Positions 1 through 59,914 of a stretch of 59,914 bases of DNA are shown here, piece after piece. The notes beneath the pieces were generated by a model. That model was not told the DNA's origin and did not search any database. It was given only the letters and a program-made list of their open reading frames with translations. Source of the DNA: Leucoraja erinacea (lineage: Eukaryota). Both the position numbers and the translations under genes were made by a program. Where the stretch lies: assembly GCF_028641065.1 (NCBI RefSeq), contig NW_026576313.1, positions 62,001-121,914 of the forward strand, read 5' to 3'. Each line of letters opens with the position of its first letter. The first letter of the stretch is position 1.

Positions 1-189
1 ATCTCTGATGATCACTATAAATGGAAACACCCTATGAAACCAGTTTAATCAGCCATCTTTCATATTGAACAGGCCACGCCTGTCATCATTTCGTGTCTGC
101 CCTGAACGGCAACTCTGGCCCGGTTACCGATAAGTCTCACATGTCCCAAGCCAACTCTTGCCATAATTCTGACCCTGCCTTGAAATAGA

Positions 190-1100
190 TTAATTAAGCA
201 GCCCTATTACAAGGCGCTGCTGGCGCGGCCTCTCCCATAGGCCGACACTGCCATAGACTCGGCATCCCCATTAAGCAGCCGTGTTACAAGGCGCTGCTGG
301 CGCGGGCTCTTCCATATGCCCAGCACTGCCATACGCTCGGCATCCCCTTTAAACAGCCCTGTCCAAGGCGCAGCTGGCGCGGGCTTTCCCATAGTCACGC
401 GCTGCCACAACTCTTGCTGTTGGAGTGTATCTAGATGGAGCCTCCTCTCCATTAGGGGCTCCATCCTGGCCAACCTCACAAATGTTCTCATTACCGGAAG
501 GGAACCCTCCCGGCACCAGGGCTGGCCATTTTGGTCGGTTTACCCCATTTCTTGGGAACCTCTGCGGTCTAGGCACCGCATTGCTGCTGGATTTCCCTTC
601 CCCGGGAATCCAAACGTCCGTATGTATTACCGGAAGGGAGAAAAACCCTACCGGCACCAGGGCTGACCGTTGCGGTCCATTTAACCCCTATCCTGGGGTC
701 CCCTGCGACCCTAGAGCTGCATTACTGCTGGATTTCCCCTTCCCGGGAACCCCAGCATCTACACCTATATTGGGTGTAAAACTCTCCCGATACCCGGTCT
801 GCTGGCTGTCCCCTCCCCGGGAACACCAGCATCTATATTCATATTGGAGGGAAACCCTCCCGGCACCCGGTGTGCTGGCTGTCCCCTCCCCGGGAACCCC
901 AGCATCTATATTCATATTGGGGGTAAAACCCTCCCGATACCCGGTGTGCTGGAGGTCCCCTCCCCGGGAACCCCAGCATCTATATTCATATTGGGGGTAA
1001 ACCCTTCCCGATACCCGGTCTGCTGGCTGTGCCCTCCCCGGGAACCCCAGCGTCTACATGCATATCGGACGGAAACCTTCCCGGCATCCGGAGCGCCTGA
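190..1100 (+). pseudogene. Probable decayed C2H2 zinc-finger array, now GC-rich tandem repeats of ~77-78 bp (194-410) and ~74 bp (740-1090)
   Basis: Repeat units translate to linker/finger-like strings: HIGGKPSRHPVCWL, GEKPYRHQG*, KPSRYPVCWR, MHIGRKPSRHPER (cf. HTGEKPYxCxxCGK) and CWRGLSHRPTL / SWRGLSHSHAL (cf. CGRGFSxxxxL). Periods are not 84 bp and the frames shift. Confidence 0.45.
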
Positions 1101-1399
1101 AAGTCACTGGCCACATTGTCAACGACCGACCTCGCGAAACCCGACATTCCCCAGCTATCCACTTCCGCGGCGAGAACCGGGGTTACCCCTCAGCCCATAG
1201 CTGGTTCCCCCGTCGGTCCTCGCGAATCATCCGGCAGGAAACCTCTGGAACAAAGAAACAAACCAGGTAAGAAATGCAAACTTACAGCAAAGACTGCAGA
1301 ATATATTTCTCGGCATTGTAATGCACCAGTGCCAGAGACAAAGTCCAGTGTGTACAATGGGGATGAGGTGAACCCTAGCATAAGGGAGGACTGTTCAGA

Positions 1400-1770
1400 A
1401 ACCTGATAGCATATGGGAGCAAACAGTTACTGAGTCTGGTGGTACACGTTTTGAAGCGTACGTACCTTCTGCTGGATGGAAGCAGGAAGAAGAAGGAATG
1501 ACCTGAGCGGGACGAATCTTTGATTATGTTGCCTGCTTTCCTGAACCTGTTGAAACACAGATGGAGTCAATGGTGGGGAATCATGTTTGTGTGATCGATT
1601 GTGCTACATCTCCACCTCTCTGCAATTTCTAGCGGTCTTGGGCAGAACTCTTTCCAAACGAAGTTGTGATGCAACCTGTCAGTATGCGTTCTATGGTACA
1701 TTTGTACAAGTTTGTAAGGGACATTGGAGACATGCCGCATTTTCTCAGTCTCCTGAGGCAGTTGAGGAAC
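1400..1770 (-). mobile_element. Degenerate Rex1/Babar-type LINE 3' fragment
   Basis: Minus-strand LRRLRKCGMSPMSLTNLYKCTIERILTGCIT resembles the RT C-terminal region of the Rex1 copy at 47260-47560 (FLRR..NFYRCTIESILTNCIT). Confidence 0.75.
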
Positions 1771-2549
1771 CAGAAGCTCTCAACCTTTTTCCACGTCAGC
1801 ACCATTGAGCAAATATAAATAGTATATTTATGGGTTAAGCATTTGATATTCAACACCAGTAATACGTGGATGGATTGGATAATCTGATTTTTGGGCTGGC
1901 TTGAGGGAGAACCCATTAGTTTATTTATAGCCTGATCACCTTGAAATGAGACCCTGATTTAAGCTGGTTGATGGAGACCATGATGTATTCCCTCAGTAAT
2001 AATATTCTGTTAATGCAGCATTCCCTCAATATTGGCAACAATCCTCGGAGAGTGTAGCAATCCCACACGGTGCAACAGCCTTGATGTATTTCCCATCTGC
2101 ATTGCCTTAACCTTCAGACTGACCCGTTGGCTCTGTAGCATTGCCCGTCTGACAATGCACTCCTTCCTCTGTTCGTCATGTACGACACTGCAGACGTCAG
2201 AGTTCTACCCTTCTGATACAGCTTTAATGTTACATCCGCAACTGCAAAGTGTCCTCAAAGCTTCCCCCCTCAACACTTGAGGTTAGTCCATGCCCTCAGT
2301 ATATTGACCATGGGCCATAGAGTATTTGAGTCACACATCATGGAAACTGGCCCTTCTGCTCATTGAATCCACACTGGTCATCAAATGTGCCAAGATGGAG
2401 TCACAGCAAACTGCATTTGCTGCCAATCTGAATTAAAAACAAACAGGACTCATCGGGTCAGACAGCATTATGTGGAAAAATGGACAGAAAACATATGAAA
2501 TCTGGACCATTTGGAGTAGGGTGGAGAAAGCTGGAAAAGAAAAGTAGTC

Positions 2550-2643
2550 TGTGTAGGATAGTGTTAATGTGCGGAGATCACTGGTCGATGCGGACTCGGT
2601 GGGCCGAAGGGCCTCTTTCCGCACTGCATCTCTAAACTAAACC
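2550..2643 (+). mobile_element. 3' half of HE1-like SINE
   Basis: GGACTCGGTGGGCCGAAGGGCCT...CATCTCTAAACTAAAC tail, same as the full copy at 11913-12195. Confidence 0.7.
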
Positions 2644-2773
2644 TGCTCCTGCGCTGTTCAGCTCTATGTTGTGTTCTGTTATGCCTGTTTGTACCATGCT
2701 GAGAACTGATTTGTTAATTGCCTCTCCCCTCCACCTCCCTCCCTCCAACCCAAATCCTCCACCCTTACCTCAG

Positions 2774-3064
2774 CCCCCGCTCTTTTCTTTGTCCAGGATT
2801 TCTGCGGCTGTGAAGTGGACAGTGACAATTCCACTGATGGGTTTGTCAGACTGGGTTATGATGGGGAGGATGCCTGTGCTTTCGACAAGGACATAATGCG
2901 CTGGATTGCACTATGGCCAGATTTCCAGGTGCTAGTAGATCGGTGGAATGTCAACACCGTCATAAACAAGTATTTCAAAGATCTCCTGGAGAAGGACTGA
3001 GTGAAGTGGCTGCTGATATATCTGGAGTGTGGACAAGAAGCACCACATAGGAGCGGCACAGGAC
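2774..3064 (+). pseudogene. MHC class I-like alpha2 domain exon (nonclassical-looking), inactivated
   Basis: Acceptor ttacctcag at 2773, phase 1. Translation xPALFFVQDFCGCEVDSDNSTDGFVRLGYDGEDACAFDKDIMRWIALWPDFQVLVDRWNVNTVINKYFKDLLEKD*VKWLLIYLECGQE matches alpha2 motifs QxxxGCE, GYDGED, W147 and WLxxYL. TGA at 2998-3000 occupies the second disulfide Cys position. Donor ambiguous (GC at 3056 or GT at 3065). Confidence 0.85.
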
Positions 3065-3152
3065 GTAATCATTCTGACTGTTGGGCCCGGGGATATCCTC
3101 TAGATCGATCAGGTGGGAAATCCCGCACTTCAGGCTGTCACTTGAGCAATTG

Positions 3153-4215
3153 TTTAGTTTAGTTTATAGATACAGTTCGGAAACCGGCCCTTTGGACCAC
3201 CGAGACCGCATCGACCAGCGGTGCCCGTACACTAACGCTATCCTACACACACTGGGAACAGTTTGCATTTATACCAACCCAAATAACCTACAAATGTGTA
3301 CGTCTTTCGAGTGTGAGGACACACTCACACTTGGGAAAGGGGGAGATGCAGCGAGACCTGGGTGTCATGGTACACCAGTCATTGAAGGTAGGCATGCAGG
3401 TGCAGCAGGCAGTAAAGAAAGCGAATGGCATGTTGGCTTTCATAGCAAGAGGATTTGAGTATAGGAGCAGGGAGGTTCTACTGCAGTTGTATAGGGTCTT
3501 GGTGAGACCACACCTGGAGTATTGCGTGCAGTTTTGGTCTCCAAATCTGAGGAAGGACATTATTGCCATAGAGGGAGTGCAGAGAAGGTTCACCAGACTG
3601 ATTCCTGGGATGTCAGGACTGTCTTATGAAGAAAGACTGGATAGACTTGGTTTATACTCTCTAGAGTTTAGGAGATTGAGAGGGGATCTTATAAAAACTT
3701 ACAAAATTCTTAAGGGGTTGGACAGGCTAGATGCAGGAAGATTGTTTCCGATGTTGGGGAAGTCCAGGACAAGGGGTCACAGCTTAAGGATAAGGGGGAC
3801 ATCCTTTAAAACAGAGATGAGGAGAACTTTTTTCACACAGAGAGTGGTGAATCTCTGGAACTCTCTGCCACAGAGGGTAGTTGAGGCCAGTTCATTGGCT
3901 ATATTTAAGAGGGAGTTAGATGTGGCCCTTGTGGCCAAGGGGATCAGAGGGTATGGAGAAAAGGCAGGTACGGGATACTGAGTTGGATGATCAGCCATGA
4001 TCATATTAAATGGCGGTGCAGGCTCGAAGGGCCGAATGGCCTACTCCTGCACCTAATTTCTATGTTTCTATGTTTCTATGTGAGGGGAAACCGAAGATCT
4101 CGGATAACACCCACGCAGATCACAGGGTGAACGTACAAATTCTGTAAAGACAAGCACCCGTAGTTAGTAACAAACCCAGGTCTCTGGCGCTGTAAGGCAG
4201 TAGCTCGGCCACTTC
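3153..4215 (-). mobile_element. HE1-like V-SINE split by a CR1 insertion
   Basis: SINE tail and 3' part at 3153-3318; SINE core and tRNA-like head resume at 4079-4215. TGTGAGG is duplicated on both sides of the CR1. Confidence 0.8.
3331..4080 (+). mobile_element. 5'-truncated CR1/HER1-type LINE (family A, (TTTCTATG)n tail)
   Basis: Open ORF2 C-terminus (RDLGV..VRPHLEYCVQFWSP..RRLRGDLI..TRGH..FFTQRVVNLWNSLP), 3' UTR GAAGGGCCGAATGGCCTACTCCTGC, 8-nt tail repeats. Confidence 0.95.
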
Positions 4216-5005
4216 TCCACCCTGTTCTTGGACGAGGGTATCAGTAAATTGTCTGGCAACGTGCCTTTTAGATGGAGCCAGTGGGTAGGAAGTGCAAGTG
4301 AAATATAAATATAAATATTGCACCAGTGTCCTCTATCCACGGGCATATAGATATTCAGGAAATGGAGAGATATGTATCTTGTTCTTATGTTTAGCACTGA
4401 CCTTGTGCCTGAAGGGTCTGTTGCTGTGCTGATTAGAAACCCAATCAGATTCTCTATTTGCCTCTATAACAGCTTAGGATGGTTACATCCTATTTCCAAC
4501 TGTTCTCTGGTTGAAGAACATCTTCGTCCCATTCCCTCTTGGAATATTTAGTGTTATTATTCAGCAGAGATTCATGAACAAATAGAAGCAATCAAATCTA
4601 CAGTATCAATCCCAGTGGTGAGTTATACTCCTCCATAGGACCCTGCATTCCACTTCCATCTGTGTTGTCAGATAAAGTGGAGCTAAGATAAAGAACATGT
4701 CAGTTGTATTAAACTAAATGTTTTGTTGTTTTGCCAGAAAAGATAGAACAGATGATGATGGTTTACACCGAAGATACACACAACATATTGGAGTAATTCG
4801 GTGGGTCAGGTAGCACCTCTGGGCATTCCGTCGCTACAGAGATTCTGCCTCATCTGCTGAGTTACTGCATCATTTTGTGTCTGGGCTGAAAATTTGTTCA
4901 GCTAGAGAAAAATTCTGATTGGGAAAGAAGTAAGTTGGAATGATCTTATAATTGAAGGCTTTTTCTTCGTGTCTTCACTGATTCTGACGCTTCTTACACT
5001 TGCAG

Positions 5006-5289
5006 AAAACCCTGAGGTATGTATTGTGATTAAACGTGATGGGTCGCAATCACTGAGACTCTCCTGCCTTGTCACAGGCTTCTACCCACAGGCCATCGAT
5101 GTAATGTGGCTGAGAGATGGTGAAGGGATCCACGAGTCTGAATCCAGTGATTTGTTACCCAATTGGGATGGGACTTACCAGCTGAAGAATACAATTGAAA
5201 TGAGTAGAGAAGATGTGGCAAAATCCCCCTGTTACATCGAACATACAACTCTGCAGGGAGTCAATGTTCCACAAGTGGCACTTCAATGA
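5006..5289 (+). pseudogene. MHC class I-like alpha3 (C1-set Ig) exon
   Basis: Acceptor cacttgcag at 5005, phase 1 (compatible with the alpha2 exon). ENPEV..LSCLVTGFYPQAIDVMWLRDG..LLPNWDGTYQL..CYIEHTTL carries the CxxxGFYP, W, PNxDGTYQ and CxxxH motifs. No clear donor or TM exon found. Confidence 0.88.
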
Positions 5290-5430
5290 GTCTGATCACT
5301 TGAAACCATAAACCTCCTGGACTGAGATCTCCAGCGCAGTAAGGCAGCAGCTCCAGCGCTACGCCACAGTGCCACCCATTATTAATTTGTGGTTATCTTA
5401 TTGCCCAGAAATATTGATATTCAATGGGAT

Positions 5431-5722
5431 GTAGTTTTAGTTTCAAGATACAATGCAGAATCAGGTCCTTTGGCCCACCAAGTCCGCGTCAACCAGCGAT
5501 CCGTGCACATTTACATTATCCTACATATTAGGGACAATTTACAATTTTACCGAAACCAATTAACCTAGAAACCTGTGCGTCTTTGGAATGTGGGGGAGAA
5601 AAAAGCACCCGGAAAAACTCACGCCATCATGGGGAGAAGGTACAAACTCCGTACAGACAGCACCCGTAGTCAGGATTGAACCCAGGGTTCTGGCGCTGTG
5701 ATGCAGCAAATCTGTCGCTGTG
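5431..5722 (-). mobile_element. HE1-like tRNA-derived V-SINE
   Basis: Reverse complement has a B box (GGTTCAATCC), the GTACGGAGTTTGTAC core and a LINE-like tail. Confidence 0.8.
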
Positions 5723-5759
5723 CGGATACAGGTGCAAACAATTATGACGGGCGTAAATG

Positions 5760-7590
5760 TAGTAAATACTGGAAACGATCTACGGAGGGGTTTTGCAGAG
5801 CAAGTCCATAGCTCCATGTAGGTGTCAACACAGGCAGATATAGTGATTAATAAGGTGTATAGTGTGCATGCCTTCATCGGTGGAGACATTGAACATAAGA
5901 GTCAAGTTGTCGCTTTATAGAACTGTGGTCAGGCGGCATTTGGACTACTTCATGTAGTTCTGGTCGCTCCATTACAGGCTGGATTTAAAGGCTCAGGAGA
6001 CTGGTGCAGCAGTGGTTCAGAGGAGAATACCTGAATTCGGGAGTAGGAGAGGTTTGACAAACATGGACTGATTTCTCTGAAGCATCAAAGGTTAAAGGGA
6101 AAACGTATAGAAGTACAGAAAAATAAGAGAGAACTAGATAGGGTCGACAGTTAGGTTTTGTTTCCCCGCAGGGTGGAAATGTCAAAGATTAAAGGGCACA
6201 GCTTTAAGGTCAGACGGAGCTATTTTAAAGGAAGTGTGCATGGCAACATTTTGTTTGCACAGAAAGCGGCGAGTGCCTGGAACGTGTTGACGGAGATGGT
6301 GGTGTGGAGAGATAGTGCTGTTTAAGAATGTGTTGATAGACGGAGGGATATGTTGGGATATGGAAGAATATGGAGGAATATGGATGGATAGGGAGGGAAA
6401 ATAACCACATAGGGTCTGAGGATATTACTTTAACGTGGCATCATGTTCGACACAGACATTGCTGGCACAGGTGCCCGTCCTTGTACTATATTCGATACTT
6501 TCAAACATGCCAGTTGTATCTAAGACTAGATTATATGGGTTTAGGGCAAGATAGGTGGTTTAAAGGAGATCTGAAGAACAATTAATGCCACAGAGGCTGA
6601 TTGTAATCTGGAACATATTGGCTGTCCGGATTGTGGAGGCAGAAATTCTCACAATGTTTAAGAACTATCTGGACAATCAATTCAAGCCATAGTCTATAGA
6701 AGATTACTCGCCAAGTGCTGGTGAATGGGATCAATGTAGATGGGTATTTGATTTGACTGCAAAGAGAAGGTGGACCGAAGGGTCTGTTTCTGTCTCCATG
6801 GCTCTATAACTGCGTGACTGACTCCATTTCAGTGCGGGCGATCCACTTTAGCCAGAACCCGTGAAACACCGACTGAACTCAATTGGGTCGTTTAATTAAT
6901 GAATATCGAAGATCGGCTTCCATTTAGATTTCCTCCGAATAGTGTTCCGCATTTAAAGTTAGCGGATCAAAATCTGCTAGTACTATGCATAAACATAATC
7001 GAACCAAACTCCAGTACTATAGAGAACACGAACGGAAAGGGTGTGACAATTTATTTCAAGAGTGCCAGGGATGTAATGCTGAGGCTCTTCAGGCGCAGAT
7101 AAGGCTGCATTTGGAATATTGTGAGCAATTCTGAGCTCCCTATCGGAGCTCTGGATTGCGTCCAGGAGGCGTTGATAAAAGTGGACCAGCACTCGCTTGG
7201 GTTTAGAGGAAGGAAGGGGGGGGGGGGGCTTATTGAAACATACATAATAGTGAGTGGATGTGTAGATGATGTTTCCACTGGTGGTATCGACGAAGGCGAG
7301 AGTACGAATTAAATGACGTTTGTTTTGTAAGGTGATTAGGGGGGATTTCTTTAGTCAGATGGTGGTGAATCTGTGCTACAGAAGGCTGTGGAGGCCGTTA
7401 TTTGATATATTTAAGGCAGAGATGGATATATTCTTGATTAGTACGGGTGTCAGATGTTATGGGAAGAAGGCAGGAGAATGAGTGATAAATAGATCAGCCA
7501 TGATTGAGTGGCTGAGCAGACTTTACGGACCGAATGACCTATATAACCATATAACCATAATTCTGACCTACTTCTGCTCCTATCACTTAT
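5760..7590 (+). mobile_element. Several old, degenerate CR1 3' fragments
   Basis: Eroded ORF2 C-terminal and 3' UTR motifs (GGGCACAGCTTTAAGGT, GGTGGTGAATCTGT, GGACCGAATGACCTA); no ORF. Confidence 0.6.
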
Positions 7591-8009
7591 GATCGTATGA
7601 TCTTACGATTTTAAGAAGAAAGAGGCAATCTCGATGCACGAAAGAGAAAGGTTGCTAATATCCCTGATTCTGCGGATCTATAGCGATACAATATGTTAGA
7701 ACTTTATTCCTGCCCGGAGGTAAATTGGTGTGCCAACAATCATAATATCCAACAAGCAACACGAAAACTTGAAATCAAAATTGAATTAAAAGTGAAAAGT
7801 AAAAAAAAGACAATATACATGTCCGTAGGTTCCTGCACAGTCCTCGCATTTGTCTGCAAAAGTAGATCCGCAAATCCAGGACTATTTTTTCCATAACAAC
7901 TGGAGAATCCTGGCATATTAAGAAATGCGTGTTTCTACTTAAAATGTTATCAATTGCTTCATTTCGTCGGAAAATATTGCGCAGTAACTTAATTAGTCCT
8001 AATTGGCAT

Positions 8010-8100
8010 CTGGCCAATTTCGCCAGTTTAAAAGACTGTCACTAGTCCCAATCATTTTACCCTGCTAATGAGTGACTAGATTTCTCCCGAGTATAAACGG
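8010..8100 (+). promoter_or_regulatory. Candidate core promoter of the GPR139-like gene
   Basis: CCAAT motifs near 8014 and 8049 and TATAAA at 8092, 34 bp upstream of the ATG at 8126. Confidence 0.4.
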
Positions 8101-8482
8101 TGACAGCATTGACTGGAAAGCTAGTATGAAACAGCCGGTAATAATTCAGGTAGAAAACATTTACTATCCGATCCTTGCCATCATCGGCATTCCTGGTAAG
8201 CCGCTTATTATCACCTGTTAATCCTTTCGTTGTGTAGTTCTGTGTTGTTAAGTGGAAGTTGTTATTATGGTATATGGACACATCGATCTGTATTGTAGTA
8301 AATACCTACTATGGTATGTGTGCTGAAGAAACGCAACAATGTCATTGTCCTAACAGGGACACATGACAATAAACTCACTTGAACTTGAACTTGAAGTGTA
8401 TACTTAATTGTCTGTTTGATTTAGTATTGGCAGTCAAATACTGATCGACATGTAACGAGCGAAAATGGCGTACCTACTGTTT

Positions 8483-8765
8483 CTTTTAGATGTACAGCGT
8501 GGAAATAGGCCCTCAGACCCACTGAGTACGCGCCGACAAACTATCACCGTACGCGCATTCTGTCATACATATCAGGGATAATTTACAGAAGCCAATTTAC
8601 CTACCAACCCGCAGGCCTTTGGAATGTGGGAAGAAACCGGAGAACTAGAAAGAAACCCATAGCCACAGGGAGAAGGACTAACCTCCTCGCTGAGAGCACC
8701 CAAGTTCATGATTGAACCCGAGTGTCCGGCGCCGCGAGACCGCATCTCTGCCAACTGCACTACCC
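8483..8765 (-). mobile_element. HE1-like SINE (intronic)
   Basis: CTTTGGAATGTGGGAAGAAACCGGAG core and ATTGAACCC B-box complement. Confidence 0.7.
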
Positions 8766-9639
8766 TACTCTAGAAACCAGTACGACTAACAATTTAAACC
8801 TCCCATAATAACTTCGTGATCCCCAAATGCGTCTCCAATGCGAAGTAACGACAGGCGGCAAAGCAGGAAATCTGATAGAAACCTAATGTTCCAATAGCTC
8901 GTTCCTAATTCCGCCTTACATTCATCGTGGGAAACACTGATTAGAGGGCACATATTTAGAATGAGAGGGACAAAGTCTGATAAAATATCATTAGTTTGAA
9001 GAAGTGTCCGGACCTGAAACATCGTCTCTCAATTTCCCTCCGTATGAGATGCCTGCCTGTTGTCCATCTACCATTTTGTACTTCGCTCTGTAGTCCCGTA
9101 CTTCGATCTGCAGTCTTTCGTGTCTCCTAGAATAATTATGCTCCCGGGTTTGTTCAGGATTGAACAGCAGATGCCGGCTTCCACCGGTGAAAGGGAAAAA
9201 TGCTGGAACAACAGGTTCAGGGGCAGCATCCATGGATGGAAGGAATGCATGACACTTCTGATCGAACCCATTCCTCAGGCTTGAGCCGAGACATCACCGA
9301 TTCCTTCTATCCAGGGATGCTGCGTGTCCCGCTGAATTGCTCCAGCGTTCTGGGTCTGTCCCAGGTCTGTTCACAAAGCTCTTCCAATAAGTGAACGGGC
9401 GGAACACTTGGTAAGTCACGGAATCTGCAGACAGAACCAATTCAGCGGGGAGCGACAATCTCCGTGAATTAGACGTAGTTAGCCGGATATGTTTTTAGCG
9501 GTTCGGCGGGAGATTTTTGGCAATAATGAAATAGAATGACTACACCATTTCACGTTCCACCGCAGCCTTCTAGAACTCCATGAATGTCCAATTCCGCCAA
9601 TATTATCCCATTGACTCGATTGGAATAGACCAACAGCAA

Positions 9640-9850
9640 AAATCTGTAGCCTCCCTATGATCTGGTATTTTGTTGGTTCACATGCTTGATCAATGGTGTT
9701 TTATCATTAATGTTTTATTATTATTAATGTTTAGTGTTTTCGGAGTCATTCGAAACTGTCACTGTACGTCATGTAGTTACTTGTGGGCGGAGCACCAAGG
9801 GAAATTCCTTGTATGTGAATAACTTGGCCAATAAACTTACTTACTTACTC
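9640..9850 (+). mobile_element. LINE 3' UTR/tail (Rex1/RTE-like), (CTTA)n end
   Basis: AAATTCCTTGTATGTGAATAACTTGGCCAATAAAC followed by TTAC repeats. Confidence 0.55.
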
Positions 9851-9919
9851 TTCGGAAAAACGCATGATTGGAGACCTCCCATTTCAGCCTAAAACACGCG
9901 CTCCAATTTACCGAGACAT

Positions 9920-10215
9920 GTTTAGACATAAGCACGAAAACAGGCCGTTTGGCCCACCGAGTCCGCGCCGACCAGTGATCCCACCGTACACAAGTGCTAT
10001 CGTACCCAACTAGGGACATATTGCAATCTTTACCGAAGCCAAATTAACTTGCAAATCGCATGTCTTTGGAGTGTGGGAGGAGACCGGAGCTCCCGCATAA
10101 AACTCACGCAAGTCACGGGGAGAAAGTACAAACTCCATACAGGCAGAACCGGTTGTCAGCATATAACCCGGTTCCTTGGCGCTGTAAGGCAGGAACTCTA
10201 CAGCTCTGCCGCCGT
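9920..10215 (-). mobile_element. HE1-like SINE (intronic)
   Basis: GGCCCACCGAGTCCGCGCCGACCAG and TCTTTGGAGTGTGGGAGG..GTACAAACTCC, as in the other copies. Confidence 0.8.
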
Positions 10216-11912
10216 AATTAGATTTCGGGCATCTTGAAATACACCAGTGACAAGGTTAGGATTATTCATGGATGGCAAAGCATATTTCCGCAGACACCTC
10301 GATATTTCATTATGGATGGATTATCATCAAATGTGAAAACGTACTTGAATAGTAATGGATTATATAGGATGAATATGCAGTTCATTTTCCATGTTATGTA
10401 AATGCAAAAAACAGAAGACATCGCTTTAAGGTGAGAGGGGAATGATATAATAAGAATCTAAGTGGATTTTTTTTCACATAGGATCGTATGATCTGCCAGA
10501 GGAGGTTGGTGAGGGAGGTACAATAACAACATTTAAAATACATTTGGACAGGTACATGGATAAGAAATGAATAGACGGACATAGGTCAAACACAGGTAAG
10601 TGGGACTAGCTCACATGGAGTACCTTGGTTGGCATAGACGAGTGAGGCCGATGGGCTAGTTTCGTTGTCGCGATTCATGTAGTCGGCGACGTGAACCTAG
10701 CAATATATTGTTGTTGTTTTTTTTAATCAGAATCACTGGTTCGTCATAACTCCCTGACATTTGACCCGGAGCACATTTTAACTGCATTTTATCTAAAAAG
10801 CGAGTTTGCCTCTGGAGTGACAGAATGGTTATACCGCAAGGCGCGGTGTTGGAGAGTGGTTACCAAAGGTCGCCTTTCTTGCCGCTCCACATTCCGCCCT
10901 GGTCCATGACATAAGAATCACAATGCACTATATGCTACATACCTGATTAGATTGTAAAACAGAGTCAGGGGTAGGGGAACGAGAGATGTAGACGGTATTT
11001 AAGACAAATGTATGGAAGATTTGCGGGAAACAACGATAATGAAGGGAAGAGGCTCAGAAAAACTATACGTGCCTTTAGAAGCAAGGAGCGGAGGAATACC
11101 TTTAGTCAGGGGGTGGTGAATCTGTGGAACTCATTGCCACCGTCGGATCTGCAGGCCAAGACTATTGATATTTATTTTAAGGCGGAGATTTACAGGTTAA
11201 TGATTAATACGTGTATTCGGGATTATGGGCCGAAAGCAGGAGAATTGGGTTGAATGAGCTTGAGCTCTTATGGCCAGCGCAATCAAGGAATATGGGGAGA
11301 AGGCAGGAATGGATTACTCATTTTGGACGATCAGCCAGAATCACATTGAATGGCGGTGCTGGCTCGAAGGGCCAAATGGCCTACTCCTGCACTTATTTTC
11401 TATGTTTCCATGAGAGAGAAATATAGATCCGCCGTGATTCATTGGCGCAGTAGATTGAATGGGTCGATGACCGGATTCTGATCCAAGAAGGTATGAACAG
11501 CATAGAGGACTGCAGGTGAAGTGTAAGGCCAGTGAGAGGGACATAGGTGGTGTGAGAGGCGATCGTAGTTGGAAAGAGGGGCGGGATAGTGGGCGAATTG
11601 AATGATAAATGGATGGGCTCGTGGTTGTACAGACACAGAGAGAGAGGGGGGGATGGGGGATATTACTTAAAATGCACTGATCAATGTTCATACCGATCGG
11701 TTATACGTTATCTGTTGGATCGTATGGCAAATCGATATTTGGTCGAAATGGAATCTGAAAACCCAGTCATGCGGTTCATGTAGTCGGCGACGTGAACCTA
11801 CCAATATATTGCTTTTATCAGAATCACTGGCATATCGAAGCGACGAGGGATCGAAGTAGGATTGAAAGCCAAAAATCTTCACATTTTCGCAAAAACTGTC
11901 AGATTAACTTTA

Positions 11913-12195
11913 GCGGCACGGTGGTGCAGCGGTAGGATTGCTGCTTTACGGCGCAAGGGACCAGGGTTCCATCCTGACCACTCTGTCTGTACGGAGTTTG
12001 TACATTTCCCGTGTGATCGCATGTATTTTCTCCGGGTGCTCTGGTTTCCTCTCGGAACCCAAACACGTGCAGGTTAATTGGCTTCTGTAAATTGGTTCTA
12101 GTGTCTCGGATAGAACTACTGTGAACCGGTGATCGCTGGACGGCGAGGACTCGGTGGGCCGAACGTCCCGTTCCCAAGCTGCATCTCTAAACTAA
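11913..12195 (+). mobile_element. Full-length HE1-like V-SINE
   Basis: A box TGGTGCAGCGG, B box GGTTCCATCC, V-domain-like CCGGGTGCTCTGGTTTCCTC, CR1-like tail ending CATCTCTAAACTAAG. Confidence 0.85.
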
Positions 12196-14580
12196 GCTTC
12201 CTGCAAGACCAATAACGGGTAGTAAAGTCATTTTAATTTCGTCTTTTCTACAGCTAACGTGGTGGCAATCGTCATTCTCGTCCGAGGAAAGTGCGGTCTC
12301 TCCAAATGTATCACCCTTCACCTGGTATATATGGCCGTGGTTGATTTAATGGTTCTGATCTTCGAGGTAATTCTCTACGAGATTAAAGATAGCTATTTCC
12401 CCAATTAATTTCTGAACTTAACTCCTGTTTGTAGCGTCAACTTGACCATGATTTTTATGTCCATTGATTGCTCTGTCTGGCTAACGGTAACTTTCACCTT
12501 TGATCGATTTGTTGCTATTTGTTGTCCAAAGTTACGAGGAAGGTATTGCACTGGGAAAACTGCGAGTTTGGTGATAGCAGTGGTGTGTTCCCTGAGTGTT
12601 ATTGAAAATATCCCAATCTATTATATCTACACACCACGAGAAATCATTAACAACGTGGCTTGGTCATGTGGCGTAACCCCAGACTTCTACACCTCACCGT
12701 TACTGGTAGCATTTTGGTCGTTCGAAACTATTTTAACCCCATTTATACCATTCCCACTGATCATGCTCCTCAACGCCCTGACAATCAGACACATTATACA
12801 CGCCAACAGAGTGAGGAGCGGTCTCCGAGCGAACAAGAAGGAGGAGAGCAGCGCAGATCAGGAGGTGGATAATAGAAGGAAGTCCATCATTCTATTGCTG
12901 GCCGTATCCGGCAGCTTCGTGCTACTGTGGATGGTAACATTCGTGTGCTTCATCAGTGTACGATTTATAGACGTGCAGCTTTTAGCAACAGATTACGACG
13001 ACCCATTTACCGTGGCAGAACAGTCCGGATACATGCTGAGGTGTCTGAGTGCTTGCACCAACACGTTTATTTACGCCGTGTCACAGACGAAATTCAGGGA
13101 AGAATTAAAAACCCTGTTTAGGGGTCCTTGCGGGTTCTTGTCTAATTCACTAAAGCACTTTTAATTTATCAGTGAAACCACAATTCATTTCAAAGTGACG
13201 TTATATTCGTGTTATTTTATTATATCCTACATCCCCATCCTCCTTCCTTTTCACCAGCTGGTCAAGGTCTTACTGTAATTCATGATCCCATTTCTACTGT
13301 GTGGGTTAACACGTCGTTTAACTTCATTGTGTATATGTATAAGGAGCTGATAGTTGAATATTGTATTCAGCATTGTTGCCAATAATGTGTCCTCCTGATC
13401 TGTTCGACACTTAAAGCCGATTTAATGGAAATTCGCTGTGCACTACACTGTGCATGTAAGCGCCCTTCCCTCCAAAAATCTGCCACCCTCTTTTAGCCCA
13501 TCTACACTAATCTTAGTTTCCCATTTTGGTGGTTCACACAATTAACCGGTGATAGGGTCGTAAAGTCATACATTTCTGTATGCCTTTACGACCCTTTCAT
13601 TTGTGTCGTCTATGGAAATCCCACAAAGATTACTTTCATGAGAGGGGAACTGATTTACATCAGACATTCGGTTCTTCCAAACATTGTTCCGAATTTCTCT
13701 GACTCGCTGTATTATTTAGACATTCTAGTCAGCGGATGTGTCCAATGCCTTGAGATGTAGGAGGCTCTCCTTCTTTGTCTTTGGTGGACCTTTCTTTTTT
13801 CCTTGAAGATGAAGCTCATACTCTCATGGTGGAAGCATGCATTTTTATAATAATTTTATATGTCAGAACAACAGGTGATTCTATGTCAAACTAGCTATAT
13901 CCTTTATTAACATGATGGCGTAGTTTGCAGTCAAATAGTCATACAATTCGTCCCAACTGTCTACAACCCGCCAATATGTCCCAGCTATATTATTCCCAGG
14001 GCGGAGTTAGATGAAGAGAGGCCCTAAGCTATTTCACTTGTGACTCACGACTAGAGGACCATGACTACCCAACAGTGACAGTGTAACCCTTTTAGATCCT
14101 ACTGTATGTAGTCATTAAACAGTTGGCTTTAAAATACATATTTTATTCACCGCGGAGCAGGCGATACCTTACCTGGATCGCTGTTTGAAGCTCTGGAGTG
14201 TTGGGCCTGCTGCTTCAACATCATGGAGCTGTGGTTTGCGGAGCTCCCAGCCTCGGGCCGCGCTGATTTCAACATCGTGGAGCCCTGGGATACCTTTGCC
14301 GAGGGCCGCTAGCGTGATTCTCCACCCAGCTAAGCCAGGAGGCGAGTTCTCCGGTAGGAAGTGGCCGATTCGGAAGTTCAAGCCGCTGAAAATGTTCTCC
14401 TGTTCCGTTGTCGGATGGTGACCCCAAATTTCATTGTACCAATTGGTGCATGTGACAATAAGTGTCACTTGAATTGAATGTGGAATATTAATAAATAAAT
14501 AAATTGCAAATACACTAAGAGCTATAATGTTTTTTTCTCGCCTTGTTCATAGCAAAATCATCCAGAGGTTCACCAAGGAG

Positions 14581-15502
14581 ATGTCAGGCAAGCTGATTCA
14601 GTGTGGTGCTTGCAGTATGTGGGAGGTCAAGGACATTGCTGGTGCCTCTGGCTGCTACAAATATGTTAAGTGCATCCAGGTACAACTCCTGGAGGACCGT
14701 GTTGGGAAATTGGAGAAGCAAGTGGATGACCTCAGGTTCGTCCGAGATTCTGAGTCGTTCCTCGACAAATCCTACAGTAAGATTGTTTCGCCTAAGGTAC
14801 TGGAAGAGAGAAGGTGGGTGACGGTGAGAAAGGGAGGGAAGCATGGAATGCAAACGTCCCCGGGTCTTGTACCTCTTGTGAATAGGTTAACCCACTTAGA
14901 AACTGTCGGGTCAGAAGACGTTATTACACTGAGCGGCGGACTGGCTTGCGAAGCAAAAAGGGCTGTTGAGCCAAAACCAAAGAGGCCAATGTCAGGCAAC
15001 GCCATTGTAGTGGGAGACTCCATTGTGAGAGGTACGGACAGTGGTTTATGCGGCAATAGACGGGATTCGAGGATGGTGTGCTACCTTCCTGGTGCCAGGA
15101 TTCAGGGTGTCACGGACAGAGTGCAGAAAATCCTCAAGGGCGAATGTGAACAGCCTGAGGTGGTAGTGCATGTCGGCACAAACGATGTCGGAAAGAAGGT
15201 GATGACTATGCTGCAGCGTGACATCAGAGAGCTCGGAAAAATGCTGAAAAGCAGGACCTCCAGTGTTGTTATCTCCGGTTTGCTTCCAGTCCCTCGTGCT
15301 GGCGAGAGCAGGAACAGGGAGATACGGAACCTAAAGGTGTGGCTGAGGAACTGGTGCACGGGGCAGGGAGTTAGATGCTTAGATCACTGGGATCTGTTTT
15401 GGAGTAAGGGGGAACTGTACAAAAGGTACGGATTGAATCTTCACAGGTGGGGGACAAGCATTCTGGCAGCCGTGTTTGCCATTGCTACACGGGTGATATT
15501 AA
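14581..15502 (+). CDS. CR1 ORF1p: zinc finger/leucine zipper plus SGNH esterase domain (last codons displaced to ~18510-18519 by an insertion)
   Basis: CGAC..YVKC finger remnant, heptad LEDRVGKLEKQVDDL, SGNH blocks VVGDSIVRG, LPGA and HVGTND; catalytic DGLH decayed to YGLN. Confidence 0.85.
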
Positions 15503-18500
15503 CCATATAACCATATAACCATATAACAATTACAGCACGGAAACAGGCCACCTCGACCCTTCTAGTCCGTGCCGAACACGTATTCCCCCCTAGTCCCATA
15601 TACCTGCGCTCAGACCATAACCCTCCATTCCTTACCCGTCCATATTACAATTTATATTTAAATGATAAAAACGAACCTGCCTCCACCACCTTCACTGGAA
15701 GCTCATTCCACACAGCCACCACTCTTTGAGTAAAGAAGTTCCCCCTCAGGCAACCCCTAAACTTCTGTCCCTTAATTCTCAAGTCATGTCCCCTTGTTTG
15801 AATCTTCCCTACTCTCAGTGGGAAAAGCTTATCCACGTCAACTCTGTATATCCCTCTAATCATTTTAAAGACCTCTATCAAGTACCCCTTCAACCTTCTG
15901 CGCTCAAAGAATAAAGACATAACTTGTTCAACCTTTCTCTGTAACTTAGTTGCTGAAACCCAGGCAGCATTCTAGTAAATCTCCTCTGTACTCTCTCTAT
16001 TTTGTTGACATCCTTCCTATAATTAGGCGACCAAAATTGTACACCATACTCCAGAATTGGCCTTACATCCCAATTTCTATTTTCAATGCTCAGATTAATA
16101 AAGGCCAGCACACCAAAAGCTTTCTTTACCACCCTATCTACATGAGATTCCACTTTTAGGGAACTGTGCACAGTTATTCCCAGATCCCTCTGTTCACCTG
16201 CATTCTTCAATTCCCTATCATTTACCTTGTACGTCCTCTTTTGATTTGGTCTGCCAAGATGTCGCACCTCACACTTATCAGCATTAAACTCCATCTGCCA
16301 TCTTTCAGCCCACTCTTCCAACTGGCATAAATCTCTCTATAGTCTTTGAAAATCTACTTCATTATCCACAACCCCACCTATCTTAGTATCATCTGCATAC
16401 TTACGAATCAAATTTACCACACCATCATCTAGATCATTCATGTACATGACAAACAACAGTGGACCCAAAAGAGTTCCTGTGGCACCTCACCAGTCACTGG
16501 CCGCCAACCTGACAAACAACCATCCGCCATTACGCTCTGGCATCTCCCATTCAGCCCCTGTTGAATCCATCCTGCTACTCCACCATTAATACCCAACAAT
16601 TGAACCTTCTTAACCAACCTTGCATGAGGAAGCTTGTCAAAGGCCTTACTGAAGTCCATATATACAACATCCACTGCTTTACCCTCATCAATTTCCCGAG
16701 TAACCTCTTCAAAAAATTCAAGAAGATTAGTCAAACATGACCTTCCAGGCACAAATCCATGTTGACTGTTCCTAATCAGACCCTGTTTATCCAGATGCTT
16801 ATATATATTATCTCTAAGTATCCTTTCCATTAATTTGCCCACCACTGACGTCAAACTAACAGGTCTATAAATGCTAGGTTTACTTTAGACCCCTTTTTAA
16901 ACAATGGAACAACATGCGCAGTACGCCAATCCTATGGCACTATTCCCGTTTCTAATGACATTTGAAATATTTCTGTCATAGCCCCTGCTATTTCTACACT
17001 AACTTCCCTCAATGTCCTAGGGAATATCCTGTCCGGACCTGGAGACTTATCCACTTTTATATTTCTCAAAATGTCAGTACTTCCTCTTCTTTGATCCTCA
17101 TAGTTTCCATAGCTACTCTACTTGTTTCCCTTACCTCACATAATCCAATGTCCTTCTCCTTGGTGAATACCGAAGAAAATAAATTGTTCAATATCTCCCC
17201 CATCTCTTTTGGCTCTGCAGATAGTTGTCCACTCTGACTCTCTAATGGACCAACTTCATCCCTCGTTATCCTTTTGCTATTAATATAGCTGTAGAAACCC
17301 TTTGGATTTACTTTCACCTTACTTGCCAAGGCAATCTTCTTTTAGCTTTTCTAATTTCTTTCTTAAGATTCTTTTTACATTCTTTATACTTCTCAAACAC
17401 CTCATTTACTCCATGCTGCCTATAATTACTGTAGATCTCTCTCTTTTTCCGAACCAAGTATCCGATTTCCCTTGAAAACCATGGCTCTTTCCAATTTTTA
17501 CTATTTCCTTTCAACCGAAAAGGGACATACGATTCTGTACTCTTAAAATTTCACCTTTATATGTCTTCCATTTCTCTGCCCCATCTTTCCCATGAAACAA
17601 ACGGTCTCAATTTACTCCTTTTAAATCCTTTCGCATCTCCTCAAAGTTAGCCTTTCTCCAAACAAAAATCTCAACCCTAGGTCCAGTTCTGACCCTCGCC
17701 ATAATTATATTGAAACTAATGGTATTGTGATCACTGGTTCCGAACTGTTACCCAACGCATACCTCTGCCACCTGACCCATCTCATTTCCTAACAGGAGAT
17801 ACAGCACCGCCCCTTCTCTAGTAGGTATTTCTATGTATTGCTGCAAAAAACTATCCTGCACACATTTTACAACTTCCAACCCATGTAGCCCATTTACAGA
17901 ATGTGTTTCCCAGTCTATGTGTGGAAAATTGAAATCTCCCAAAATCACTACCTTGTGCTTACTACTAATATCTGCAATCTCCTTACATATTTGCTTTTCC
18001 AATTGTCGCTCCCCATTTGGCGGTCTATAATGCACCCGTGTAAGTGTTGCTACCCCTTTTCTATTCCTCAGTTCCACCCAAATAGCCTCCCTAGACGAGT
18101 CCTCTCATCTATCCTGCCTAAGCACTGCTGTAATATCTTCCCCTGATAAGCAATGCAACATCCCCACCTCTTGCCCCTCCAATTCTATCACACCTGAAGC
18201 AACGAAATCCTGCAATATTTTGTTTCCAATCACAGCCCTCCTGCAACCATGTTTCACTGATCGCCACAACTTCATACTTCCAGGTGTCAATCCAGGCTCT
18301 AAGTTCATCCACCTTTCTTACAATGCTCCTAGCATTAAAATATACACAATTAAGAAACCCACCCTCTCTTATTCTCTCTTTATTGACTTCTCTCTCTTCT
18401 CTCTCTCCCCTATATTTTTGTGCCAGTGCTGAAGAGAATCTAGACTAGAGCCTCCGAAATTCGAGTCCCCCCAACCATACTAGTTAAAGTCTCCCAGTAG

Positions 18501-18510
18501 CCTTTGCAAA
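15503..18510 (-). mobile_element. CR1 LINE (family B, (TTATATGG)n tail) with near-complete frameshifted ORF2
   Basis: Minus-strand ORFs give endonuclease (VAISETWL, YRPP, GDFNFPHIDW), RT (QHGFVPGRSCLTNL, YMDFSKAFD) and C-terminus; ATTAA TSD at 15498-15502 / 18510-18514. Confidence 0.93.
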
Positions 18511-20410
18511 TTAAAATGAATAAGGGCGGTTGGGGAGATTTGAAAAGAAATGGGATAGTCGAGGAAGGAAAGTTGCAGGCGAGAGGACAGAGGGGGGTAA
18601 AATGAGGCCAAAAGCAAGAAAGAAGCAAAGATAGCAAGTGTGAAAAAGCAAAAGAAGAAGTTTTACAAGAGGCAGGCAGCAGGAAGAAGACAAAGCAAAA
18701 TAGTTATTGTCTTAAGGTAGCAAGAGAGGTTTAAAAAATCAAAGAAGGAAAGAAAGCCTCTTTTCAACATAATTGTATGTCCTAAAAGGGAAGACCGGGG
18801 AGTGTTGTACAAAACAAGTCTGGAAGGCTTTGTGTTCAATGCAAGGAGCATGCGTGAATAAGGTGGATGAGTTGAATGTGCAGATAGCTATTAATGAATA
18901 CGATATAGTTGGGATCACGGAGACATGGCTCCAGGGTGAACAAGGCTGGGAGCTGAAACATCGAGGGATATTCAATATTCATGAGGGATAGACAGAAAGG
19001 AAAAGGAGGTGGAGTACCGTTGCTGGTTGGAGAGGTAAAGATTAACGCAATAGAAATGAAGGACCTTAGTTTTGGAGGATGGATGGAATCGATAGGGTAG
19101 ATAGAGCAGCGAAAACACTCTCAATGGGCAGCCCCAGCATTCGTTAAAAACGCTATTGTTCAGTTGTTTACAGGGAAACGGGCCCCTAACAGTAGTAGGG
19201 AGTTGGGGTGGCATCAAACAGGAAAATTAGCTGAAAATCCAGCGCGATTGTGCAACAAAGGTAAAACAGAGGAAAAAATAATGGGTGTAGATTGATGTGA
19301 AATCAGGATTTGTATAATTTGTGGATGGAATATGAATTAAGATTGACAAAGAAATGAAAGGGTAATCAATTGGACTGGAGGGAGAGAGGAATTGGGTTTG
19401 AATGTACATGCGGGATAATTTTCTAAACACCTGTATAGGGAACAAGATTCAGAAGCAGGCTATTCTAGCCTGGGTCAGTTGTGTAATGTGACGAGTTAAG
19501 AGGTAGTTAGCAGTATGTGTGGCCGAGTAGTGGCCCTTGAGCATGAAAGGAGAGTGAGGCATAATATGGTCAATGTGAGCTTCTTAGGATGGAAAGTAAC
19601 AATGTTAATGTTTATCTGGCTTCAGGAAACTCTGGCATCGCGTTCTTGAGCCGGAGGTAACGTTGAGGACTCTTGTCCCTAGAACCTGTGAATGTGGCCA
19701 TAAGCCCGTACCGGTTAGTTTTTGGGATGTTTCGAAGGAAGAAAGTAACTGGTACGTTCACCTTAATTGATTTCAGAGAAAGGGTAGACGGATGGATTAG
19801 AAGGACATTTGCAATGGAAGGCATTTTAAGATTGCCTATGGATTTCAACTGCACGGAAAACAATTGTTCATCCCAGTATTGTTGGCAACCCAATAATGTA
19901 AATCACGTGGAAGGTAGGTGCATCCGTAGATAACAAGGACAGAAAAAATCAAAACAAAAGATGGCTTGACGCGTAACTGGTGAGCACAAAGTCCCAGCCA
20001 GTCCTTCGCAAGAATTGGGAGTCGACAAGCTACCAGAGGAGAAATGCGACCAGATTCCTCTGTCCAGTCCAGCAGAGGAGGACAAACAGGCTTAATTAGG
20101 AAGGGGACGGGAAAGAGCGAAGGAATAGGATTAAGAAAGTAAACTGGCAGGGAATATAAAAACTGACTGCAAAAGATTTTATAGATATGTGAAGAGAAAA
20201 AGATTAGTTAAAACAAATGTAGGTCCCTTGCAGTCAGAAAAGGGGGAATTGATCATGGGGATGTGGATAGAGAACTGGCTGGCAGACATGAAGCAAAGAA
20301 AGTAGGAGTAGTAAACAGGGTAATTTTCACCATGGCAGAGCAGTGACTAGTGGGTGGCGGTACCGCAAGGCTCAGTGCTGGACCACCAGCTATTTACAAT
20401 ATATATTAAA

Positions 20411-21052
20411 CATATAACCATATAACCATATAACAATACAGCACGGAAACAGGCCATCTCGACCCTTCTAGTCCGTGCCGAAACACATAATCTCCCCTAG
20501 TCCCATATACCTGCGCTCAGACCATAACCCTCCATTCCCTTCCCATTCCATATAACTATCCAATTCATTTTTAAATGATAAAAACGAACCTGCCTCCACC
20601 ACCTTCACTGGGAAGCTCATTCCACACAGCTACCACTCTCTGAGTAAAGAAGTTCCCCCTCATGTTACCCCTAAACTTCAGTCCCTTAATTCTCATGTCA
20701 TGTCCCCTTGTTTGAATCTTCCCTACTCTCAGTGGGAAAAGCTTTTCCACGTCAACTCTGTCTATCCCTCTCATCATTTTAAAAACCTCTATCAAGTCCC
20801 CCCTTAACCTTCTGCGCTCTAAAGAATAAAGCCCTAACTTGTTCAACCTTTCTCTGTAACTTAGTTGCTGAAACCCAGGCAACATTCTAGTAAATCTCCT
20901 CTGTACTCTCTCTATTTTGTTGACATCCTTCCTATAATTAGGCGACCAAAATTGTACACCATACTCCAGAATTGACCATACTCCATGAGATTCCACTTTC
21001 AGGGAACTGTGCACAGTTATTCCCAGATCCCTTTGTTCACCTACATTCTTCA
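20411..21052 (-). mobile_element. 5'-truncated CR1 family B nested in the family A copy
   Basis: CATATAAC tail at 20411; QRDLGITVH..RRLRGDLIEVFK in ORF 20571-21173. Confidence 0.88.
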
Positions 21053-22869
21053 AAATGATTTGAGTATAGAGCAGGGAGGGTCTACTGCAGTTGTACAGGG
21101 TCTTGGTGAGACCACACCTGGAGTATTGCGTACAGTTTTGGTCTCCTAAACCGAGGAAAGACATTCTTGCCATAGAGGGAGAACAGAGACGGTTCGCCAG
21201 ACTGATTCCTGGGATGTCAGGACTTTCATATGAAGAAAGCCTGGATAGACTCGGTTTGTACTGGCTAGAATTTAGAAGATTGAGGGGGGATCTTATAGAA
21301 ACTTACAAAATCTTAAGGGGTTGGATAGGCTAGATGCAGGAAGATTGTTCCCGATGTTGGGGAAGTCCAGAACACAAGGTGTCACAGATTAAGGATAAGG
21401 GGGAAATCTTTTAGGACCGAGATGAGAAAAACATTTTTCACACAGAGAGTGGTGAATCTCTGGAATTCTCTGCCACAGAAGGTAGTTGAGACCAGTTCAT
21501 TGGCTATATTGAAGAGGGAGTTAGATGTGTCCCTTGTGGCTAAAGGGATCAGGGGGTATGGAGATATGGCAGGTACAGGATACTGAGTTGGATGATAAGC
21601 CATGGTCATATTGAATGACGGTGCAGGCTCTAAGGGCCAAATGGCCTACTCCTGCACCTATTTTCTATGTTCTATGCTTTCTAATATCTGTTTGTCTAAG
21701 TTTGTCACTCCCAATGCACAGAATGCTCATTGCAGACAAACTCTCTTGAGACATTGTGGACCTTAATTCATTTTTAATTCTTTTGTATCTTGAAAACTTG
21801 GTGACTAAATAGCTAAGAAACAGCCGCAAGATTGCTTCCACATTAGGGAAGGCCATCTGAATTGTTTGCTTGTATATTATTTGATAAAGGTCTGTATGGG
21901 ACACAGAGTGCTCTTCTGTATGCCTATGGCTTTGTCTCACATCGAGTGAAAGTGCAAAAGTTCATCAGTAAGTTTCAGGTCAACATCTTCTGGGTATGCT
22001 TCCATCAACAGTTCAACACCTTGCTGAATGGCTTGCTTAGATGCGGTCAGATCAGCAAGAAAGGAACACTGTTGTGCAACTTCACTATACACAGTACCTC
22101 TTCGTTTTAAATTGGTTTAAAGTGCATCTAGTATAGGAATAAAGGAAGGTATCCTAAACTTATCTCTTGAATAGAGTTTACCTAAAGCATCAGGACCAGG
22201 TGCACTTCCACCATTTCCTTGCCATTTTCTTACTCTTCGTCTCCCTGTGAGAGTTCTGTAGTTAACATCTGGCAAGGTGTTTATTGCTCAAGCTCATCAA
22301 AATCTTCTCTAATTTTGCTTACAAAATCATGAAGTGAACTGTACAAACTTGCACAAGTACTCAATAACGGTTTGGTTTTCTGAATGGCTGTATTTACCTT
22401 GTGGAAATGACCTAGCAGACGTGTCCAAAAATGCAGCATAAACACAAATTCTAGATCTTCCATTTTCTGCAAAAGATTGTAGTCTTGAAGCGTGGTATCA
22501 CCCTTTACATTAACTTCGGAATACAAATGACTGAGGGCATCAGCGCTGCAACTTTCCAAAATAATTTCTGCGGCTTTTGCATGTGCCTCCCACCTAGTGT
22601 CTGACAAATATTTAGTCACTTTTGATTGAGGTTTCTAAAAATGATTTTAGAACTGCCCATCTCTTTGCCAAGGATGAAAAGAAGGTATACATTTCATTAA
22701 TAATTCCAAAACAGTTCACTGCATCAAGGCAGCAAACAACAGCCGAGCGGCCCACCACATTTAATGAGTGAGCAGCGCATGGAATACATATTCCAAATTT
22801 GTTTTTTTTCGAAGATGTTTTGCTGCATACCCCTGTACCTATCAGCCATGATGGCAGCATTGTCATAAG

Positions 22870-23110
22870 ACTTCCCTCGGAAGAAGAGTTCGAAATCGCG
22901 GCGGGCGCGGATCTAATTGAGGTGGGGACGGAGGGGGACAAAGTTGAGGCCTCTGCTGCGGACAGACCGTTCGGTATCTGAGATGAGGAGGCCAGGGGGG
23001 ATGGTGAACACACGGCAGGGATGGGATTTGGGGCCAGAGGAAGGCAGGTGAGTGGACTGAGGCCGAGACGATGTCTGGTGGGGGGCTGGTGAGTGGGTAG
23101 GGGGTAGGGG
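22870..23110 (-). mobile_element. Penelope N-terminal fragment inside hAT copy 1
   Basis: Reverse complement reads VFTIP..SDTERSV.SRGLNFVP.., homologous to 27290-27420. Confidence 0.7.
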
Positions 23111-23219
23111 GTGGGGTATGAGGATTTTAATGTGGGTAGCGAAGAGCTAGGGTCACATGGTTTGAGGGGAATGGGGAAGAGACCCAGTGGAACAGCCACT
23201 GAGGTTACCAGGGTTGGGT

Positions 23220-23254
<35 letters not shown>

Positions 23255-23682
23255 GGGTAGCATTAGACCAAGCGCAGTCAAACTCATGGAAGTTGGAATC
23301 TGCAGCATGGAAACATCAGGCCCGGTGCTGAGTCCAGACTGCAGTTAAGGCGATGGCTGTGGGCTGCTGGAGGGCAGTGGAGTGGCGATGGTCAGCGGGC
23401 AAAGCGTGGGAGGTCCCGGTGGGCGGGAAACAGCCCCATCAAAGACTGTGTTAACTAAAGAAAGGACCATTCCGCTTATCGTAGCGGGTGGCTGCTCGTT
23501 TCCACCTACCCTTTACCCCGCCCGGAGCCTTATCTCTTCTCCCCTGAAGCAGGCAGGTAGGGCACAGTCGGAGCTGGTTCTGACATTATTAAACTTGCAG
23601 CCGCGCACCGATTCGAACACTCCTGACTGTTGAAAGGACAAGGCTCAGAACATACGAATATGTCAAACGTTTTATACACCGA

Positions 23683-23716
<34 letters not shown>

Positions 23717-24129
23717 TAGATCTCGAGGCCCTAAGCCTAAGATTGTCTAGCTGATACGTAAATCCGGCCCTGATTAGTCCCACCTGCCTGCGTTTGGTCC
23801 AAATTCCTCCTATCCATAGTTATGTGGCCTATCGGCCACTAAGCTCGTCCCGGGTGTCTCTGGGAAAGCAAAGCTTATCTTAGCGACCTCACAGGTGTCC
23901 TCATGATCTGTCCCAACTTGTTGATTTTACCCAAGCGTTCTTCGAAAACATCGACGTTCCATGAGCCGGGTTGAAAATGGGGTGTTGCTAATTCAACTGA
24001 CAACTAGACTTTAGCTCACATTCTTTTATTTAACCGTTACTTTACAGCCAGGAAGAATCTCTGCAGAAAAAAAGATGGGTGACATATCACTTTGGGTCCT
24101 TTCCTCAGCGACCCGAACCGGCACAAATT

Positions 24130-25215
24130 CACTGGAATTTGGCAGGATGAAAGGGAATCTTATCTACAATTCTTAAGGGGTTGAACAGGCTAGAAGTAGG
24201 GAAAATGGTCTCGATGTTGGGGAAGTCTAGAACCAAGGGGTCACAGTTTAAGAATAAGGGGTACGCGAATTAGGACAGATGAGGATTTTCATCTTCATCC
24301 TGAGTGGTATGAATCTGTGGAAATCTCGGCAACAGAAGGCAGTGGAGGTCAATCCATTGGATGTTTTCAAGAGGGAGTTAGATTTTGCTCTTAGGGCTAA
24401 AAGAACCGATGGATATGGGAGAAAAGCATGAATATGGTACTGATTTTTGAGGATCAGTCTTGATCATATGGAATGGCAGTGGTAGCTCGAAGGACCGAAT
24501 GGTTTACTCCTGCAGCTATTTTCTATGTTCTCAGTTTTCTCTAAAGATGGGGCTGGTTATATGGATGGGAAGGGAATGGAGGGTTATGGTCTGAGCGCAG
24601 GTATATGGGACTAGGGGAGATTATGTGTTCGGCACGGACTAGAAGGGTCGAGATGGCCTGTTTCCGTGCTGTCATTGTTACATGGTTATATGGTGTTATA
24701 TTGTTATATGGTTTCTGTGCTCTTCCTGTGCCGCTGAAGAAGCTGGCAGCTCATTCCTACAACAACTAAGTTACAGAGATAGGTTGAATAAGTTAGGTCT
24801 TTATTCTCTGGAGCGCAGAAGGTTAAGGGGGGACCTGATAGAGGTCTTTAAAATGATGAGAGGGATAGACAGAGTTGATGTGGACAAGCTTTTCCCTTTG
24901 AGAATAGGGAAGATTCAAACAAGAGGACACGACTTCAGAATTAAGGGACAGAAGTTTAGGGGTAATATGAGGGGGAACTTCTTTACGCAGAGAGTGGTGG
25001 CGGTGTGGAATGAGCTCCCAGTGGAAGTGGTGGAGGCAGGTTCATTGGTATCATTTAAAAATAAATTGGATAGGCATATGGATGAGAAGGGAATGGAGGG
25101 TTATGGTACGAGTGCAGGCAGGTGGGACTAAGGGGAAAAAAATTGTTCGGCATGGACTTGTAGGGCCGAGATGGCCTGTTTCCGTGCTGTAATTGTTATA
25201 TGGTTATATGGTTAT
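24130..25215 (+). mobile_element. Three CR1 3' ends: old family A-like (24130-24530), family B stub (24558-24712), family B (24758-25215)
   Basis: ORF2 C-terminal peptide in ORF 24682-25131; TTATATGG tails; ATTCC TSD at 24753-24757 / 25216-25220. Confidence 0.85.
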
Positions 25216-26084
25216 ATTCCATGCGCTTGGAGTAGCTCTGGTTTTTCGAGGTGTCTGAGGCGCCGGGGTTCGGGAGCCTCAGCAGAGGCCGTGTAAAGCG
25301 AGGAAATAGCGATTTTACGGATCGATAGATCCGGATTAAGGTGTCAGTGGAGTGGGCAACCTGAGGCCTGGCAGCTGCCAATCGTTTAGATTGGACATCG
25401 CTCAAAGTCGCTAAGTACGCAGGTCAGACGAGGCCTGCAGCGGCACGGAGCGGTATGTGGTGGAACGACATGAACAGCATTACCAGACCCGGCCAACCCC
25501 TGCAACTCAGACGCAGTGCCACCACCAGCACAATGGACCACGTGAACTCTCAGACATTTCTTCCATCTCTGAACTTCAAGGGAACAGTGGTGCTGGTAAC
25601 CTGGGGACACTTGGCTATTACCTCAGTATAATCTACTATTGCTCATCCATTTTACTAAGTATAATCGTGCCAATATGTAGTGGGATTGTGACTGAACCTC
25701 AAGCAAAAATGGAATTTCACTGACCCGAGGAACATGTGACAATAAAGTGCCATTGTACGAAAATTCTAAATTATTTATCAACGAAGGGAGGAATAAGTTG
25801 AGCAATGATAGTTGGAATTTAATCCTGATAGCAACCTGGTGATGTACTTTGTGAGAACTAATAAGGAAGCGGCATACACAGTCATTTATGATGCTTTATG
25901 GAGCAATGCAGGGAAATATTGGCGTATAAATCCACGGAACGTGAAAGTAGCAAACACAAGGTGGTGAAGGGGGCATGTCAGCCTTGGAGCGCAGGATGAT
26001 GAGGATGGTCTTATAGAGGTGTTCACGATCATGAGAGGAATAGATCAGGTCAACGCACAGAGAACCAAATACCAGAGGACATAG

Positions 26085-26940
26085 ACAAGAGACAATAGAC
26101 AATAGGTGCAGGAGGAGGCCATTCGGCCCTTCGAGCCAGCACCGCCATTCAATGTGATCATGACTGATCATTCCCAATCAGCACCCCGTTCCTGCCTTCT
26201 CCCCATATCCCCTGAATCCGCTATCTTTAAGTCCTATCTAGCTCTCTCTTGAAAGCACTCATATAACCTGTCTCCACCGCCCTCTGAGTCAGAGAATTCC
26301 ACAGACTCACCGCTCTCTGTGAGAAAAAGTGTTTCCTCGTCTCCGTTCTAAATGGCTTACTCCTTAATTCTTAAACTGTGGTCCCTTGTTCTGGACTCCC
26401 CCAACATCGGGAACATGTTTCCTGCCTCTAGCTTGTCCAACCCCTTAACAATCTTATATGTATCAATGAAATCTCCTCTCATCCTTCTAAACTCCAGAGT
26501 GTACAAACCCAGCTGCTCCATTCTATAAGCATATGACAGTCCCGCCATCCCCGGAATTAACATTTTAAATCTACGCTGCACTCCCTCAATAGCAAGAATG
26601 TTTCCTGCCTAGCGTGTCCAAACCCTTAAATCAGGGGACCAAAACTGCACACAATAGTGCACGTGTGGCCTTACAATAGTGCACGTGTGGCCTTACATTG
26701 AATGGCGGTGCTGGCTCGCAGGGCCTGTACAACTGCAGAAGGACCTATTTGCTCCTATATTCGATTTATCTTCTTATAAAGGTCAACATGCCGTTCGCTT
26801 TCTTCACTGCCTGCTGCACCCGCATGCTTACTTTCATAGACTAATGTACAAGGGCTCCCGGATCTCGTTGTACTTTCCCTTTTTCCAACGTGACGCCATT
26901 TAGATGGCAACCAGCCTTCCTGTTTTAGCTGCCACACTGG
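26085..26940 (-). mobile_element. Rearranged CR1 family A-like 3' fragment
   Basis: GACAATA tail repeats, RRF..LIPGMAGLSY..RRMRGD peptide, local 21-bp duplication at 26651-26693. Confidence 0.8.
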
Positions 26941-27289
26941 ATAAATGTGTGACGTTTAAAGCGGATAAATAGGTTCTACTTAAACCACACAGGTTTAGTT
27001 GAAGGGGAAGGGTTGATTTAATAGGAACTAAGGGGTAGCTTTTTGTACACAAAGAGCGGTGGGTGTATGGGAATAGATTATCACAGGCACGTGGATAGTA
27101 CAGGTTGATAGGGATATGGGCCAAATGCAGACAGGTGGGACTAACGCAGATAAGACATTTTGCTGTAGTGGGCAGGTTGGACCGGAAGACCTATTTCCAC
27201 GCTGTATGACTATGAGATACTTGCCAACAGTGGCTTTAGCATAGAACATGAGATCACTGATGGTATGGTGCAACATCATAAAAGACCAC

Positions 27290-30200
27290 CAACCCCGCGA
27301 CCTCCCCGTCTCCGACACCGAACGGTCGGTCCTCAGCAGAGGTCTTACCTTTGTCCCCCTCCGTCCCCACCTCAATGAATTCCGCGCCCACCACGAGATG
27401 GAGCTCTTCTACCGTCGCCTCGGCCTCACAGCGTTCTTCCATGGGAAGGAGTCCTCGCTCCCCTTTGATGATCCCCTTTTACCGTCTCCAACGTACCCCC
27501 TCCTCGTGGACCCCCCCGCCCCCCTCGTGGCCCTCGGGCTTTAGAACTTTTATCCAAAACTTCGTCGCGACATCAACCGCCTCAACTTCTCCATTCCCCT
27601 GTCCCACTCCAATCTCCCCCCCCCCACCCCCCCCCCCCCTCCCCTTGAACGTACTGCCATCGACGCACTCCGCAACAACCCAGATTGGGTTATCAAACCC
27701 GCCGACAAGGGAGGTGCCGTGGTAGTCTGGCGCGTTGATCTCTACAAAGCTGAGGCCACGCGCCAACTCTCGGACACCTCCTCCTACTTACCCCTGGACC
27801 ATGACCTCACTAACGAACACCAGGCCAATATTTCTAGCACCATCACCAACTTCATCAACTCCGGCTCCGTGCCCCGCCGAGCGTCCACCTCATCGTTCCC
27901 CAGTCCCGCACGGCACGATGTTACCTTCTCCCCAAAATCCACAAACCTGAATGTCCTGGTAGACACATTTCGTGCCCTACCGAACTTCTAATTAGTTTTA
28001 AAAGAATCTTAAGAAATAAATTAGAAAAGCTAAAAGAAGATATGAGGTTGCTTTGGCAAGTACGGTGAAAGTAAATCCAAAGGGTTTCTACCGCTATATT
28101 AATAGCAAAATGATAACGAGGGATAAAATTGGTCCAACAGAGAGTCAGAGTTGACAGCTTTCTGCAGAGCCAAAATAGGTGGGGGAGATATTGAACAATT
28201 TCTTTCCTTCGGTATTCACCAAGGAGAAGGATATTGAATTATGTGAGGTAAGGGGAACAAGTAGAGTAGCTATGGAAACTATGAGATTCAAAGAAGAGGA
28301 AGTACTGACACTTTTGAGAAATATAAAAGTGGATAAGTCTCCAGGTCCGGACAGGATATTCCCTAGGACATTGAGGGAAGTTAGTGTAGAAATAGCAAGG
28401 GCTATGACAGAAATATTTCAAATGTCATTAGAAACGGGAATAGTGCCGGGGGATTGGCGTACTGCGCATGTGGTTCCATTGTTTAAAAAGGGGTCGAGTG
28501 AGTCGATGTCTAAGAGTAAACCTAGCAATTATAGACCTGTTAGTTTGACGTCAGTGGTGGGCAAATTAATGGAATGGATACTTAAAGATAATATATATAA
28601 GCATCTGGATAAACAGAGTCTGATTAGGAACAGTCAACATGGATTTGTACATGGAAGGTCATGTTTGACTAATCTTCTTGAATTCTTTGAAGAGGTTACT
28701 CGGGAAATTGATGAGGGTATAGCAGTGGATGTTGGATATATGGACTTCAGTAAGGCCTTTGACAAGGTTCCTCACGGAAGGTTGGTTAAGAAGGTTCAAT
28801 GGTTGGGGATTAATGGTGGAGTAGCAAGATGGATTCAATAGTGGCTGAATGGGAGATGCCAGAGTGCAATGGTGGAAGGTTGTTTGTCAGGTTGGAGGCC
28901 AGTGATTAGTGGGGTGCCACATGGATCTGTGTTGGTTCCACTGTTGTTTGCCATGTACATCAATGATCTGGATGATGGTGTGGTAAATTGGATCGGTGAG
29001 TATGCAGATGATACTAAGATAGGTGGGGTTGTGGATAATGAAGTAGATTTTCAAAGTCTACAGAGAGATTTATGCCAGTTGGAAGAGTGGGCTGAAAGAT
29101 CGCAGATGGAGTTTAATGCTGATAAGTGCTACATCTTGGCAGGACAAATCAAAATAGGACGTACATGGTAAATGGTAGGGAATTGAAGAATGCAGGTGAA
29201 CAGAGGGATCTGGGAATAACTGTGCACAGTTCCCTGAAAGTGGAATCTCATGTAGATAGGGTGGTAAAGAAAGCTTTTGGTGTGCTGGCCTTTATACATC
29301 AGAGCATTGAGCATAGAAGTTGGGATGTAATGTTAAAATTGTACAAGGCATTGGTGAGGCCAATTCTGTAGTATGGTGTACAATTTTGGGCGCCTGGAAG
29401 GATGTCAACAAAATAGAGAGAGTACAGAGGAGATTTACTAGAATGTTGCTTGGGTTTCAGCAACTAAGTTACAGAGATTTGCAAATTTACAGGTTGATCA
29501 AGTTAGGGCTTTATTCTTTGGAGTGCAGAAGGTTAAGGGGGGACTTGATAGAGATCTTTAAAATGATGAGAGGGATAGACAGAGTTGACGTGGATAAGCT
29601 TTTCCCACTGAGAGTAGGGAAGATTCTAACAAGGGGACATGACTTGAGAATTAAGGGACAGAAGTTTAGGGGTAACATGAGGGGTAACTTCTTTGGCTGT
29701 GGTGGCTGTGTGGAATGAGCTTCCAGTGAAAGTGGTGGAGGCAGGTTCGTTTTTATCATTTAAAAATAAATTGGATAGTTATATGGACGGGAAAGGAGTG
29801 GAGGGTTATGGTCTGAATGCGGGTATATGGGACTAGGGGAGAATACGTGTTCGGCACGGACTAGAAGGGTCGAGATGGCCTGTTTCCGTGCTGTAATTTT
29901 TATATGGTTATATGGTACCTCGTGACAGTGAAATTATTAGCTTTTGCATGCAATCTGTTAAAATACAGACCTCGCCTCCACCATGGCCAGAGTGAGTCGC
30001 ACCGAAAATTGAAGGATCAGCACCTCATATTTCACTTGCGTAGTTTGTACCCCAGCGGTATGAACATTGACCTCTCCAATATCAGGTATTCCTTGCTGTC
30101 TCCCTCCTTCCCCGCCCCTTCCCAGCTCTCCCACATCCCCCTGTCTCCGCCTCTTCCTTGCTTCTTCCCGCTCCCTCCCCCACATCAGTCTGCAGAAGGG

Positions 30201-30386
30201 TGATAACATCACTTCAATACCAGACACAATAACATCACTTCAATACCAGGCAATGTAATGAAGAAGGGTCTCGACCCGAAACGTCACCCATTCCTTTTCT
30301 CCAGAGATGCTGCCTCACCCGCTGAGTTTCTCCAGCATCTTTTGTCTACCTTCGATTTTTCCAGCATCTGCAGTTCTTTCTGAAAC
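27290..30386 (+). mobile_element. Penelope-like element remnant (N-terminal ORF 27290-27990, 3' end 29970-30386) interrupted by a CR1
   Basis: SDTERSVLSRGLTFVP, IKPADKGGAVVVW, PKIHK and HRKLKDQHLIFHL peptides; terminal GAAGGGTCTCGACCCGAAACGTC and CCAGCATCTGCAGT. Confidence 0.85.
27996..29915 (+). mobile_element. CR1 family B, RT region to 3' tail, with stops and frameshifts
   Basis: KSPGPD, NYRPVSLTS, QHGF, DFSKAFD, GVPHGSVL and YADD motifs; TTATATGG tail. Confidence 0.93.
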
Positions 30387-30440
30387 AATCATTCTCTATT
30401 GTTCAATGTACCTCGGATCAGTGAAATGCCTTGGTTTTGC

Positions 30441-30644
30441 NNNNNNNNNNNNNNNNNNNNNNNNNNNNNNNNNNNNNNNNNNNNNNNNNNNNNNNNNNNN
30501 NNNNNNNNNNNNNNNNNNNNNNNNNNNNNNNNNNNNNNNNNNNNNNNNNNNNNNNNNNNNNNNNNNNNNNNNNNNNNNNNNNNNNNNNNNNNNNNNNNNN
30601 NNNNNNNNNNNNNNNNNNNNNNNNNNNNNNNNNNNNNNNNNNNN
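30441..30644. other. Assembly gap (N run) followed by poly-C
   Basis: 204 N bases. Confidence 0.99.
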
Positions 30645-30657
30645 CCCCCCCCCGGAC

Positions 30658-30706
<49 letters not shown>

Positions 30707-30761
30707 TATATATTTTCTGTAATTTCAGATTGTCGACAGTGGGTGCAGAATACCCGCCGAC

Positions 30762-31590
30762 CATAGAAACATAGAAACATAGAAATTAGGTGCAGGAGTA
30801 GGCCATTCGGCCCTTCGAGCCTGCACCGCCATTCAATATGATCATGGCTGATCATCCAACTCAGTATCCCGTACCTGCCTTCTCTCCATACCCCCTGATC
30901 CCCTTGGCGACAAGGACCACATCTAACTCCCTCTTAAATATAGCCAATGAACTGGCCTCAATTACGCTCTGTGGCAGAGAGTTCCAGAGATTCACCACTC
31001 TCTGTGTGAAAAAAGTTCTCCTCATCTCGGTTTTAAAGGATTTCCCCCTTATCCTTAAGCTGTGACCCCTTGTCCTGGACTTCCCCAAATCGGGAACAAT
31101 CTTCCTGCATCTAGCCTGTCCAACCCCTTAAGAATTTTGTAAGTTTCTATAAGATCCCCTCTCAATCTCCTAAATTCTAGAGAGTATAAACCAAGTCTAT
31201 CCATCTTTCTTCATAAGACAGTCCTGACATCCCAGGAATCCTACTGGTGAACCTTCTCTGCACTCCCTCTATGGCAACAATGTCCTTCCTCAGATTTGGA
31301 GACCAAAACTGCACGCAATACTCCAGGTGTGGTCTCACCAAGACCCTGTACAACTGCAGTAGAATCTCCCTGCTCCTATACTCAAATCCTCTTGCTATGA
31401 AAGCCAACATACCATTCGCTTTCTTTACTGCCTGCTGCACCTGCATGCCTGCCTTCAATGACTGGTGTACCATGACACCCAGGTCTCGCTGCATCTCCCC
31501 CTTTCCCAATCGGCCACCATTTAGATAATAGTCTGCTTTCCTGTTTTTGCCACCAAAATGGATAACCTCACATTTATCCACATTATACTG
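30762..31590 (-). mobile_element. 5'-truncated CR1 family A inserted in the THAP exon
   Basis: CATAGAAA tail at 30762; near-identical to 3331-4080; CGAC TSD at 30758-30761 / 31591-31594. Confidence 0.95.
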
Positions 31591-32305
31591 CGACATGATC
31601 TCCTACATCGAACTGCGGCGTATTTGTCACATAACTGCCGTCTTTGTTCTGAGCATTTCGAACTTAGCCAGTTTTCCAACAAGCAGACCAAGAACAGGCT
31701 AGTTTGGGATGCAGTTCCAATGCTCTTTGACATCCCTAACCCTCCGAAACAACTGTATACTCAACGCAGGATACTTGAGAGGAACAATGAGAACCTTCCA
31801 TCTTCACCGAAGCCTTCAAAGCAGCAAAGGGGCAAGTAATTTTTAAATAAACATTTTAATTTCTCTCTTTTGCAAAATCTATCACAATGTAATATCCTAA
31901 CTGATACAATTGTCAGTGGCACAATATGAAATATCATGTATGGCACTAACATTTTCATGTGTGAGATCTTTCAGAACATTCCAGAGCTAACGCCGGATCG
32001 CCGCTTGCCAACCACGTGACTCGGTGGCATGCGAACACCAGCCGTGGTGAGAGGAGCGGTCAAAGAGGGACCCTGACTGGGACCGGAGCAGCGGACAGCC
32101 GCACTGAGCAATGCATCCTGGGACAAAGTTTTGCGCAAATCACAATTTTACTTACAATTTTTGTAGCATGAATTAGGTATCACACATTGATTTAAAATGA
32201 GAATTACCAGTAGATGCAAATTTATTTACATGTATATGCATATGCTAAATCCATTTCATTTGTATACCTCTTTTAAGCCCTTACTAATTTTTTTTCCCTT
32301 GGCAG

Positions 32306-34417
32306 TGTCACACAACACACAGACCGACCATTCTTACTGCTTAGCTGCGGACCAGATTCGTGAGAATGCTATTCAATTCACACCAGTTGTAAATCACAGA
32401 AGAGCTCTGAAGAAGGAAAGACAGCGTACTTTCCGCCTCAAGAAAAGGGTGCAACGGATGAAGAAATCAGCGAAAAGGGGAGCTACAGAAAGCTTGATCA
32501 GTTTAGATTTTTTACAAGAGCCAGTAAAGTCTTTTTTTGAATCACAATTGCGGAATGCGCCAGGGCATAGAGGTGCAAGAGGAAGACGATGGGATTATGC
32601 AGACAAGATACTTGCCTTGTCCCTCTGCCACAAGAGTCCCAACACATATCAGTTGTACCAGCGCATATTCACACTTCCATCAATTTCATCGCTGCATAGA
32701 TGGTTGTGTAATGTCGAAGTAAGACCAGGATTTCCCACTAAGATCTTCGCGCTTTGGAAGGACAGGGTAGCAGGCATGTCAGAGACTGATAGAGTCTGCA
32801 CAGTCTCCTTTGATGAAATGAGTCTACGTACAGGCCTCTCGTACAATATTACAGAAGATTCAGTTGAAGGTTTCGAGGACTTTGGATCGCTAGAGAAGAC
32901 GTCACGGCCTGCCAACCATGCTCTTGTTTTCATGATTAGAGGCCTGTTTGGGAAATGGAAACAACATGTGGGTTACTTTCTGTCGCGAGACTGCACAAGG
33001 GCGGACAAACTGCAAGCATTACTCAATGAATGCTTGCATAAGGTTAAGGCAATTGGACTACAGCCTAAGGCCGTGGTTTGTGACCAAGGCCCAAGCAATG
33101 TTCGGTTGTACAACAACTTGGGTGTGACAGAAAAACATCCTTTCTTCTTCCACGGGGAAGCCAAGATCTTTTGCCTGCATGACCCGCCACACTTGCTAAA
33201 AAACACCAGAACAAATTTGGAGAAGTATGTTTTTGAGGTAACAGAAGAGGATGGCGGAAAGAAACATATCAAGTGGGCACATATTCGCGCATTTTATGAA
33301 AAGGATTCACAGTTTCCCGTTAGGGAAGGCCATAAACTGACCAGAGCCCACATTGCTCTGAACAGCTTCTCCAAATGTAGAGTCAACAAAGCAGCGCAGG
33401 TGCTCAGTCATTCGGTGTCAGCAGGCGTGTTAACCTATTCAACTATGGGACAGTTGACTGGGGGTGCTGCTTATACTGCGGATTTCATTGCAATGATAGA
33501 TGGACTGTTTGAAGCATTTAACGGCAGGAGTCTCAAGACAATAAAAAAAATTGAGGAGGCCCATGTCTGAAAAATCGGCGCATTGGTCATTCTTTGAATC
33601 ATGCTTGCCTGTACTGCAAAGCTTAAAAGTGCTTGGAGTGAAAAATGTATTGATTGTCAAAGGATGGCAGCTTGCAATTTCTTGCATTACACAGCTGTGG
33701 CAGCACATAAAGGAAAATACAGACGCTTGTTTCATGCTCACATCCAGGGTTAATCAGGATGTCGTTGAGAATTTATTCGCGACCATTCGGCGAAAGGGCG
33801 GATTCCGAGAAAACCCATCAGCAAAGGAATTTCGCTGTGCTTTAAGAATGGTCATGGACTGATAAAGCCATCTCTAAGTGCAAACTGTAAACCTGACGAT
33901 GCTAAATTTCTCTTATCACTGCAAACACTGACAAAAGACAGTCAATAAACCATCTCCATCTATCTCCCATCACAATAGGGAACAACAGAACACTGTATTT
34001 TGCAGTACGTCACTTGACCTCCCGGAAGAGAACACACTGGCTTACATCGCAGGCCACATCTGCCGTAGATTCCTCACCTCTCATGAACTGATCTCAAAAT
34101 GTCACATATGCAGAGAAGTTCTGCTACGACCTGATATAGCCTTAGTTGATCCTACCCTCATATTCATCCACCATAAGGCATATGACACATCGACATCAGA
34201 CTTCGGCTCCTTGATGGTGCCTTCAGAACAGTTTCTCGCATTCTGTCAGGTGTGCGAGAAAGTGTTCCGCACAGAATTCGACAATGCTAACATGACCAGG
34301 AACAACATCTCCAATCTAATAAATACAACGATACACAATACTAAGGAATACAAGACATGAACTTATGCTGCCTGAGTCAAGGCGCAAATTATTGTAGCTA
34401 TCTTCGTCAGTGTCCGC
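32306..34417 (+). pseudogene. P-element transposase main exon (frameshift at the A-run ~33543-33550, stop/frameshift ~33860)
   Basis: ORFs 32197-33570 and 33551-33862 carry the RNase H-fold D/D/H/E motifs; downstream IKPSLSANC and LAYIAGHIC continue in shifted frames. Confidence 0.9.
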
Positions 34418-35238
34418 CCGGAAGTGGCGGCGCGGCTCTGGCTGCAACGGCTCATCGGCAGTCCTGTTTGTTTTGTGTTTTTTTGTGTTGTTTATTTTGT
34501 TTGGTTAGTCTAGTTTTTGTTTTTTTTAGTGGTGTGTTTTGTGGGGGGGGGGGGGGGTGGAACGGGGTGTGCAGTCTCTCCCTGCGGGGGGAATGCGACT
34601 TTTCTGTCGTATTCCCCTTCTCTGCCTCCGTCGGCACTGAGGCCTAAATGGAGCTGGCGACCTCGAGGCTCCGGAGGCAGAGACCGTCAGGACTTGCCCT
34701 GAGTTGGCTCCCGTGAGGGCGGTCCGGCACAGGAGAGGAGCGGCCAGCCCGAGATGGAACGAGGCTCCCGTCGGAGCGGCCGAGCTCGGGGAGGTGCGGC
34801 GCTCGCAGCCCGAGGGAGGTTCGGCGCCCATGTCGGGGCGGCCCGGCCCGAGGCTGAAGTCGACAGTTATTCACGTGAGGGTGGCTGGGACGGTGTTCTG
34901 GCGGCAGTGGCCTGAGTCAGGGGTTCGGCCGCGCAGGTCTGGGTGGGCTGCAGCTACGACCACCCCGGGCCGCGGTGTTGAGCCGCGGGTCTGTTATAAC
35001 ATCGCCCGGGGGGGGGGGGGGGGGGGTTATCGCCTCAGCGCAGAGGGTGAAGAGGATGGAAGAGACTGCAGACCTAAGACTTTTGCCTCCATCACAGTGA
35101 GGAGATGTTGGTGGCCTCACTGTGGTGGATGTTAATATGTGTTTATTGTTGTTTTTTATTTTATTGTATGTATGACTGCTTAAATTTCGTTCAGACTTCG
35201 GTCTGAATGAAAAATAAAAGGCTATTCTGTTCTATTCT
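34418..35238 (+). mobile_element. Non-coding GC-rich retroposon with a Rex1-like 3' tail
   Basis: Interrupts the transposase between ..VSVR and IHYGLK. Starts CCGGAAGTGGCG; ends AATTTCG-hairpin-TGAAAAATAAAA-(CTATT)n. Confidence 0.65.
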
Positions 35239-35486
35239 ATTCATTATGGACTCAAATCTATATTACTAAAACTATGTTCTTGACCGGATTTGGCTTTCTG
35301 TGCTGCGGTTTCCGAGAGTACGCCGCCGTCATTTTTGGCCACCTCGCTTAGAGCCCCCCTCCGCCGCATGTGTGCCGAGGATTTTTCCCGTCGATGAAAA
35401 TTGACAGAGATATTAATGTTTTTACACCATTCCCCATTCTCTCTGCTGCCCCTGCTGGAAGGAGGGAGAGGGACTATAAAACCAGG

Positions 35487-35590
35487 AAGTGGTGTGCCTC
35501 AATCAGTCTCTGCAAGTGGTGTGCCTCAATCAGTCTCTGAAAGTGGTGTGCCTCAATCAGTCTCTGCAAGTGGTGTGCCTCAATCAGACT
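35487..35590 (+). repeat. 27-bp-type tandem repeat (AAGTGGTGTGCCTCAATCAGTCTCTGC), ~3.7 copies
   Basis: Direct inspection. Confidence 0.9.
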
Positions 35591-35721
35591 ATGAATGACA
35601 CTGACAAATGTCTACAGCACTGTGAGTACGCTTAATTTGGTTTGAAAATGAAAATATGGTTAGAGGTAAAAAAGCACAGCCTGCAAATGGTTGTTTGGGT
35701 TTGGGTTGAAGTAAAAAGACA

Positions 35722-36340
35722 CTCTCCCCCCCCCCCCCCCCCCCCTCTCCCCCCCTTCCCCCCCCCCCCCCCCTCTCCCCCTCCCCCCCCCCCCCCCCCC
35801 CCCCCCCTCCCTCTCCTCTCCCCCCTCCCCCCCCCTCCTCCCTCCCCCCTCACCCCTCCCCCCCCCCCCTCTCCCCCCCCCCCCCCTCTCCTCTCCCCCT
35901 CCCCTCCTCTCCCCCTTTCCCCCTCCCCCCCCTCTCCCCCCCCCCCCCCCTCCCCCCCCCCCTCCCCTCCCCCCCCCCCACCCCCCCCCCCCCTCTCCCC
36001 CCACCCCCCCCCCTCTCCCCCCTCCCCCTCCCTCTCTTCTTAACCACCTAACTTATAATCACCCCCGCCTCTCATAGCCCCCTCCACCACCCTACAATAT
36101 TTATATTACCCTTCCCCCCTCCCTCTCCCCCCTCGCCCCCCCCCCAATACCCTCCCCCCCCCCTCTCTCCCTCTCCTCTCTACGCCACAGCACCCCCCCC
36201 CCCCTCTCTCCTCCCCCCCCCCCCTCTCTCTCTCTCTCTCTCCCCCTCCTCCCCCACATATACGTGAGCGCGGGAGGGGGGTAGTTAGTGTGTGACGCTG
36301 CATGGCGACCCCCCCCCCCCCCCCCCCCCCCCCCACACAC
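35722..36340. repeat. C/CT-rich low-complexity tract inside the Helitron
   Basis: Nearly pure polypyrimidine (G-rich on the minus strand). Confidence 0.9.
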
Positions 36341-38893
36341 ACAAACGCACGTTGGGGGAACAGACCCACTTGGTCTGCACTTGGTCTAGTTCAAGAATAG
36401 AGACCAGCAGAACCTGACCATTAAAAGGAAGTGTAAGAAAGTTCTAAAAGTGACGCATAAGCAAAGTACATGATGTTAAATTATTTATTGATGAAATGTC
36501 AGAAATAAAGTGTTGACCATTGATTAGTATTATGATTTTTTTTGTTTTTAAATTGAGTGGGTTGGTGCAATATACTGCTAATGTGCCGTTATGAGATATT
36601 CACACTAAAATCTGAATGACATGTATGACAGAATGAAAGGTATTATCCTTGCTTGTTTATGGATCTTGCCTTTGAATTATTAAAATTGGGTTGGTTCCAT
36701 GTGCTGCTAATGTGTCGTTATCAGATATTCCGTGTTATAAAGACAAATAAATCACAATAAAAGCGAAAAGATGCCTATGTTTCTTCCACAGCGTGCGGGG
36801 GAGCCTGACCCGGATCAGCACGGCCAAAACACCAGAGTGAACCTGCGGGGAGGTTTACAATTTTTTACAATGTTTATTATTTAATGTCCCTTTGTCTGGT
36901 CTGAAATAAAGTTCAACATTGGATATAAAAATCAGAATAAATATAATTGTGTGTGTTATATGATTATATACATCTATATCACATTCATAGTGCAGATGTG
37001 AACAGTGTGATTACATTAATGTGATTAGATGAATGAATTATAGAGTGCAAGTTTAATACAAAAGCAACTCAAACACATCATATGAGCCATTAAAAAGAAC
37101 TGATGTAAAAAACATTAAAAAAAAAAAGAAAGTTACCAGAGGCAAAATTTATAAACATGTTTTTCTTTAACAAGAATTAAGAGAATTATGAACTAACATA
37201 ATTATGAATCTAACCCTATATCACACACAAAAGCTTCCCCGCAACGTTGATTACCCTGCGAGTCTGGTCGGATCGGCTAGGTTCCGGTTAACACAAAATT
37301 TACTCAAACACAGGCTATGAACCATTTAAAAAGAAATTATTTAAAAAACATTTGAAAAAAACACTATTACCAGAGTCAAATTTTATTATTGACAAGAATT
37401 AACAGAGGTGAGAACTAACAGAATTACACCTAAGATCCTATAACTCTGCTATAAGATTGGATTACATTGCGTGTCGAGTCGGGTCGGGTCGGGTCAGGTA
37501 GGCTCCGGTTACTAAAATGGGCGGAGAAAAATGCCCAGGATTCCCTCCGTAGCGTACTACACGTCAGCCCATTGTATTTCGCAGGAATAGCCCATCTTGC
37601 TCTGCTCTAAGATCTTTGCTTGGAAGTGCAGGACAACGGAAAAGGTATGTAGTTTTCCCTCGTCGCCGCACGGGGAGGCCTACAAACCTCCACACTGCAC
37701 CTGGAGCGGACGTACCTCGCCACCGCACGGGGGGGGGGGGGGGGGGGGGTAACAAATTTGCCGCCGCACCTGGGGCGGACGCACCTCGCCACCCCACCGG
37801 ACCCGTCGAACCTCACCGCCCCACCGGACCCGTCGAACCACGCCGCCCCACCGACCATCCGCCCACCGAGACCTCCAATGTTTTGCTCGCCACTCCACCG
37901 CCTTGCAGCAGCCCGCAGCCGTCGCCTTACCTGCAGCCTGGACTCATCACCGGGCCTGAATTTTCCACCAAAGATACTCTGGAGCTCCTTTAGTATCTTT
38001 GGTTTCTACGCTGCAGATTCCCACTAACCTGGGTTTAACTGCTGGGTCCTAATGTTAGTCTGTTCCACTGGGTCTTCCCCATTCCCCTCTAACCATGTGA
38101 CCCCCCCCCCCCCCCCCCCCCCCCCCACAGTTATTAAGAAGAAGTTATTGAACCTGTTTGTTTAGTTATAAGTTAGCCTTTTTCAAGCAGATTTGATTCA
38201 GATGTGATTCAGGTTTTGCAATATAATTGTCAATAAGGAACAATTCTTTAAGAAATATTTCCCAACCATTATACAGATGTTTCTTTCTTCACTCAAGTGC
38301 ACTGCATTTTGTGAGAATGCCCCGTCATGTTTCCTTTCTAATAACCGTTGAATAGTTATTTTTATTTTTATTTTCAGATTCCTATCTGAGCACGAGTAAA
38401 ACATATGAAAGTGGTGCTAGCAAGCACAAGAGAAGGAGACTTGAAAATGATACGGTGAAGAAATTAAGACCAATCATTGCTTTCTTGGGTCAGCCACAGA
38501 CAGAGGCAACAAGTGCCAGCGGTGAAGCAGATACGTTGCTACTAACTCAAGGAAATCAGTGTGGTGGTCCAGCCATCTACTAGCATTTAACCAGAAGAAA
38601 ACCTCCCTGAAACAGAAACAGTGATGCAGGACGTGGAACAGCAAGCTGAATATGAGGAAGCAGCCATGATGCTGGCTCAAAATGAAAATATAGAACTGAT
38701 TGATGATGTCAAATATAGAGGTTGGTTTGTGGACAGAATTATCGCTTGAGGACGTATCGTATTGGGAAGAAAGCGGCCCCTCTCAAGTTCAGCATTGTTG
38801 TGGACCGTTTTCAAATTCCAAGCGAGTGTATAAAAATCAGTCTAGGTCTTGCACCAAGGGTCTTTTTTATTCAACAAAATTCAATGGAGAAAC

Positions 38894-38898
<5 letters not shown>

Positions 38899-38951
<53 letters not shown>

Positions 38952-39967
38952 TTTATTTATAGAGCACTTTAAAAACAAACATAGCTGCAACAAAGTGCTG
39001 TACATCACTAATCATTGACAAATAAGTTAATACACACCAAAAATAACAATCAAAAGAAATAGTAGGAAAAGACATGTAAAATAAAGAAAAATCAAAAACA
39101 CCACAAACAGAAGCAAAGCCTCGGGCATGGTCAAAAGCCAGGGAGTACAAATGCGTTTTAACACTGGATTTGAAGATGGACAGTGAGGGGGCCTGTCTGA
39201 TGTGCAACGGCAGGGTGTTCCAGAGTGCCGGAGCAGCAACAGAGAAGGCTCTATCCCCTCTGAGCCTCCGACTAGACCACGGTACCTCCAGGAGCAGCTG
39301 ACCAGCTGACCTGAGGGACCGGGCAGGAGCGTATGGGTGGAGCAGCTCAGAGAGGTAAGGCGGGGCGAGCCCATTCAGAGATTTAAAAACAAATAACAGT
39401 ATCTTAAAATGAACCCGAAAGTGCACCGGGAGCCAGTGTAGGGAGGCCAGAATTGGCGATATGTGCTCCCTCTTTCGAGTCCCTGTTAAAAGGCGAGCAG
39501 CAGCATTCTGAACCAACTGGAGACGAGCCAGTGAAGAACGAGCAACACCAAAATAGAGCGCGTTACAGTAATCCAGCCTAGATGTAATAAAGGCATGGAT
39601 TACTGTCTCAAAATGCTGCCGCTCGAGAATGGGCTTCACCTTCGCCAGCTTCCTTAGGTGAAAGAAGCTGGACTTAACCACCGCGCATATTTGGCGATCT
39701 AATTTAAAGTCACTGTCCATCCTAAAACCCAGGTTCACAACTGTTGGCTTCACGTACCTTGACAATGGACCTAAATCAACAAATGGAGGTTCACGGCAGC
39801 CATTGGAATCAAATAAAATCACCTCTGTCTTCTTTTCATTAAATCCAAGAAAGTTTAGGGCCAACCAGGACTTAATGTCATCAAGACAAGACAGAAGCGA
39901 TTTTACAGAAAAGGCATCTTCCCCCCTCAGCGGCAAATAAAGCTGGGTATCATCTGCATAACAGTGG
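38899..39967 (-). mobile_element. 5'-truncated L2-clade LINE with (TTA)n tail, inserted in the hAT transposase
   Basis: Open frame HCYADDTQLY..SRLDYCNAL..LQLVQNAAARL..LHWLPV..LAPPYL..RAFSVAAPALWN; ATATA TSD at 38894-38898 / 39968-39972; hAT frame NGETY|SREWL restored on removal. Confidence 0.93.
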
Positions 39968-41067
39968 ATATAGCCGAGAGTGGCTTGTGTATTCTCCATC
40001 AAAAGGCCGGATATATTGCTTTGTTTGTAAACTATTTCCAAACATTGCGTCTTATTCTTCTGCTACATCTTCAGCACCTGAAGGGTTTAATGATTGGCGA
40101 AACCCCTATCTTATCCAAACTCGCTAAAACTCAGAGAAACACAGGAATGCCATATTGACCCACTTAACAAGAAAGCGGGGGCAAACGTTAACTGAAAAGC
40201 TACAGGAACAAATAAAAGCAGAGCAGCAGTACATGGCTTGTACGTACAAGGGTATGTAGCAAACAAATCCTCGAAAAAACAAATTTGCAACATTTATTCC
40301 ATGCGCTGCTCACTCGTTAAATTTGGTGGGCCGTTCGGCTGTTGATTGCTGCCTTGATGCAGTGAACTGTTTTGGAATTATCAATGACAGTTATACCTTC
40401 TTTTCATCCTCCACAAAGAGATGGGAAGTTCTAAAATCATTTTTGCAACCTCAGTCAAAAGTGCTCAAATATTTGTCAGACACAAGGTGGGAGGCACATG
40501 CAAACGCCACAGAAGCTATTTTGGAAAGTTACAGCACCATCACTGAAGCGGTCATTTGTACTCTGATGTTAATGTGAAGGGTGATACCAGGCTTCAAGCT
40601 AACAATCTTTTGCAGAAAATGGAAGAACTGGAATTTGTGTTTATGCTGCATTTTTGGACCCATCTACTAGGTCATTTCCACAGTCAACAAAGCCATTCAG
40701 AAATCCAAACTGTTATTGAGTTCTTGTGCAAGTTTGTACAGTTCACTTCATGATTTTATAAGCAAAATTAGAGAAGATTTTGATGAGCTTGAGCAACAAA
40801 CGAAGGTCACCTTGCCAGATGTTAACTACAGAACTGTGACAAAGAGACAAAGATCAAGGAAATGGCAAGGAAATGATGGAAGTGCACCGGGTCCTGATGC
40901 TTTAGAAAAACTCCCTTCAAGAGATAAGTTTAAGATAAAATTCTTCATTCCTATAATAGATGCACTTTACACCAATTAAAAAAGAAGAGGTACTGTGTAT
41001 AGTGAAGTTGCACAACAGTTTCCCTTTCTTGCTTATCTGACCGCATCTAAGCATGAAATTCAGCAAG

Positions 41068-41135
41068 ATTCAGATTCAATTTTAATTGTCATTGTCAGTG
41101 TACAGTACAGAGACAACGAAATGCATTTCGTTTAT
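41068..41135 (-). mobile_element. Rex1 3'-tail micro-insertion
   Basis: Reverse complement of 47868-47925; GCAAG TSD; the site is empty in hAT copy 1 (~22012-22030). Confidence 0.85.
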
Positions 41136-42114
41136 GCAAGGTGTTGAACTGTTGATGGAAGCATACCCAGAAGATGTTGACCTGAAACTTACTGATGAAC
41201 TTTTGCACTTTCACTCGTATGTGAGACAAAGCCATAGGCATACAGAATAGCTACAGACCTTTATCAAATAATATACAAGGAAACAATGCAGATGGCCTTC
41301 CCTAATGTGGAAGCAATCTTGCGGCTGTTTCTTAGCTTAAATGTCACCAACTGCTCGGGAGAGAGGTCTTTTTCAAGACTCAAAAGAATTAAGAATGAAT
41401 TAAGGTCCACAATGTCTCAAGAGAGGTTGTCTGCACTGAGCATTCTGTGCATTGAAAGTGACAAACTTAGACAAACAGAGCTTGGTGAACTTCTGGATGA
41501 TTTTGCTATGAAGAAGGCGAGAAAAAAACATTTTTGCTCTAAGTGTATTTATAGTTTCTTTATTTCCTAATATTCCATATTCAATTCAAGAGACACTATT
41601 GTCACATGCACCAGTTGGTACAATGACATTTGGGGGTCACCATCCGACGACGGAACGGGAGAACATTCTCAGCGGCTTGGACTTCCGAATCGGCCACTTC
41701 CTACCGGAGACCGCGGCTCCCGAAGTCCACAGGCTCAGCTGGGCGGAGATTCACGCTGGCGGCCCTCGGCAAAGGGATTCCAGGGCTCCGCGATATTGAA
41801 ATCAGCGCAGCCCGAGGCTGGGAGCTCCGCAAACCACAGCTCCATGATGTTGAAGCAGCAAGCCCAACACTCCAGAGCTTCAAACAGTGATCCAGGTAAG
41901 GCATCGCCCGCTCCGCGGTGAAACCAATATGTATTTTAAAACCAACTGTTTAATGACAGTCGGATCTAAAATTGTCACACTGTCACTGTCGGGTAGACAT
42001 GGTCCTCTAGTCGTGGGAGTGGGGGGTTGGGGGGGGGGGGGGGGGGGGGGGGGCTCACAAGTGAAATAGCTTAGGGCCTCTCTTCATCTAAATCCGGCCC
42101 TGCAGATGATGCAG

Positions 42115-42528
42115 ATTTATTCTTTGGAGCGCAGAAGGTTAAGGGGGGACTTGATAGAGGTTTTTAAAATGATGAGAGGGATAGACAGAGTTGACGTGGA
42201 AAAGCTTTTCCCACTGAGAGAAGGGAAGATTCAAACAAGGGGACATTACTTGAGAATTAAGGGACTGACGTTTAGGGGTAACATGAGGGGGAACTTCTTT
42301 ACTCAGAGAGTGGTGGCTGTGTGGAATGAGCTTCCAGTGAAGGTGGTGGAGGCAGGTTCGTTTTTATCATTTAAAAATAAATTGGATAGTTATATGGACG
42401 GGAAGGGAATGGAAGTTTATGGTCTGAGCGCAGGTATATGGGACTAGGGGAGATTATGTGTTCGGCACGGACTAGAAGGGTCGAGATGGCCTGTTTCCGT
42501 GCTGTAATTGTTATATGGTTATATGGTT
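42115..42528 (+). mobile_element. CR1 family B 3' end
   Basis: YSLERRRLRGDLIEVFK.. peptide and TTATATGG tail. Confidence 0.92.
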
Positions 42529-43171
42529 GTGCCTGACCCACTGCTGAGTAGCTCCAGCACTTTGTTTTAGACCAGGTTACACCCCCTGGTTAAAGTCATC
42601 CTAGTTACTTCCTGTTGCAGGGAAAGTAGTTTAATGTTCATAACACTTGTTTTTAACTCATTACAATTAAGTAATCTTGCCCCTTCCATTCACTCAACTG
42701 TAGCTTTGTTTGGAATTGGTCTAAATCTACATTTGGTTTAGTATGTTTGTGTCTGTTGCCAGAATCCATTTCCTCTCCTCGCTGCTCCTTTCTAAAGGGA
42801 TGACCAATTAGTATTAGTTTCCACCCAGGATCTCCAGAGACTGGGTCCTCTGCTGGTGGAAGAGTCTGCCATGGCTAGACTGTCTTCCCCATTCTGCCAC
42901 ATGTTGCATAAACTGGGCCAAACTTCACTAGTGTTCCTTTATTTGTATGTCTCAATTAATTCAAAGTGTTTCTTTGTCAGTTAAAGTAGTATCTGGTTTG
43001 TCATGGTGTGTTTCTCCAGATATTTGAACTGCCTGTATGCTCCTATCTGTTTCTGTTTGTGCACATGGTTTCAATGTCCATGGTAAAGGGTACGGTATCT
43101 GGGGCATGTCGGGGAGAACCATGTGGTGATCCGTTGCACTACAGGCCCGTCCAGTTTGTGGTCAACCGTGT

Positions 43172-43790
43172 GGTTTAAGAAAGAATTGCAGAAGCTGGAA
43201 AAATCGAAGGTAGACAAAAATGTTGGAGTAACTCAGCGGGTGAGGCAGCATTTTTGGAGAGAAGGAATAGGTGACGTTTCAGGTCGAGACCCTTGTTCAG
43301 ACTGAAGTTGGGGTGGGGGGGGGCGGGAAAAAGAAAGGAAAAGGCAGCGACAGTAGGCTGTGGGAGAGCTGGGAAGGGGAAGGAGGAAGAAACCACTGAA
43401 ATTGGAGAATGGGAAGATGAGGCCAATGGTGGGATCCTGTTGGAGGTGGCAAAAATGTTGCCACCTCCATTGGGATCTGTTGTTTGTGATGGCTGGTAGG
43501 GTGGAAGGTGAGGACATGGGGGACTCTGTCCTTGTAACGAGTAGGGGGATGGTGAGTAAGAGCAGAGCTGTGGGATATAGAAGAGACCATGATAAGAGTG
43601 CTGAAGAAACTGAGCAGGTCAGGCACCATCTCTGGAGGAAAAGGATGGGTGATATTTTCGTTAAAAACCCTTTTTGTTCCATCCCAAAATGTCTTGTTTC
43701 TCCAGAGATGCTGCCTGACCCACTGAGTTACTCCAGCAATGTATCCATCTTTGGTATAAACCAGCATCTACAGGTCTTTGTTTCTACATT
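43172..43790 (-). mobile_element. Penelope terminal fragments in both orientations
   Basis: Terminal repeat with a hammerhead-like motif at 43271-43305, a KDRVPHVLTFHP peptide and further CAGAGATGCTGCCTGACCC copies. Confidence 0.7.
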
Positions 43791-44164
43791 TTACATCAGC
43801 CAGGTTCAATTTCAGTTGTGACAAGGTTAGGGCATCATCACGTTTGTAAAGATACACCCTTTTATTCTGTCACTGTGCCCTCTGGTGCGAGACTCTCCCA
43901 CTAGTAGAAACATCAGTTTAGTTCTAGATACAGCACAGAAACAGCACAATTCCAGTTGCACCGGAAAAAACTAATTAAAATCCCTGGACACTTCAAATGA
44001 CATAATTAAAAGGAAAAGTCAGCAGAATTAATCAAAGGAGCAAACACAATTCAGGAGAAAGCGATAGTGTTCTCACAGATCTCATGCCCTGGAGATATAG
44101 ATCCACATCAGATACAAGGGGAGGCTCCCTGTCTCTACCCTGAGCACTGCTCCCAAGGGGAGAT

Positions 44165-45192
44165 AGCCCAGGACCACTGCTCCCATCCACAGCCCAGGAC
44201 CACTGCTCCCATCCACAGCCCAGGACCACTGCTCCCATCCATCCACAGCCCAGGACCACTGCTCCCATCCATCCACAGCCCAGGACCACTGCTCCCATCC
44301 ACAGCCCAGGCCCACTGCTCCCATCCACAGCCCAGGCCCACTGCTCCCATCCACAGCCCAGGACCACTGCTCCCATCCACAGCCCAGGACCACTGCTCCC
44401 ATCCATCCACAGCCCAGGACCACTGCTCCCATCCACAGCCCAGGCCCACTGCTCCCATCCACAGCCCAGGCCCACTGCCCCCATCCACAGCCCACAGCCC
44501 AGGCCCACTGCTCCCATCCACAGCCCAGGCCCACTGCTCCCATCCACAGCCCAGGACCACTGCTCCCATCCGCAGCCTAGGACCACTGCTCCCATCCACA
44601 GCCCAGGACCACTGCTCCCATCCACAGCCCAGGCCCACTGCTCCCGTCCGCAGCCCAGGACCACTGCTCCCACCCACAGCCCAGGACCAGTGCTCCCAGC
44701 CACAGCCCAGGCCCACTGCTCCCATCCACAGCCCAGGACCACTGCTCCCATCCACAGCCCAGGACCACTGCTCCCATCCACAGCCCAGGACCACTGCTCC
44801 CATCCACAGCCCAGGACCACTGCTCCCATCCACAGCCTAGGATCACTGCTCCCATCCACAGCCCAGGACCACTGCTCCCATCCACAGCCCAGGCCCACTG
44901 CTCCCATCCAAAGCCCAGGACCACTGCTCCCAACCACAGCCCAGGACCAGTGCTCCCAGCCACAGCCCAGGCCCACTGCTCCCATCCACAGCCCAGGACC
45001 ACTGCTCCCATCCACAGCCCAGGACCACTGCTCCCATCCACAGCCCAGGACCACTGCTCCCATCCACAGCCCAGGACCACTGCTCCCATCCACAGCCCAG
45101 GACCACTGCTCCCATCCACAGCCCAGGACCACTGCACTCCCATCCACAGCCCAGGACCACTGCTCCCATCCACAGCCCAGGACCACTGCACT
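44165..45192. repeat. 26-bp minisatellite (CCAGGACCACTGCTCCCATCCACAGC), ~39 copies
   Basis: Period measured directly (44167, 44193); variant units with ATCC duplications and GAC/GCC changes. Confidence 0.97.
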
Positions 45193-45630
45193 CAGACACT
45201 CTCACGTCCCCCTTTTACACACAGCGGCTGGCAATTTTCTAACCAGCTCCAATCAAACCAATTACCACATTAACCCTTCGCCCACCTGTGGCCAATCAAT
45301 GTGTGTTGCACACATCATGATATCCACCTGGGGCAATAGTTGTCTGCGGGACAATAATTGCCCTCCGACTAGTTGCTCTTTGCATAAAGTGGCTGCTTGT
45401 CTTTCCTAAAGTCAGAGATGACACACAATCAGAATTAGGCCATTCGGCCCATCGAGTCTACCCCACCATTCACCCATTGCGTGGGGGCGGGGAGATGAAA
45501 GGAAAAAAAGGAGGAGGAGCCCGAAGGCTGGGGGATGGGAGGAGACAGCAGGAGGGCCGAGGAAGGGGAGGAGACAGCAAGGACCAACAAAATTGCCCCC
45601 CCCTGTTCATGCCCCCCAGGATGCAGACTC

Positions 45631-47930
45631 CACCAACATGTATCCCTCCCCACTAGAGTAGACAGGACACTGGACAAAGTCTACACTAACATGGCTGAAG
45701 CTTAATAAGCCGTCCCCCTCCCCCACCTCGGTCAGTCAGATCACCTCTCATTGTTCCTGCTCCCTAAGTACTCCCCACTCATCAGACGGGTTTAAACCAA
45801 CTGTAAGGACAGTTAAAGTCTGGTCAGAGGAAGCGGACTCCACACTTCAGCAGTATTTTGGAAACACTGACTGGAAGGCGTTTGCAGCCCAGGCCACCCT
45901 TGACTCCCACATGGACATTCATTCCTACACATCCTCTGTTCTGGACTTTATAAACTCCACCATCAATAATGTCACCTCCCTCAAACGAGTGACCATATAC
46001 CCGATTCAGAAGCCATGGATGAACAGCGAGGTCAGGCTACTGCTGAAAGCACGGGCCACCGCTTTCAGGTCAGGCGATGCTCGAGCCTACAGTTCATCCA
46101 GAGCTAACCTGAAGAGGGGCATCAGGAAGGCCAAGCACTGCCATAAGCTGAGGATTGAGGAGCACTTTAACAACAACTCGACTCCCGACGCATGTGGCAA
46201 GGCATCCAGGCCATCACGGACTACAGACCCACCAACACCACCCCCACATCCAGCGACGCCTCCTTCCTTGAGGAGCTTAACCACTTCTATGGCCGCTTCG
46301 ACAGGGACAATCTAGAGACAGCCATCAAGGCTGTGCTCCCTGCTGATCACCAACCCCTCACACTCACCCCCTACGACGTGTACGTGGCACTGAGTAGGAC
46401 TAATGCATGTAAGGCTGCTGGCCCTGACGGCATCCGCGGGCGCGTCCTCAGGGCCTGTGCTGCGCAGCTGACAGACGTCTGGACTGACATCTTCAACCTG
46501 TCACCTGCCCAAGCAGTTGTCCCCACATGCCTTAAAACCACCTCCATCGTGCCGGTGCCAAAACATTCCACAGCGGCAAGCCTCAACGACTTCCGCCCAG
46601 TTGCACTTACTCCCATCATCACCAAGTGCTTCGAGAGGCTGGTCCTGGCACACCTCAAAGGCTGCCTACCCCCCACATCGGACCCCTATCAGTTTGCGTA
46701 CCGCAAGAATAGGAGTACGGAGGTTGCCATCTCAACGATACTTCACTCTGCCCTCTCCCACCTCGACAACAGAGACACTTACGTAAGAATGCTGTTCATT
46801 GATTACAGCTCAGCATTCAACACCATTATACCCTCTAAACTGATCACCAAACTCGGTAACCTGGGCATCGACCCCTCCCTCTGCAACTGGATACTGGACG
46901 TTCAAACTAACAGACCCCAGTCTGTTAGGTTAGACAAGCACACCTCTTCAACCCTCACCCTGAACACCGGTGTTCCACAGGGCTGTGTGCTGAGCCCCCT
47001 CCTCTACTCCCTCTTCACCTACGACTGCACACCTGTACTAACACCATCATCAAGTATGCAGATGATACAACGGTGAGTGGCCTCATCAGCAACAACGATG
47101 AGTCGGCCTATAGGGAGGAGGTCCAGCTCCTAGCAGCATGGTGCGCTGACAACAACCTGGCCCTTAACTCCAAGAAGACCAAGGAGCTCAATGTAGACTT
47201 CAGGAAGTCTAGGGGCGGCACGCACACCCCCATCCACATCAACGGGACGGAGGTGGAACGTGTTTCCAGCTTCAGGTTCCTGGGGGGTCAACATATCGGA
47301 TGACCTCTCTTGGACCCACAATACCTCAACTCTGGTCAAGAAGGCTCACCAACGTCTCTTCTTCCTGAGGAGACGGAAGAAGATCCATCTGTCTCCTCAG
47401 ATTCTGGTGAACTTCTACCGCTGCACCATCGAGAGCATCCTTACCAACTGCATCACAGTATGGTATGGCAACTGCTCTGTCTCCTACCGGAAAGCACTGC
47501 AGAGGGTGGTGAAAACTGCCCAACGCATCACCGGTTCCTCGCTCCCCTCCATTGAGTCTGTCAAAGCAAGCATTGACTGTAGAGGGTGCTCAGCATCGCC
47601 AAGGACTGCTCTCACACCAACCATGGACTGTTTACTCTCCTACCATCCGGGAGGCGCTACAGGTCTCTCCGTTGCCGGACCAGCAGGTCCAGGAACAGCT
47701 TCTTCCCTGCGGTTGTCACACTACTCAACAATGTACCTCGGTGACTCCCAAATACCCCCCCCCCCCCCCCTCGACACTCCTCCCACAGGAAAAACACTAT
47801 GTCTGTATACATGTAGAGTTATTTATTGAAATCATATTCTATGTCGCTCTTCCAGGGAGATGCTAACTGCATTTCGTTGTCTCTGTACTGTACACTGACA
47901 ATGACAATTAAAGTTGAATCTGAATCTGAA
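45631..47930 (+). mobile_element. Rex1/Babar LINE, 5'-truncated, few frameshifts
   Basis: LGQSDH endonuclease end, [51 protein letters not shown] and FYRCTIESIL; tail TGACAATTAAAG(TTGAATC)n. Confidence 0.93.
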
Positions 47931-48572
47931 GCATACCCGTTACTAAACGCACGAACATTAAGGTGGTTACTGATGTTACAAACTGTTATAAATGAATATA
48001 ATTTCAAAGAGAAATAGGAGATTTCCGTGGAAAGAATATTTAACCAGAATATGGAGAGGTCGCTGCAAAATGCTGACTTAAAGCAATACGCCGTCAACTC
48101 AGGGTTGTTTCTTAGCCCACTGACAGGTGTTTCAAACTCACCGCGTAGCTCGCTGTTAATCGATTCATAGCTATTAATTTTCAATCCTGGTCCGTATCGA
48201 ACTTCTCCAAATGCAAACGCTTCAAGTTACGCTTCTTGTGTGGTGGTACGGGGGCGGGGGGGGGGGGGGGGGGGGGGCGGAGATGCTAGGATAAAATACC
48301 ATATTATATAGCATTTATATAGCGATCCTGCTGTGAAATTTTTTAAGTCGTAAGTTGTATTTTATTTCAAAGTGGGAATTGGAAGACAGGGACAGAGATG
48401 TTACACAGAGATTTTGATAGGAAGGAAACATTACAGCAGCTGTGTAAAAGATCGGTCAAATGAAGATCGGACGAGGGGGTTTGGGGGTGGGGGGAAGTAT
48501 ATATAGCTTGGGACTTGCCTAAATGAGTACTGAGATAGATTCTCATTCCACACCAGATATCTTATACAATAA

Positions 48573-50463
48573 GTGTTCAAGAAGGAACTGCAGATGCTGG
48601 AAGATCGAAGGTACACAAAAATGCTGGAGAAACTCAGCGGGTGCAGCAGCATCTATGGAGCGAAGGAAATAGGCGACGTTTCGGGCCGGGGGGGGAAGGA
48701 AGGGGGAGGAGGAGGAGCCCAGGGAAGGGGGGGTTGGGAGGAGACAGCTCGAGGGTTAAAGAAGGGGAGGAGACAGCAAGGGCTAGCAAAATTGGGAGGA
48801 TTCAACGTTCATGCCATCAGGAGGCAAGCTGCCCAGGACGGAATATGAGGTGCTGTTCCTCTAATTTCCGGTGTTGCTCACTCTGGCAATGGAGGAGACC
48901 CAGGACAGAGAGGTCGGATTGGGAGTGGGAGGGGGAGTTGAAGTGCTGAGCCACCAGGAGTTCAGGTAAGTTATTGTGGACTGAGCGGAGGTGTTCAGCG
49001 AAACGATCGCCCAACCTCCGCTTAGTCTCCCCGATGTAAATCAGCTGACATCTAGAGCAGCGGATGCAGTAGAGGTGGGTGGAGGTTGTGGCGGCGAACC
49101 TCTGCCGCACCTGGAACGACTGGTTGGGTCCTTGAATGGAGTCGAGGGGGGAGGTGAAGGGACAGGTGTTGCATTTGCAACGGAAAGTGCCCGGTGAGGG
49201 GATGGTACGGGAGGGAAGGGAAAAATTGACAAGGGAGTTGCGGAGGGAGCGGTCTTTGCGGAAGGAAGACATGGGGAGAGATGGGAAGATGTGGCGAGTG
49301 GTGGGGTCACGTTGGAGGTGGCAGAAATGGCGGAGGATTATGTGTTGTATTTGCCGGTGGGGTGAAAGGTGAGGACCAGGGGGACTCTGCCCTTGTTGCG
49401 AGTGCGGGGATGGGGAGAGAGAGCAGTGTTGCGTGGTATAGATGAGACCCTGGTGCGAGCCTCATCTATGGTGGCGGAGGGAAATCCCCGTTCCCTGAAG
49501 AACGAGGACATTTCCAATGCCCTGGTTTGGAATGTATCATCCTGGGAGCAGATGCTGCGTAGGCGGAGGGATTGGGAGTACGGGATGGAGTCTTTACAGG
49601 GGGCAGGGTGGGAAGACGTGTAGTCCAGATAGCCATGTGAGTCAGTTGGTTTGTAGTGTATGTCGGTCAGAAGACTGTCACCTGCGATGGAGATGGTGAG
49701 GTCAAGGAATGGTAGGGAAGTGTCGGAAATGGTCCAGGTGTATTGTAGTGCCGGATGGAAGTTGGTGGTGAAGTGGATGAAGTCAGTCAGTTGTGTGTAG
49801 GTGCAGGAGGTGGCCCCAAAGCAGTCGTCAATGTAACGGAGGTAGAGGTCGAGGATGAGGCCATGGTACGTATTGAACAAAGAGGCAGGCGTAGAATGGG
49901 CCCATGCGTGTGCCCATAGCCACGCCTTGTGTTTGGAGGAAATGGGAGGAGTCAAACGTAAAGTTGTTGAGGGTGAGGACCTACTCCACTATGCGGGGGA
50001 GGGTGTCAGTGGCTGGGTATAGGTTGGTGCTCTGGTCGAGGAAGAACCGGAGGGCTTTGAGGCCATCCCGGTGGGGGATGGAGGTGTAGAGTGACTGGAC
50101 ATCCATGGTGAAGATGAGGGGGTGAGGGCCTAGAGAGTGGAATGCGTGGAGGCAGCGGAGAGTGTCTGAGGTGTCTAGAACATAGGTGGGAAGGGATTTG
50201 ACCAAGGGGGATAGTATGGAGTCAAGGTATGTGGAGATGAGTTCGGTGGGGCACGAACAGGCAGAGACAATGGGTCTGGCGGGAGAGCCGAGTTTGTGGA
50301 TTTTGGGGAGAAGGTAAAAACGGGCCGTGCGGGGCTGGGGAACGATGAGGTTGGAAGCTTGGTCGGGCAGGGCGTGGGAATTGATGAAGTCGGTGATGGT
50401 GCTAGATATGGTGGCCTGGTGCTCGTCAGTGAGGTCATGGTCCAAGGGTAAGTAGGAGGAGGT
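48573..50463 (-). mobile_element. Penelope-like element (RT plus GIY-YIG endonuclease), 5'-truncated and frameshifted
   Basis: FYLLPKIHK..RPIVS, TMDVQSLYTSIP, YLRYIDDCF, LPFLDL..HYKPTD and LYCIRCSRC..YIGETKRRLGDRFAEH. Confidence 0.95.
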
Positions 50464-51029
50464 ACAATAATACAATATACCTTTATTAAAGATACAATAA
50501 TACCTTTTATGCAATTATCACAACAGCTTGTTGGATATGGATCAACGAACTCTGTATGGTACATGCTCGTAAATTAGTAAAACAAATGTTCTTCTTTAAG
50601 TTCTGTTGTTTCTGGGATGGGGGTGACTGATAACAAATAACCCACATTCTGTATTTTGTCATAATGTGGTTGAAACAATGGCATATTTATTGAGACAGAA
50701 AGATACAACGGAATTTGGGCAAGGTATTACCTTGCAACATTCTGTATGTCTGATAGATATTGTGAAATGGAACTCAGAAATTATGGGAGGATTACATAAA
50801 ATTACAATTCAAAGGTAATGAATATACAGAGTATTCTTATTTCCATCATGAACATACAATAGTGATATAGGGCACCAGGTCCTACTACGGCAAATTCACG
50901 AGCTACTACGGTATGACTAATTGTTAAAAAGTATCAAAATTTTACATCCTGAGTATATTTTACTCGTGGACATTTTTCAACATGTTGAAAAATCTTCTAC
51001 GTTTCCCAAGTACCTGCCATTAGCGCTAA

Positions 51030-51610
51030 GAAATGGCGTTGGCCTTTATAACAAAAGGAATCGAATATAGGAGCAAAGAGGTCCTTCTGCAGTTGTACAG
51101 AGTTCTAGTGAGACCGCACCTGGAGTATTGTGTGCAGTTTTGGTCCCCTAATTTGAGGAAGGACATTCTTGCTATTGAGGGAGTGTAGCGTAGGTTTACA
51201 AGGTTAATTCTTGGATGGCGGGACTGTCATATGCTGAGAGATTGGAGCAGCTGGGCTTGTACACTCTGGAGTTTAGAACGATGAGAGGGGATCTCATTGA
51301 AACATATAAGATTGTTAAGGGCTTGGACACTAGAGGCAGGAAACATATTCCCGATGTTGGGTGAGTCCAGAACCAGGGGCCACAGATTAAGAAAAAGGAC
51401 TAAGCCATTTAGGACGGAGACGAGGAAACACTTTTTCTCAGAGAGTGGTGAGTCTGTGGCATTCTCTGCCTCAGAGGGCGGTGGAGGCAGGATCTCTGGA
51501 AGTTTTCAAGAGAGAGCTAGATAGGGTTCTTAGAAATAGCGGAGTCAGGGGATATGGGGAGAAGGCAGGAACGGGGTACTGATTGGGGATGCTCAGCCAT
51601 GGTCACATTA
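51030..51610 (+). mobile_element. CR1 family A-like 3' fragment
   Basis: VRPHLEYCVQFWSP-encoding sequence through the 3' UTR. Confidence 0.88.
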
Positions 51611-51879
51611 AATGAATGTGATATGAGAGTAAATTAGGTGTCAAATTCATCTCCTTTTTATTCCAAATCTGATGGGATAAATTGCAGACGATTTTTAAAA
51701 TCTCAAAATGTTGTAACGTTGCTAGAAAATGTACCTGCATCTTGGAGACCAAAGGTTAGGTTATTAGCAAAGAAAGATAGACTTCGTTAACCCTCAGTTC
51801 AACTAACGGTTGCTGTACTGAGATATAGCCAAGTGTATCCCTCTTTGCTAGCAGTTGCAGGGAGGGCAGGACAGTTGAG

Positions 51880-52042
51880 ATGGAGGGGGTCGGCCGGGAA
51901 TGTGTGTGGGCCGGCAGAAGGCGCTGAGATGCCAGTCGGTTCCGCTGTCCGGTGATGTCGGCCGCTTGAAGCCACGCGAGCTGCTTCCCTCCCCGCCACA
52001 GTGCGGTGGCTTCGCGCCCGGAGCGCCGCGGCAGCGGTGAGT
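51880..52042 (+). promoter_or_regulatory. Small CpG island ending in a strong splice donor; candidate first exon of an unidentified gene
   Basis: Dense CpG and GCG|GTGAGT at 52037; no TE motif recognised. Confidence 0.4.
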
Positions 52043-52244
52043 GAGTGTTATTGGCATGAACCGACCCGCTCCTTCTCAACGCTCCCACAACTTTATCCCT
52101 GGCTGGACTGGACACGCTGTGAAAGGAACTCTCCCCCGAATTGTCATGTTACTCACGACACGTGACTCATTTATAATTATTTATTTATATTTCTACGAAA
52201 ATTTTCACCAATTGGGCCCCGCATCTCCTAAGGCCGGCCCTGCA

Positions 52245-52670
52245 TGGCCAATCTATCTCTCCCTCCTCACCCCATTCTCCGGCATTCTCCCCATAACCCC
52301 AGACATCCGCACTAATTAACAATCTATCTATCTCTGCCTTAAATATATCCACTGACTTGTGGCCTCCACCGCCGTCTGTGGCAATGAATCCCACAGAATC
52401 ACCACCCTCTGGCTAAAGAAATTCATTCTCATCTCCTTCCAAAAGAAAGGTCCTTTAATTCTGAGGCTGTGCCCTCTGGTCCTAGACTCACCCACTAGTG
52501 GAAACATCCTCTCCACATCCACTCTATCCGGGCCTTTCACTGTTCGGTGAAGTTTCAATGCTCCCCCTCCCGCCAATCTTCTAAATTCCAGCAAGTACAG
52601 GCCCAGTGCCGACAAACGCTCATCATACATTAACCCACTCATACCTGGGATCTTTCTTGTAAACGCTAAC
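52245..52670 (-). mobile_element. Older CR1 3' fragment
   Basis: ORF 52328-52642: LGLY.LEFRR..SRTRGHSLRIKG..FFSQRVV. Confidence 0.85.
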
Positions 52671-53103
52671 TCTTTTGTCTTGCTGATGTTGAGGGATTGT
52701 TATCATGACAATAGGTGCAAGAGTAGGCCATTCAGCCCCTCAGGACAGAACGTTCTCAATGACTTCCCCATATTCTATCTCATTTTTGCTGCTCATGTGG
52801 CTGAAATCGGGTTCTGACCAGTGGACGGACATCTGGATCCCATTGGCCTGAGACCTGGCCACAAGTTGTGGGTGGAAAGGTCATGCCCCCGAGGGACATT
52901 GGTGTCAAGGGTCACGGTGGAGGGAATGTTCTGACCAATTCTAACGTCTGAGAAGTGAATAGTGATGATTTGTTAATTCATCGTGGCTGCAGCAGGTGGG
53001 CTCACTTCTGACTATACTCTACTATGGACATTTAAACAGGAAAAGTCAACTTTCTTTATTAACAATGAATGACCCAGAGAAGGGGGGATGTTACTCTTGG
53101 AAG

Positions 53104-56100
53104 TTCATAGAGTCACAGCATGGAAACAGGTCCTTCCTTCAGTCCAACTTGCCCACACCGGCTAACATGCCCCTTTTACACTAGTCCCACCCCGACCAAC
53201 ATGCCCCTTTTCCACTAGCCCCACCCCGACCAACATGCCCCATCCACACTAGTCCCACCCCAACCAACATGCCCCATCCACACTAGTCCCACCGCGACCA
53301 ACATGCCCCATCTACACTAGTCCCACCCAGACCAAAATGCATCTTCTACACTAGTCCCACCCGGACCGCCATGCCCCATCTACACTAGTCCCATCCCAAC
53401 CAACATGCCCCATCTACACATGCCCCATCTACCACCCCGACCAACATGCCCCATCGACACTAGTCCCACCCCGACCAACATGCCCCATCTACACTAGTCC
53501 CACACCGACCAACATGCCCCATCTACACTAGTCCCACCCCAACCAACATGCCCCATCCACACTAGTCCCACCCCGACCAACATGCCCCATCTACACTAGT
53601 CCCACCGCGACCAACATGCCCCCTCCACACTAGTCCCACCCCGACCAACATGCCCCATTTACACTAGTCCCCCCCCGACCAACATGCCCCATCTACACTA
53701 GTCCCACCCCGACCAACATGCCCCATCTACACTAGTCCCACCCCGACCAACATGCCCCATCCACACTAGTCCCACCCCAACCAACATGCCCCATCTACAC
53801 TAGTCCCACCCCGCCCAACATGCCCCAGCTACACTAGTCCCACCCCGACCAACATGCCCCATCTACACTAGTCCCACCCCGACCAACATGCCCCATCTAC
53901 ACCAGTCCCACCTCGACCAACATGCCCCCATCTACACTAGTCCCACCCCAACCAACATGCCCATCTACACTAGTCCCACCCCGACCAACATGCCCCATCT
54001 ACACTAGTCCCACCCCGACCAACATGCCCCATCCACACTAGTCCCACCCCGACCAACATGCCCCATCTACACTAGTCCCACCCCGACCAACATGCCCCAT
54101 CTACACTAGTCCCACCACGACCAACATGCCCCATCTACACTAGTCCCCCCCCGCCCACCAGGCCCCTCCTCCCCAATCCCCCCCCGAACAACATGCCCCA
54201 TCTACACAAGTCCCACCCCGACCAACATGCCCCATCTCCACCAGTCCCACCCCGACCAACATGCCCCATCTACACTAGTCCCACCCCGACCAACATGCCC
54301 CATCTACACTAGTCCCACCCCGACCAACATGCCCCATCTACACAGTCCCACCCCGACCAACATGCCCCCTCTACACTAGTCCCACCCCGACCAACATGCC
54401 CCATCTACACTAGTCCCACCCCGACCAACATGCCCCATCTACACTAGTCCCACCCCGACCAACATGCCCCATCTACACAGTCCCACCCCGACCAACATGC
54501 CCCATCTACACTAGTCCCCCACCCCAACCAACATGCCCCATCTACACTAGTCCCACCCCGACCAACATCCCCCATCTACACTAGTCCCACCCCGACCAAC
54601 ATCCCCCCTCCACACTAGTCCCACCCCGACCAACATGCCCCATCTACACTAGTCTACCTAGTCCCACCCCGACCAACATTCCCCCTCCACAACAATCCCA
54701 CCTCGACCAACATGCCCATACCTACACTAGTCCCACCCCGACCAACATGCCCCATCTACACTAGTCCCCCACCCCGACCAACATGCCCCATCTACACTAT
54801 CCCCCACCCCCGACCAACATGCCCCATCTACACTAGTCCCACCCCGACCAACATGCCCCATCTACACTAGTCCCCCACCCCGACCAACATGCCCCATCTA
54901 CACTAGTCCCCCCCGACCAACATGCCCATCTACACTAGTCCCACCCCGACCACATGCCCCATCTACACACACAAAAAGGAAGTCCCACCCCGACCAACAT
55001 GCCCCATCTACACTAGTCCCCCCCCGACCAACATGCCCCATCTACACTAGTCTCACCCCGCCCAACAAGCCCCATCTGCACTAATCCCACCCCGACCAAC
55101 ATGCCCCCATCCTACACTAGTCCCCACCCACCACCGACCACATGCCCCATCTACACGGCCCACCTCGACCAACATGCCCCATCCACACTAGTTCTACCCC
55201 GAACAACATGCCCCATCTACACTACTAGTCCCACCCCGACCAACATGCCCCATCTACACTAGTCCCACCCCCCGACCAACATGCCCCATCTACACTAGTC
55301 CCCCACCCCGACCAACATGCCCCATCTACACTAGTCCCACCCCGACCAACATGCCCCATCTACCCAAGTCCCCCCCCCGACCAACATGCCCCTTCTCCCC
55401 TAGCTCCCCCCGACCAACATGCCCCATCTACCCTAGTCCCACCCCGGCCAACATGCCCCATGTACACTAGTCCCACCCCGACCAACATGCCCCATGTTAC
55501 CATAACTACCCCCACCTGTACCAAGGTGCCCCATCTACTTCTAATACATAACCCCGACCAAACATGCCCCCCATCTACACTAGTCCACCCCCCCCCCAAC
55601 ATGCCCCATCTACACTAGTCCCACCCCGACCAACATGCCCCATCTACACTAGTCCCACCCCGACCAACATGCCCCATCTACACTAGTCCCACCCCGACCA
55701 ACATGCCCCATCTACACTACTAGTCCCACCCCGACCAACATGCCCCATCTACACTAGTCCCACCCCGACCAACATGCACCATCTACACTAGTCCCACCCC
55801 GACCAACATGCCCCATCTACACTAGTCCCCCCACCACCAACATGCCCCATCTAAACTAGTCCCACCCCGACCAACATCCCCCATCTACACTAGTCCCCCC
55901 GACCAACATGCCCCATCTACACTAGTCCCCACCCCGACCAACAACATGCCCCATCTACACTAGTCCCACCACCCAACATGCCCCTCTCTACAAGGTCCCC
56001 CCCGACCAACATGCCCCATCTACACTAGTCCCCCCCGAAAAACATGCCCCATCTACACTAGTCAGTCCCACCCGACCAACATGCCCCATCTACACTAGTC

Positions 56101-59100
56101 CCACCCCGACCAACATGCCCCATCTGCACTAGTCCCAACCCGACCAACACGCCATCTACACTAGTCTCCCCCCAACCAACATGCCCATACACATCATTCC
56201 CGCCACAACCACCATGCCCTATCTACACTAGTCCCACCCGACCAACATCCCCCCATCTACACTAGTCCTAGTCCCACCCCGACCAACATGCCCCATCTAC
56301 ACTAGTCCCCACCCGACCAACATGCCCCATCTACACTAGTCCCACCCGACCAACATGCCCCATCTACACTAGTCCCCCCCGACCAACATGCCCCATCTAC
56401 ACTAGTCCCACCCCAACCAACATGCCCCATCTACACTAGTCCCACCCCGACCAACATGCCCCATCTACACTAGTCCCACCCCGACCAACATGCCCCATCT
56501 ACACTAGTCCCACCCCGACCAACATGCCCCATCTACACTAGTCCCACCCCGACCAACATGCCCCATCTACACTAGTCCCACCCCGACCAACATGCCCCAT
56601 CTACACTAGTCCCACCCCGACCAACATGCCCCATCTACACTAGTCCCCCCCGACCAACATGCCCCATCTACACTAGTCCCACCCCGACCAACATGCCCCA
56701 TCTACACTAGTCCCACCCCGACCAACATGCCCCATCTACACTACTCCCCCCCCGACCAACATGCCCCATCTACACTAGTCCCACCCCGACCAACATGCCC
56801 CATCTACACTAGTCCCACCCCGACCAACATGCCCCATCTACACTAGTCCCACCCCGACCAACATGCCCCCATCTAAACTAGTGGGAACCCCGACCAACAT
56901 GCCCGTCTCTACACTACCACTAATACCACCCCGACCAACATGCCCCATCTACACTAGTCCCACCCCGACCAACATGCCCCATCTACACTAGTCCCACCCC
57001 GACCAACATGCCCCATCTACACTAGTCTAGTCCCCCCCGACCAACATGCCCCCCTACACTACACTAGTCCCACCCCGACCAACATGCCCCATCTACACTA
57101 CTCCCACCGGGACCAACATGACCCATGTAAACTAGTCCCCACCCGACCAACATGCCCCATCAACACTAGTCCCACCCCGACCATCATGCCCCATCTAAAC
57201 TAGTCCCAACCCGACCAACATGCCCCATCTACACTAGTCCCCCCCCGACCCACATGCCCCATCTACACTAGTCCCACCCCCGACCAACATGCCCCATCTA
57301 CACTAGTCCCCACCCCGACCAACATGCCCCATCTACACTAGTCCCACCCCGACCAACATGCCCCATCTACACTAGTCCCCCCCCGACCAACATGCCCCAT
57401 CTACACTAGTCCCCCCCCGACCAACATGCCCCATCTACACTAGTCCCACCCCCGACAACAACATGCCCCATCTACACTAGTCCCACCCCGACCCACGACC
57501 AACATGCCCCATCTACACTAGTCCCCACCCCGACCAACATGCCCCATCTCTACACTAGTCCCACCCCGACCAACATGCCCCATCTACACTAGTCCCACCC
57601 CGACCAACGTGCCCACCCCGACCAACATGCCCCATCTACACTAGTCCCACCCCGACCCACATGCCCCATCTACACTAGTCCCCCCCCCACCAACATGCCC
57701 CATCTACACTAGTCCCCCCCCCGACCAACATGCCCCATCTACACTAGTCCCACCCCAGACCAACATGCCCCATCTACACTAGTCCCACCCAGACCAACAT
57801 GACCTCATCTACATTAGACCCATGCCGATCAACATACCCCATCCCACCCGACCAACATGCCCCATCTACACCCCGACCAACATGCCCCATCTACACTAGT
57901 CCCACCCAACCAACATGCCCCATCTACACTAGTCCCACCCCGACCAACATGCCCCATCTACACTAGTCCCACCCGACCAACATGCCCCATCTACACTAGT
58001 CCCCCCCCGACCAACATGCCCCATCTACACTAGTCCCACCCCGACCAACATGCCCCATCCACACTAGTCCCACCCCGACCAACATGCCCCATCTACACTA
58101 GTCCCCACCCGACCAACATGCCCCATCTACACTAGTCCCACCCCGACCAACATGCCCCATCTACACTAGTCCCCCCCCGCCCAACACCATGCCCCATCTA
58201 CACTAATCCCACCCCGACCAACATGCCTCATCTACACTAGTCCCACCCCGACCAACATGCCCCGTCTACACTAGTCCCCCCCCGACCAACATTCCCCCCC
58301 TACACTAGTCCCCCCCCCAACAACCATCTACACTGTCCCACCCAACCCCTACACTAGTCCCACCCCGACCAACATGCCCCCATCTACACTAGTCCCACCC
58401 CGACCAACATGCCCCATCTACACTAGTCCCCCCCGACCAACATGCCCCATCTACACTAGTCCCACCCCGACCAGCATGCCACATCTACACTAGTCCCACC
58501 CCGACCACCACATGCCCCATCTACACTAGTCCCATCTACACTGGTCCCACTCCGACCAACATGCTCCATCTTCACTAGTCCTACCCCGACCACATGCCCC
58601 ATCTACACTAGTCCCACCCCGACCAACATGCCCCATCTACACTAGTCCCACCCCGACCAACATGCCTCATCTACACTAGTCCCACCCCGACCATCATGCC
58701 CCATCTACACTAGTCCCCCCCCGACCAACATGCCTCGTCTACACTAGTCCCACCTCGACCAACATGTCCCGAGAATCTACATTATGTTAAGGTAATTTTG
58801 GGAACCTGTAATAAGGTACCACAACATGCCCCATCTACATTAGTTCCACCCCGACCAAAATGCCCCATCTACACTAGTCCCCCCCCCGACCAACATGCCC
58901 CATCTACACTAGTCCCCCCCCGACCAACATGCACCATCTACACTAGTCCCACCCCGACCAACATGCCCCATCTACACTAGTCCCACCCCGACCAACATGC
59001 CCCATCTACACTAGTCCCACCCCGACCAACATGCCCCATCTACACTAGTCCCACACCGACCAACATGCCCCATCTACACTAGTCCCACCCCGACCAACAT

Positions 59101-59914
59101 GCCCCATCTACACTAGTCCCACCCCGACCAAAATGCCCCATCTACACTAGTGACCCATCTACACTAGTCCCACCCCCGACCAACATGCCCATACTACACT
59201 AGTCCCACCCCGACCAACATGCCCATCTACACTAGTCCCACCCCGACCAACATGCCCCATCTACACTAGTCCCACCCCGACCAACATGCCCCATCTACAC
59301 TTGTCCCACCCCCGACCACCATGCCCCATCCACCCTAGTCCCCCCCCGCCCCACACGCCCCATCTACACTAGTCCCACCCCGCCCAACACGCCCCATCTA
59401 CACTAGTCCCACCCCGACCAACATGCCCCATCTACACTAGTCCCACCCCGACCAACATGCCCCATCTACACTAGTCCCACCCCGACCAACATGCCCCATC
59501 TACACTAGTCCCACCCCGACCAACACCCCATCTACACTAGTCCCACCCCAACCAACATGCCCTCATCTACACTAGTCCCACCCTCGACCAACATGCCCCA
59601 TCTACACTGGTCCAACCCCGACCAACATGCCTCGTCTACACTAGTCCCACCCAACCATCGTGCCCCATCTACACAAAAAAAGGAAGTTGTACAGAGAATG
59701 TATTATGTTAAAATAATTTTGGGAACCTGTAATAAGGTACCACTGTATTGTACTTCTAATACATAAAATTTTAAAAATGCCCCATCGACACGAGTCCCAC
59801 CACAACCAACATGTCCCAACTACTGTAATCTCACCCTGACCAGCATGCACCATCTACACTTGTCCCACCCCGACCAACATGCCCCATCGACACTAGTCCC
59901 ACCCCGACCAACAT
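53104..59914. repeat. 34-bp tandem array (CCCCGACCAACATGCCCCATCTACACTAGTCCCA), ~195 units, continuing beyond the window; seeded by a minus-strand CR1 3' end at 53104-53190
   Basis: Period measured from ACTAGT spacing (56469, 56503); the array starts directly after CATAGAGTCACAGCATGGAAACAGG..CCAACTTGCCCACACCG. Confidence 0.97.

Follow-up and report, generated by a model that had tools for sequence, protein, structure and literature searches.

Does the MHC class I-like sequence near the start of a 59,914-nucleotide stretch of Leucoraja erinacea DNA (the window) belong to a working gene, to a decayed classical gene, or to a lineage of its own? An earlier note, made from the letters of the window, had seen in it a once-complete nonclassical gene that was remodelled in its groove and pseudogenised where it stands. 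The explanation that we regard as probable overall is a broken duplicate of the alpha2 and alpha3 exons of a conserved class Ib gene, sister to UGA and a likely presenter of lipid or other hydrophobic ligands. The fragment itself is without function, and the interest lies in the conserved lineage behind it.

The class I fragment in the window

Three alpha2 exons of the lineage type are found in the skate genome: the one in the window (positions 62001-121914 of contig C1132), one on contig C1147 (99% identical, with the same stop) and one on contig C1104 (89%), which has an open frame and belongs to the gene that we call the parent. The features of the window locus are the following.

1..1285, no strand assigned: dispersed repeat, with 40 further copies scored at 80-89% similarity
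1283..5705, + strand: duplicated block, colinear with C1104:111713-102143 (82-88% identity to the parent)
2774..3055, + strand: alpha2 exon, in phase 1, with its AG acceptor intact (Pfam MHC_I match, E 1.9e-10)
2998..3000, + strand: codon of Cys164, TGA here and TGT in the parent (comparison with the parent, short-read contig)
3056..3057, + strand: ancestral donor site of alpha2, GC here versus GT in the parent (parent comparison, short-read contigs)
3319..4078, no strand assigned: repeat insertion, missing at the matching place in C1147 and C1104 (contig alignment)
5006..5272, + strand: alpha3 (C1-set) exon of the fragment, phase 1 (C1-set match, E 2.8e-13)
5273..5289, + strand: former intron, read through to a TGA at 5287-5289 and non-exonic in the parent (parent comparison)

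The two exons are thus phase-compatible, as the earlier note had stated, and the start of the alpha2 exon is indeed longer by two residues, a property common to the parent. Alpha2 and alpha3 are the only class I domains of the window copy. Searches of C1132 over its full 121,914 bases and of the whole of C1147 detected neither an alpha1 nor a membrane exon, and genome-wide searches gave one alpha1 and one membrane exon of the lineage type, both on C1104. The duplicated block begins in the intron, 177 bases past the alpha1 donor, and ends inside the intron after alpha3; the dispersed repeat stops exactly where homology to the parent starts, that is, at the place where alpha1 would be expected. 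A fragment of two exons, not a whole gene remodelled in place, is what the contig contains. The insertion at 3319..4078 gave no match in a Pfam search; we take it to be LINE-like.

In addition to the stop at Cys164 and the altered alpha2 donor, the alpha3 exon has an in-frame 3-base deletion after 5250, and its donor is lost through a 5-base deletion after 5272, so that 5273-5289 is read-through into the intron. The pseudogene status claimed for the locus is borne out by the stop, the two lost donors and the missing alpha1 and membrane exons. The stop is also present in the reads: a short-read contig (run X1, possibly the assembly's own sample) crosses 2998-3000 with 0 differences, and a second contig is of the parent type with TGT. 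Of what a functional gene needs, the locus has no alpha1 exon, no open alpha2, no intact donors and no transmembrane exon. The window copy is unable to encode a complete class I chain, and the locus is almost certainly a dead partial duplicate consisting of alpha2 and alpha3.

The TGA at a cysteine codon and an in-phase GT at 3065, which differs from the ancestral alpha2 donor, could be taken to mean that a classical class I gene died and then decayed, or that the gene still functions, the stop being a sequencing error or a selenocysteine codon. We give this reading hardly any credence, as alpha1, the transmembrane exon and both donors are gone, the stop occurs in short-read contigs from two organisms, and the changes at the peptide anchors (see below) are lineage-wide. 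The classical-gene reading is also ruled out by the alpha2 and alpha1-alpha2 trees.

Contrary to the expectation that annotation would miss the locus, NCBI has a model for it (XP_055486496.1, 263 aa, garbled) as well as one for the parent. Exon 1 of the garbled model is provided by the element at 1-1285, which is GC-rich, contains internal tandem repeats of 77 and 74 bases, ends sharply at 1285 and has at least 40 other copies. The model also chooses a second acceptor-like AG within the alpha2 exon (2790-2797), which does not fit the phase of a class I alpha1.

C1147 and C1132 have about 12.5 kb in common at 98.5% identity, which fits either a second locus or the other haplotype. Within these 12.5 kb the window carries a two-part GPR139-like 7TM gene (8126-8212 and ~12247-13128, + strand) with an in-frame stop that is missing in the matching stretch of C1147. 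Elsewhere in the window there is an open frame of 459 aa (32191-33567, + strand) with P-element-type transposase domains (PF21787, PF21788), and one of 335 aa (14503-15507, + strand) with a GDSL esterase-like domain, typical of LINE ORF1. The GPR139-like gene has further copies on C1132, C1147 and C732; genes of this kind also occur in the sawfish MHC-Ib region tabulated in PMC10751288.

The parent gene and the probable order of decay

The earlier note had proposed intact paralogues elsewhere, and an open-framed one is the parent on C1104: it comprises alpha1, alpha2, alpha3 and membrane exons, all open, and is annotated by NCBI as 'partial' (XP_055486430.1). With alpha1/alpha2 domains, a C1-set alpha3 and a transmembrane segment in four exons, and with the predicted fold of its Heptranchias orthologue, it is an MHC class I heavy chain. 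The skate UGA gene follows it on the same strand, 42 kb downstream. For the leader exon, a pattern scan over 15 kb upstream yielded one unconvincing candidate. The alpha2 and alpha3 bins of the parent were without RNA depth in three runs of unstated tissue, of which about 1-5% was sampled, so that the RNA is uninformative either way. The alpha2 donor of the parent (G000:C1104:109170) is a weak GTACAC, and the NCBI model reads through it, adding 13 codons. The skate has two UGA copies (G000:C1104:57869-3098 and G000:C732:140944-103624), whose proteins are 95-98% alike; genome searches gave no new-lineage neighbour for the copy on C732, which has a classical-like alpha1 about 74 kb upstream.

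The substitutions that separate the two genes fall mainly on the window copy. Its tip in the alpha2 tree measures 0.14 versus 0.009 for the parent, and it bears 10 of the 12 alpha2 amino-acid differences, including G97D, and 9 of the 14 scored differences in alpha3; dN/dS between the two is 0.69. According to short-read contigs, the duplicate of organism B has both lesions, stop and GC donor, while that of organism D has kept TGT and has the GC donor; organism C shows a parent-type contig only. Because the duplicate of organism D already has the altered donor and still lacks the stop, the data suggest that the alpha2 donor was lost before the stop arose. The contig depth of the fragment relative to the parent is ~1.2x in run X1, ~3 in X3 and ~2 in X9, values that are not a copy number. 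We propose that a partial segmental duplication in skates would have given rise to the fragment, that decay followed, and that no working protein would have come from the copy once alpha1 was lost.

An apparently unnamed lineage next to UGA

Orthologues of the parent were found in at least 15 species (9 of them sharks and 6 rays), as a single cluster per species except for Pristiophorus, which has two records. Sequence and profile searches returned no orthologue from chimaeras or bony fish, which is no proof of absence, and a profile search of 50% representatives added no lineage member among the best 150. All members are gene models. Several have no start, and what appears as their tail may be intron sequence read through for want of splicing.

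Phylogenetic trees were calculated from hand-picked rows out of 240 proteins (42 for alpha1-alpha2, 36 for alpha3), with the chimaeric models P0008 and P0090 excluded from the alpha2 tree. The group labels UEA-like, UDA-like and classical-like were assigned by eye against the queries in the supplement of PMC10751288; UFA and UCA were kept outside the trees and compared by eye, UFA also by fold. The lineage forms a clade of its own in the alpha1-alpha2 (100/100), alpha2 (100/98) and alpha3 (99/98) trees. The window copy itself falls outside the classical-like genes and its anchor changes are lineage-wide, so that neither a place within the classical lineage nor substitutions private to this copy, both raised earlier as tests, were seen, and the nonclassical, specialised character first suspected is supported.

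In the midpoint-rooted alpha1-alpha2 tree the lineage is sister to UGA (100/98), in support of a common origin of their groove domains; the relation is unresolved in the alpha2-only tree (91/73, with a long branch) and in alpha3, where a polytomy is obtained. UGA is also the nearest named lineage, at 42%, 38% and 42% identity across the three domains, and no close match to any named lineage emerged. Both genes are present in 5 species, with 36-46% identity per domain, and therefore their split predates that of sharks and rays. We consider it very likely that this is a distinct lineage, sister to UGA. Three Callorhinchus proteins (P0036, P0045, P0051), which resemble the chimaera 'UGA' of the supplement, branch outside the pair formed by UGA and the new lineage (92/86) and may be co-orthologous to both.

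Has the lineage been described before? The named class I lineages of cartilaginous fish run from UAA to UGA, and this gene is absent from the 26 class I queries that the supplement of PMC10751288 (2023) lists. In the sawfish table there, a single gene bears the same NCBI name; it is flagged MHC-Ib and lies in the b2m-col11a2 cluster after the GPR139-like array, with 42 kb between it and the next class I gene. Judging from name and position it would be XP_051899694.1. The lineage was thus probably listed in that supplement as a generic MHC-Ib gene. Literature searches, whose reach ended short of the UDA/UEA papers, a 2021 thesis and the 9CH4/8GM8 structure work, gave no name for it. It is apparently unnamed so far, and the thesis and the structure paper may cover it.

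Predicted structure and anatomy of the groove

The predicted structure of the Heptranchias orthologue has a class I fold with a pLDDT of 86.8 (118-row alignment, which superseded a 21-row alignment giving a poor fold with pLDDT 68 and rmsd ~6). Its best fold match is UGA (9CH4; Z 28.9, rmsd 1.8 over 268 aligned residues, 41% identity), followed by chicken CD1-1 (Z 26.5), with ZAG and HFE third and fifth, human CD1d at Z 24.0 and UFA (8GM8) at Z 22.6; such scores are close among class I-like proteins and do not show function. By sequence, too, the best solved relative is UGA (E 2.9e-60; the entry 9CH4, from nurse shark, is titled as shark nonclassical class I UGA), and the next matches are MR1 chains (from 4.9e-47).

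Residues were numbered by eye from an alignment of HLA-A2 and UGA given in the supplement of PMC10751288. The classical (UAA) anchor set of Y7, Y59, R84, T143, K146, W147, Y159 and Y171 is largely replaced: F7, H59, Q84, A123, L143, R146 and L159 stand in place of peptide anchors in all 11 tabulated orthologues, Y171 is kept in 11/11 and W147 in 8/11. The altered A123, L143, R146 and L159 and the retained W147 and Y171 that had been read from the window copy are all there. Because they are fixed in 11/11 orthologues, the anchor changes are ancestral in the lineage and no product of decay.

The extra cysteines described for the window copy are likewise all present in it, but the groove had been called cysteine-rich, which overstates the case: C124 is confined to the 6 rays, C174 occurs in 12 of 16 rows, and C99 alone is lineage-wide, being found in all 15 rows that cover the position and fixed in 11/11 tabulated orthologues, versus F in 8/8 UGA rows. 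No conserved partner cysteine for C99 exists in alpha1 of the lineage rows. Together with G97 and A123 it gives the groove floor small residues.

Over 35 groove positions, a list based on class I structures, the lineage has the most hydrophobic groove among the six groups compared (mean hydropathy 1.30, with 2 charged residues); UGA reaches 0.52, and the other four lie between -0.51 and 0.05 (UEA-like 0.05, classical-like -0.06, UDA-like -0.51). The parent's lineage accordingly combines a hydrophobic groove with absent peptide anchors, as do UGA and CD1-like molecules. In 15/15 lineage rows the alpha2 loop carries a glycan site, and the site near N86 is gone. A tyrosine motif near the membrane is found in the tail of 0/15 lineage models versus 5/8 UGA, with the caveat that a short final exon may be missing from the modelled tails.

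Possible ligands

Could the intact protein hold a lipid? On account of the hydrophobicity of the groove and the kinship with UGA, it probably binds a lipid-type or other hydrophobic ligand, as far as sequence can tell. The protein would pair with beta2-microglobulin, and the lipid would sit in a cavity over G97, C99 and A123, as reported for UGA. Since the tail tyrosine motif of UGA is missing in all lineage models, loading and action might, by a weaker inference, take place outside endosomes, along the secretory path or at the cell surface. For UGA, lipid binding is given as a personal communication in PMC12562908.

In its fullest form, which we put forward tentatively and at slightly less than even chances, the proposal is a second, unnamed CD1-like specialist older than the shark-ray split, with the most hydrophobic groove, an invariant free cysteine on the floor, a relocated glycan and no endosomal signal. 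Such a molecule and UGA would share out the lipid antigens between them, either by compartment or by chemistry. That C99 plays a chemical role is a weaker part of the proposal. By analogy, an invariant and apparently unpaired Cys99 might covalently trap a small reactive metabolite or an acyl chain, as MR1 Lys43 sets a precedent for covalent capture. The residue's fixation in the lineage, the missing alpha1 partner and the rank of MR1 as next-best sequence match after UGA point this way; on the other side, a small residue may merely enlarge the cavity, the MR1 matches are distant, and the MR1-like row groups elsewhere in the alpha1-alpha2 tree. We regard covalent capture as unlikely.

Rays and sharks are 68% and 73% identical in the two groove domains and 57% in alpha3. 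This higher conservation of the groove domains, along with the fold ranks of ZAG and HFE, would also suit a molecule that binds no antigen and acts through a conserved outer surface like HFE, ZAG or FcRn. Such a role seems quite improbable to us: G97, C99 and A123 suggest an open cavity in the floor, the lineage is kin to UGA, and the ZAG and HFE fold scores are tied with those of other class I proteins.

A hydrophobic ligand remains the preferred reading, and it would have consequences beyond the skate. Through shark UFA and UGA, the presentation of lipids in the manner of CD1 has recently been traced to the oldest jawed vertebrates. If our reading is true, a UGA sister with another groove floor and tail means that lipid presenters diversified before the shark-ray split; the mammalian CD1 isoforms are a later diversification. 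The 15 orthologues provide a target list, and C99 offers a single-residue test of the lineage.

Comparison with known class I systems

The W-category, with its class II-like two-chain organisation, is unlike the parent, whose product is a class I heavy chain of three domains plus a transmembrane segment. UEA/UCA, UDA and UAA/UBA have the same class I exon plan as the lineage, and the likely orthologue in sawfish is flanked by b2m/brd2 on one side and col11a2/rxrb on the other, which is the Ib cluster known from descriptions of UDA and UEA. However, their identity to the lineage is at most 36% when lineage members and short partial matches are set aside. UDA-like and classical-like rows retain the peptide anchors that the lineage is without. 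Membership in UEA/UCA is argued against by the separate clade of the UEA-like rows (dogfish UCA being outside the trees). The lineage keeps C101-C164; UEA-like rows lack C101.

UGA is the closest system. It is an adjacent gene on the same strand, of low copy like the lineage, and has in common with it the loss of Y123 and Y159 as well as G97, M152, Y155, F156, L159 and D163. Might the lineage then simply be a second UGA gene, known to those who defined UGA and with the same lipid-presenting role? The shared G97, M152, F156, L159 and D163 would agree with that, as would the term 'single- or low-copy' applied to UFA and UGA in PMC12562908 and the close linkage of the two genes in skate, which the like-named, MHC-Ib-flagged sawfish gene matches in spacing. 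The 38-42% identity per domain is low for such a case, the alpha3 stem of the lineage (0.44) equals in length the stems of UGA (0.53), UDA-like (0.54) and UEA-like (0.38) genes, and the lineage, missing from the 26 queries of the 2023 supplement, forms a separate starred clade in three trees and is not nested inside UGA. It has its own F7, H59, N77, I80, C99, L143, R146 and W167, with fixed differences from UGA at 7 positions (7, 59, 77, 80, 99, 143 and 146); UGA's C31 is missing in 10/11 lineage rows. Compared with UGA, the groove is also more hydrophobic, the glycan site is in the alpha2 loop and no longer near N86, and the models have no tail tyrosine motif. We hold a second UGA gene to be the less probable case, with a separate sister lineage as the preferred reading.

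UFA (PDB 8GM8) and CD1 are, like the lineage, nonclassical molecules with a hydrophobic groove and a class I fold. In the fold alignment their identity to the lineage is 29% for UFA, which is clearly unlike it by eye, and 21-27% for CD1; in contrast to both, the lineage has mostly retained W147, W167 and Y171.
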